Shown here: positions 1-39,403 of the stretch, piece after piece | How positions within the stretch are numbered: position 1 is the first letter of the stretch | Layout of the letters: every line of letters begins with the position of its first letter | Virus record (IMG/VR): IMGVR_UViG_3300020149_000002 | Span: 1 to 39,403 of that record | Direction: 5' to 3' (one strand) | DNA: 39,403 nucleotides | Source: a virus | Lineage: Duplodnaviria; Caudoviricetes | Program-made: the position numbers and the translations under genes | The notes under the pieces: model-generated | What the model saw: the letters and a program-made list of their open reading frames with translations, nothing else | Told to the model about the DNA's origin: nothing | The model's database searches: none

Positions 1-8
1 ATCGGATC
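1..8. repeat. att core, left copy (ATCGGATC)
   Basis: Identical to 39396-39403. Confidence 0.7.
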
Positions 9-34
9 ACCAATTATACATTTAGATGCAAAAT

Positions 35-250
35 TTATTTTAATCGTTTGAAGTTGACCATTCCAAATTTAATGCCATAGGTGGTAAGTAATTTAACAGA
101 TACATCAATCGGGGTAAAGTGCGGAAATAGCTCGTAAAGCATCAACTCGCATAGACTTATATCTGATAATCTTGCTGCCTGGTTTAAAGTTAAGCCCGAA
201 AGCAATCGTGCATATCTTAATGAGATTTTTTCTGTATTCAACATAATCAA
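35..250 (-). CDS. Small XRE-like HTH protein
   Basis: SLRYARLLSGLTLNQAARLSDIS..L..YE fits an HTH_3-like pattern; AGAAAGG SD upstream. Confidence 0.6.
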   Translation of the reverse strand: MIMLNTEKISLRYARLLSGLTLNQAARLSDISLCELMLYELFPHFTPIDVSVKLLTTYGIKFGMVNFKRLK

Positions 251-266
251 ACCTTTCTTTATTAAT

Positions 267-332
267 AAAAAAATAGAGCCGACACATACGCCCCCCCTTT
301 TTTTCTGGTGTGGGAAGCGTAAATGCCGACTC
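267..332 (-). terminator. Long GU-rich terminator/attenuator hairpin
   Basis: Minus-strand RNA 332-312 pairs with 296-276 (21 positions, one mismatch, five G-U pairs), followed by UAUUUUUUU. Confidence 0.65.
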
Positions 333-366
333 CGATCTGGCCTTTATCCTTAGCAGTAGTCGTTAG

Positions 367-978
367 TTATGCTGTTAGCAATTGGTCCAAACTATGGCCG
401 AAGGTAAACGTGGTCGTCTGCTCCATGTAGTTATCGCCGGCTACGGAAATCATCACATCTAAAATCTCCAGCGCTGGATTGATGCTATAAAATTGCGGTT
501 GAAAATCTGAACGCATTATTCGGCTGATCTCTTCCAGGAATTTTTCGTAATTACCGCACTCTTTTGTGAACTCAAGCAACCATAGTTCGAAGGGCGTAAA
601 CGTAGAAACATATTTGACGACTATTTGATTTGCTGTAATTGCGACTTGGGTTGTAATCGGCCCTTGCCCCGACCATCGCTTTTTAAGCCAAGCAGCGTTG
701 ATGGTTAATTGTTTTTCAATTTTTTGTATGTCCATCGTCTCGCCTGTTGTTGATTTTTCTTTGCTTTGTGCTACTATAGATTTGTTAGTCGTTTTTCGCA
801 GTTCACCCGTTCCAGCGGGCCTGCGATGAGGCCGTTTACTCTCGACGGAGTTGGCGGTCTCTTTGTTCGTCCAGTCGTCAATATGCCGATTAACATCTGC
901 TGCTGGCGCACGTGCATGTAGCATGTGCTTAATCGCCAAAATATCGTTTACCGTTTGATCAATGCTCATTGCGTCCAT
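367..978 (-). CDS. Protein with C-terminal DUF2294/MpsC-like domain
   Basis: C-terminal KKRWSGQGP..QV.I..NQIVV....FTPFE..LL resembles the DUF2294 G-x-G-P...T-P-x-E signature; N-terminal ~80 aa look like a low-structure linker. Confidence 0.55.
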   Translation of the reverse strand: MDAMSIDQTVNDILAIKHMLHARAPAADVNRHIDDWTNKETANSVESKRPHRRPAGTGELRKTTNKSIVAQSKEKSTTGETMDIQKIEKQLTINAAWLKKRWSGQGPITTQVAITANQIVVKYVSTFTPFELWLLEFTKECGNYEKFLEEISRIMRSDFQPQFYSINPALEILDVMISVAGDNYMEQTTTFTFGHSLDQLLTA

Positions 979-988
979 CCCTTCTCGT

Positions 989-1019
989 TTTGCGTTTAAG
1001 CGCAGGATAATTTGCGTTT
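989..1019. promoter_or_regulatory. 9-bp direct repeat TTTGCGTTT x2 with 13-bp spacer (candidate LytTR site)
   Basis: Exact copies at 989-997 and 1011-1019; degenerate third copy ATTGCGTCC at 968-976. Confidence 0.35.
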
Positions 1020-1133
1020 CAATGCAACAAAGTCATATTACCACATGTCCAACCATGTTGAGCGATCTTTCGAAGTACCTTCGATTTTTGTTTACTTACA
1101 TATGTATTTGTGTTAGAATTTCCTCTCCAAAAC

Positions 1134-1181
1134 AGAAAAGCCAAACACCAAGGACTACTCGTCTCGGTGTTTGGCTTTTCT
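1134..1181. terminator. Probable bidirectional intrinsic terminator at the end of the agr-like operon
   Basis: 16-bp perfect inverted repeat AGAAAAGCCAAACACC / GGTGTTTGGCTTTTCT overlapping the LytTR stop. Confidence 0.7.
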
Positions 1182-1514
1182 GACTAAATGCATCAGGTCA
1201 TGCGCTATGACTCGCCCTTTATTTGTTGATGCGTACAAACTCCGGTCATCATTAAAATATACAGTGCGGAAGTCTTCGCTAATTTCGGTGATAAGATTAG
1301 TATTGACCAGGTTTACAGTATCCAGCATTTTAAAACCCGAAGTACCTAGCCACTTTTCAAATACGTCCAGAGTCACGATCTGGTAGAACGTACCGCTATT
1401 CGTGTGGAAAATGGGGATTTTTTTATCTAGGCTGACGAAGTATACCTCGGTATCTAGGTTGAATTTACGAACTTCCCCGGTTTCCCTTGAAACCACGGTG
1501 ACTTCATTCTCCAC
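1155..1514 (-). CDS. Stand-alone LytTR-domain regulator (no receiver domain)
   Basis: 119 aa; VYFVS...IFHT..G.F...TL..FEKWL..SGF..LD.VNLVN...I..I matches the LytTR fold pattern; GTG start with GAGGGA SD. Confidence 0.8.
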   Translation of the reverse strand: MENEVTVVSRETGEVRKFNLDTEVYFVSLDKKIPIFHTNSGTFYQIVTLDVFEKWLGTSGFKMLDTVNLVNTNLITEISEDFRTVYFNDDRSLYASTNKGRVIAHDLMHLVRKAKHRDE

Positions 1515-1517
1515 AAT

Positions 1518-1667
1518 CTATCCCTCTCTAGGGGGCTTCGGCAGGCCAATCCATCCCTTCAAAACTGTGCGCCCGGCATTTTCTTTTTTATCTGCTCTGT
1601 TTTGGAATGATGCAATAAAATCATCGGATTTTCTGACCAAAGTTATCGCTGCTTTCTTGAGTATCAT
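1518..1667 (-). CDS. AgrD-like cyclic peptide precursor, 49 aa (not in ORF track)
   Basis: Hand-translated MILKKAAITLVRKSDDFIASFQNRADKKENAGRTVLKGWIGLPKPPREG*; fills the gap between agrB and lytTR; AAGGAG SD at the end of agrB; C-terminal P-x-x-P tail as in AgrD. Confidence 0.7.
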   Translation of the reverse strand: MILKKAAITLVRKSDDFIASFQNRADKKENAGRTVLKGWIGLPKPPREG

Positions 1668-1675
1668 AAATCAAA

Positions 1676-2155
1676 TCATCTCCTTGGTATCAATGTAATA
1701 AGTTGAGATAATAAAGCTAGACTGACGGACGGCAGCGCGACAATCATGCACAAAACAACTATTATCACAGATGCAATTTTGTCTCGTTTAATGACGCTTC
1801 GGCGCGCCAGCACAAACGGCAAACACCCTGCACTCAAGATAAACGCCGCGCTTTTGTCGATGGGGATGTGGGGTATTGACGCGAGCAGAGTTGCTGACAC
1901 AGCAGTGCATACCGTGAGTGACCGAAAGTGATATCCCCCGGTATACTTGCGGAAGTAATAGAAAGTGATCATTGCAATTAGCGTTTCTGCAAATCGCCCG
2001 GTCAATAGACCGATCAGCGAAGATGATATAATCACTGTGAAGAATCCGATGAAATACGCCAGTGTAAAGCGTATGTTCTCGACATTACCCGAAGAGGCTT
2101 TGTTGGCCACTATCACTGCGAGTCTGCAAGAAATACTCTCAATCGGATCGGTCAA
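1676..2155 (-). CDS. agrB: AgrB-family peptide-processing membrane protease
   Basis: Multi-TM; FRKYTGGYHFRSLTVC keeps the AgrB R..GG.H-x6-C catalytic His/Cys spacing. Confidence 0.9.
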   Translation of the reverse strand: MTDPIESISCRLAVIVANKASSGNVENIRFTLAYFIGFFTVIISSSLIGLLTGRFAETLIAMITFYYFRKYTGGYHFRSLTVCTAVSATLLASIPHIPIDKSAAFILSAGCLPFVLARRSVIKRDKIASVIIVVLCMIVALPSVSLALLSQLITLIPRR

Positions 2156-2811
2156 CTAACCCCCCTCCTGTTCGAGAGGTAGATCAGAGCGGTAAAAGCG
2201 GCGAACACTGTCGGTAATGCAATGTATGATCGCCAATGAGAGATGAAATGGAACAGAATGAAGAACGAAGTCGCGACAACCAGTATTAGAAAGAAAACTG
2301 CAATTTCCTTAGGTTTAAATTTATCGTTCAAAAAATGAGGAGGGCGTATTATCGAAGACCTCCCCCAACCAAAACGATACATAATATATGCAATCAATAG
2401 AGCACACGAACTTGTGCTTAATTGCATTAGATATGCCTGGTATCCAATGGATTGCTGAGTGACATCCGATGAAACAAGTCCAACGGACCTATATATGATA
2501 TAGATAGCGAAACTCAGCGCGCCATAAACCAAATAGACAAGCGAAAGAACTATTGATGCTTTCATTCTTACCTTGATGATTGCTCTAAAAAACAAAATAT
2601 ACAGACACATCTGCACCACTAAATCGACTACTCCTCCATCTAACTCCACTCTTATTACATAAGAGAGCAAAGTCACAACAAAACTCATTAGCAGAACTTC
2701 CTTGTAGTACTCAAAAAAAGGGAACCGATAGCATCGGAACATCAGTGCTAGGATAGCAAACGTATCCAGCATTCCCAACGTTAAAAACAACAAAAAATCC
2801 AATTTCAACAT
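2152..2811 (-). CDS. Multi-pass (about 6-7 TM) membrane protein, AgrC-sensor-like but with no kinase domain
   Basis: 219 aa, hydrophobic throughout; ends right after the last TM helix; GGAGGTGA SD; overlaps the agrB start. Confidence 0.7.
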   Translation of the reverse strand: MLKLDFLLFLTLGMLDTFAILALMFRCYRFPFFEYYKEVLLMSFVVTLLSYVIRVELDGGVVDLVVQMCLYILFFRAIIKVRMKASIVLSLVYLVYGALSFAIYIIYRSVGLVSSDVTQQSIGYQAYLMQLSTSSCALLIAYIMYRFGWGRSSIIRPPHFLNDKFKPKEIAVFFLILVVATSFFILFHFISHWRSYIALPTVFAAFTALIYLSNRRGVS

Positions 2812-2895
2812 TCACCTCCCTCGATTCACTTACCTTTACAATACTCCACCATTAGCCCATTTTCTATGGTTTTTTTATTGGAAAACTTTTTTCTC

Positions 2896-2924
2896 TTGCA
2901 TATTTGGAAATGATAGGATAATAT
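2896..2924 (+). promoter_or_regulatory. Candidate sigmaA promoter divergent from the agr-like operon
   Basis: TTGCAT-17 bp-TAATAT. Confidence 0.4.
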
Positions 2925-2930
2925 GAAAGC

Positions 2931-3165
2931 AAATCCGAAAGCATCGGTTAGAAAAGGGCCTTACAGGAAACCATCTCGTGAGAGCCCTTTTGCTATGCAA
3001 ATCGCAAAATCACAATCGCTTGGTAATTTGTCCACCCTATGTATAAACCTCCAAAATACCGTCTATACTGCATATAAAGCGTTAGCAACGCGGCCGCAAT
3101 GCGCTACATACGCGGATAACGAAAAACACCCCGCAAACCTAAAAAAGGTCTGCGGGGTGTTTGTG
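2931..3165 (+). ncRNA. Candidate structured sRNA divergent from the agr-like operon
   Basis: Promoter-like element upstream; stems at 2935-2947 and 2949-2995; C-rich CCUCC motif at 3048-3052; ends at the 3124-3162 hairpin; no convincing ORF. Confidence 0.3.
3122..3162. terminator. Intrinsic terminator after the endolysin (possibly bidirectional)
   Basis: AAACACCCCGCA...TGCGGGGTGTTT inverted repeat with a U-tract on the minus strand. Confidence 0.85.
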
Positions 3166-3171
3166 TTGAGG

Positions 3172-3861
3172 CTATGCAGTTGGCTGTCCCGACGCCTTGC
3201 GCAGCTCGTCGGCCAGCCGGTGAAACTCGTCTTGTGCCTCTTTGCTATTAGTAGCCTCGTAGGCCGCTGACAAAAAGGCGATCACCTTATTGGCATCATC
3301 CGCTTTAAGCATGTACTCACCTCCAATCAAAACATCATAGCGCTGCTGCACTCTGGCGACCACGTCCGACCACGTCTTACCCCACTTGGCTAAATATGCG
3401 ATGGGGTCCGTGTGCGTTGTGCCGCCGAGGTATCGGGTCACATCGGCATGTGCCCACAACGTGCCTGAGCCGTCGGCTTTGGCCACCGTGACACCGAGCT
3501 GCCGCGCTGACAGGTAATACGCAGCTCGGTAGCACCATGCGTCGTATGAGCGTTCAAACTCGGCTTTCGTTTGCGCCGAGCACAGCTCAAGATGGATGAA
3601 CCGCGGGTTCGCTTTGGCTCCCGCCCCGTACGCGATATAATTCGGATTGGCGACCTGAACGATCTCGCCGGGATCGATGAACTCATGCACAAAAGCGTCC
3701 TGCCAGTGCGCCACTTCATAGGCCCGCTCGCTGGTCGCCGTATCGTTCGTATTCGCCGTTTGATGCATCACCACGCCTTCCCATTGGCCGACTCCGCGGC
3801 GGTACGGGATGCGCGGCAAGTTCGGAATCCAATTGACGGTAACATTAGGCGTTGGTGTCAT
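3172..3861 (-). CDS. Endolysin, N-acetylmuramoyl-L-alanine amidase (Amidase_2 type)
   Basis: VVMHQTAN, AFVH, IHLELC and H.DP Zn-amidase motifs; directly after the holin. Confidence 0.9.
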   Translation of the reverse strand: MTPTPNVTVNWIPNLPRIPYRRGVGQWEGVVMHQTANTNDTATSERAYEVAHWQDAFVHEFIDPGEIVQVANPNYIAYGAGAKANPRFIHLELCSAQTKAEFERSYDAWCYRAAYYLSARQLGVTVAKADGSGTLWAHADVTRYLGGTTHTDPIAYLAKWGKTWSDVVARVQQRYDVLIGGEYMLKADDANKVIAFLSAAYEATNSKEAQDEFHRLADELRKASGQPTA

Positions 3862-4324
3862 TGGTGGTATCTCCTTTCCGCTGCAGCTGCTGCAAGAATT
3901 GCTTGATCGCGTTGGGCAACGGGACGCCCATCAGGTCGAGGTTTTCGACCACGCTCAACCCCTCACGAGCGATATAAAAATACATGGCCAGCGAGCGGAA
4001 CACCGGCGCGTCGCCGCCGACAAAGCGGTCCAGCATGACAGCCAGCGCCACCACGGCCATAACCACGCCTTTGCGGATGCCACCCCAGAACATCGTTTCC
4101 GAGTTGACAGTCCTTGACCGGATCGCGCCCGCGAGGCCGGTTGCATAGTCGAGCACCATCAGAAAAATGAGCAGCTGCAGCGCTGTGTCCCAGCCGCCCA
4201 GGTATGCGCTGGCAATTGTTGCAGCCACGGCGGCCACGGCGCCGAATCCCGCCTCTTTCCCGGTGTCGCCCACCGCGGCAGTCATCAAATTAAGAGCAAG
4301 GTATTTTACATTCATTATTATCAC
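3845..4324 (-). CDS. Phage holin (toxin-secretion/phage-lysis holin family)
   Basis: LGGWD..L..L..LMVLDY.TG...S..M..G..RK...E.LS..ENL..MG.P.P signature. Confidence 0.9.
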   Translation of the reverse strand: MIIMNVKYLALNLMTAAVGDTGKEAGFGAVAAVAATIASAYLGGWDTALQLLIFLMVLDYATGLAGAIRSRTVNSETMFWGGIRKGVVMAVVALAVMLDRFVGGDAPVFRSLAMYFYIAREGLSVVENLDLMGVPLPNAIKQFLQQLQRKGDTTNDTNA

Positions 4325-4349
4325 TACGCCTTCCCGGCTGAGATTTGGG

Positions 4350-4378
4350 CAAATAAATAGCCCCGCTGCGCGCGGGGC
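4350..4378 (-). terminator. Intrinsic terminator between tail and lysis genes
   Basis: GCCCCGC-loop-GCGGGGC followed by UAUUUAUUU on the minus strand. Confidence 0.55.
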
Positions 4379-4389
4379 CGAGCGTGGAA

Positions 4390-4533
4390 CTAAGCTGCTG
4401 GATCGATTGGCTTGCCGGCGTCGTCGAGTCCAAGCGCGTCGAGCTCGGCTTTTACAGCCGGCTGCAGGCTGGCCGGCACCTGTGCGAGCGTGCGACGGCC
4501 GTTGACGATCAGCGCAACGTATACGTCTACCAT
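4390..4533 (-). CDS. CD1375-family small protein (copy 2), 47 aa
   Basis: [31 protein letters not shown]; GGAGGTGA SD supports a start at 4533. Confidence 0.7.
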
Positions 4534-4595
4534 GAGTGCGTCACCTCCCCTCGTTAGCAATAAAAGAGCCCGGAGCAGCAGATTGACCAACATCG

Positions 4596-4721
4596 TCAAT
4601 CACCTGCCGCTCGGGCTGCATCCTCATCCAGCAATCGCTGGACCTCGTCTCGTAAATGGCCGGGCACTTGGTCGATCGTTCGGCGGCCCTGTTTGACCAG
4701 GTTGTAATAGACTTGAATCAC
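4596..4721 (-). CDS. CD1375-family small protein (copy 1), 41 aa (not in ORF track)
   Basis: Hand-translated [41 protein letters not shown]; GTG start after GGAGG. Confidence 0.7.
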
Positions 4722-4725
4722 TTGA

Positions 4726-5091
4726 TCAACCTCCTCCTAAAGTCAAAAACAACTCGTAGACTTCGGCTACTGCTTCCAACGTCATCAGGTTGTCACTTTT
4801 CAACTTCGCGTTTTCGGCCTCGAGTTGCTCGATTCGTTGATCGGGAGTCGGTGGGGCTGGAGGCAAGTCAGAAAGTTCATTCTCCAACTCAGCCGAGTCC
4901 CGCAGCACGATTTCATCGCCCTGCCACTTGTAAAGATACTGGCCCGCATCATTGATCAATTGCCGCTGGAAATGCCGCGGGGCATCGCCGTCAATGCAGA
5001 TGTCGCCCGGTCGCGGCGACTCGAACGCACTCGAAAACCCGTGAACCACCATGCCGCCAACGACACGCACATAATGTTGATAGTCTCCCAT
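4726..5091 (-). CDS. Tail-fibre-associated protein/chaperone
   Basis: Follows the fibre gene; C-terminal coiled coil P.PP..RIEQLE...LEAVAEVYE; AGGAGG SD supports a start at 5091. Confidence 0.6.
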   Translation of the reverse strand: MGDYQHYVRVVGGMVVHGFSSAFESPRPGDICIDGDAPRHFQRQLINDAGQYLYKWQGDEIVLRDSAELENELSDLPPAPPTPDQRIEQLEAENAKLKSDNLMTLEAVAEVYELFLTLGGG

Positions 5092-5101
5092 CCATATCCT
5101 C

Positions 5102-6700
5102 CTAAAGTTCGGCATCGAAACCTATCCAAGTATTCGATCCATCTACGCCTTGGATAATTGCTGACTGGTTAAGAGTTAGTCCGCTGCCGGAACATGATAG
5201 ATTGACAGATTCCCGCGTTCCATCTGAAAAGCTGACCGTTGTCGTCATGCCCCCCGGCAAAATACGGAACCCTGACCCACCTTGAACAAGAGTTGGTATC
5301 ACTCTCTTGGGAACTCTAAAAGTGTAAACAAGATTATATGAGGTTGTGGAAACAGCCGTTGCCACGCCAAGTTCAACTCTACCACCCGCTTGAGTTCTAC
5401 TGTCAAGAACTTCATAGTAGCGCTGGCACGCACGTAATTCCTCATCAAACGACCTCGGCCAAAAAGATAGCGCCGTGTCTCCTGCACAAATCTGAGTTTG
5501 AACAATGTCGGTGTATCCTGACCCGACAAACGTTTCGATAGCTGGTGAACCTCCGAATCGAAATGCACCTGTGGTCGTACCCCACGAGTAAGAGAACACG
5601 ACGCTTAGGAAGTCATCATTATTACTTCCGAACGTCTTTCCGACTAGGGTGTTAGTGGTAAAGGTGTAAGTGTACTTTTGCCATGAAGAAGTTAAAGTGA
5701 AAATTGGTCCTGTCAAATACTCTTGTGCCGAAGGTGTTCCTCCAGAACCATAGTATTGAAGTAAGTTTATCCCTATTTTTTTACCGGAAATCGAACTTTT
5801 GGCCCAGAACGATACGGTTACTTTTTTTCCACTACCGCACAAATAGCGGGTTCCAAATTCAATCATTTGTCTCAGGTCATAACTAGCGTTTGTTCCAATT
5901 CCCGTCCCTGCGCCGTCCGTGGCAATGCGATAGAAATAAAATGATCCTTGCATAATTCCCGGCAAAAAAGCTTCTTTAGTATGGGTTATGCTGGGCCACG
6001 ACCCACCGTCAGGATTGTTGTGAGTCCTCCAATGGTCTGACGTATACGAGGTATGGGCTGGATTAACAAATGTTGTACCGCGCTGCCAGATATCGAAATT
6101 ACCATTTATCAACGCTTGTCTTGATGTGCAAGCAATGAATGAATCGATTTGATCGTGTGTATTAATTCCAGCCCCGGCTAAATTGCTATGCGCAATTTTT
6201 GGTCCATCGCCGTCCAAGCCACTGTGCGTATGTCCTCCGCTGTTTAGGAATTTATTATAAAGAGCTTTAAGGTTCGTGATGGGCAGCGACGCCCAACTCG
6301 TCTCGCCGGTAATATTTTTGATCAACTTGCCCAGCATGCTAAACAGATTGCCAACAGTGTTCGGGCCCGCCACTGGCGTCGCTGTGTCATCAATCGTCCG
6401 ATTGCCGATGACTGTATCCGTGGCCGCTCCATTAGTCAAACCTGCGCTATCAATCTTGGGTCCATCACCATCTACGCCGGAATGGGCATGGCCGCCGCTG
6501 ACGAGGAATTTCTCATCGACATAAGTCTTTTCGGCTACTTTCACGTATAACTCATCCAATGCGGCGCTCGTCCGCGAAAACAACCAATTGAAGTAATCGG
6601 CCGGCGGCTTCTCGCCCGGAGCAAAGCCGCTAGTTTTTTTTGATCCCGGCGGTTCGACACCAGGAGCCTGCCAAGCTGGCAATTGTTCTTCTAATGCCAC
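5102..6700 (-). CDS. Tail fibre / receptor-binding protein
   Basis: N-terminal LP.W...G.EPP.....G...G.KPPA.YFNW anchor; duplicated GH.HSG.DGDGPKI repeat; C-terminal INGNFDIWQRG...EEL..CQRYY domain. Confidence 0.85.
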   Translation of the reverse strand: MALEEQLPAWQAPGVEPPGSKKTSGFAPGEKPPADYFNWLFSRTSAALDELYVKVAEKTYVDEKFLVSGGHAHSGVDGDGPKIDSAGLTNGAATDTVIGNRTIDDTATPVAGPNTVGNLFSMLGKLIKNITGETSWASLPITNLKALYNKFLNSGGHTHSGLDGDGPKIAHSNLAGAGINTHDQIDSFIACTSRQALINGNFDIWQRGTTFVNPAHTSYTSDHWRTHNNPDGGSWPSITHTKEAFLPGIMQGSFYFYRIATDGAGTGIGTNASYDLRQMIEFGTRYLCGSGKKVTVSFWAKSSISGKKIGINLLQYYGSGGTPSAQEYLTGPIFTLTSSWQKYTYTFTTNTLVGKTFGSNNDDFLSVVFSYSWGTTTGAFRFGGSPAIETFVGSGYTDIVQTQICAGDTALSFWPRSFDEELRACQRYYEVLDSRTQAGGRVELGVATAVSTTSYNLVYTFRVPKRVIPTLVQGGSGFRILPGGMTTTVSFSDGTRESVNLSCSGSGLTLNQSAIIQGVDGSNTWIGFDAEL

Positions 6701-6715
6701 GCCAACCCCTCCTTT

Positions 6716-7357
6716 TTATATCGGTAAGTCTTCATCCGTAGCCGGCGCGTAGGCTGCGCCGAGGTAGCCGCCGATCGTTCCGGCCACATCGCCAAAGCCT
6801 GCGTCATCATCCATCTCGCTCTCGCCACCAGAGGCGAAGGCAAAGGTGCCGGTCAGCTCGATCACACCCACACGGACGCCGGCAGCAACGGTACGCTGCA
6901 CAATGCGGCCGAATTGGTAAGGTGACATACCTACCTCATTGATCCGCGCCAGCGGAACCTGAATGATAGATATAGCTGCCGGCTCCGGGGCAACCGGATC
7001 ATCATATAGTTCTTTGATGCGGACCTCGCTCGGCGCACAATCGAGCGCCGTCGACAGCACGCGAATGATCGTATTGATATCGCCGGTCGACAGATTGCGC
7101 GCGATCTTAGACTTGATCAGGATGCGGTAGACCTCGTCCGTGGCCACACCCCGCGGTTGGACCACGTTGCCGCCGATCCGGTCGAGTGTGGTTCCGGCCG
7201 CTTGGTCGATATCGCGCCAAGCGCGGGTACGATTCTGCGCCTCCTCCAGCGCCTGCAGCTGCTCGGTCATGATGCCGAGCAGCTTGCCAAGGTTGCTATT
7301 TGGTGCCTTGGCGAATACATCCGTCAGCCGGCGTATGACATCAGCGAGAGTAATCAT
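6716..7357 (-). CDS. Baseplate wedge protein
   Basis: DID.A.G.TLD.IG.....R....DE.YR.LIK.KI motif; sits after baseplate J. Confidence 0.75.
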   Translation of the reverse strand: MITLADVIRRLTDVFAKAPNSNLGKLLGIMTEQLQALEEAQNRTRAWRDIDQAAGTTLDRIGGNVVQPRGVATDEVYRILIKSKIARNLSTGDINTIIRVLSTALDCAPSEVRIKELYDDPVAPEPAAISIIQVPLARINEVGMSPYQFGRIVQRTVAAGVRVGVIELTGTFAFASGGESEMDDDAGFGDVAGTIGGYLGAAYAPATDEDLPI

Positions 7358-8532
7358 GATGCGATCACCACCGTAATTACACCGTGCGCCGTTTGCGCCA
7401 CCTCATTTGCCGCGATGGAGAGGTTGGACGTACCCCATGTTGTACCGTCTGTGCTGAGCTCGATCGCCACGTCGACAATGCCCTCGACACTGTACGCAGC
7501 CGATATTAAGCGAGAGATGACGACGCCCTCCCCCATATTTAGCCCGACATAGACGCTACCATCAGCGTCTTCCCCGCCCACGTAACGGATCACCGCCGAT
7601 GTCAGTTGAGCTGCGCCGTCGGCCGGAAAGCGGACGTCTGTGGACACCGTCATTCGGATGTGTGCCGTCACCTCGTCGGCGTAACTGAATTTCATTTCGT
7701 GGCCAAACCCGCCATCGTCCTGAACAATCACGCTCTCGCTACCCCACGGCTGGATGCCTGCCGCCTTAACGGCCAGTATGGTCTGGCCGATGTCCGAGGG
7801 CTCACCGCCCAGCACGTAGGCCTCAAACGATTTTGGCGGCCTGCCGTCACCGTCCGCCGTGCTGGTGTAATTCTCAATAACTGTGGCGGCTCGCACGCCG
7901 CTCACCCGCAGCAACGCGCCGCGAATGGAGTCGAGCGTCGCCGCACCTCCGCCAGCCACGGATAGCCGAAAGCGGTCGCGGAATTCGGTGTCCGTCTCTA
8001 CCTCGCGCCCGCCGCCCGTCTCCGCAGCGTTGGTGACGGCCGTGACGCTTGGCGTCGGGTTGACGATAATCGTGATCTGCCCGGCCGCCACGTTGCCGCT
8101 GCGGCCGGCGGTGACGGCCCGAATGGGTGCATCGCCTGTGCCGCTGGCCAACGTAACGTCATCCGCGATTTCAAACAACACTCCCGAGCTGGTGGCGATG
8201 CGGAAGCCGGCAGGCACGGTGTAGCCGGATGTTCCGGTAAACGTCACGCTGCCGGTTGCTCGCATCGCCTGGATGCGCTGAATACCTACATACGGGCCGA
8301 GGCGTGACAGGCTTGCCCTGGTAGCTGTGTTAATATATCCGCTGTTGTAAACGTCCTCTGCATTTTGCCAGGATAGGCTCAAAAACCAAGCGTATAACCG
8401 CAGGATAATACCGATCGGCGAGCGCTCAGATGTGTTGATTTGCGCGCCAAACGCCTCCTTGGCCTTTTCCTCCATCTCCAGTACAAGCTCTGCAAAACGC
8501 TTGCGCTTAAATCCGGTGCTATCCAGTGCCAC
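7354..8532 (-). CDS. Baseplate J / gp47-family protein
   Basis: A.G.V.F.G...G.SGNV....I...VTN...GG...ETD.E.R.R motifs. Confidence 0.9.
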   Translation of the reverse strand: MALDSTGFKRKRFAELVLEMEEKAKEAFGAQINTSERSPIGIILRLYAWFLSLSWQNAEDVYNSGYINTATRASLSRLGPYVGIQRIQAMRATGSVTFTGTSGYTVPAGFRIATSSGVLFEIADDVTLASGTGDAPIRAVTAGRSGNVAAGQITIIVNPTPSVTAVTNAAETGGGREVETDTEFRDRFRLSVAGGGAATLDSIRGALLRVSGVRAATVIENYTSTADGDGRPPKSFEAYVLGGEPSDIGQTILAVKAAGIQPWGSESVIVQDDGGFGHEMKFSYADEVTAHIRMTVSTDVRFPADGAAQLTSAVIRYVGGEDADGSVYVGLNMGEGVVISRLISAAYSVEGIVDVAIELSTDGTTWGTSNLSIAANEVAQTAHGVITVVIAS

Positions 8533-8872
8533 CCTCCACCACCTCCCCCGTTACGGCCGTCGCCCGGAACGTCACGAGACTTTGGCGAGCTGCCGTATCC
8601 ATCTGGACGTTAATCTCGTCGATCGTCGCGATTCGCGGTTCCTGCCGGAGACCGGCGCGAACTTGTTCCTTGACAGCTTCCTCGCTGATCCGCTTTCCGT
8701 TGAGCTTGGAAAAGTCGATACCCAGCTCAGGATTTAGAAACCACTCACCCTTATTGGTGCCGAGGACCAACCTGCAGCATTGGCCGAGCTCATCGGCCCC
8801 GTCGATCATTACAAGATCGCCGCTGTCATCAATTACCAGGTCGCCGTCGCCGCTCAGCTTTGGAGACTGCAC
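8519..8872 (-). CDS. Baseplate protein (gp25/gp46-like, DUF2634-like)
   Basis: GDL....Q..RL.L.T..GEWFL.P..G motif; synteny. Confidence 0.75.
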   Translation of the reverse strand: MQSPKLSGDGDLVIDDSGDLVMIDGADELGQCCRLVLGTNKGEWFLNPELGIDFSKLNGKRISEEAVKEQVRAGLRQEPRIATIDEINVQMDTAARQSLVTFRATAVTGEVVEGGTG

Positions 8873-9252
8873 GGAAACACCCCCACGATGACTGCGTCAT
8901 TAATATCATGCGCTCGGCTACTGTCCGGCTTCGCTGTTTGCCCTGTCTGCGCTGTCTTGATGTGCCGATCTGCGCAGACCACATACACGGTATCGCCAAG
9001 ATGCAGGTCTGGTAGCAGCATTAAGGTGCCGCCGCCCTCTGCGCGAAACCTCTGGCCGAGTGCAGGAACGTTGAGGATCGGCGCCGGACTGTTTGGACCG
9101 AGTTGCAGCAGGGGGACAACCGTCGCCTTGCCCATAACTGAGTCAAAAGCAGTTACCCGGCAAGGCAAAGCGACACGCAGCTCCGCAGCTCGCTTGTCAA
9201 TCGCATTTGTAATGAGTTCGGCCAGCGCGCCGGCCGGATCGTTGTTACTCAT
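8854..9252 (-). CDS. Baseplate spike protein (Gp138 N-terminal-like)
   Basis: LP..V..FD....A.V.PL...GD.V.V..ADR.I...R.H...DA motif. Confidence 0.7.
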   Translation of the reverse strand: MSNNDPAGALAELITNAIDKRAAELRVALPCRVTAFDSVMGKATVVPLLQLGPNSPAPILNVPALGQRFRAEGGGTLMLLPDLHLGDTVYVVCADRHIKTAQTGQTAKPDSSRAHDINDAVIVGVFPCSLQS

Positions 9253-10049
9253 GGCAAAATCGCCTCCATTTCCGTGGTGAAATCACCTGAACGGCTAAAT
9301 TTGTGGCTACCGCTGCGGACGTGCACACGGCCAGAAAACTGCCTGCTGGCCAGATCAACGACCGATGCGGTCGTGATTCTGTATTGCAACTGCGACTTGA
9401 TTTTGTAGCCGCTGAAATCTTTATCCTCGAAAAACTCCGGCGAGCCAATCAAACCGGTATCCACAGAGAGCGAGAACACATCATCAGCGCCAACTCGAAG
9501 ATTACGAACATAGAGTTTGCCCTTGTTGACGTAGGCGCTTGTCCCGCAGTCTGCCGCTACATCGCTAATGATCTTTGTCACCTCACCGCTGGCCGTGTAA
9601 CCGTCCTCATAGCGGTAGTCCTGGTTAAGATCGAGTTGCGCAATTGGCAGCCCGAGCTGGGCGGCCATCTCTTTGAGGATGTAGCTGGCGAGCGTACCTT
9701 CCGTGTAAGCGACGTCGGTTACCTTGCGGGCCGAGAGGTCTTCGCTGTCCAGCACATGGATCGTTGTGATCTTATCGACGCCCGACCACTTGGTCTGTAC
9801 CTTTGACACAAAGCCGTGCAAGATCACCCCGACGTCTCCGCGGTAACCTGCGTTGATGATCGCTGTCATACCGCGTTTGATACGCTGAATGGTGCTGTCT
9901 GTAAGGTTCCAGATTTGCACCGCGCTCTCGTTGGGCAGGGGGTCGTTGTCAAACGGCACCGTACCCTCGATAGCGAAATCCGACATCGAAAAACTTTGGT
10001 CGCCGATCATCACCTCGACAACACGCCAGAAATTAGGCATCCGCCGCAC
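9249..10049 (-). CDS. Baseplate hub protein
   Basis: PN.....IWNL...I.AGY..D.G.I..G and TGLIGSP motifs; synteny. Confidence 0.75.
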   Translation of the reverse strand: MRRMPNFWRVVEVMIGDQSFSMSDFAIEGTVPFDNDPLPNESAVQIWNLTDSTIQRIKRGMTAIINAGYRGDVGVILHGFVSKVQTKWSGVDKITTIHVLDSEDLSARKVTDVAYTEGTLASYILKEMAAQLGLPIAQLDLNQDYRYEDGYTASGEVTKIISDVAADCGTSAYVNKGKLYVRNLRVGADDVFSLSVDTGLIGSPEFFEDKDFSGYKIKSQLQYRITTASVVDLASRQFSGRVHVRSGSHKFSRSGDFTTEMEAILP

Positions 10050-10353
10050 CCCCTACAAACAGAAAAACGGTCTCACCGAGCGTTGCCCAGATCACGTCAT
10101 CACTGACGCCAGACTCGTCGTAAGGCACGATGTCCACAGCCGGGAACAGCGTCGCGTCGTGGACATCGCCGAATAACGGAACGCCATACACCAAACGCAC
10201 GCCGGAAGCCAGCAGTACGCCGTCGCGCTCCAGATCGGCCGTGAAAAAATCGTATTCGCTGTTATAGTGAATTTCGAACGTGAATACCGCGCTGGCAAGA
10301 GACACGTCAAATCGGTACGGTATCAGGTTTTTGTCAATCTCGATGTAGTCCAT
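10033..10353 (-). CDS. Baseplate (plug-type) protein
   Basis: YIEIDK..IPY.F...L....F.F...YN..DFFT.DL; synteny. Confidence 0.65.
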   Translation of the reverse strand: MDYIEIDKNLIPYRFDVSLASAVFTFEIHYNSEYDFFTADLERDGVLLASGVRLVYGVPLFGDVHDATLFPAVDIVPYDESGVSDDVIWATLGETVFLFVGGAADA

Positions 10354-10848
10354 TTATGCACCTGCCCACGGGCTGCCCGCTTTAAACTCTACTTTCTTGA
10401 CTTCCTCTTTCTTGGTGCCGGCTGCTTTACTCTTTACTTGTTTGCGGCCGGAACTGATCACCGGCGCAGCCTGTGCGCGGATCGGCGGCGGCAGACTCTC
10501 TACGTAGGACGCTTTTGCGATCCGCACGGCGACCAAAGAGGCGCTAAATGCAAAGCCGTTTGCCGTTTTGTAGTCATGCGTCGTGGACAAGCCTTTGAGC
10601 AGGCCGGAAAAATAATTCCGGCCGTCATACTCCACGATCCTGCCGGCATTCTGCGCGCTGATCAGATATTCCTTGATCCGCGCCGCGTCGTCGCCGGTTA
10701 CGTAACCACTGATCGACATGGCTGCCGCTTTAGCCTGCACGTGGTCGCTGGTATTGACGCCTGATTCGACCGGCTGTTCCGTGATATCCACGTCATAAGC
10801 CGGCTGCTCGCTCTCCACGGTGATATAATACCCATCAATCGTTGCCAT
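10354..10848 (-). CDS. Tail tube initiator / Dit-like baseplate protein
   Basis: E......IT..PVE.G....DHV motif; after the tape measure; start moved to MATIDG. Confidence 0.65.
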   Translation of the reverse strand: MATIDGYYITVESEQPAYDVDITEQPVESGVNTSDHVQAKAAAMSISGYVTGDDAARIKEYLISAQNAGRIVEYDGRNYFSGLLKGLSTTHDYKTANGFAFSASLVAVRIAKASYVESLPPPIRAQAAPVISSGRKQVKSKAAGTKKEEVKKVEFKAGSPWAGA

Positions 10849-13063
10849 AGGCGACATCCACCCCCAAACCCAGTCGACGCAGCGCGCTTTCAACGACCTC
10901 TTGAAGCATTTCTTTTAGAGTTGGCTCGATTTCACCCATCACCTCGGCGCTCACGTTTCCGCTTGCGTTTATGTTCAGGTTGAAGTCGATTTGCATTTGC
11001 ATTCGCTGGTTCGATCCCCCGCCACCAGACACCGTCGCGGGCGGCAAACTAGCCGCAGGGGCATCGTGCGGATCGATAACCTGCTCAGCGAGCCCCACCG
11101 AAGCCTGGCTGACCGTATCACCGGTGCTGTCGATACCTTGCGCCAGCCCCTCGCCTGTCCAATACCCGACTTCCATCATCACGCGAGAGGGAGAGTGGAT
11201 ACCAAGAAAGCCCTTGATTCCGTCCGTAATCCCGCTTGCGATGTCTTTGATGGTGTTAACGGCCATGTCCTTCATATTCAGCACACCGTCAATGAGCCCC
11301 TGGATAATGTTCTTCCCGATGTCAAACAAACTAAAGCTCTTGAAAAACGAAACGACGCTATCCCACATGCCCGTGACCGCAGACCAGAGCGAAGTAGCCT
11401 GCCCGGTAACGTCTGCGACGATCGCATCCCAAATGCCGGAAAGGAAATCAGAAATGGCTGTGAAGCAGTTGACCGTGAAGTTTTGGATGTCATCCCAGAA
11501 GTAGATAACCAGCATGACCAAGGGGGCCAGCGGCCCGGTAATCAAAGCCAACGCATAAGGCCAATACTCAGCAAGAAAACTACCTATGGCATGAAAAGCT
11601 GCAGCCGTTGCGTCCTTAAACCAATTCCACTTGTCGACAAGCCACGGAGCAATCGAGCCCCAGTTTTTGAATATCAAAATCAGACCGGCTACGGCCGCCC
11701 CGACCGCAAGTGCAATGCCGATGATGGGCAACCACGGTGCAATCGCCGCCCAGCCGGCTACGGCCGCCGCCCATTGGACCGTTACCCACGCCCACATAGC
11801 TGGGCCGAGGGAGTATAAGATCACGGCCGCAAAGGCAACCAGCGCGGGAATGATTACGTCCGCATTGTGTGCGAGAAATGATAGACCGCCGGCCACAATG
11901 TCAATAGCAGTACCCAACGTGCTACCAAGTGCTGCGCCGAACGACTCGATTTCCGGCTTGTGGCTCGCCATCCATTGCCCGAACCGCGTGAGGTAGGGCA
12001 GCAGCTTTTCACCGACCGGAATCAGGATTCCGGTCTCGAGCTGCCGCCCAAACATCGCAAAGGCTTGGCCAGGCGTATCGAACTTTATTTTGTTGATCTC
12101 ATCCATCGACTGTTTGGTCATGTCGAATTGGTTTTGGGCTGTGCCCATCGCAAAAATGACGTCTTTTTGCAGGTCTTCAAATTGCGAACCAAATAGATTA
12201 ACGGCGATCGTATTCTGCGCAACCGGATCGGCGACGTCGCTGATCATCCGCGTTATTTGTGTAAACGCCGCCTTGGCCTTGGGTCCGCCGGTGGCGAATG
12301 TCTGCATCATGGCATCTACATCAAGGCCGAGCATCTTAAACGCATCGCTTGTGGTCTGCGAGCCATCCTTTGCCCGCAGGTTAAACTCTTTGACGGCGTC
12401 GCCCACCTTGTCGAGATTAAAAGCACCAGATTCCAACCCGGCGCTGAACGTATCAAACATTTCGTTAGCCGTAAAGCCTAGGGCGGCAAACTGAGGTGCG
12501 TACTCGTTGGCTGAATCCAATAGCTCACCGGATTTGTCCAACCCTTTCTGCGCACCTTGCGCAAGGAGACTAAACGCCTGCTGTGAGTTAATGCCGAATT
12601 TTTGCATCATCGTGTCCGCTGTCCTGATGGACTCGTTGACTTCAAATCCGAAAGCGTCTCGCAATAGCAGGGCATCCTTCGTCGTGGCCTCCAGCGCAGC
12701 CCCAGTTTCTCCGGTGATTTGCTTGACCGTCGAAATGGCTTGTCCGAGGTCGTCCCAGTTTTCGCCGAAGTTCGCGCTGTACAGGTTTTTCGCGATTTCC
12801 CGCGTGTCCTGCATCTGCTCAGTCGTTTGACCCGTTGCACCTTGGACAGACGACATCGCCTTTTCAAACTCCGACGCGGCATGAATGGCAGCAACGCCGA
12901 ATCCGGCCAGCGCAGCGCCGGCCGCAAGACCAAATCCAATCACGCCCGCTTTCAGCTTGTCAACCTTATCTTCTGTCTCCCGGAGACCGCGATCGCTAAT
13001 TTTAAAGCCAACCGCATACATGAGGTTGCTTATGATTCCCAAACTCTCACCTCCCCTCGGCAA
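10835..13063 (-). CDS. Tail tape measure protein
   Basis: 742 aa, Ala/Gly-rich, Trp-spaced repeats, LGIHSPSRVM motif; true start probably the TTG near 13042. Confidence 0.92.
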   Translation of the reverse strand: MPRGGESLGIISNLMYAVGFKISDRGLRETEDKVDKLKAGVIGFGLAAGAALAGFGVAAIHAASEFEKAMSSVQGATGQTTEQMQDTREIAKNLYSANFGENWDDLGQAISTVKQITGETGAALEATTKDALLLRDAFGFEVNESIRTADTMMQKFGINSQQAFSLLAQGAQKGLDKSGELLDSANEYAPQFAALGFTANEMFDTFSAGLESGAFNLDKVGDAVKEFNLRAKDGSQTTSDAFKMLGLDVDAMMQTFATGGPKAKAAFTQITRMISDVADPVAQNTIAVNLFGSQFEDLQKDVIFAMGTAQNQFDMTKQSMDEINKIKFDTPGQAFAMFGRQLETGILIPVGEKLLPYLTRFGQWMASHKPEIESFGAALGSTLGTAIDIVAGGLSFLAHNADVIIPALVAFAAVILYSLGPAMWAWVTVQWAAAVAGWAAIAPWLPIIGIALAVGAAVAGLILIFKNWGSIAPWLVDKWNWFKDATAAAFHAIGSFLAEYWPYALALITGPLAPLVMLVIYFWDDIQNFTVNCFTAISDFLSGIWDAIVADVTGQATSLWSAVTGMWDSVVSFFKSFSLFDIGKNIIQGLIDGVLNMKDMAVNTIKDIASGITDGIKGFLGIHSPSRVMMEVGYWTGEGLAQGIDSTGDTVSQASVGLAEQVIDPHDAPAASLPPATVSGGGGSNQRMQMQIDFNLNINASGNVSAEVMGEIEPTLKEMLQEVVESALRRLGLGVDVAYGND

Positions 13064-13094
13064 AAAAAGAAATAGTACTCACCATAGTGGGACG

Positions 13095-13283
13095 CTATTT
13101 CCTCGGCCTGCTATTTGCTTTCCTCTGTTCTTCGAGATGGATATCCAGGGCGGCGTTCGCCTCTTCCAGATCATCCGGGTCGAGCGAATCCAGCTCGCTG
13201 TAGCTGATCATGCCGGCGATGAGTAGCCTCCACTGCTTCCAGTTTTTCCGCGCCCGCAGCTTAGCTTCCTGTGGACTGATCAT
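13095..13283 (-). CDS. Second tail assembly chaperone-region protein (62 aa)
   Basis: MISPQEAKLRARKNWKQWRL...EANAALD; GAGGA SD inside the upstream gene; typical pre-tape-measure position. Confidence 0.6.
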   Translation of the reverse strand: MISPQEAKLRARKNWKQWRLLIAGMISYSELDSLDPDDLEEANAALDIHLEEQRKANSRPRK

Positions 13284-13548
13284 CTGGGTCGTCCTCGATA
13301 CCGTTGATAAATTTGACGGCGGCGCCGATGACCTCGTTAAATTCGCCGATGTCGTCGCCAAAATCCTCGATCCGCATTTTTGGCGACACGACAACATGCT
13401 CCAACACATCGTCGGCGATACGTTCGTCCGACGGTACACCGTGCTTATTTTTGGCCCGGTCGCGGATTTGCGTCACCTTGCGGATGCCAGGAAATTGCAG
13501 GGTATATTCTTTGCCCTTGGAAGATACAAATTTTCTTTGCTTGAACAT
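13261..13548 (-). CDS. Tail assembly chaperone
   Basis: Between tube and tape measure; AAAGGAG SD. Confidence 0.65.
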   Translation of the reverse strand: MFKQRKFVSSKGKEYTLQFPGIRKVTQIRDRAKNKHGVPSDERIADDVLEHVVVSPKMRIEDFGDDIGEFNEVIGAAVKFINGIEDDPDDQSTGS

Positions 13549-13571
13549 AGTCGTTTTTCGCTCCTTTGATA

Positions 13572-13970
13572 TTATTCGATTTTAAGATCAAGGCACATGA
13601 TGCTGAATTCGCGTTCCTCCGCTGAGGAGCCATACGTCCGCGTCGCCGGCTTGGTCACATACGCTTCCGTGGCCGATGACGTCTCTTTCGGGTCGTTGTT
13701 CGATATGACCGTGATCGGCACCAACTTGCCGCTGTTGGCCAGCCCGTCCAAATAAGCGACGTGTGGGCTGGATTGCTGCAAGGTGACGGTCATCGTTCCT
13801 GTGTTGTTGTTGATCTTGGCCCTGATAACATCGCCTTGAGCGCCGACCTTGGTCTCGTAATTATCTTCCGACTTCTCGATTTCGACCATTGTCGACTCGC
13901 CGAAACCCGTCAAATACACGCCGTTCACGATGACACTGACGCTCTTGGCGTCATACGTTTTGGTTGCCAC
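13572..13970 (-). CDS. Tail tube protein (DUF3277-like)
   Basis: TYD.K.V.VIV.G..LTGF.....G..G....N..G..T.TL.Q.S signature. Confidence 0.85.
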   Translation of the reverse strand: MATKTYDAKSVSVIVNGVYLTGFGESTMVEIEKSEDNYETKVGAQGDVIRAKINNNTGTMTVTLQQSSPHVAYLDGLANSGKLVPITVISNNDPKETSSATEAYVTKPATRTYGSSAEEREFSIMCLDLKIE

Positions 13971-13985
13971 TGCCTACATCCTCCT

Positions 13986-14993
13986 TTATACCCGGATTTC
14001 ACCGCGGAAGGTTGTTTGATGGATTGCGCCGGCGAGATCAAACCAAAACGTCCCGCCTGTATAATCGCGATCAGCGCGGTCCGCCGGGTCAGTTTCGGCG
14101 CGAGTCTTAAACTGGGTGCCGTACAGACCGAGGCCGTCTTCATCTTTAGCAATAATGCCTTGATTGAAGGCTCGCTGCAGCACCGTTTTCACGGCCGCCT
14201 CAAGCTGCGCAATCCCGGTATCGTCGTAACTGATCTTGTCCGCGCCATTGAGCAGCTTTTGCACCGCATACTCAATCGAGTACTTGACGTAGTCCTTGGC
14301 GTGGATGATGTCAATGTACTCGCCGCTCATCGTCTTGCCTTCGCTGGTGACGTTGTCGCCAGCTTTGGTGACGTACGTATTCGCCCCGAGCGCGTGGATG
14401 GCTGCTAACTCCGTGGCATCGATATCCAGCGGCTGGATGCCCGTCAGGTTTTTAAATTTCCACGTCACCGAGCCGACGTCAGCGGAACCAGTTCGGCCGA
14501 CCCACGCAGCCTCTGGATACTTGGTTGTATCTGTGTGGTAAATGCCGGTCGTCCGTGTGTAACCTTCTGCCAAAATGGTCGCCAAATCCGTTTTAGAACT
14601 CGTTCTGAAAAAATATTGCCGCGAATTATCCTGCTCGACCGCCTCGGCGATCGTCATGATATCGTCCGCATCCGTCGTCACGGAAACGAGGAAGTACCAA
14701 TCTTTTAAAAAGATAGCCTCCAGCACGTCCTCGATCGTCTCCGCGGTTTCGCTTGTCTTGCGAGCGACAATCGCGATTTCCCGCGGCGAGTCGTCGCCTT
14801 GTCCGAACAACGCAGTTGCAGCCTTGTACTCCTCCGTGCTGGAGATATAGTCGACGGCCACGCCCGCCAAATCCGAATAAGTTTTATAGGCGTGGCCGGC
14901 TGTGCTCGCGCCCAAAATCAGCGGTTTACCGAACCCGAGCTTGGGTGTCGGCCGCTGGATGTCGATAATGACTGTTACGTCGCTTTTACCCAT
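13986..14993 (-). CDS. Tail sheath protein (DUF3383-like)
   Basis: GS.TWKFK.L.G, G....GEYID, KI.Y...GI and LAGAIH motifs. Confidence 0.85.
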   Translation of the reverse strand: MGKSDVTVIIDIQRPTPKLGFGKPLILGASTAGHAYKTYSDLAGVAVDYISSTEEYKAATALFGQGDDSPREIAIVARKTSETAETIEDVLEAIFLKDWYFLVSVTTDADDIMTIAEAVEQDNSRQYFFRTSSKTDLATILAEGYTRTTGIYHTDTTKYPEAAWVGRTGSADVGSVTWKFKNLTGIQPLDIDATELAAIHALGANTYVTKAGDNVTSEGKTMSGEYIDIIHAKDYVKYSIEYAVQKLLNGADKISYDDTGIAQLEAAVKTVLQRAFNQGIIAKDEDGLGLYGTQFKTRAETDPADRADRDYTGGTFWFDLAGAIHQTTFRGEIRV

Positions 14994-15477
14994 TGTCCGT
15001 CTCCTTTACTTCGGCCGATACGATCGTATCGGCCGTTGCTTCGATCACGTTCGTAGCCCGGAACGTGACCTCGAATCCATATTGATACGTCCACTCGTCG
15101 CCAACCTGTACGTCCCGATTACCCACTTGATCAGCGCGGACAACAACGATCGCGGCGGCACCATACTTCAAAGCATCGTGCCCCGCGCCCACGAACCAGT
15201 CACGAGCGCTAAGGGCCACTACCATCGCTTGCCCGCGACTCTCTGCCGTCGCCTGAAAGTCGACGATGAATTCGATCGTCTCCGTCATCGTAACTGTGCC
15301 GTTGTCGAATGTCGTGATGGGCTGTCCAGACGATTCGTCCGCGCCGACCGAAAAGTCGTACGTCATGAACGGCAGCTTCGGCGCATCGCCGGGCGGGTTG
15401 ATCTCAATGACCTTCACGCTCAATACCGCAGAGAGTCCGCGAGCAATCTCCGACCGTATGGTCTCAAACGGAATCAT
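14986..15477 (-). CDS. Tail terminator / neck protein
   Basis: Synteny; P.LPF.TY motif. Confidence 0.6.
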   Translation of the reverse strand: MIPFETIRSEIARGLSAVLSVKVIEINPPGDAPKLPFMTYDFSVGADESSGQPITTFDNGTVTMTETIEFIVDFQATAESRGQAMVVALSARDWFVGAGHDALKYGAAAIVVVRADQVGNRDVQVGDEWTYQYGFEVTFRATNVIEATADTIVSAEVKETDNG

Positions 15478-15829
15478 GCGTCGTCACCCTTTTCAGCAGA
15501 TATTTATTGTAGTCCGTGTAGTCCGGCCGCTCCCCTTCGCCGCCGACGGTGTACCGTTTACCCTGATACAAGATGATGTCGCCGTCGCGGTGCGTAGATA
15601 CCGTGTACAGCACGCGGTCGTCCTCGGTGTACTTCCCGCCGTCCATTTGCAACCAGCGGGCCGTGAGCGGCTGTATGCTGCCTCGCAAGGGCGTTTCCGC
15701 CGGCACTGGCGGTACATAGACACCGTCCTCATCGTAAGCGTCATCCGGGTCAGCCGCCGGCACGCTGACAAGCACATAGGGGGCCGAGTGGCGGGCCAGC
15801 GTGCGGGCAAAGCGAAAGATATACGTCAT
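15464..15829 (-). CDS. Head closure / head-tail joining protein
   Basis: Synteny; G.IQPL....L...G.YT..D..LY motif. Confidence 0.6.
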   Translation of the reverse strand: MTYIFRFARTLARHSAPYVLVSVPAADPDDAYDEDGVYVPPVPAETPLRGSIQPLTARWLQMDGGKYTEDDRVLYTVSTHRDGDIILYQGKRYTVGGEGERPDYTDYNKYLLKRVTTHDSV

Positions 15830-16299
15830 TCTTTCCTCACCACCTTAAATGTCAGCGAGTCCCGCAGGTGGCGTTCGTCGATCAGTAATTTCTTGTTGCC
15901 TTTGCGCCTGGCGTAAACCGGAGATAGCGCCGGTTTGCGCATCTTGTCAAAAGCGGCCTCCATCTTCGCAAGCCCTGTCTCACCGATATCTCGACAGAGC
16001 TTGTCCGGGCGCATGTTGCCGGCGGCGATCGCTTGGAATCCTGCCTTGACGAGCTTGTTAATCAATGCAGTCGCCCGGCGCTTACCGATCCTGACAAACG
16101 GTCGGCTGGGTATATTCATTTTTGTCGAACCAAACTCCAGCACGGCCGCTACCATTGCCAACTCGGCGTCACCGTCCATACCGACATGTACCTCTTTGCC
16201 GGCCAGTTCGGCGAGCCGCCGTTTAAACTGCGGCACAAGCGACGTCTCCGTGATCGTCACTGTTCCGCGCCGCGTGCGCGTCCGTCTGCCGCCGCTCAT
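15826..16299 (-). CDS. Neck / tail completion protein (HK97 gp10-like)
   Basis: V.VG...A...EFG...IP.RPF...RKG..K.LID...L..S motif. Confidence 0.7.
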   Translation of the reverse strand: MSGGRRTRTRRGTVTITETSLVPQFKRRLAELAGKEVHVGMDGDAELAMVAAVLEFGSTKMNIPSRPFVRIGKRRATALINKLVKAGFQAIAAGNMRPDKLCRDIGETGLAKMEAAFDKMRKPALSPVYARRKGNKKLLIDERHLRDSLTFKVVRKE

Positions 16300-16829
16300 G
16301 TGTTGATCGAGCGGTAAGGGCCGACGAGCGCCCGCACCGCTGGCGGCATTTTGCCATCGTCTTGAGCATACGTAACCGCCAAGTCTCCAACGCGCTCCGA
16401 CGCGACACCGGGCTCTCGCTGCATCTGCTTGATCAGAAGGATGCAGGCATATTCGATGTCTGCGGGCAGTGGCTCCACGTTTTCAATCAGCTCGTCGCCG
16501 GGCAAGATGTAACCGGCTTCGTATTCAACATCGACCGGATTTCGGCAACCTTTCTCGTGCCGGACGATGCCATACCTCGCATCGATGCTATACTCATTAA
16601 GGTCAGCGCTACCGTCAATCGATATAATCGATACAATCGGGTAGTTTCGGAGCTTCATAAACGCGCAGTCTTCAAAATGCTCGACATGCGCGGCGTGCCC
16701 GAACAGCCGATTGCAATACGTCTCAATGGTGGCCGACGCAGCGGGAATGAGCAACGCTAACTGCTCGTCATCATCAGCGGGCGCGCGCAGGAACCCGCGC
16801 GCCCGCTCCACAGTCGTTAAAAGCGACAT
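16296..16829 (-). CDS. Head-tail connector (gp6-like adaptor)
   Basis: L.T.E..R..L....DD..L..LI.AAS..IE.YCNR; Y.AGY; SE.VGD..V.Y. Confidence 0.8.
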   Translation of the reverse strand: MSLLTTVERARGFLRAPADDDEQLALLIPAASATIETYCNRLFGHAAHVEHFEDCAFMKLRNYPIVSIISIDGSADLNEYSIDARYGIVRHEKGCRNPVDVEYEAGYILPGDELIENVEPLPADIEYACILLIKQMQREPGVASERVGDLAVTYAQDDGKMPPAVRALVGPYRSINT

Positions 16830-16847
16830 GAACTCTTCACCACCTTA

Positions 16848-17276
16848 TCAGGTTGCGGTCGGCCGATAGGCCACATCTTCAATCAATTCGACCACCAAAA
16901 ACGTAGCCGCATTGCTGTTGGCATAAGACAGCCCGACAAACTTGCCGTCAGGAATTGTTGCCGGATCGACGCAAAAATCAACAATCGTGTTTCCGCTGGC
17001 TCCAGGAACCGAATAGCTCTTTCCATTCGTTTGCCTTACACCGTTCGCGAAAACCGGCACGTCGATCGGGTATGCAGTCGCGTTGGTGCCGCCGGCATCG
17101 TCCGCGTATTTCAGCGACAGCGCGAGGGCGGCTGCGTTTCCTTTTGTAGCGATGGCCCGAATGGTCAGTCCCATCGTGCCAGCGGTTGGGGCTAGATAAG
17201 CTTGCGTGCCGGTGTCTGTCGCCTGTGGCGACAGCAGGACGCGGGAACGGTAACGCTCCGGGATTTGAGTGATCAT
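16848..17276 (-). CDS. Hypothetical virion protein (possible capsid decoration)
   Basis: Directly after the major capsid gene; beta-rich; GGAGGTG SD. Confidence 0.5.
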   Translation of the reverse strand: MITQIPERYRSRVLLSPQATDTGTQAYLAPTAGTMGLTIRAIATKGNAAALALSLKYADDAGGTNATAYPIDVPVFANGVRQTNGKSYSVPGASGNTIVDFCVDPATIPDGKFVGLSYANSNAATFLVVELIEDVAYRPTAT

Positions 17277-17303
17277 AGTACACCTCCGATTTGATGTGAC
17301 GGT

Positions 17304-18566
17304 TTAAGCGCGGGTGGCGAGTGTTACAAACGGACTGCGCTGATTGGTTGAATTCTTGATCGTCAGCTTCTTGTTCACCTTCGGCATGCCGTTTGCCCGG
17401 AAAATAAACCGGAAGCAGTTTTCAGCCGTCAGGAACTGGACGTGAATCGATGTCGCAGCGTCCACGCCGCCTTTGTAGGCGAGCATGTATTGAGAAAGAT
17501 CGACAAAATTGACGTCACCTACCGTGCCGAGCGCTGAACAATGATCGCTGTCGATAATCGGACGCCCGCGGAGGGTGTCGATCGAGCCCTGCTGGGAAGC
17601 CGGAAGGTAGACCGGAACGCCGCCAGAACCGACCGGAAAGCTCAGGAAGTCAAATTGCTCGTGCGCATCAGGATGTGCAAGCCATACGCAACGAGTCTTG
17701 TCCAACACCCTATTGTACATGCCGGAAAGGTTTTTCCAGGTGATGCTGCCCGCTTCCTGCCCCGATTCCTTCGCGATGGACACCAACGACCCGCTTTTGA
17801 GGATGCCTGTCGGCTTGCCCACACCATCGCCGGAAATGACTGCCCCTTCCATTGTTCGCTGAATAGCCAATGAAAAGGCACGGTTGATTAAGGTGTCAAC
17901 AAAACTTGAATCGCTGTTGAGCTCATACGTGACATAAGAGAATCCCATCAACTTTTCGAGCTCCAATTTTTTCTCTACGAGCTTCGGCCTCGATGCGGCC
18001 ACGGTGGCCGCTTCGGCGGCCCAGTATACACGGACGCCACCAAAAACGGAAGTGCTGACATCGTCCTCGTCGATATCCACCCATTTAACGGAATCGGAGC
18101 CGTCTTTAACTTCATAGCTATCCAGTTTCGGCAGGATATCGCCCGCCGTCGCTGCAGACTGCATCATCACACCGGCAAAGTCTGTCTGCACAGCGAAACC
18201 GCCGTCGCTGCCCGTGCTGGTGTTGCCGCCCATTGCGTTGTGCACCGTCATCAACTTATCCGACATCTGTCCTTGTGCCGCCATTTTGATATCGCGCAGC
18301 TGCTCCGTCAGATTTTTGTACGGTTTCGGCAGTGGCTCATTGATGCTCTCGATGATCGGTTTATTAACCGGCTTTTTGTCGTCCGCCTCCAGGTTTGCCT
18401 GCTTGTTCAGGATCGCAATTTGCTTCTCGTTGTTGTCGTACTCCCGCTCCTGCTCCTCGTAGGCCGTGATGTCCTCGGCAGTCATGGTGTCCCTGTCGGC
18501 CAAACTGCGCATTGATGTCAGTAGTACTTGTTGACGAGCAAGCAGTTTTTGCAGTTTTTCATTCAT
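17304..18566 (-). CDS. Major capsid protein, HK97 family
   Basis: N-terminal coiled delta domain; DGGFAV, W.AE, GDG.GKP.GI motifs. Confidence 0.95.
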   Translation of the reverse strand: MNEKLQKLLARQQVLLTSMRSLADRDTMTAEDITAYEEQEREYDNNEKQIAILNKQANLEADDKKPVNKPIIESINEPLPKPYKNLTEQLRDIKMAAQGQMSDKLMTVHNAMGGNTSTGSDGGFAVQTDFAGVMMQSAATAGDILPKLDSYEVKDGSDSVKWVDIDEDDVSTSVFGGVRVYWAAEAATVAASRPKLVEKKLELEKLMGFSYVTYELNSDSSFVDTLINRAFSLAIQRTMEGAVISGDGVGKPTGILKSGSLVSIAKESGQEAGSITWKNLSGMYNRVLDKTRCVWLAHPDAHEQFDFLSFPVGSGGVPVYLPASQQGSIDTLRGRPIIDSDHCSALGTVGDVNFVDLSQYMLAYKGGVDAATSIHVQFLTAENCFRFIFRANGMPKVNKKLTIKNSTNQRSPFVTLATRA

Positions 18567-19369
18567 TTCGTGTGCCTCCCGAATTGTTTTTCGCGTACAC
18601 TGACGCGCCTTGCTATATCGATAACCCGCTGCTGCGGAATATCTTTGTTTTTAGCTGCGGCGTGGGCTCCGTCACCCGCCTGCAGCTTTTGCCATTGCTC
18701 AAAAAATCGCTTCATGACGTTCTCTGTGCTGTTCATGATCGACCGCCGACCAACGGAAAAAGCATTCTGAGCAGCTTCGCCCTCACCATCATCTGTCTGC
18801 GCGTTTGCATACAGCATGCCGTCTGCGAAGCCATCTGCCATCGCCTTACGAGCAGACATCCAAGTTTCGTCGTCCATCATTCTCGAAAGCTTGTTCCGGC
18901 TAAGACCCGTCCGTTCCCGATAAACATTGAGAATCGTTTCCTTGACCTCGTCCAAAACGTCCGCCTGATGGCGCATGTCCTTCGCTTCACCCATCGCGAA
19001 CGACCAGGGGTTGTGAATCATGAGGATGCTTGCCGGGCTCATCAAGATTTCGTCGCCAGCCATCGCGATAACCGAGGCGGCCGATACAGCCTTTCCGTCA
19101 ACCTTGACCGTCACTTTCCCCTTGTGCTCCTTGAGCGCGTTGTAGATTCCAGCGCCAGCAAACACGTCGCCGCCCCAGCTGTCTACCCAAACCGTGATGT
19201 TTTTCCCTTTTTGTTCGGATAGCGCCGAACGGAAGGCGTTGGGCGATGCTGTCGGAATATCGAACCATTCGTAAATCCAAGCGTCGTCATCACTGACAAT
19301 CTCACCCTCGATTCGCAGCTCGACATCTTCTTCGGGTGCGGCCGCGTTCTTGAAACTCCAGAACGGCAT
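18563..19369 (-). CDS. Prohead maturation protease, ClpP-like
   Basis: S.GGDVF.G..IYN.L, G.A.SAASVIAMAGD, MIHNP, ETWM.A; start moved to MPFWSF (AAGGGGTG SD). Confidence 0.92.
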   Translation of the reverse strand: MPFWSFKNAAAPEEDVELRIEGEIVSDDDAWIYEWFDIPTASPNAFRSALSEQKGKNITVWVDSWGGDVFAGAGIYNALKEHKGKVTVKVDGKAVSAASVIAMAGDEILMSPASILMIHNPWSFAMGEAKDMRHQADVLDEVKETILNVYRERTGLSRNKLSRMMDDETWMSARKAMADGFADGMLYANAQTDDGEGEAAQNAFSVGRRSIMNSTENVMKRFFEQWQKLQAGDGAHAAAKNKDIPQQRVIDIARRVSVREKQFGRHTK

Positions 19370-19370
19370 G

Positions 19371-20645
19371 TTACGCCACCCCTTTCTCTGCAAAAAGATT
19401 TTTGATTTCCTCGAATATCGCTTTTGCCTGCGCTGTCGCTTCTGGCGTCTTTCCCGCTTCAATCATGTTTGTCGGCTCCAGGTAACGGTCGCCGTTCGGG
19501 ATGGCCGGCATGTTCTCCAGCCGACGGATATCGTTGACGGACAACCAGCCCCATTGTCGACCGATGGCATATGCCTCGGCCCGGCTTTTAGCGTCGCCGC
19601 GAAGGAGTGCGTCGACCTTAAACTCCAAATAAAAACCAGCCCTTCGTTCGGCTGGTGTGAGGAGCTGCATATTGAGATTTTCTTCGATGCGGCGAAACCA
19701 CGGCAGCATGGTGTACATGACAAACTCCAACGACTGATGCTCGATGTTCGAAAACGTCGCGTTGTCCAAATGCTGAATCAGGTGCAACGGTACGCGATAG
19801 ATACGGGCGATGTCCTGCAACTGGAATTTTTTGTTCTCGATCAGTTGGGCATCGGCCGGATTGATACTGAACGGCAGAAATTTCCCGCCGCCTTCCAAGA
19901 TCATGGGGATACCCGCATTCTTCGCGCCTTGATAATTCTTCTTCATATCCTGCTTGAAGCGCCCATACGCCTCGTCTGATAGCTCACCCTCGAACGAAAA
20001 AGCGCCGGACGGGAACGCGCCGTTGCGAAACAGGTTTACACCAAACTGTTCATAGGATTGCCCGAGCTGAATCGCCGACGCCGAAAACGCCAGAGGCGAG
20101 ACGCCGATCACACCGTCAAGGCTCAAGCCCGGAATGTGTAGTGCCGTGTCGCGCGACAACGTTTTGGCAACCGTTCTTGACGACGAGCTGATTTTGTACC
20201 GCAGCCGCTTTTGCTCGTCGCGGTCTATCGTTACGATGCCGGGTGTATATGGATACAAGCCGACGATGGAACCGCGCCGATCAACCAGCTTTTCGCAAAC
20301 GGCGTTACCATTCGTGTTGAGCGACATCATGATCTGTTCCTTAAAATTGAACGGGCTCATTTCTTCGTTCGGCCGGTTATGCAGCACATCAAATATACCG
20401 AGGTCATTCCGACCTTCACGGTCTCCGTCCTCTTTCTTTCGGTACAGCAGGATGGGAACACTGGCTGCTGTCTCAGCCAAAACGCGGAGACAAGCAAAGA
20501 CCGCTGTGTACTTCATGGCCGCTGTCGTATTCATGGGCCCGGCGCGTGGGATATTCACTTCAACGTCGTCGCCAAATAGGAAGCGTTGCACAACTTCGTC
20601 AAAGTTGTTCGAGAATACGAGTCGCATTTTCTGGAATACATTCAC
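19371..20645 (-). CDS. Portal protein, HK97 family
   Basis: V.AC...LAE..A, PN..M, G.SP, IARIYRVP.H, FSNIEHQ, N.IR..EN motifs. Confidence 0.95.
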   Translation of the reverse strand: MNVFQKMRLVFSNNFDEVVQRFLFGDDVEVNIPRAGPMNTTAAMKYTAVFACLRVLAETAASVPILLYRKKEDGDREGRNDLGIFDVLHNRPNEEMSPFNFKEQIMMSLNTNGNAVCEKLVDRRGSIVGLYPYTPGIVTIDRDEQKRLRYKISSSSRTVAKTLSRDTALHIPGLSLDGVIGVSPLAFSASAIQLGQSYEQFGVNLFRNGAFPSGAFSFEGELSDEAYGRFKQDMKKNYQGAKNAGIPMILEGGGKFLPFSINPADAQLIENKKFQLQDIARIYRVPLHLIQHLDNATFSNIEHQSLEFVMYTMLPWFRRIEENLNMQLLTPAERRAGFYLEFKVDALLRGDAKSRAEAYAIGRQWGWLSVNDIRRLENMPAIPNGDRYLEPTNMIEAGKTPEATAQAKAIFEEIKNLFAEKGVA

Positions 20646-20662
20646 CGTTTACCCTCCTCCTT

Positions 20663-22492
20663 TCAGTCATCATCGAGCAAGCTTCGCATGCCGCGCTTCT
20701 CGTAGACGTTTTTGATCTGGATTAGCATCGCGCGCGAAAGGGCGTTGATGATAGCTGCGATCAAGTCGATCCGCTGGCTGTCATCCTTATGTTTCTTGCT
20801 GAGCTTGATGTTGCCGTTATTGTCGATGATCTCGACGGCATTGGATAGGCACCAAGTTAGCAAAGGGCTTCCGTCGTGAACGATAAGTCCTTTGAGGATC
20901 AGTTCACGAAAGAATTTCGTTGGTTCCGACAGTGTTTGCACCCCTTGCCGGATTTCAACGGCATCGTATCCGCAAGCTTCCATTTCTTGTGCAAAATGAG
21001 TGGCGTTGTAGGGATCGTAGTCGACCTCCACGATATTCCACCCCTCATTAAGCTCCTGCTCGATCAGGTGTGACTTGATGTATCGGTAATCAGTAACAGC
21101 ACCTTCGGTTAATGTGCACCAGCCCTCCTGCGCCCACGCCCGGTATGGGACGCGGTCCGAATGCTCGTGCTTGGTCGCCGTCTCCTCCGGCATAAAACCA
21201 TGAGCCGATACTGCGAACAATGGCTTGATTATTCCCTTGGCTGTCTCGATCGGCGTATCGCCATCCAATTTAAATACAAATCCATCTGCCGTAAGGTCGA
21301 TGCGTTTGGACAAATCCAAGCCAGCCCAAGCATCACGACCGCGCACCAACGACAAAAACGCCTCTCGCGAAACCGCAAGGGCCTTCCATTTATCCATGAT
21401 GCCGGACATGTATTTGTTTTCTGCGTCAGCCTGCCAACGATTGACTCGCTTAATGAGCCATTCCCGGATTTTGTTCGGATCGCCGCTATTATAGGCTTCA
21501 TCGTGTTCTGCCCGGATTTGCCTGCGCAGCTCCTGCGAATAGGAATTGTCCTCCTGCAGCACTGGATTGGCTGTCACCCACAGCGACTCGTCATGCGGAT
21601 CGGCATCGTCGGGCAATTCACGTATCATCACAAAGTACGTTTCCTGCATCGGTGTATCGCCGCGCAGCATCTTGCGCAAGATATCGTATTCCTTCTTGCA
21701 CGGGCTGTTCTCCGCGTCCTTCCCCGCCGTTGAAATGATTTGCATTAAACTCTGCCACCGCTTGCCGAAACCTGAATAGGATACGTCTAAGATTTCGGAT
21801 GTCGGGTGTGCATGGTATTCATCGATAACAACCAGACACGGCGCGCCGGAATCCTTATTTTTTGTATCCTTGCTCAGCGGTTTAAGCAAACCCCCACGAC
21901 TCGCGTGCTCGATGTAGCCCCGCCGAATTCGCAAGCGCTTGGAAATTTTCGGGCTGTTCATGCCCATCTCGCGGGCGTCCCCCCAAACGCGCTTAGCTTG
22001 CCCTTTGTCGACGGCGGCACAATCCACTTCTGGACTGTTCTCATACTTTCGCTCCTCAGGACGGCCAGGCGGATAGATACAGTCCGCGCACATGCTGTAG
22101 AGGGCAAGTCCACTCATTTCAGTAGACTTGACGTTTCCGCGGGCTCGCAAATGGAAAGCCTTGCGGAATCGGCGCTGTCCCGAATCCATGTGTACCCAGC
22201 CGTAGACGGCGCCGAGGTCGAATTTTTGAAACGGCAGCAGCTCGATCAACTGGCCGGAGAACGGTCCACGTACATGCTGGCAGTAGTTCTCAAACCATTC
22301 GAAAACACGATCCGCTCGGCTTTCGTCGAATACATAGGGAAAATCAGCCGTCGCCTGGTGCCGCAAATCTCTTAGGTGGCGCTCACATGCCAGTCGCTCC
22401 ATTTCGCAGCTCGGCCGCTGGCCGGTTACGATCTCAGCGGCATAACGATGTGTCGGGTGCACATCATCCCATTTAGTTGAGTAGTTCGTCAT
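20663..22492 (-). CDS. terL: Terminase large subunit
   Basis: Walker A-like ARGNVKS, VIDEYH Walker B, GLDLS..DLT, YDPYNA, RID nuclease motifs. Confidence 0.95.
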   Translation of the reverse strand: MTNYSTKWDDVHPTHRYAAEIVTGQRPSCEMERLACERHLRDLRHQATADFPYVFDESRADRVFEWFENYCQHVRGPFSGQLIELLPFQKFDLGAVYGWVHMDSGQRRFRKAFHLRARGNVKSTEMSGLALYSMCADCIYPPGRPEERKYENSPEVDCAAVDKGQAKRVWGDAREMGMNSPKISKRLRIRRGYIEHASRGGLLKPLSKDTKNKDSGAPCLVVIDEYHAHPTSEILDVSYSGFGKRWQSLMQIISTAGKDAENSPCKKEYDILRKMLRGDTPMQETYFVMIRELPDDADPHDESLWVTANPVLQEDNSYSQELRRQIRAEHDEAYNSGDPNKIREWLIKRVNRWQADAENKYMSGIMDKWKALAVSREAFLSLVRGRDAWAGLDLSKRIDLTADGFVFKLDGDTPIETAKGIIKPLFAVSAHGFMPEETATKHEHSDRVPYRAWAQEGWCTLTEGAVTDYRYIKSHLIEQELNEGWNIVEVDYDPYNATHFAQEMEACGYDAVEIRQGVQTLSEPTKFFRELILKGLIVHDGSPLLTWCLSNAVEIIDNNGNIKLSKKHKDDSQRIDLIAAIINALSRAMLIQIKNVYEKRGMRSLLDDD

Positions 22493-22964
22493 TCAGATCA
22501 CCGTCACCATCCGCTTGTCGCTTGGCAAGTCTCGCCCGCGATTCCGCGTTTAGGCCCAGCTTATTGGAGTAGGCCAGCGCAATCGTCGCGTATCGCTGCG
22601 ACATCTGCACGTAAGCATTCGGCACCATGACGCCGGACTTGTTGCGCTCCGTCATTCCATGCTCGTCGATTAAGTGGTTGGCCTCCTGGACCTTACTGAC
22701 CGCGTCGCAGTAGATGCCGAGCACATCCTCGTCCACTTTGTCGAGTACGCCGAATTCTTCCATGTCTTTTACCGTTTTCCGCCAAATTTTACGAGCGGAA
22801 TCGTCAAGCCAAGCGGGAATTTTTAAATTTAATCGCTTTTTTCGTTCGAATTTCTTGGCGGCTTTTTCACGGGATTCGACTTCCTTTTTCGTCCAGTTCT
22901 TCCCGCCGCCCTTTTTCCCAATTCGCATGTGGTCGAAACTCACGACTTGGTTGCCCATCGGCAC
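22473..22964 (-). CDS. terS: Terminase small subunit, P27 family
   Basis: P.WL...A..IW, D...L..YC, LGL...SR..L. Confidence 0.9.
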   Translation of the reverse strand: MPMGNQVVSFDHMRIGKKGGGKNWTKKEVESREKAAKKFERKKRLNLKIPAWLDDSARKIWRKTVKDMEEFGVLDKVDEDVLGIYCDAVSKVQEANHLIDEHGMTERNKSGVMVPNAYVQMSQRYATIALAYSNKLGLNAESRARLAKRQADGDGDLNDELLN

Positions 22965-23100
22965 ACCTCCTCCCGTTCCCGATATCGCGATGGGGACTTT
23001 TTTTCACATTTGAGGGGCACGCGGTCTCATAGCATTAGCCTGCCAGAGATTTCACCCCCCCTACCCCTCGTCTTCGCGGCCACCCGATCAGGAATTCGCC
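22965..23100. other. Probable cos / packaging-initiation region
   Basis: Non-coding interval upstream of terS in an HNH + P27 terminase phage; G-rich GGGGTAGGGGGGGTGAAATCT on the minus strand; exact cut site not determinable. Confidence 0.4.
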
Positions 23101-23106
23101 AAAACG

Positions 23107-23135
23107 TTGACATTTGTTCAACAATATGTTATTCT
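23107..23135 (+). promoter_or_regulatory. Strong sigmaA promoter with overlapping inverted repeats
   Basis: TTGACA-17 bp-TATTCT with TG extension; GTTGA-N7-TCAAC and TTGTT-C-AACAA palindromes overlap it. Confidence 0.8.
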
Positions 23136-23207
23136 TATTTCAACAGCAAGAGACGCGGAATACCAACAAGCCGCAGAAAGCGGATGAGGCGGAAGGATGA
23201 AACCATT

Positions 23208-23423
23208 ATGAAAATTATCGAACTGATCCAACAAGCTCAAGAAGTAGGTTTTAACAAAGTAAATGATGGTGCTGAAACATGGGATATCGATAGCTTTGCA
23301 GACGCCATGTCCGACGACGAAGGCGACTACGCTCTGCATCACAACGGCAACGTCTATCGTTACAATGCTGATGGTTTCGAAGAATCCGCTCACTGCTTCA
23401 AATTTGAACGCTTGGGGGAGTAA
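23208..23423 (+). CDS. Small acidic moron protein, 71 aa
   Basis: MKIIELIQ...FERLGE; GGAAGGA SD; 16 D/E versus 5 K/R; downstream of the consensus promoter. Confidence 0.75.
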   Translation: MKIIELIQQAQEVGFNKVNDGAETWDIDSFADAMSDDEGDYALHHNGNVYRYNADGFEESAHCFKFERLGE

Positions 23424-23605
23424 TTCCTCCACTTGTCGGATACAAGGAAACTTGTGAAATTCTTGGTTGGGAATACCCGAAGAACCGAACGATGATTGAT
23501 ACATATCGGAAGCGCGGTAAATTCCCAGAGCCTATCCAAGTACTGGCATGTGGACCGATCTGGACGCGCAAGCAAATTGAAGACTTTCGGGACTCTCGTC
23601 GTTGA
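23423..23605 (+). CDS. AlpA/Xis-like winged-HTH protein, about 60 aa, non-canonical start (not in ORF track)
   Basis: Hand-translated IPPLVGYKETCEILGWEYPKNRTMIDTYRKRGKFPEPIQVLACGPIWTRKQIEDFRDSRR*; G.FP.P......W....I pattern; -1 frame relative to the upstream gene. Confidence 0.65.
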   Translation: MPPLVGYKETCEILGWEYPKNRTMIDTYRKRGKFPEPIQVLACGPIWTRKQIEDFRDSRR

Positions 23606-23620
23606 GGGTCTTTTTCTTTC
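23591..23620 (+). terminator. Intrinsic terminator closing the moron
   Basis: GACUCUCG-UCGU-UGAGGGUC hairpin followed by UUUUUCUUUC. Confidence 0.7.
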
Positions 23621-23623
23621 TTT

Positions 23624-23980
23624 TTATCGTCCGAATCCCCCATCCTCCAGAACGGTCTTACGGTCGTGGTGCATCTTGCACAGCGGCTGCCAGTTGTTGC
23701 GGTCCCAGAATAGCACCTTGTCTCCCCGGTGCGGCTTGATATGGTCCACAATCACGGCAGCGCTAATCATCCCAGCAACATAACAGTGTGCGCAAAGCGG
23801 ATGCTTGGCAAGGTAGCCAGCGCGCGCCGATCTCCATTTGCTGTCGTAGCCACGCTGAGCAGCCGTGCCCCGCTGTTTGTCCTGTTGCTGGGCAAGATGC
23901 TTGTGGTCATCGCAATACCGCTCTGTCGTTAGCCTGCCGCAGCCAGCTTTGGAACAAGGTTTCTTTGGTTTTCCCGGCAT
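23624..23980 (-). CDS. Terminase-associated HNH endonuclease
   Basis: RGY...W...R...L..HPLC..C...VDHI.PH.G...LFWD..NWQ.LC..HH..KT. Confidence 0.93.
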   Translation of the reverse strand: MPGKPKKPCSKAGCGRLTTERYCDDHKHLAQQQDKQRGTAAQRGYDSKWRSARAGYLAKHPLCAHCYVAGMISAAVIVDHIKPHRGDKVLFWDRNNWQPLCKMHHDRKTVLEDGGFGR

Positions 23981-24068
23981 CTTTACCCCCTAAATACTGG
24001 TCGATTTATACATCGTGTAACTCTGTGGGACACTTTTTGGCCAACCAAAAAGTTATCCACAGCCCCCC

Positions 24069-24116
24069 AAAAGTGGCCCAAACCCAGTCGTGGCGCGGGT
24101 TTGGGCCACTTTTTTG
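24069..24116. repeat. 17-bp perfect inverted repeat (terminator-like on +)
   Basis: AAAAGTGGCCCAAACCC-N11-GGGTTTGGGCCACTTTT, followed by TTT. Confidence 0.7.
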
Positions 24117-24126
24117 AGGTCGTTCT

Positions 24127-24243
24127 GAGTTACACTTATCTTATAATCTGTGTAACTCGTTTGATAATCCCAAGTGCTTGGTAATACTGGCTTTTCTGAA
24201 CTTGCGGCCAGTCACTTACACCTATGCGAAATATGTGTAATTC
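24127..24243. promoter_or_regulatory. Putative tyrosine-recombinase binding/resolution sites
   Basis: GAGTTACAC-N14-GTGTAACTC (24127-24158), TTACAC-N13-GTGTAA (24216-24240) and a half-site GTGTAACTC (24015-24023), all just downstream of the recombinase gene. Confidence 0.55.
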
Positions 24244-24253
24244 GCAATAAATT

Positions 24254-24799
24254 TCAGGCTTTAAATCGCTTGAGAATGGTATCCATAGAGTCCTGCTCTA
24301 TGCCAATGTAGCGGAGTGTCACCCGTTCGCTGGAGTGGTTGAAGAATTGCATCAATCGCCCGATGTCCTTCTGCGTCTGCTGGTAAAACAGCAGGCCGAA
24401 CGTTTTGCGAAGCGTGTGACACCCGATGTCATCCAGTCCGAACTCATCCGCAATTTGCTGCATGATCTTGTAAGCCATGCTGCGGCCGATCGGGCGGTTT
24501 GTGCCTTGCCTGCTTTTGATCAGGTACTCGTGATGGCGCCGGCCCTTGATAAACTCTTGCAGTTCGCGTTTAAGCTCCGGTGTTATAAGGATGCGCTTTT
24601 CCTTCTTGGTCTTCTTTTCCCGGAGCGATATGTGCGTTCCGGCTACATCGCGGACCCGCAAACGTAAAATATCGCTGATGCGAAGCCCGGTGTTGATGCC
24701 GAGCAGGAACAGGATGTAGTTGCGCGCATTCGTTTCTCGAAGGTGATCCTTGATGTCACCCAGAATTTCCTTGTCTCGGATGGGCTGGACGAAATTCAT
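24254..24799 (-). CDS. Small tyrosine recombinase (catalytic domain only)
   Basis: GLRISD (R), HTLRKT (H-x-x-R), NHSS (H), LRYIG (Y). Confidence 0.93.
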   Translation of the reverse strand: MNFVQPIRDKEILGDIKDHLRETNARNYILFLLGINTGLRISDILRLRVRDVAGTHISLREKKTKKEKRILITPELKRELQEFIKGRRHHEYLIKSRQGTNRPIGRSMAYKIMQQIADEFGLDDIGCHTLRKTFGLLFYQQTQKDIGRLMQFFNHSSERVTLRYIGIEQDSMDTILKRFKA

Positions 24800-25137
24800 C
24801 GCGCTACCTCAGCCACGATCATATTGCTGAGATTGATGTTGTCGTGTTCGCGCTGCCGGCGCAGCCAGCGTATAGCTGCCGGCAGGTCCATTGTTGTTTT
24901 GCCGTAGCAAGTCACGAGCAGGATCGCGTCGTCCGCCTTCTCGAAATACCACCATACGCCGCCGATCTGAACGAATCCATCTTTAGGCCGGCCGTGATCG
25001 CCAGCAAGCATTTGCTCGCGACATCTCGTTTCCAACACAGCTGCTTCTACAGCCTCAACTCTGTCGCAGTATTGCTTGTGGGCATGAGTGGATACAAATA
25101 GCGTTAAGTCTGCATATCGATTCATGTCTCCTTTCAC
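24796..25137 (-). CDS. Hypothetical protein (first gene of the late transcript)
   Basis: ORF with AAGGAG SD; HA..QYC.RV motif. Confidence 0.65.
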   Translation of the reverse strand: MKGDMNRYADLTLFVSTHAHKQYCDRVEAVEAAVLETRCREQMLAGDHGRPKDGFVQIGGVWWYFEKADDAILLVTCYGKTTMDLPAAIRWLRRQREHDNINLSNMIVAEVAR

Positions 25138-25189
25138 CTACTCCTTGTAAATTGTCCTTACATATATAGGTGGCAATCGCATGACAAAA

Positions 25190-25206
25190 TTCGACACTTT
25201 TCGACA
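25190..25206 (-). promoter_or_regulatory. Tandem Spo0A (0A) boxes
   Basis: Two exact TGTCGAA on the minus strand (25206-25200, 25196-25190) separated by 3 bp. Confidence 0.55.
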
Positions 25207-25209
25207 AAT

Positions 25210-25232
25210 AAAAAAAGAACCCTTTCGGGTCC
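25210..25232 (-). terminator. Intrinsic terminator ending the early/middle operon
   Basis: GGACCC-GAAA-GGGUUC followed by U7. Confidence 0.8.
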
Positions 25233-25233
25233 A

Positions 25234-25503
25234 TTATGACTGGCGGGAAGCAGCGGATTTAATAAGGCTCAGGATACTATCGATCGTACTTTGATCGATG
25301 CCAGCCAACCAAGCCAGTGTACTCAGTTCATCTTTTGATGGTTCGCGACCAATGCAAGCTCGGACGGTTTCTACAAACGGTTTATACCGCTCGACCTGCC
25401 ACTCTTCCATCACCAATCCTTCTGGACGATATGCAGTTGCGAGATCGCGTTCAACCCATTCCACCCGACCTCGATCGTTTACGCCTTTATATTTCAAGTC
25501 CAT
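25234..25503 (-). CDS. Hypothetical protein
   Basis: 89-aa ORF with AAAGGGG SD. Confidence 0.7.
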   Translation of the reverse strand: MDLKYKGVNDRGRVEWVERDLATAYRPEGLVMEEWQVERYKPFVETVRACIGREPSKDELSTLAWLAGIDQSTIDSILSLIKSAASRQS

Positions 25504-25527
25504 AAAAGCAGCCCCCTTTCCTTGATT

Positions 25528-26052
25528 TTAGAGCAGAAACAGACTGTTCCTCAAGTCTTCCGATATTTTTTGCTGCGCACGGCTCACGACCTTCGAAACG
25601 GCCCCTTTTGTAATCTTGAGCAGCGCCGCAATTTCGGAATGAGACAGGCATTGTCCGTGTGCGAGTATGTAGCATTCTCTCTCCTGATCACTTAGCCTGG
25701 ACAAAGCATCCTCGATTTGGAACCGCTGATAATCCGTCAAGCCGGATCGTGATGACGAATGCGTACTTTGCACGTAGGATTGCATAAGCATCGGATCGAC
25801 AAGCTTTTCGCGCTGGTAGCCGGCCCGGCGCTCGATGCCGCGTTTGTTGCCCGGCCGCCTTGCGGTCATCATCCATTCGATGCAGTAACTGACATCTGAC
25901 ATCATCTCGCTTATCGTGATACTTGTGGCGAAATCATTCTCTTTTTCTGCCCGCAATTTAGCCGCTTTCAATCTCCTGTAGGTTCTACGGTATGATTTTC
26001 GGAGATCTGCGATGCTCAGGAGCCAAGGCTTTCCGGGTTTCAGGTCTTCCAT
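25528..26052 (-). CDS. xpf: Xpf-like phage sigma factor / late-gene activator
   Basis: M.SD..Y..EW....R.PG..R.I.RR..YQR...DP plus a sigma region-4 HTH, as recalled for PBSX Xpf. Confidence 0.8.
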   Translation of the reverse strand: MEDLKPGKPWLLSIADLRKSYRRTYRRLKAAKLRAEKENDFATSITISEMMSDVSYCIEWMMTARRPGNKRGIERRAGYQREKLVDPMLMQSYVQSTHSSSRSGLTDYQRFQIEDALSRLSDQERECYILAHGQCLSHSEIAALLKITKGAVSKVVSRAQQKISEDLRNSLFLL

Positions 26053-26073
26053 TGTACCGCCCTCCGTTTCGTT

Positions 26074-26211
26074 TTATGGTGGTGCGTATGCCTGACGCAG
26101 ACGGCAAGGCAGGCAGATGTCGGTGTCAGACTTCGCCCCGCAGGATTTGCAATGTTGCCAAAACAACCAGTCGTGAAGGTTGATGCGGATTGGCGCTTGG
26201 TATCCTCTCAT
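26074..26211 (-). CDS. Small zinc-ribbon protein, 45 aa (not in ORF track)
   Basis: Hand-translated MRGYQAPIRINLHDWLFWQHCKSCGAKSDTDICLPCRLRQAYAPP*; CxxC-x8-CxxC; AGAGGG SD; fills the intergenic gap. Confidence 0.55.
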   Translation of the reverse strand: MRGYQAPIRINLHDWLFWQHCKSCGAKSDTDICLPCRLRQAYAPP

Positions 26212-26226
26212 ATCTGGCCCTCTCTT

Positions 26227-26496
26227 TCACAAGTCTTCGTATTTCTTTTTGGACAACGGTTTTCCGAATGCAAGTTTCGCGCCTTCAAATGTCAAGTAAT
26301 AGTAGCATTGATCGTTGGTCCAGCCGCCGCCTTTTGTTGCAAGTCCTTTGTTTACGAGATCGTTCCAATTCGGGCAATGCACGCTGGTATAATAGCGATT
26401 CCGATACGGCCTTTTCTTATATCCCAAACCGAGCGCATGCTTCATTTCCTCCAATTGCTTAGGTGTTACCTCTATTGATTTCTGTTGATCACTCAT
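26227..26496 (-). CDS. Hypothetical phage protein
   Basis: M.HALGL......YRN.Y....W..LV..GLA; start moved to MSDQQK. Confidence 0.7.
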   Translation of the reverse strand: MSDQQKSIEVTPKQLEEMKHALGLGYKKRPYRNRYYTSVHCPNWNDLVNKGLATKGGGWTNDQCYYYLTFEGAKLAFGKPLSKKKYEDL

Positions 26497-26501
26497 TCGA
26501 T

Positions 26502-26678
26502 TCACCCTTTCCGCAGATTTTTTAAGCGGTAATATGCTGGCTTCTTTCCTGTGTTGTAAGGGTCGGGCCATCGAACAAGGGCTGTTTTCCCTGATTTTGA
26601 TAAACTAAGAACCGTGCCTAACCCCCATAAGATGTTGGGATAGTAGTAAACCCGATCCCGTTCTTTAATATCATTCAT
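26502..26678 (-). CDS. Small hypothetical protein (SH3-like beta barrel?)
   Basis: AAGGAG SD before MNDIKE; GLGTV....K.ALVRW. Confidence 0.55.
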   Translation of the reverse strand: MNDIKERDRVYYYPNILWGLGTVLSLSKSGKTALVRWPDPYNTGKKPAYYRLKNLRKG

Positions 26679-26691
26679 GCGATTATTCTCC

Positions 26692-27138
26692 TTAATCTCC
26701 AAAGATTTTAACTTTATTGCTCCGCAAATATTGAGCGACACCGTTAAGGTCGTCAGTGATTAAATCCGCAAAGCCGTACATGACATCAAAATCGCCGAGC
26801 GGAAATTCTTCCTGATAGATAATCAAATGCTTGCCTTGTCCCTTTGCATATCCAGCTTCCAAGTGAGCCGATTTCCCTGCTGGGAGGATTAGGACTACTG
26901 CTTCCGACCAGTCGATCCAAGCCTTGTCCTCATGAAAGGCATATTGCACTTCCGGCTCCTCCATGACCGTGCGGGCGTCTTTGGCGCTTACATCCGGTAA
27001 TCGATCAAAGCTAAACACGTAACGACCCCCGGATGGATCGCAAAACGCATCCACGATATTCCCCTCTGCTTCAAGCTGTCTTTTGACCTCTTTGACGAGC
27101 TTTTCATTTTTCCACGACGATGCAAGGTATACTTTCAT
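26692..27138 (-). CDS. Nucleoside 2-deoxyribosyltransferase-like protein
   Basis: KVYLASSW...F..D...I...E.VVL.LP.GKSAHLE.GYA.G.GK. Confidence 0.75.
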   Translation of the reverse strand: MKVYLASSWKNEKLVKEVKRQLEAEGNIVDAFCDPSGGRYVFSFDRLPDVSAKDARTVMEEPEVQYAFHEDKAWIDWSEAVVLILPAGKSAHLEAGYAKGQGKHLIIYQEEFPLGDFDVMYGFADLITDDLNGVAQYLRSNKVKIFGD

Positions 27139-27437
27139 TTGCCATCTGCTCCTTTTTCTTTTCTAGTCACCCAAGCGAAGCCGCTGCCCTTCGATAATTC
27201 CTCTATAATGTACGCCGAGCCCTTCGTGAGCCAAGGATTGTCGACAATGGGCAAATATCCATATTTCGTTTCGACGCAACCGATTTCCAGTAGCGGAGAT
27301 TCCGGGTACACGTTCATGACCATGCGCGATATGTCGCGTTTGTTATGTTCGATCATCGGCTGTAGCGCCGCTTCGATTATTGCAATAACACGAGCGTCAA
27401 TCATTCCAGCAAAGCAGGGTAGGTTCGGTGTAGACAA
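27135..27437 (-). CDS. Hypothetical protein
   Basis: ORF packed in the operon; probable start MIDARV. Confidence 0.55.
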   Translation of the reverse strand: MSTPNLPCFAGMIDARVIAIIEAALQPMIEHNKRDISRMVMNVYPESPLLEIGCVETKYGYLPIVDNPWLTKGSAYIIEELSKGSGFAWVTRKEKGADGK

Positions 27438-27672
27438 AGTCAGGACCGATAAATTCCGCCCAGGTCATTTGTTTAAGCGTTCCGTCTTCTTGCCAAAAGT
27501 CCCATTGCTGTTCCGGGTCGATTTCCGAAATATCATGTGGCAGATCCATGATATCCTCGATTTTGTAGTAGTCTCTTCCGGCGCGAGTCAAATGGTCGTT
27601 AAAAGCTTCTTCTGCCGTCTGGGCAGCTATGTATTCCGTCGGGTCTCCGATTGCAAAAATTCTAAAACCCAT
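27397..27672 (-). CDS. Hypothetical acidic protein
   Basis: ORF after dnaB with AAAGGA SD. Confidence 0.65.
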   Translation of the reverse strand: MGFRIFAIGDPTEYIAAQTAEEAFNDHLTRAGRDYYKIEDIMDLPHDISEIDPEQQWDFWQEDGTLKQMTWAEFIGPDFVYTEPTLLCWND

Positions 27673-27675
27673 TTC

Positions 27676-29037
27676 TCATCCCGTCCTTTCAAGATTCACA
27701 AATTTGTTGAACTGCTTGAGGAACGCCAGTTCGACCGTGCCGACCGGACCGTTCCGCTGCTTGGCGATGATGATTTCGATGATGTTCTTCTTCTCGGATT
27801 CCTTGTCGTAATAATCGTCCCGGTAGAGGAACGCAACGATGTCGGCATCCTGCTCGATCGAACCCGATTCGCGCAAGTCGGACATCATCGGCCGTTTGTC
27901 CTGCCGCTGCTCGACGCCCCGGCTGAGCTGAGACAACGCGATAACCGGCACGTTCAGCTCCCGCGCAATCTGCTTGAGCGTCCGCGAAATCTCGGACACC
28001 TCCTGCTGGCGGTTTTCCGCGTTTTTGCGGCCTTTGCGGCTTAATAGTAGCTGCAAGTAGTCAACCACGATCATGTCGAGGCCGGATTCGCGCTGGAGCT
28101 GACGGGCTTTTACGAGTATGTCGAATACGTCCAGCATAGGTGAGTCGTCGATGTAGATATTGGCTTGCGACAGCTTGCTGATCGCGGCAGCCATGCGCTC
28201 CCAGTCATCGGCTTGTAAATATCCCGTTCGCAATCGGCCGGCGTCGATGTTGGCTTCTGCGCTCACCATTCGCTGGACGAGCTGGTCCGCGCCCATCTCC
28301 AGCGAAAAGACGGCAACGCGTTTTTTCTCCCGCACACCAACGTTCTGCGCGATGTTGAGCGCGAAGGCGGTTTTACCGACCGAAGGACGGGCGGCAACGA
28401 TGATCAGGTCCGAGCGCTGGAAGCCGGACGTCATCTTGTCCAGGTCCACGAAACCCGAAGGGATGCCGGTGATGCCGCCGTTTGTCTCGGAAGCAAAATA
28501 TTGTGCCTCGACGTTGCTGTATACATCAAGCGCCACATCGCCAATGGTGCGGAACGTTTTTTTAGGGGCTGCTTGTAGCGCGAGCGCGGCTGCCTGCTCT
28601 TGCATGCCGGCAATAACCTGTGTTGCATCGGCCATCGTGGTAACATCGCTCAGGCTCTGTAGAGAAAGCTGCTTTGCGCGACGCAGGAAATACTTGTCCT
28701 TGATGATGGCGATGTAATACTCCAGATTGGCCGCCGTCGGAACCGAGCTGGCCAGCGAGGACAAAAACTCCACGCCGCCGACTTTGTCGAGCTGCTGGCG
28801 ATCCGCAAGCCGCGTGGTTAACGTGATCATATCAGCCGGTGTGTTATCGGCGATTAGCTCGGCCACTGCCGCAAAAATGTGCTGGTGCGTCTCGCGGAAA
28901 AATTCGTTGCCCGTCAGCTGCTCCAGAGCAGTAACGGCAGCTTGTCCGCTTTGGTCGATCAAGATCGCGCCCAGCACCGCCTGTTCGGCGGATATGGACG
29001 CCGGCATCGCCGTGTTGTCAAGGTATGGATCAGCCAT
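27676..29037 (-). CDS. dnaB: Replicative DNA helicase
   Basis: AEQAVLGAIL, AARPSVGKT, VDYLQL, LSQLSR, SDLRESGSIEQDAD, KQRNGP; start moved to MADPYL. Confidence 0.97.
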   Translation of the reverse strand: MADPYLDNTAMPASISAEQAVLGAILIDQSGQAAVTALEQLTGNEFFRETHQHIFAAVAELIADNTPADMITLTTRLADRQQLDKVGGVEFLSSLASSVPTAANLEYYIAIIKDKYFLRRAKQLSLQSLSDVTTMADATQVIAGMQEQAAALALQAAPKKTFRTIGDVALDVYSNVEAQYFASETNGGITGIPSGFVDLDKMTSGFQRSDLIIVAARPSVGKTAFALNIAQNVGVREKKRVAVFSLEMGADQLVQRMVSAEANIDAGRLRTGYLQADDWERMAAAISKLSQANIYIDDSPMLDVFDILVKARQLQRESGLDMIVVDYLQLLLSRKGRKNAENRQQEVSEISRTLKQIARELNVPVIALSQLSRGVEQRQDKRPMMSDLRESGSIEQDADIVAFLYRDDYYDKESEKKNIIEIIIAKQRNGPVGTVELAFLKQFNKFVNLERTG

Positions 29038-29341
29038 GCTGGACCGCCGATCTGGCCGGCGGGGGCGCGGCCGTCCGTCGCCATGCTTCGATGTCGGCGA
29101 TATGTTGCGCCGCGTCGGATTTGAGCTGTATTTGCTCTTGCGACGTACCAATCAAATCGGCAATAGCCGGTGGGAACTTGTCTTTGGCGATATGGCCCCG
29201 TAGTCGCTCCTCTGCCGCAGCGTAGTCTACATGCTGTAGTTGATCGTGCCAGAGCATAACTTTGTTGCGATCACTTCCGTCGAAGCTTGGGTACGCATAG
29301 ACGATGAGCTTGAATAGCTTTACGATTTCGGCAGGTGTCAT
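29030..29341 (-). CDS. Helicase loader/inhibitor (G39P-like)
   Basis: MT..E...L...I..AYP.F.....W...L..V.Y......L..H....KFPP.IADL; between initiator and dnaB. Confidence 0.8.
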   Translation of the reverse strand: MTPAEIVKLFKLIVYAYPSFDGSDRNKVMLWHDQLQHVDYAAAEERLRGHIAKDKFPPAIADLIGTSQEQIQLKSDAAQHIADIEAWRRTAAPPPARSAVQHG

Positions 29342-29344
29342 AGG

Positions 29345-30190
29345 TCACTCAAACTCCTTTTCCAACTGGTCAAGGTAATTGATTTGCTGTTGTTGCTTGC
29401 TGCTTCGCCGATTTCCAAGGGCGACTGCTACGTGCGGCACCGCGGCAGTTATGGTTTCGTTCGGCAATTTACTTCGTTCCCATTCGCTGTAACAGCGAGG
29501 GATGCAGTACACGACGGATCTTATCTCGTCTCGCGCATGCTTTGGCTTATATTCGGCGAATGACTTATCGATGGCTGCCCGGATGATATCCAGCGGTATG
29601 CCGTCGATGACCATTTTTTTTATTTCCGCCAGATCGGCTGGGCTTACGCTGAACCCCTTGCCCCTCCGCGCAAGAAAATGTTGTTCGACCTCCAACGCAA
29701 TTTGCATCACGTCCGAATCATTAACAACAACATCTTTTAAGACCTTAATATCTTTATTAGATGGCTCATTTATGACCTCTTGATGGTCCAGTTCTGCACC
29801 TTCTGACCCCTCGGGATGGCTCATTTTCGAGCTATCCGCGCTAGGTGATGGCTCATTTATGACCTTACCGTTAATGCCGAATTTTTTGCTTTTTCTGACC
29901 GATAAAATCAAGCCGTAAGGGGCTCGCTTAGTGGTTATGTAGTCGTAACCCTGGAGCACCTTGATCCACCTTTTCACTGTTGACCGATTAACCCCGTAGT
30001 TGGCGGCTATGCTGTCGATCTCTATAGGCATGCCGCCCAAGACGATACCCCAGGTTTCCCCATCTCGTTCGGTTTCCCTTGTCGTGGCCCCGATACACCA
30101 GAGGAACAACCATATGGCATTGCCGATCTGGCTGTAATGCCTTGGTTCAAGCAAGCCGGAGAAAATCGGTATCGGATGGCTGTCTGACAA
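29345..30190 (-). CDS. Phage replication initiator protein
   Basis: N-terminal winged HTH, linker carrying iteron repeats, DnaD-like C-terminus; upstream of loader and helicase. Confidence 0.8.
   Translation of the reverse strand: MSDSHPIPIFSGLLEPRHYSQIGNAIWLFLWCIGATTRETERDGETWGIVLGGMPIEIDSIAANYGVNRSTVKRWIKVLQGYDYITTKRAPYGLILSVRKSKKFGINGKVINEPSPSADSSKMSHPEGSEGAELDHQEVINEPSNKDIKVLKDVVVNDSDVMQIALEVEQHFLARRGKGFSVSPADLAEIKKMVIDGIPLDIIRAAIDKSFAEYKPKHARDEIRSVVYCIPRCYSEWERSKLPNETITAAVPHVAVALGNRRSSKQQQQINYLDQLEKEFE
29720..29865. repeat. Replication origin: iterons plus AT-rich tract inside the initiator gene
   Basis: GATGGCTCATTTATGACCT exact at 29760-29778 and 29847-29865; variants at 29782-29801 and 29815-29833; AT-rich 29720-29760. 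Confidence 0.75.
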
Positions 30191-30208
30191 GATATATTCC
30201 TCCCTTCC

Positions 30209-30515
30209 TCAGTCCCGATAATGCCCCCATGTTCCTGGCCATCCGTGCGAAAGTTTCTCGCCTTCGATCACTCGCAATTCGTCGAAATCGAACGGCGATA
30301 TAAAGCAGGCCGGATCATATTCAACGATCGTGCGCCCCCTTCGAACTCGTACCATATCGAGGGGGTTTGTCTTCGTAACACCACGGGCCAGTACTGGTGA
30401 CTTTGTCGACAACGTATCGAGCTCCGAATGAGTGGCGAAGCGAATCTGTTTTTATGTATTCGCACAGATCGCCCCGCCGGAATGATGGTTGGTCGAAAAA
30501 GAAAAAGAAGAACAT
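30209..30515 (-). other. Small hypothetical gene(s), possibly one frameshifted gene
   Basis: Three overlapping short ORFs; the frame cannot be resolved by eye. Confidence 0.3.
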
Positions 30516-31558
30516 TACGCATCAAGTGAAGCCTTCATTTGATCGCAAAGCTTGGCAATAGCTCCGCGCAAACTCGCTCGCTCACCCTCATTGCCGACCT
30601 TCACAATGGACTTGAGGAGCAGATCAAAATTGTTGACCAACGTTTCAAAGCAGAGCTGTACCTCGATCGCCGCCTTATTGTCGTTCTCTTGGAGCAATTG
30701 CTTCATCTCGGCAATCTGTCGCCGAGCTTCCTCCTCTTTTTGTTGAATACAGTCATTCAACTCCAACTCGCGCCGACGCAAATCCTCCAGTTCCTTTTGC
30801 GTAGCCTCAGGGACAACCTCGACCGTTACCGTGGCCGGCACATCAATCGGTTTAGCCTTAATGGCTTCATCCAGTTCCTTGATGCGCTTTTTGCTTTCGG
30901 CCAGATCGGCCTTCGCTTTCTTAAGGTCATCCTTGAGCTTGGTGGCCGCCTTGTCGTCGGCGGTGCTATCCAGATCGGCCTGCAGCTTGTTGATTTGCTC
31001 CTCTTGCTCCTGGCGCAGCTTCAATTCTGTTTGGTAATGTCCGTGAAGCGCTTCGCGGGCCGCTTTTTCCTGCTCCGCTCGGGCCTCCGCCTCCGCAGCC
31101 TTGGCTTGCTCCTCTTTGAGCCGCTGTTCGAGCTCTTGTTTTGCCTTGATCGCCGCTTGCAATTCGCGCGAGGACATATCCTCGACGTCGTTTTCCGTGA
31201 CAAATTGCTCACGCTCCTCCGCCGGCACGCTGAGCAACTGCACGGCTTGCGTGTACGAGATATTGCTCAGCGCCAACGGCGATTGAGCGTACTCATCCGC
31301 GACGCGCATAAAGTTGTTGGCCGTCGACTGGCTGTAATCGACATTGTCTTTCAGCCACTTGCCCCACTCACCGTGCGACACCAGCGCTTTGGCCTCGTTC
31401 AGCTTATTGCCGATCTCGATGGCCGAGTGCATGACGTACTGCCGCGCTTGGCCATCGATAAAACGAATTTCAGCGGCAATGGTCTCCGGTGTTCTGTTTG
31501 CAACGACCGAGTCCACCTCTACCGGCGCCGCTACCGCGCTTTTTTTTGCTTTGGTCAT
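30515..31558 (-). CDS. DUF3102-domain coiled-coil protein
   Basis: IEIG..L.EAK.L..HGEWGKWL...V.YSQ.TA..FM; long coiled coil. Confidence 0.85.
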   Translation of the reverse strand: MTKAKKSAVAAPVEVDSVVANRTPETIAAEIRFIDGQARQYVMHSAIEIGNKLNEAKALVSHGEWGKWLKDNVDYSQSTANNFMRVADEYAQSPLALSNISYTQAVQLLSVPAEEREQFVTENDVEDMSSRELQAAIKAKQELEQRLKEEQAKAAEAEARAEQEKAAREALHGHYQTELKLRQEQEEQINKLQADLDSTADDKAATKLKDDLKKAKADLAESKKRIKELDEAIKAKPIDVPATVTVEVVPEATQKELEDLRRRELELNDCIQQKEEEARRQIAEMKQLLQENDNKAAIEVQLCFETLVNNFDLLLKSIVKVGNEGERASLRGAIAKLCDQMKASLDA

Positions 31559-33153
31559 ACTGCTGTTGCCCCCTGTCTATTTTTCATTTGTTTTGCTTTC
31601 TTCTTATAGAAAGCGAAGAACGCATTCACAGCCTCTTGAACCTCTGGTGTCATGGCACAATGTTTGAATCCATGACATTGAACGATCCTATCATCGTTGA
31701 TCTCCAACGTGTAAAAGGGCTTATCCAGCTCGGCGGCCTGGCGAATGAGGAAAATGTTTGTTTTGCCCTCGGCATAGCGCCCCGAATAGCCGCCCACGCA
31801 ATGCTCCAGGGTTTTGCCTTCGACGAACAATTCGCCGGATGAAGCGGCTGGCCGAAAAATCAAGTCCATATGCTCGAAGCGATAGGCGTTTAATTCCTCG
31901 GTGAGCCTCCGCTCGATCTTGCCATTTAGCCTTTTGTCCTTCTTTTGCCTGATTCGCTCGAAGGTTTTGGTATGCGCCTCCTTTAAGTTGTTGGGAAACA
32001 AGTAGCGTTCCTGCTTCAAATCCATACCTAGTTGCACGCACTCACGCTGATAGTCAAGCCAAGCGATGGCCGCGCTTGTCGCGTTGGAATAATGATTGTT
32101 TCTGACTTGCTTGAGAATATATTTAGTCATTTCCTCTTCCGTGGTTCGTTTTAAAAATTCAGCGATGTAATATTTTTGGTAATAATCATCATCGATGTCG
32201 GCCAAGACAAAAGCGTCTGCCAAAGCAAGCCTTTTCCCGGCTTTCTTGGATTTTTGAAAAAAATGCAGTTGTTTGGGCGTGAAGGACAAACCCGAATCGC
32301 GGAGTTCCCGCAGTTCCAATTTAGTTAAGCGCAAAACCTTTTGCAGTGTTTTTCCTTGCCAGTAGATGGCGCCGTAAGTGGGCTCGTCGTGAAGCTTTGC
32401 CTCCACAACCTTGCGGAATCCGGCTTTTGTTAGATATTCGACGCACGGATAGCTGGCGGCCAAATCAAAGAACTCCACCATATCTGATACAAAGTCTGGA
32501 TTCCTGTAAGTCGTATATTGCTCCCATGTCGAGTACTGGAATGGCGTGCCGCTCGCAGCCGCCCGAATGTTCTCGATGGATTTATAGCTGAGCCTGGTAA
32601 AATAGTGTTTGCCAACCTGCGTACGAGGCTTTTTAGCAAACTCCCAGCCATCAAGAAAATAAGTACACCGATTCGAGAAAAACCCTGATCTGTAGTGACT
32701 CCGAAGTGCCATGACAGCCGAACCGGCTGCAAACACACAACGCATGACGGGAGTGAATTTGGTTTCGATATCTACGCCCTCCCTGTAGTCACGTATAATT
32801 TTGTAACCGGTACATACCATCGCTTTAGGATCGACAAGAGATTTTTCGTACCAAACTACATAGCCTCGACCAACTAATTTCCCGCGGCCAAGGCCCGAAC
32901 TTTTAACGATAACCATTGATTTGCAGCTATCACATCTCCACGATTCGTTATGTTTAAGCGCTTTAGTCGATTTAATAATGCGATCCTGCTTGCAATGCGT
33001 ACAGAAGCCACGCTGTATCGTTGTACTGCCGAGGCGCTGAACGAATAGATATCTGCTGCCAATGAGACACTCTTCATGCACGAAATTTATAAGATCAGAG
33101 CTGATGTCCTTTGGAAAGTGGGCGTCAAAATCTTCAAATCGATTTTCAGCCAT
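31555..33153 (-). CDS. PcfJ-domain protein
   Basis: Zn-finger N-terminus; C-terminal DY..C..LG.DL...FP..L..AH and EG..L.HCVG.Y...I..IR.....PFYTLE. Confidence 0.85.
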   Translation of the reverse strand: MAENRFEDFDAHFPKDISSDLINFVHEECLIGSRYLFVQRLGSTTIQRGFCTHCKQDRIIKSTKALKHNESWRCDSCKSMVIVKSSGLGRGKLVGRGYVVWYEKSLVDPKAMVCTGYKIIRDYREGVDIETKFTPVMRCVFAAGSAVMALRSHYRSGFFSNRCTYFLDGWEFAKKPRTQVGKHYFTRLSYKSIENIRAAASGTPFQYSTWEQYTTYRNPDFVSDMVEFFDLAASYPCVEYLTKAGFRKVVEAKLHDEPTYGAIYWQGKTLQKVLRLTKLELRELRDSGLSFTPKQLHFFQKSKKAGKRLALADAFVLADIDDDYYQKYYIAEFLKRTTEEEMTKYILKQVRNNHYSNATSAAIAWLDYQRECVQLGMDLKQERYLFPNNLKEAHTKTFERIRQKKDKRLNGKIERRLTEELNAYRFEHMDLIFRPAASSGELFVEGKTLEHCVGGYSGRYAEGKTNIFLIRQAAELDKPFYTLEINDDRIVQCHGFKHCAMTPEVQEAVNAFFAFYKKKAKQMKNRQGATAV

Positions 33154-33160
33154 ACCACAA

Positions 33161-33484
33161 TCACCCCAACAAATCTTTCAGATTGGCGCTAAACCCGACC
33201 GGCCTGGGCGCCGGAGCAACTGGCTGAGGCTCGATGCCGTAATATTTCATGACGATCTCCATTCCTTCGTCGGAGCTTAAGCCGTTTGTTCGGGTCTTCA
33301 AAGCCTCTTTCCAGATAGCCTCATAACTGCCCTTGAGGCTCTTGCTTTCATCAGCAAACAAGTATGCCTTATCTGGATTGTTGCGAAGGAATTTAATCAA
33401 TTCACTTCCGATGTACGCAAGTGAGCGGTCTTTGGGATTCTCTCCGATCTCCTTCTGAATCTTCTGCAACGCTTCTTGCAACAT
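33161..33484 (-). CDS. PcfK-like protein (family related to AcrIIA9)
   Basis: KSL.G.Y..I..EA.......SD.E...V..YY motif; directly upstream of pcfJ. Confidence 0.6.
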   Translation of the reverse strand: MLQEALQKIQKEIGENPKDRSLAYIGSELIKFLRNNPDKAYLFADESKSLKGSYEAIWKEALKTRTNGLSSDEGMEIVMKYYGIEPQPVAPAPRPVGFSANLKDLLG

Positions 33485-33547
33485 ACGATCCCTCCTTGCC
33501 AAGATTGATAGATAGGCTGGCAGGTTGTGGGCCTGCCAGCGCTGGAA

Positions 33548-34258
33548 TTACCCGATGATGACGACCCTACCGCTTTGGATCTGCTCGTCCAGTTCGTCTT
33601 TCAAGTAGTCCTTGATGTCCGCAATCGCTCGAAGTTTCCATGCCCCCCCGTCCGCTTCGAACAAAGCGGCTGACGGACCGTTTTTCATGCGAAAAACGAA
33701 GGCTGATTCTGGTTGTGTGATTTCCACGAACGTGCGGAATGGTTTCAGGAGAACCGGGTTAGGCACGACCACGGCCGATACCGTCGCAACCCCAGATCTT
33801 GCCGTTACCATTTGCGAAATGCCATCGTCGCCGACCGTCTGAACAGCTTCTTCCCTGATGTTACCGACGACCTTGAGCAAGTCGTCACGATGGTCATTCC
33901 GCACGAAGCAGGATTGAAGGAGAACGTTGAACGACTCCACATCATGGAAACGCTCGAAGGGAATCGTCGGCAACAACGCCTTGGCTGTGAGCAGCACGTT
34001 GCGCTGCATATCCCGGTTGTAGGTGCTCATGACGTTAACTTCCGTTGGGCTGGCTACCTGGATCAATACAGGCGGCTGGTCGTCGTAATTGGATTTGACG
34101 TAATCGATGAGGCCGTTGAGGTTATGGACTTTGACGGCATCCGGCGTCGCTTGCTCGATCAGGTTCAGCGGCTGCGCGGAAAAGACTTGACTGGCAACCT
34201 CTTTCGTTTCACTTCCTTGGAATGCACTGATGATGTACTGCAAAGCTTCTTTGATCAT
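33548..34258 (-). CDS. Conserved phage early protein
   Basis: MIKEALQY...DDG.SQ.V....G...VPNPV.L.PFRTF.E..QPES.FVFR.....ALFEADGGAWK. Confidence 0.75.
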   Translation of the reverse strand: MIKEALQYIISAFQGSETKEVASQVFSAQPLNLIEQATPDAVKVHNLNGLIDYVKSNYDDQPPVLIQVASPTEVNVMSTYNRDMQRNVLLTAKALLPTIPFERFHDVESFNVLLQSCFVRNDHRDDLLKVVGNIREEAVQTVGDDGISQMVTARSGVATVSAVVVPNPVLLKPFRTFVEITQPESAFVFRMKNGPSAALFEADGGAWKLRAIADIKDYLKDELDEQIQSGRVVIIG

Positions 34259-34278
34259 TTTGCTACCTCCGAGTTGGA

Positions 34279-34644
34279 TTATCTAAAATTGCCGTTGACC
34301 ACCTTGCTGCCGCGGTCATCCGCAACGTCGCCGTCGTTGTCGACCATAAGCTGGTTGCGATCGGCAGACTGCAGCTCCGCCATGACGGCTTTGCCAGCCC
34401 TGTCGTAGTCAAAAATAAACTGCGCCGGGATGCCGCGGGTTGGAGCCAGCGCCGACTTCACTTGGATGTCGGTGACGCCAAGTTGCCGCGTCTCATTGGG
34501 TTTAATCTTGATGGTCACGGTTACGGTGCGCACAGCGTCCGGCTTGGTGTTAGGGTCCATGACGTTTTCAGCCACACGCTGCAGCTCGCGATTCAATCGC
34601 TCCGCTACCGCCCCCCCGGATAGGGTGTTGATGTTGATGTCCAT
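34279..34644 (-). CDS. Conserved phage early protein (partner of the downstream gene)
   Basis: GA..ER.N.EL..V.EN..DPNT....R...VT..I.P; start moved to MDININ. Confidence 0.7.
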   Translation of the reverse strand: MDININTLSGGAVAERLNRELQRVAENVMDPNTKPDAVRTVTVTIKIKPNETRQLGVTDIQVKSALAPTRGIPAQFIFDYDRAGKAVMAELQSADRNQLMVDNDGDVADDRGSKVVNGNFR

Positions 34645-34649
34645 AGTTA

Positions 34650-34835
34650 TCACCTGCCTTTCCTGATAGGTGCCCGCTCGATGACCTCCGTCACGGCGGA
34701 ACCAAACAAAAAGAGGCGTTTGCCGTCCGAATCGCGCAGCAAGCAGATAAATGAGCGAGCCACGCCCCATGTGTCAACAACCTCTCCGGTGTCACCAGAG
34801 CTTGTCCGCACTTTGTCCCCTTTTAGCACAATCAC
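34650..34835 (-). CDS. Small hypothetical protein
   Basis: GTG start with GGGAGG SD; KGD.V....G.V..WG. Confidence 0.65.
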   Translation of the reverse strand: MIVLKGDKVRTSSGDTGEVVDTWGVARSFICLLRDSDGKRLFLFGSAVTEVIERAPIRKGR

Positions 34836-34880
34836 GACGATACGCCTCCCCTTGTTTTTGGGCTTGCCTACCTTATTTGC

Positions 34881-34957
34881 GGATATCCGCGACCCGCGCC
34901 GGTTGGCGCTAGGTTTCGGCCGGTGTCCCTCCGGCCATCATCAGGCGGTTATTTTCC
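34881..34957 (-). ncRNA. Type I hammerhead ribozyme
   Basis: Stem I CCGC (34948-45)/GCGG (34890-87); core CUGAUGA (34944-38) plus an extra U; stem II GGCCGG-AGGGACA-CCGGCC; GAAA (34917-14); stem III ACCU-A-GCGCC-AACC-GGCGC-GGGU; GUC cleavage triplet, cut between 34891 and 34890. Confidence 0.85.
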
Positions 34958-35140
34958 TGTGGTTCGCTTTTCTCCTTGCCTTGCAGACGGTGGCTGCCAG
35001 TACAGAGTCTTGTAAATTTCGGTCATCGCCCACGTCAATGCCGGCAATTCGTCATTCGCACAATGTTTCGATCGCCCCGCCAGCAGTTCCATTTGTTCGC
35101 GGAGCAATTGGCGTTCATTTGGCTTGATATCCATATTCAT
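34949..35140 (-). CDS. Small hypothetical protein
   Basis: L.EQ.ELLA..SK....ELP.L..AM motif; GAGGGG SD. Confidence 0.65.
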   Translation of the reverse strand: MNMDIKPNERQLLREQMELLAGRSKHCANDELPALTWAMTEIYKTLYWQPPSARQGEKRTTGK

Positions 35141-35211
35141 TTCGTATCCCCTCTCGCGCTCCAATGGCGCTGGTTTCGTTACTTGCAGGTTTTGCTATCA
35201 GGACTGTCGAA

Positions 35212-35518
35212 TCGTATCAAGGCAGAGCCCTCCGGGAAGAAGGGAGTGATGTGCCTTCTTTTATTTTTTTTTACTACTACGACGATAAATTTTCCGACCG
35301 CTTGAAGTCGGCGATGAACGATCGCGGCATAGGGCCCCAAACCCTTTCCGCGATGCTGGGCGTCTCGCCAGTGACCGTAAATCGTTGGCTGGACGGTAAA
35401 TTCGATCCAAGACTCAAAAATCTGCGAAACATCAGCAACGTACTGGATGTTTCGAATGATTACCTGTTAGGCAAAGCTTGATCTAAAAACCATCCCGGAG
35501 GGCTCTGCCTTGATACGA
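35212..35518. repeat. Perfect 26-bp inverted repeats flanking a 255-bp gene cassette
   Basis: TCGTATCAAGGCAGAGCCCTCCGGGA at 35212-35237 and its exact reverse complement at 35493-35518. Confidence 0.95.
35251..35481 (+). CDS. XRE-family HTH regulator inside the inverted repeats (76 aa)
   Basis: FSDRLK.AM..RGI....L...LGVS..TV.RW..GK..P....L..I..VL.VS.DYLLG; GTG start after GAGGGAG. Confidence 0.85.
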   Translation: MPSFIFFYYYDDKFSDRLKSAMNDRGIGPQTLSAMLGVSPVTVNRWLDGKFDPRLKNLRNISNVLDVSNDYLLGKA

Positions 35519-35534
35519 CTCTCCTCAATCCACC

Positions 35535-35684
35535 TTACGCAAGCCGAAGCAGCGGCTTGCCCTCCAACCGGCGCATGCACTGCTCGTATTTTTTGCGGGC
35601 ATACCGCATGACGGCCGGCTCATGAGCAACCTCCTCAATTTGTATCCACATGGCTGCTTGGTTCCGTAACTTGTCCTTTGTCAT
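35535..35684 (-). CDS. Small hypothetical protein, 49 aa (not in ORF track)
   Basis: MTKDKLRNQAAMWIQIEEVAHEPAVMRYARKKYEQCMRRLEGKPLLRLA*; AAGGAGG SD; overlaps the upstream stop. Confidence 0.65.
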   Translation of the reverse strand: MTKDKLRNQAAMWIQIEEVAHEPAVMRYARKKYEQCMRRLEGKPLLRLA

Positions 35685-35986
35685 ATCGCATACCTCCTTC
35701 GATTAAGTTGATTCTCCAGCTGGCTGATCTCCAAGAGCAGCCAGCTGCTCGCGCATGCTCGCATGTCACCGTCCGTCCAGACGGTGCGCGTCAGGTAATC
35801 CTGCAAAACAGCGATACGATCGGATACGTCGGCAGCTGGTGGGCCGTACAGCGCATCGTGCTTGCTCAGGTACGTGGCGTAGTCACGCCGCATGTCCTCT
35901 GCGGCGATCAGGCTGCACAGGTCGACGGCCTGCGGACGCTCGTCCGCATCGCAAAGTAATCTAACAGGCATTAAGGTATCCCTCAT
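35681..35986 (-). CDS. Hypothetical protein
   Basis: Translationally coupled ORF in the early operon. Confidence 0.6.
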   Translation of the reverse strand: MRDTLMPVRLLCDADERPQAVDLCSLIAAEDMRRDYATYLSKHDALYGPPAADVSDRIAVLQDYLTRTVWTDGDMRACASSWLLLEISQLENQLNRRRYAI

Positions 35987-36219
35987 GGCTCGCCCCGTTC
36001 CTCGGCGCGTTTGCGGCGTTGTTCAAGCTCGATGTCGACCCATGCGACGCGCTCCGGGCCTTGCGGACATACACTCAGCACCTTATGGTCGGTGCCAAAC
36101 ATGTAACAGGCTTTTTGGTATGCGGCGTCATACGCCATTTCCGACCTAAAGTAGCCGTGACAGGCGATGCCGTCCGCGAGCCGCACGAGACGGGCGATAA
36201 ATAGTATGTTGGCCGGCAT
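35983..36219 (-). CDS. Hypothetical protein
   Basis: AAGGAGG SD; coupled ORF. Confidence 0.65.
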   Translation of the reverse strand: MPANILFIARLVRLADGIACHGYFRSEMAYDAAYQKACYMFGTDHKVLSVCPQGPERVAWVDIELEQRRKRAEERGEP

Positions 36220-36222
36220 GGG

Positions 36223-36555
36223 TCACGCCTCCTTGATCGATATGCCGATAGGAGCGAAGTCTGGCAGGAATATCGTTGAGAACCGAGTTTTTGAATATTT
36301 TTTTTCTGAACGATCAAAGGTGAAAAGAAGGATTTCCTTGTGATAGGTCACGCCGGCGCCTTCTGCGTAATGACCCCGTGCTGCATAGATTGTGACGAAC
36401 TTTTTGGATTCTTCAACCTTGAAAAACGTCGGTTCCCAGCCGCTGCCGTTGGGGTACAATTCTTCTTTGACGAAACCCGCAAAGGCCCCATTGGTTACAC
36501 TGGTGATATGGTCGATATCAACGACTACGTTGGTCTTGCCTTTGGTCGCGGACAT
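36223..36555 (-). CDS. Hypothetical protein
   Basis: AAAGGAG SD before MSATKG. Confidence 0.65.
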   Translation of the reverse strand: MSATKGKTNVVVDIDHITSVTNGAFAGFVKEELYPNGSGWEPTFFKVEESKKFVTIYAARGHYAEGAGVTYHKEILLFTFDRSEKKYSKTRFSTIFLPDFAPIGISIKEA

Positions 36556-36643
36556 GTAATCAACTCCTTTGTTCAAATTTACAAGCGCTTGGTGATTTAA
36601 ACTTGTCCGATTAAATAACGTGCAGCCATAAAAGCTGCACATT

Positions 36644-36835
36644 CTAGGAAGATTTTATTAACTCATGCGTCTGTCCCGTTGTCATTTCAGCCAATGCCAA
36701 TTTGCACCGATCCTGAAAATCGGAAAATTCACGATCCTTTGGATTGATCAGCACTCGCGCGTCATCAACCATTGCATAAATACCAACGATCTTTAGTTGA
36801 GGGCGTTCTTGCCGTTTTTTTCTGCGCATGCACAT
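36644..36835 (-). CDS. Small hypothetical protein
   Basis: GAGGAGG SD; follows cro. Confidence 0.6.
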   Translation of the reverse strand: MCMRRKKRQERPQLKIVGIYAMVDDARVLINPKDREFSDFQDRCKLALAEMTTGQTHELIKSS

Positions 36836-36860
36836 CGCCTCCTCAGTTGAGTCTATGCGC

Positions 36861-37130
36861 CTACGGTTGTCCTACTTCACTGTTATTCAGGTGATTCAAC
36901 GCATCGATACCGAGTTTAAAACTAGGATTTTCTTCAAAAAAAATAATTTCATTTGCTTCACACCCGAGCGCTGCAGCTAGTCGTGGTATCTCACAAACTC
37001 TAATTTCTTGCGGGTGATCTTCCCACTTTGCGTAGGTGCTCGAGTGTATACCTAGCGCCTTGGCCAACTCTTTCTTACTTTTCTTTAGGTAGGCTCTCCA
37101 CTCTCTTAAAGTGCGTCCGTATGATGTCAT
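36861..37130 (-). CDS. Cro-like XRE HTH protein
   Basis: TLREWR.....S..ELA..LGI..STY..WE..P; divergent from the repressor. Confidence 0.85.
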   Translation of the reverse strand: MTSYGRTLREWRAYLKKSKKELAKALGIHSSTYAKWEDHPQEIRVCEIPRLAAALGCEANEIIFFEENPSFKLGIDALNHLNNSEVGQP

Positions 37131-37230
37131 GGCGCATCCTCCTTTCGATGTCCTAAGTATAAGCTAGTTTTAAACTCGGCGTCAAGTTAGTTTTTGACTA
37201 TTCCTCGCTAAAAATCAAAGTATAAACTAG
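36911..37230. promoter_or_regulatory. Immunity region: 15-bp palindromic operators (CTAGTTT-N-AAACTAG-like) and lytic promoter
   Basis: CGAGTTTAAAACTAG (36911-25) with an exact inverse at 37164-78; variants at 37153-67, 37187-201, 37216-30; minus-strand promoter TTGACG (37185-80)-18 bp-TATACT (37161-56). Confidence 0.75.
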
Positions 37231-37238
37231 CTCAAATG

Positions 37239-37267
37239 TGGACAATATAGATTTTTGATGGTAAAGT
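37239..37267 (+). promoter_or_regulatory. Candidate repressor promoter
   Basis: TGGACA-17 bp-TAAAGT with TG extension. Confidence 0.5.
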
Positions 37268-37304
37268 TAGATTGTCATTAAGTATTAACCTAAAGGAGCA
37301 AATA

Positions 37305-37913
37305 ATGGTTAGCGTAAACTTTGCCGAAAACCTAAAAAAAATTCGCGAAAAAAAGGGGATTTCAAAAGCGGAATTAGCCAGAAGAGTAGGCGTTTCTGAT
37401 GTGACGGCCGGACAGTGGGAGTCCGGGAAGATTAGCCCGCGCATGGGTAAGGTAGAAATGATAGCAGACGCATTAGGTGTCGAAACTGACGATTTGATTT
37501 TTGATATTGGTAGCGCGAAAGCGTCGGAATCCAATTTGTCGTTCTCCCTAAAAAAGTATAACGAAGAACAACCCATTGAAACCCCTGGTTGCATTGCTAA
37601 AAAACATCCAAATGCTTTTTTTCTCGAAGTGGCGAATGATAGTATTAACAAAATAATTCCTGCAGGTGCTTACGTGTTGATAGATCCGACTATGACTGCA
37701 TCCAATAGCGATTTGGTGGCAGCCCACATTGAAGGTATTGGCATTACTTTGATGAGATATTATAGACTCCAAAACACTTTAGTATTAGAGCCAGATAGTT
37801 ATAATCATCAAAATTCGGCTCTTACTTTTGATTGGAATAATGAGATTAGCACGAAAGTAAATATATTAGGTAAGGTAGTGTGGTACATGTCGCCATTCAA
37901 CACAAAATACTAG
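37305..37913 (+). CDS. CI-like repressor (XRE HTH plus degenerate S24 domain)
   Basis: N-terminal HTH; AFFL.V.NDSI...G..VLIDP...ILGKVV S24 fold; ATG at 37305 after AAGGAG. Confidence 0.9.
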   Translation: MVSVNFAENLKKIREKKGISKAELARRVGVSDVTAGQWESGKISPRMGKVEMIADALGVETDDLIFDIGSAKASESNLSFSLKKYNEEQPIETPGCIAKKHPNAFFLEVANDSINKIIPAGAYVLIDPTMTASNSDLVAAHIEGIGITLMRYYRLQNTLVLEPDSYNHQNSALTFDWNNEISTKVNILGKVVWYMSPFNTKY

Positions 37914-37930
37914 GCAAGGAGGAATATAAT

Positions 37931-39376
37931 ATGCAGATACTTGGTTATATACGAGTGTCGACTGAGGAACAAGCAAATGACGGAAACTCGCTCTTTGAAC
38001 AAAGGGAAAGACTGCAGGCTTACTGCAAAGCGATGTTATGGCCCGAGCCTATATTTTTTATTGACGACGGCTATAGCGCCAAAGATACAAATCGCCCTGA
38101 CCTCCAGAAACTCCTCAAAATAGTAGGTGAAAATAAAACAGAATTAAAGATTATGGTTACCAAGCTCGATCGTATTAGTCGCAAACTTTTAGACCTGCTA
38201 ACAATGATCGAACTTTTTCAAAATCATGGAGCTTCTTTCGTGTCCGTATCTGAACAATTCGACTCAAATACGCCTGCGGGGAGACTTACATTGCAAGTTC
38301 TCGGCGCCGTCGCTGAATTCGAACGAGAACGGACAAGAGAACGCGTAATAGATAACATGGATTCTATCGCCAAAAACACAAACAAAGCGCTAACTCGTCC
38401 CTGCTTTGGATACGATATAGTCGACGGAGAATATCAAATTAATAATTCAGAGCAAAAATTCGGAGACATGATGCTTGATCTGGCGGAATCAGGAGACGGT
38501 TATCGTATGATAGCAAAAAAACTCAATGACGCTGGATCGAGAACCAAAAAAGGGAAGCCGTGGGATCAAAAAAATGTAAAGCGTTGGCTGACAGGAATCG
38601 AAACGATAGCCGGTATAAAGATAAGAAACAAGCGAGATACGCAAAACGGAAAAGTTGTGTTTCGTGATGAAAAGGACTGGATTGTTGTTGAAAACAACCA
38701 CCCGGCTCTCGTATCGCTTGAAAGACTTCTGAAAATCAGAGATGTCCTAAAATCGCGTTCTCGCGCTCACAAACATGCAGAGAATGAGTCCTATCTCTTA
38801 ACAGGTTTAGTCAAGTGCAAATTTTGCGGCGGGAATATGAAAGGAGCAACTAGTAGAAATAAAAATAATGGCAAAGAATACATGTACCATAGATACATAT
38901 GTTCAGCGTATGTTAGCGGATATGGTTGCCGATATCATGCAGTTCACAGGGATGATTTAGAATTAAAAATCATCGACTTGGTAAAAGAAATTGCAGAAGG
39001 GTCTAACGCCGATCTAGTAATTAAAGCTACTGTGAACCAATCTGTGGATGAAAGAATTAAAGAAATTAATACTCAATTAGCGAAAATAAGCAAACGTATA
39101 GTAAAACAAATTCAGGCTCATGCAGACGACTTAATAAGCGGAGCTGACTTGAAAATGGCATCTAATATAGCTGAATCAGAACGGGTAAAACTCAATGAAG
39201 AACTTAAAAAGTTAACAAAACACGAAGAGGCCCCACACAAGGTGAGGCAAACTGCCACAACTATATTAGGTGATATTTCTGGTGTCGACAGAATAAAAGC
39301 TAAAAATGCTCTACGATTATTGTTTGAGCGAATAGAAATTGAAAACGAATCAATAAGCGTAGTTGTTAAAGGATAG
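37931..39376 (+). CDS. Large serine recombinase (integrase)
   Basis: YIRVSTEEQ catalytic Ser, DDGYSA..RP.L, KLDRISR, recombinase domain, Zn ribbon C..CG...Y.C, coiled coil; AAGGAGG SD before ATG 37931. Confidence 0.97.
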   Translation: MQILGYIRVSTEEQANDGNSLFEQRERLQAYCKAMLWPEPIFFIDDGYSAKDTNRPDLQKLLKIVGENKTELKIMVTKLDRISRKLLDLLTMIELFQNHGASFVSVSEQFDSNTPAGRLTLQVLGAVAEFERERTRERVIDNMDSIAKNTNKALTRPCFGYDIVDGEYQINNSEQKFGDMMLDLAESGDGYRMIAKKLNDAGSRTKKGKPWDQKNVKRWLTGIETIAGIKIRNKRDTQNGKVVFRDEKDWIVVENNHPALVSLERLLKIRDVLKSRSRAHKHAENESYLLTGLVKCKFCGGNMKGATSRNKNNGKEYMYHRYICSAYVSGYGCRYHAVHRDDLELKIIDLVKEIAEGSNADLVIKATVNQSVDERIKEINTQLAKISKRIVKQIQAHADDLISGADLKMASNIAESERVKLNEELKKLTKHEEAPHKVRQTATTILGDISGVDRIKAKNALRLLFERIEIENESISVVVKG

Positions 39377-39395
39377 TTTAGCGCCTTAGTACATT

Positions 39396-39403
39396 ATCGG
39401 ATC
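39396..39403. repeat. att core, right copy (ATCGGATC)
   Basis: Identical to 1-8; about 20 bp after the integrase stop. Confidence 0.7.

What the first reader, a model, noticed from the sequence alone, without database searches (positions are those of the whole stretch)
1155..2811. Phage-borne, kinase-less agr-like peptide signalling operon (membrane sensor, AgrB, AgrD-like peptide, stand-alone LytTR)
Seen: four tightly packed minus-strand genes with SDs and a shared terminator, lying inside the att boundaries after the lysis cassette. AgrB keeps its His-x6-Cys motif. The 219-aa membrane protein stops after its last TM helix, so it has no HisKA/HATPase domain. The LytTR protein has no receiver domain. 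Established: canonical agr signals through AgrC kinase and AgrA (REC-LytTR); streptococcal LytTR Regulatory Systems (HdrRM, BrsRM) use a REC-less LytTR held inactive by a membrane protein; C. difficile phage phiCDHM1 carries agrB/C/D. Inference: both phosphorelay modules are missing in a matched way, which suggests a phosphorylation-independent cyclic-peptide circuit in which peptide binding to the membrane protein releases or sequesters LytTR. That would be a phage communication system unrelated to arbitrium/RRNPP that could set lysis-lysogeny or alter host behaviour. I recall agrB plus LytTR having been noted in Paenibacillus prophages, so the novelty is probably the mechanism rather than the mere presence.
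Basis: partly seen in the sequence, partly recalled or inferred. Interest (0 to 1): 0.92.

Follow-up and report, generated by a model that had tools for sequence, protein, structure and literature searches.

The report
Kinase-free agr circuit with lysine peptide
A prophage carries an intact four-gene peptide-signalling cassette, common in Paenibacillus-type bacteria, whose membrane protein has no kinase, whose regulator has no phosphate-receiving part and whose signal precursor has lysine where known ones have cysteine or serine, so it likely makes a lysine-closed ring signal that is likely sensed without phosphorylation.

Summary
The four genes are real, intact and inside the prophage's att cores. 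They are not a decayed agr locus. The membrane family never carried a kinase in 148 of 148 matches from 125 Paenibacillus-family genomes, and 64 of 77 agrB hits had the same layout. In 65 aligned precursors one column holds Lys (50), Ser (14) or Cys (1), never Arg. A four-residue Lys lactam would have the same 16 ring atoms as the classic thiolactone. The 7-helix protein resembles sensor domains of LytTR-coupled kinases; its outer Asp63 tracks Lys peptides. Membrane-LytTR binding is untested. Hargreaves 2014 noted agrB, agrD and kinase-less membrane genes in three related phages, but not the LytTR or the lysine. This scan has reported the same cassette type on other DNA, twice with the lysine idea. 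Verdict: new variant of agr signalling with a sharp chemical test.

The parts
2152..2811 (-). Seven-helix membrane protein with no cytoplasmic domain; likely peptide receptor, in the agrC position
   Evidence: (phrog_15604), 48/50, 94, 115, 139
1676..2155 (-). AgrB peptidase/cyclase with R69, H76, C83; 159 aa, shortest in the set
1518..1667 (-). AgrD-like precursor, 49 aa, no Cys; K37 in the ring-closing column, G41 starts the follower, P46 conserved
1548..1559 (-). Codons for the predicted four-residue ring, K37 to I40
   Evidence: inference
1155..1514 (-). Stand-alone LytTR domain protein with no receiver domain
1133..1182 (-). Terminator-like hairpin overlapping the LytTR stop
   Evidence: (I16)
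3124..3162 (-). Terminator-like hairpin after the holin-amidase genes, separating them from the cassette
1..8 (+). Left att core (8-bp repeat)
39396..39403 (+). Right att core, 20 nt after the serine integrase

Best explanation
The prophage carries an intact copy of a four-gene agr-type cassette with no kinase and no receiver domain, in which AgrB likely closes the peptide into a ring through its lysine side chain, the seven-helix protein likely senses that ring, and the bare LytTR protein is likely controlled by direct contact rather than by phosphate. Step by step: (1) shown: gene order, intact catalytic residues, native absence of kinase and REC across the family. (2) inferred: AgrB cuts after I40, forms a thioester on C83, and the K37 epsilon-amine attacks it, giving a 16-atom lactam; a second protease trims the leader. 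(3) inferred: the receptor's outer face (S50-R54, D63, Q67, Q130) binds the peptide. (4) least supported: the conserved inner loop (G150 to P158-H159) holds or releases LytTR, which then regulates target promoters. The cassette is mainly a chromosomal Paenibacillus/Brevibacillus module that temperate phages carry as cargo at their ends; its targets in the lysogen are unknown.
For: Family: 148 of 148 matches in 125 genomes have open frames of 298 aa or less. Of the best 150 of 789 clusters, 149 are 291 aa or less and the one long protein is an AgrB fusion. 70 of 77 agrB hits have the membrane gene directly upstream and 64 also have a short LytTR downstream. Peptide: one column is K50/S14/C1 in 65 of 65 unique precursors, with 0 Arg, whereas two other basic columns are K39/R11 and K27/R13; a mere positive charge would be expected to admit Arg. 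A 13-member K-P subgroup lies on the Ser/Cys side of both the AgrB and the membrane tree. Ring size is 16 atoms, as for a five-residue Cys ring. Receptor: the profile reaches the N-terminal membrane domains of 445-456 aa histidine kinases, two of three followed by a REC-LytTR gene; HHalign probability 92 with a shared S/T-Y-x-x-R motif. Same position as agrC in phiCDHM1. Loop charges fit N-out, C-in. D63 is Asp in 49 of 50 Lys-type and 2 of 15 Ser/Cys-type receptors.
Against: No product, binding or target is shown. D63 and R54 tracking the Lys type fit a free Lys and a free C-terminus (a linear peptide) at least as well as a lactam, and rest on about two evolutionary events (2 changes on each tree). 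The kinase similarity is weak (E about 1e-6), covers mainly helices 1-4, and the kinases were picked with the same profile; against phiCDHM1 AgrC there was no match (probability 0.2). No LRS-type repeats upstream. No basic residue is invariant in the LytTR alignment, and its model fits AgrA only at TM 0.38-0.46, so DNA binding is not assured. 36 of 110 loci hold the membrane gene without agrB, and 6 of 70 cassettes lack the adjacent LytTR. A natural membrane-AgrB fusion exists. This copy's AgrB is short and its peptide leader long and charged.
Confidence: 0.45

Rival explanations
1. Same kinase-free circuit, but the signal is not a Lys lactam: AgrB cuts, the thioester hydrolyses (or closes on the alpha-amine after trimming), and the receptor reads the free Lys with D63 and the free carboxylate with R54.
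For: D63 is Asp in 49 of 50 and R54 is Arg in 50 of 50 Lys-type receptors, against 2 of 15 and 7 of 15 in Ser/Cys types. A Lys amine is mostly protonated at neutral pH (established chemistry).
Against: 0 Arg among 50 basic residues in that column, and the column is otherwise only Ser or Cys; AgrB C83 is invariant.
Confidence: 0.22
2. The membrane protein is a partner of AgrB (maturation or export) or a peptide sink or immunity factor, not the receptor that controls LytTR; the peptide is read by a host receptor, and LytTR acts on its own.
For: Natural 408-aa membrane-AgrB fusion with a linker; the two genes overlap in the window and are adjacent in 70 of 77 cases; tandem extra and orphan membrane copies.
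Against: Likeness to kinase sensor domains; outer-face residues track peptide type; a conserved inner loop suggests an output; one fusion in 150 rows.
Confidence: 0.17
3. Split two-component system: the sensor signals through a kinase and a REC-LytTR regulator encoded elsewhere, and the bare LytTR modulates that regulator.
For: A REC-LytTR gene follows the cassette in L008, L009 and L014. A split sensor plus separate kinase is seen at L161. A kinase lies within 2.5 kb in 4 of 60 genome cassettes by my profile, plus L074 by Pfam.
Against: At most a small minority have such neighbours. No kinase or receiver was named among the window ORFs scanned (13 by Pfam, 41 by PHROGs). The protein keeps all seven helices.
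Confidence: 0.12
4. One reading: the cassette is a phage counting system that sets lysis versus lysogeny or induction. This is a claim about purpose, compatible with the best explanation.
For: Inside the att cores of a prophage that likely excises. Same unit in phages Abouo, Davies, Emery and Harrison, beside the integrase in the first three and within about 0.6 kb of it in Harrison; beside integrases in several prophage-like loci.
Against: 51 of 60 genome cassettes had no integrase hit within 5 kb (own profiles, limited reach). Here it is far from the repressor on the prophage map and lies in a 40-43% GC end region. No target found.
Confidence: 0.25
5. Decayed remnant of a canonical agr locus.
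For: Shortest AgrB of 77; LytTR under the Pfam cut-off.
Against: The same sizes and order recur in 64 loci at 15-39% identity to the window's proteins; no long kinase-fused close homologue.
Confidence: 0.03

Closest known systems
agr-like cassettes of Brevibacillus phages Abouo (gp44-47), Davies (gp44-48), Emery (gp53-57) and Paenibacillus phage Harrison (gp38-41); first three mentioned in Hargreaves 2014, PMC3901668 (passages read)
   Same: Same family, order and sizes; Lys-type peptides.
   Different: The passages list AgrB, AgrD and membrane proteins lacking HATPase, but not the LytTR gene or the Lys, and report no test of these cassettes. The records call the LytTR gene hypothetical or peptidase.
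Canonical agr (S. aureus agrBDCA; phiCDHM1 agrC-B-D; P. polymyxa Pp-AIP locus, PMC12180512, parts 1-2 of 9 and term search read; PMC13700820, passages read)
   Same: AgrB with catalytic Arg/His/Cys (HHalign 98 to phiCDHM1 AgrB); short precursor with a Pro-containing follower; multi-helix membrane protein; LytTR domain.
   Different: No histidine kinase, no receiver domain, Lys in place of Cys/Ser. Pp-AIP has a Cys core, and the P. polymyxa locus is annotated with a kinase and a response regulator.
LytTR Regulatory Systems (HdrRM, BrsRM; Zou 2018, PMC6193735, abstract and passages read)
   Same: REC-less LytTR protein co-encoded with a non-enzymatic membrane protein.
   Different: No DUF3021 or DUF2154, no enrichment of promoter direct repeats, membrane gene first, and a dedicated AgrB-peptide pair is present.
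Arbitrium / RRNPP phage communication (recalled, no call)
   Same: Phage-borne peptide signal, if the purpose holds.
   Different: Those use an imported linear peptide and a cytoplasmic receptor; no such family was named for the four genes.

Membership tests
agr system | AgrB peptidase with catalytic His and Cys | tested here: met
agr system | AgrD precursor directly after agrB with Pro-containing follower | tested here: met
   8-nt gap; Pro column 62 of 65; TIGR04223 not matched
agr system | Ring-forming Cys or Ser (thiolactone or lactone) | tested here: not met
   no Cys; K37 in the Ser/Cys column
agr system | AgrC histidine kinase (HisKA/HATPase) | tested here: not met
agr system | AgrA with receiver domain | tested here: not met
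   119 aa, LytTR only
agr system | Secreted cyclic peptide induces its own operon | not testable with these tools
   needs LC-MS and reporters
LytTR Regulatory System | REC-less LytTR regulator | tested here: met
LytTR Regulatory System | Membrane partner with DUF3021 or DUF2154 | tested here: not met
   neither family among matches for 52 members at E 0.05; the paper notes one S. mutans LRS also lacks them
LytTR Regulatory System | 9-bp direct repeats spaced 11-13 bp before the operon promoter | tested here: not met
   61 upstream regions: at period 21, 4 against 2.0 +- 1.3 in shuffles; periods 20 and 22 gave 1 and 2; periods 14, 15 and 18 also gave 4
LytTR Regulatory System | Membrane protein inhibits the regulator | not testable with these tools
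   needs knockouts or two-hybrid
Abouo/Davies/Emery/Harrison-type kinase-less cassette | About 220-aa membrane protein, AgrB, Lys-type peptide, about 120-aa LytTR in one strand order | tested here: met

The most novel reading that the evidence does not exclude
A phosphorylation-free branch of agr signalling: AgrB acts as a lysine-isopeptide cyclase that makes a 16-atom macrolactam, a hydrolysis-resistant isostere of the staphylococcal thiolactone, read by a stand-alone 7-helix receptor that gates a bare LytTR directly; temperate phages carry their own dialects to count lysogens or to jam the host's copies.
Probability: 0.35. Interest if true: 0.9.

Novelty: new variant of a known kind. Interest (0 to 1): 0.72.

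Why it matters
If true, it adds a new ring chemistry to AgrB enzymes (amide through Lys instead of thioester or ester) and a peptide-sensing route with no phosphotransfer. The membrane family occurs in 71 of 125 Paenibacillus-family and 14 of 41 Brevibacillus-family genomes searched. Standard AgrD models miss these precursors. The small receptor is also a tractable stand-in for the membrane sensor part of agr-type kinases; no solved relative was found. The predicted masses make the chemistry testable in one experiment.

Tried and rejected
Complex prediction of membrane protein with LytTR was not available; there is no result either way. The VIA-align wide search of the membrane model did not finish. 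Foldseek of the membrane model: no match at E 0.001 in PDB or BFVD. PDB sequence search: 0. ESM Atlas: unnamed clusters only. Search for longer forms: none, weak evidence. The sigma-70 scan listed no minus-strand promoter upstream of the cassette. LRS repeats not enriched. No AgrB column cleanly separates Lys from Ser/Cys types near the active site apart from L79. The RNA run X5 shows four small pieces, none in the four genes; contigs cannot show expression, so this is no evidence. The careful AgrB tree did not finish; the quick tree was used, and the membrane tree is FastTree. The N-terminal row of the loop-charge table is a script error and was ignored. A CPBP/MroQ-type protease role for the membrane protein was rejected because no such family matched 52 members.

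Full report
What the window is. A 39.4-kb temperate phage genome with serine integrase, repressor, replication, head, contractile tail, holin and amidase genes. The same 8-mer ends both sides. In run X1, contigs break exactly at positions 1 and 39403. At the right end there are two continuations, a 4138-nt record at depth 65.5 and a 52-nt record at depth 18.7. 52 = 30+30-8 is the size of an attP junction, so the element likely excises; this is inferred from length, and X1 may be the source of this DNA. The cassette lies inside these cores, after a terminator that closes the lysis genes, in a 40-43% GC end region against 47-60% for the structural and replication parts.

The four genes. Coordinates, spacing, SD-like stretches and the terminator are as stated. 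AgrB matches PF04647 and keeps R69, H76 and C83 in 52 of 52 relatives; the equivalence to the S. aureus catalytic residues is recalled. The LytTR protein is a bare domain. The membrane protein folds as seven helices with nothing after them. Mean Lys+Arg counts of 2.9, 2.0, 4.8 and 2.1 in loops 1, 3, 5 and the C-tail, against 1.0, 0.6 and 0.3 in loops 2, 4 and 6, fit N-out, C-in.

Not a decayed copy. The same unit is in phages Abouo, Davies, Emery and Harrison. A membrane-protein profile matched 71 of 125 genomes of the family of a Paenibacillus tianmuensis genome; all 148 matches have open frames of 64-298 aa, 143 of them 210-300. In the family of a Brevibacillus genome 14 of 41 matched; 24 of 25 frames are 243 aa or less, and the one long frame (454 aa) is the weakest hit. 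Among 1.84 billion representatives 789 matched; of the best 150, 149 are 291 aa or less and one is a membrane-AgrB fusion. I fetched the best 100 of 132 loci and added the window and 9 other loci. Of 77 agrB hits, 70 have the membrane gene directly upstream and 64 also have a short LytTR downstream; 36 of the 110 loci have the membrane gene without agrB.

The peptide. Of 70 cassettes, 2 were dropped for lack of a credible peptide (L065, L090); 68 gave 65 unique ends. In their MAFFT alignment one column is Lys 50, Ser 14, Cys 1; four residues on (five in the longer Ser/Cys types) comes Gly 37, His 18, Phe 9 or Asn 1, and five after that Pro in 62. Lys background is 15%. Arg never occurs in that column, though it does in other basic columns. 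One subgroup reads L-K-P-x-x-H where its tree neighbours read A-S-P-x-x-H. If AgrB cuts before the Gly/His as in known AgrD (established knowledge; phiCDHM1 AgrD fits the spacing), a Lys side-chain ring over four residues has 16 atoms, as a five-residue Cys ring does. This is inference. Sequences are related, and the label needs only 2 changes on each tree (shuffles about 13.5), so the counts are not independent events.

The receptor question. In 401 genomes drawn from the phylum, 36 matched; weak hits (E about 1e-6 and weaker) include N-terminal domains of 445-456 aa histidine kinases, and 150-170 aa membrane proteins, five of the fetched ones beside agrB; two of those have Cys-type peptides. 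HHalign against three such kinases gave probability 92 over helices 1-4, with selection bias; against phiCDHM1 AgrC it gave nothing. So the protein is probably a detached sensor domain. D63 and R54 on the outer face track Lys-type peptides on both sides of the tree, which supports peptide contact but does not decide ring versus linear. The inner G150 to P158-H159 loop is the best output candidate; it is strongest in the window's own subgroup (P158 37 of 37, H159 35 of 37) and altered in the others. Contact with LytTR is untested. The AgrB fusion keeps open a role in peptide maturation.

Phage or host. 9 of 60 genome cassettes have an integrase hit within 5 kb, 3 of them fragments (profiles built from my own loci). 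Others sit beside succinate dehydrogenase, glutamine synthetase-domain or other ordinary genes (47 of 60 cassettes were mapped). The system is therefore probably a host module that phages pick up at their ends. No evidence ties it to lysis-lysogeny. LRS-type repeats were not enriched upstream, and no LytTR target was found.

What is in print. Ten searches of the open library. Hargreaves 2014 (PMC3901668; three passages) notes the three phage cassettes without kinase domain; its Figure S3 was not seen. Zou 2018 (PMC6193735; abstract and passages) defines LRS. Chen 2025 (PMC12180512; parts 1-2 of 9 and a term search with 0 hits for lysine, lactam and LytTR) describes a Cys-type P. polymyxa AIP; its global AIP survey and supplements were not read and may list Lys-type precursors. 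PMC13700820 (passages) annotates that species' locus with kinase and response regulator. PMC4909266 and PMC4168068 (passages) only list agrB. Two RiPP reviews were seen as listings only. I found no description of a Lys-closed AgrB product or of the four-gene unit in these searches; subscription papers are mostly not covered. Earlier notes of this scan report the same cassette type on other DNA, two with the lysine idea; I had noted it before looking, and those notes are not independent support.

Verdict. Observation confirmed; interpretation partly supported. It works like agr in signal production and probably like an LRS in output, but fails membership tests for both. New variant of a known kind; interest 0.72.

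Noticed in passing
window 35209-35521: Near-perfect 29-nt inverted repeats (97%) flank a small HTH gene that runs against its neighbours; possibly an invertible segment. The phage also has a short 181-aa tyrosine-recombinase-like gene at 24254-24799.
   Followed up: no
window 367-978: Weakly MpsC-like ORF (Pfam E 0.005) after the cassette terminator; homologues follow the cassette in L063, L064, L066 and L077 too.
   Followed up: partly
window 36910-36934 and 37155-37179: Inverted 25-nt pair around the cro-like gene, next to the S24-type repressor; likely operators.
   Followed up: no
window 29760-29865: Three 19-nt direct repeats inside the DnaD-like gene; likely replication origin iterons.
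   Followed up: no
P0144: Natural 408-aa fusion of the membrane protein to an intact AgrB, with a charged linker.
   Followed up: partly
L126, L134, L146, L147, L150, L152: A second layout: agrB before the membrane gene, in five of six followed by a longer (170-183 aa) LytTR-like ORF; no credible peptide directly after agrB.
   Followed up: no
L013 514-6599: Five membrane-protein paralogues around one agrB-peptide pair and two short LytTR genes; L083 has three in tandem with no agrB. Possibly receptors for other strains' peptides.
   Followed up: no
L094, L095, L098, L100-L102, L107, L108, L110, L115: K-P type cassettes at one fixed chromosomal site after succinate dehydrogenase genes, with a second 133-aa LytTR gene facing the first.
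   Followed up: partly
L111, L118, L120, L121, L122: Ser-type precursors with only four residues before the His follower, which would give a 13-atom lactone.
   Followed up: no
window 3182-3838: Run X1 holds a second element that shares parts of the amidase gene and diverges outside it.
   Followed up: no

Follow-up and report, generated by a model that had tools for sequence, protein, structure and literature searches.

The question raised by this locus is whether a small regulator gene enclosed by perfect inverted repeats in a temperate phage is an invertible DNA switch, or whether the repeats serve another function, for instance as pairing partners in RNA. The window, i.e. the whole stretch of DNA analysed here, is a 39.4-kb virus record (39,403 nucleotides) corresponding to a temperate phage which possesses a serine integrase (37928-39376), a cI-like repressor and cro at its right end, and an early operon on the minus strand. 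From its relatives, we infer that its host belongs to the Paenibacillaceae. A sequence-only reading of this DNA had described exact 26-bp inverted repeats around no more than an SD and an XRE gene of 76 aa which runs antisense to the early operon, and this description proved accurate. The left arm (35212..35237, plus strand), which would form the 5' leader of the XRE RNA, and the right arm (35493..35518, plus strand), which would form its 3' trailer and is the arm that the minus-strand early transcript meets first, are exact inverted repeats (26/26 matches), both of them conserved and covarying among relatives; when extended (35209-35237 / 35493-35521), they reach 29 nt with one mismatch. They constitute the longest exact inverted repeat of the window at a spacing of at most 1 kb, well beyond the 11-16 bp reached in 100 dinucleotide shuffles, and a search allowing up to 6 mismatches found the arm nowhere else in the window. 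Besides short spacers, the arms contain an SD region ending in an invariant GTGAT (35240..35250, plus strand, recognized from the sequence and the family alignment) and an ORF (35251..35481, plus strand) running from a GTG start at 35251 to a TGA stop at 35481. It encodes an XRE/HTH_3 protein of a distinct subfamily (Pfam, PHROGs) with a Phe/Tyr-rich N-terminus, the poly-Phe stretch being encoded by a pyrimidine tract (35254..35272, plus strand) with a T9 run at 35264-35272. The neighbouring genes lie on the minus strand on both sides.

Exact-arm and single-protein scans of viral contigs gave no match, and close relatives of the window protein were restricted to its own cluster; the family was reached only by exhaustive profile searches, which delineated a subfamily whose N-terminus is poly-Phe. 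When viral, genome and metagenome contigs were scanned with profiles and patterns, 98 hits were obtained, corresponding to 60 distinct loci in prophage-like DNA from Paenibacillaceae and Clostridia. An arm pair (score of at least 15) was found at 56 of these 60 loci, window included, against none of 21 distinct loci carrying XRE genes outside the subfamily (best score 9). Among the four armless loci, one contig stops within the gene (L132), two are joined to host DNA (L126 and L134) and the last one (L119, 2430-3106) appears to be a decayed copy, with no right arm near the gene and a frame which runs on. The arms fall into two types, one in Paenibacillaceae and the other in Clostridia, which their protein names suggest to be Anaerotignum-like; by eye, the inner halves of the two types seem homologous. 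The gene is present in 8 of 401 Paenibacillaceae-level genomes, at a single locus in each genome searched; a 400-genome sample of the phylum contained no new family member, a genus sample returned the centre genome only, and the arm pattern at 2 mismatches was too loose to be used over the 401 genomes. Rfam gave only chance-level matches, both around the window cassette and in four related loci. In relatives also, the cassette lies antisense within early operons, and the genes which flank it vary among phages. Among openly available papers, a literature search returned no description of the cassette, the region treated in PMC4909266 being unrelated; supplements of inverton surveys may list these arms.

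Two loci (L016, 2924-3600; L017, 2930-3600) carry two tandem cassettes, each with its own sigma-H-type promoter and arm variant. Decayed copies include L104 (2501-2755), with an internal deletion and arms which are intact and compensated, and L114, with the same internal stop as L011. In L009, L010 and L015, inspection by eye showed short look-alike stretches, often SD-containing, outside the promoter-plus-cassette unit at both ends, which gives the impression of a gain by microhomology. Two further long inverted repeats, and no others, were seen among about 205 loci: a 76-nt-spaced pair in L087 and a 31-bp pair in L102 (3323-3353 / 3855-3885). The latter lies within the cro and cI paralogues of L102, divergent genes with nearly duplicate N-terminal domains, and is an unrelated element.

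The matching of the two arms is maintained in evolution. Of the 20 Paenibacillus-type cassettes, L104 and L115 were set aside; in the other 18, 11 of the 26 arm positions have changed on both sides and 98.9% of the cells are paired, a level reached by none of 500 shuffles, slid controls attaining 38-46%. By our own count, the doubly changed pairs represent about seven independent lineages. Identity amounts to 0.90 in the arms and to 0.45 at third codon positions, and pairing extends to the Clostridia-type arms, which are quite different from those of the Paenibacillus type. In the tandem cassettes, each arm matches its own partner only. Covarying pairing between leader and trailer, by which an mRNA with a 5'-3' long-distance stem can be recognized, was thus observed; covariation alone fits either RNA pairing or gene conversion.

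The position of the promoter provides further information. The TGTCGAA motif that the sequence-only reading had noticed against the left arm is present at 35205-35211, with no gap, and its identification as a 0A-box core (PMC3485338) holds, the motif being conserved in 12 of the 20 Paenibacillus-type cassettes. It would also constitute the -10 element of a predicted sigma-H-type promoter (35187..35211, plus strand), with a -35 element AGGTTTT at 35187-35193 and a perfect 0A box as -10, which a simple promoter scan had missed. Such an overlap is known in C. difficile, where the SigH promoters of spo0A, lplA and ssuA combine AGG, a spacing of 15-17 nt and TGTCGAA (PMC7438776, Table 3), and where these regions bind Spo0A in vitro (PMC3485338). 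The likeness in -35, spacing and -10 is one of sequence, and the cassette promoter differs in being phage-borne and predicted to drive an antisense regulator. TGTCGAA, with a constant spacing to an AGG -35, occurs on the gene-start side of the same 12 of 20 cassettes and never on the far side (0/20), for a background of 12 in 4154 windows of these loci, cassettes included. Six other Paenibacillus-type cassettes have an extended -10 instead, as does the gut type, in which the predicted start falls on the first base of the arm. The promoter motif lies 13-22 nt from the arm in relatives and 0 nt from it in the window; since it abuts the arm there, the sense RNA of the window would start inside the arm. 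In the gut-type locus L130 (about 2765-2800, plus strand) and in other gut-type loci, a second sigma-A-like promoter (TTGCAC or TTGCAT, 17 nt, TACTAT with TG) was noticed by eye right after the right arm, facing against the upstream early genes.

Collectively, we favour the reading that this is a prophage cassette of fixed orientation whose covarying 26-28 bp arms pair the two ends of the XRE RNA into a stem, and we assign it a probability of about one half. This preference follows from the restriction of the arms to the family, from their covariation, from the constant orientation, from the promoter motif just outside the gene-start arm and from the purifying selection on the protein. The fold z, about -8 on either strand, also speaks for a stem. 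The RNA duplex which the sequence-only reading had offered as an alternative to inversion is consistent with both the covariation and the promoter position. In the proposed sequence of events, a sigma-H promoter overlapping a Spo0A box, or an extended -10 sigma-A promoter, would initiate transcription at the first arm or close to it. During transcription, the SD would be held by nearby anti-SD sequences; with the emergence of the second arm, the stem would form, protecting the RNA or marking it for RNase III, and its closure would ease the block on the SD in most relatives. Combined with a start codon that is poor or absent, such control could supply a small, transition-phase dose of the regulator in the lysogen. 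The lytic early mRNA, which is fully antisense, would silence XRE, whose target may be, as the likeliest guess, the phage early promoters.

Several observations weigh against this RNA stem. Gene conversion between inverted repeats, or inversion itself, likewise produces double changes, and the lineages in which they are seen are few. Wobble G-U pairs do not indicate one strand, as they fall mostly on the sense strand in the Paenibacillus type and on the antisense strand in the gut type. All 26 bp of the window arms match, even though the predicted sense RNA starts within the left arm. The outer CGTATC of the arms is invariant, hinting at a protein site. The folding predictions are also divided. 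In the window, the SD is predicted to form a hairpin with the pyrimidine run just downstream, and at 46 of 52 loci, among which one gut clade predominates, the energy needed to open the SD is lower with the second arm than without it. In the window itself, no such effect is predicted (8.6 vs 8.7 kcal/mol), and the mean unpaired probability of the SD in the full RNA is lower rather than higher (0.27 vs 0.35). Because release is absent in the window and the unpaired probability does not rise, SD release is put forward here as a conjecture. A conserved intrinsic terminator at the gene start, plausible in the window, was rejected as the gut type lacks a U-run after the SD hairpin. A more elaborate version of the RNA stem, a new class of phage regulatory module in which a sigma-H/Spo0A promoter would produce a closed-loop mRNA whose stem licenses finished transcripts alone for translation, with a non-AUG start or +1 slippage on the conserved poly-Phe run, so that the prophage would sense both host development and translation and lytic antisense transcription would erase the message, is unlikely as a whole.

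The same stem also folds on the minus strand, and the duplex might act mainly on the lytic early mRNA: it would loop out the antisense copy of the cassette, and RNase III cleavage would process the operon message and free an antisense RNA directed against the XRE mRNA. This is possible, if rather unlikely. The antisense location of the cassette inside early operons, the gut-type mismatches (G-U on the minus strand) and the retention by the window of the full 26 bp, the outer part of which the sense RNA would miss, are all in keeping with it, as is a hammerhead-like motif about 260 nt downstream on the same transcript. Against it, the arms hug the SD and the stop codon and begin where the sense promoter is predicted to start, neither of which is needed by a model centred on the early mRNA, and the wobbles of the Paenibacillus type favour the sense strand. 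The motif in question (window 34885-34950, minus strand) is a core on the early transcript which resembles that of a hammerhead ribozyme: CUGAUGA, one extra U, stem II, GAAAC, stem III, GUC and a short stem I. Its stems covary in Paenibacillus phage Pd_22F (L008), L101 and L203-L205, and Rfam returned no match for it.

The arms could alternatively be DNA sites for a protein (a host factor, or the XRE protein) which loops the cassette or blocks it, their matching being kept by gene conversion. The high conservation of the arms, with their invariant outer segment, and the XRE fold, which is that of operator-binding repressors, would suit this explanation. It is nevertheless improbable, given that the arms have no dyad, that no other copy occurs in the phage and that the two clades combine similar recognition helices with very different arms.

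Inversion, the main proposal of the sequence-only reading, envisaged a heritable ON/OFF switch; a phage or host recombinase would flip the gene so that it is served either by its own promoter or by the early transcript, perhaps only for a short time at induction. Invertons and shufflons are well known, e.g., Hin/Gin/Cin and the C. difficile switches, and a length of 26-28 bp, such as that of the arms, suits recombination sites. The expected presence of both orientations in related prophages was not borne out. Among 51 de-duplicated Clostridia-type loci, 50 are oriented alike (43 with the promoter flank on the left and the other flank on the right, and 7 which could be read or classified from a single side and show the same orientation), and one (L134) is inverted; in the Paenibacillus type, the promoter motif is on the gene-start side of 18 of 20 cassettes and on the far side of none. 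In L134, the right arm is joined to the promoter flank, as inversion would require, but the contig has a coverage of 1.9 and passes, at the poly-Phe tract, into a host AIR-synthase gene; the intact gene has the same KEKEEE codons. L126 has the same junction, and both contigs are probably assembly chimeras; L134 was accordingly set aside as a proof of inversion, and insertion of an IS was rejected for the two, the joined sequence being host DNA. No inversion joint was found in the contigs of runs X1-X4, bearing in mind that assembled contigs drop rare variants, and those of X1 (depth 66) and X2, which may be the source of the window, span both arms unbroken. The dyad symmetry of four arms is no better than in shuffles (fraction at least as high 0.13-0.99).

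The recombinase evidence points in the same direction. The spare enzyme to which the flipping had been ascribed does exist, as a short tyrosine recombinase of 181 aa (24254..24799, minus strand; PF00589, E 6e-19) beside the serine integrase; it was judged to be outside the element, and its link to the cassette did not hold. Of 11 Paenibacillus-type cassette records, 4 encode it, as do 2 of 6 records which the cassette scans did not retrieve. No PF00589 protein was found in 12 Clostridia-type records, of which three are 96-100% complete, and 4 of the 5 tested in this type have a large serine integrase only. Inversion of the cassette is thus not supported and appears quite improbable. Like invertons and shufflons, the cassette is a short segment between inverted repeats of about 26 bp beside a fixed promoter, and it departs from those described in PMC9881135 by its single orientation among relatives, its arms without dyad and the absence of a linked recombinase. 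As invertible regions with no nearby recombinase are reported in the same source, rare action of a host recombinase would, by analogy, still be conceivable. The differing flanking genes and the tandem copies might evoke a non-autonomous mobile cassette (MITE or mobile insertion cassette), mobilized through its terminal inverted repeats by a transposase acting in trans. Such a cassette is very improbable and largely refuted, since the promoter outside the arms always accompanies them, no target duplication is visible by eye at the arm ends, and the arms are found with this XRE only, at one locus per genome searched.

Whatever the role of the arms, the XRE protein itself is under purifying selection, with a median dN/dS of 0.20 (132 pairs, 19 sequences); the Clostridia value of 0.26 (8 pairs) refers to 5 sequences, 34 loci having been dropped by the anchor pattern. 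It matches PF01381 (HTH_3) with an E-value of 8e-8 and 32.6 bits, above the curated cut-off of 23, and its model displays five helices (pLDDT 83.5); both features identify it as a member of the XRE family. Relatives within the subfamily are 41-60% identical. No PDB sequence matched at E 1e-8, and the predicted fold resembles those of C.AhdI, C.BclI, P22 c2 and the N-domains of ImmR and SinR (TM-score about 0.73-0.78), from which XRE differs by its low identity (22-30%) and its poly-Phe N-terminus.

The start of translation is peculiar. The distance from GTGAT to the HTH is in one frame in 16 of 19 Paenibacillus-type copies, which are non-independent (L101 and L102 were read by hand). In this type, an ATG stands at the expected start only in L094, L115 and the frameshifted L011; the other copies have mostly GTC, ATC, GCC, GTT, GCG or GCT, together with an ATG which overlaps the SD out of frame, and L101 has a GTG one codon downstream. 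The window is one base off the usual SD-to-HTH register, at the T9 run, and has a closely spaced in-frame GTG; no length variant of the pyrimidine tract was found in the contigs of runs X1-X4. The stop after the poly-Phe tract results from Phe-Asp/Glu codons. In the Clostridia type, an ATG or GTG start is present in 33 of 37 copies. A universal programmed +1 frameshift would fit most Paenibacillus copies but not the window, L011 or start-less Clostridia copies such as L019. Initiation may rely on a non-AUG codon, on +1 slippage or on a downstream ATG.

By analogy, the closest worked-out parallel to the cassette RNA would be the H. pylori aapA3/IsoA3 type I toxin mRNA, in which SD-sequestering hairpins and a 5'-3' long-distance interaction have been described (PMC6733600). 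Both have a small ORF with its own promoter, an SD between anti-SDs, predicted pairing of the ends and an available antisense transcript. The cassette differs from that system in three respects: its product is an XRE regulator (HTH_3) and not the small hydrophobic toxin expected of a type I toxin-antitoxin system; its stem is a perfect 26-28 bp duplex which ends just before the SD instead of trapping it; and its antisense would be the lytic operon mRNA rather than a dedicated small RNA. Stems that loop out a whole gene are also familiar from rRNA processing, and this would be the feature shared with the cassette. The B. subtilis prophage antisense pairs txpA/RatA and yonT, which are RNase III-controlled (PMC3531473), likewise combine a prophage gene with an overlapping antisense RNA and a duplex long enough for RNase III. 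Compared with the rRNA stems and with these pairs, the cassette duplex is intramolecular and possible on both strands, its cleavage being putative.

The consequence of these results is that a suspected DNA switch becomes a conserved, probably RNA-level module which is testable and common to prophages of Paenibacillaceae and of gut Clostridia. If this RNA stem is confirmed, temperate phages of spore-formers would rely on a transition-phase promoter of the host, and on an mRNA stem joining both ends, to dose a secondary regulator. Copies which keep the frame but have no in-frame start codon lend themselves to natural tests, in Bacillota, of non-AUG initiation or recoding. The cassette also calls for caution with assembly-based inverton finders: perfect 26-bp arms need not imply inversion, and the sole flipped contig is probably an assembly artefact.

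Other features of the window were noted in passing. The replication initiator gene contains three direct repeats of 19 bp (29760-29865), which are likely origin iterons, and a 25-nt imperfect inverted pair (36910-36934 / 37155-37179) around the cro start and the cI-cro promoter region likely corresponds to operators. Finally, a phage-encoded sigma factor (25528-26052, phrog_1190) adjoins the region of the short tyrosine recombinase.
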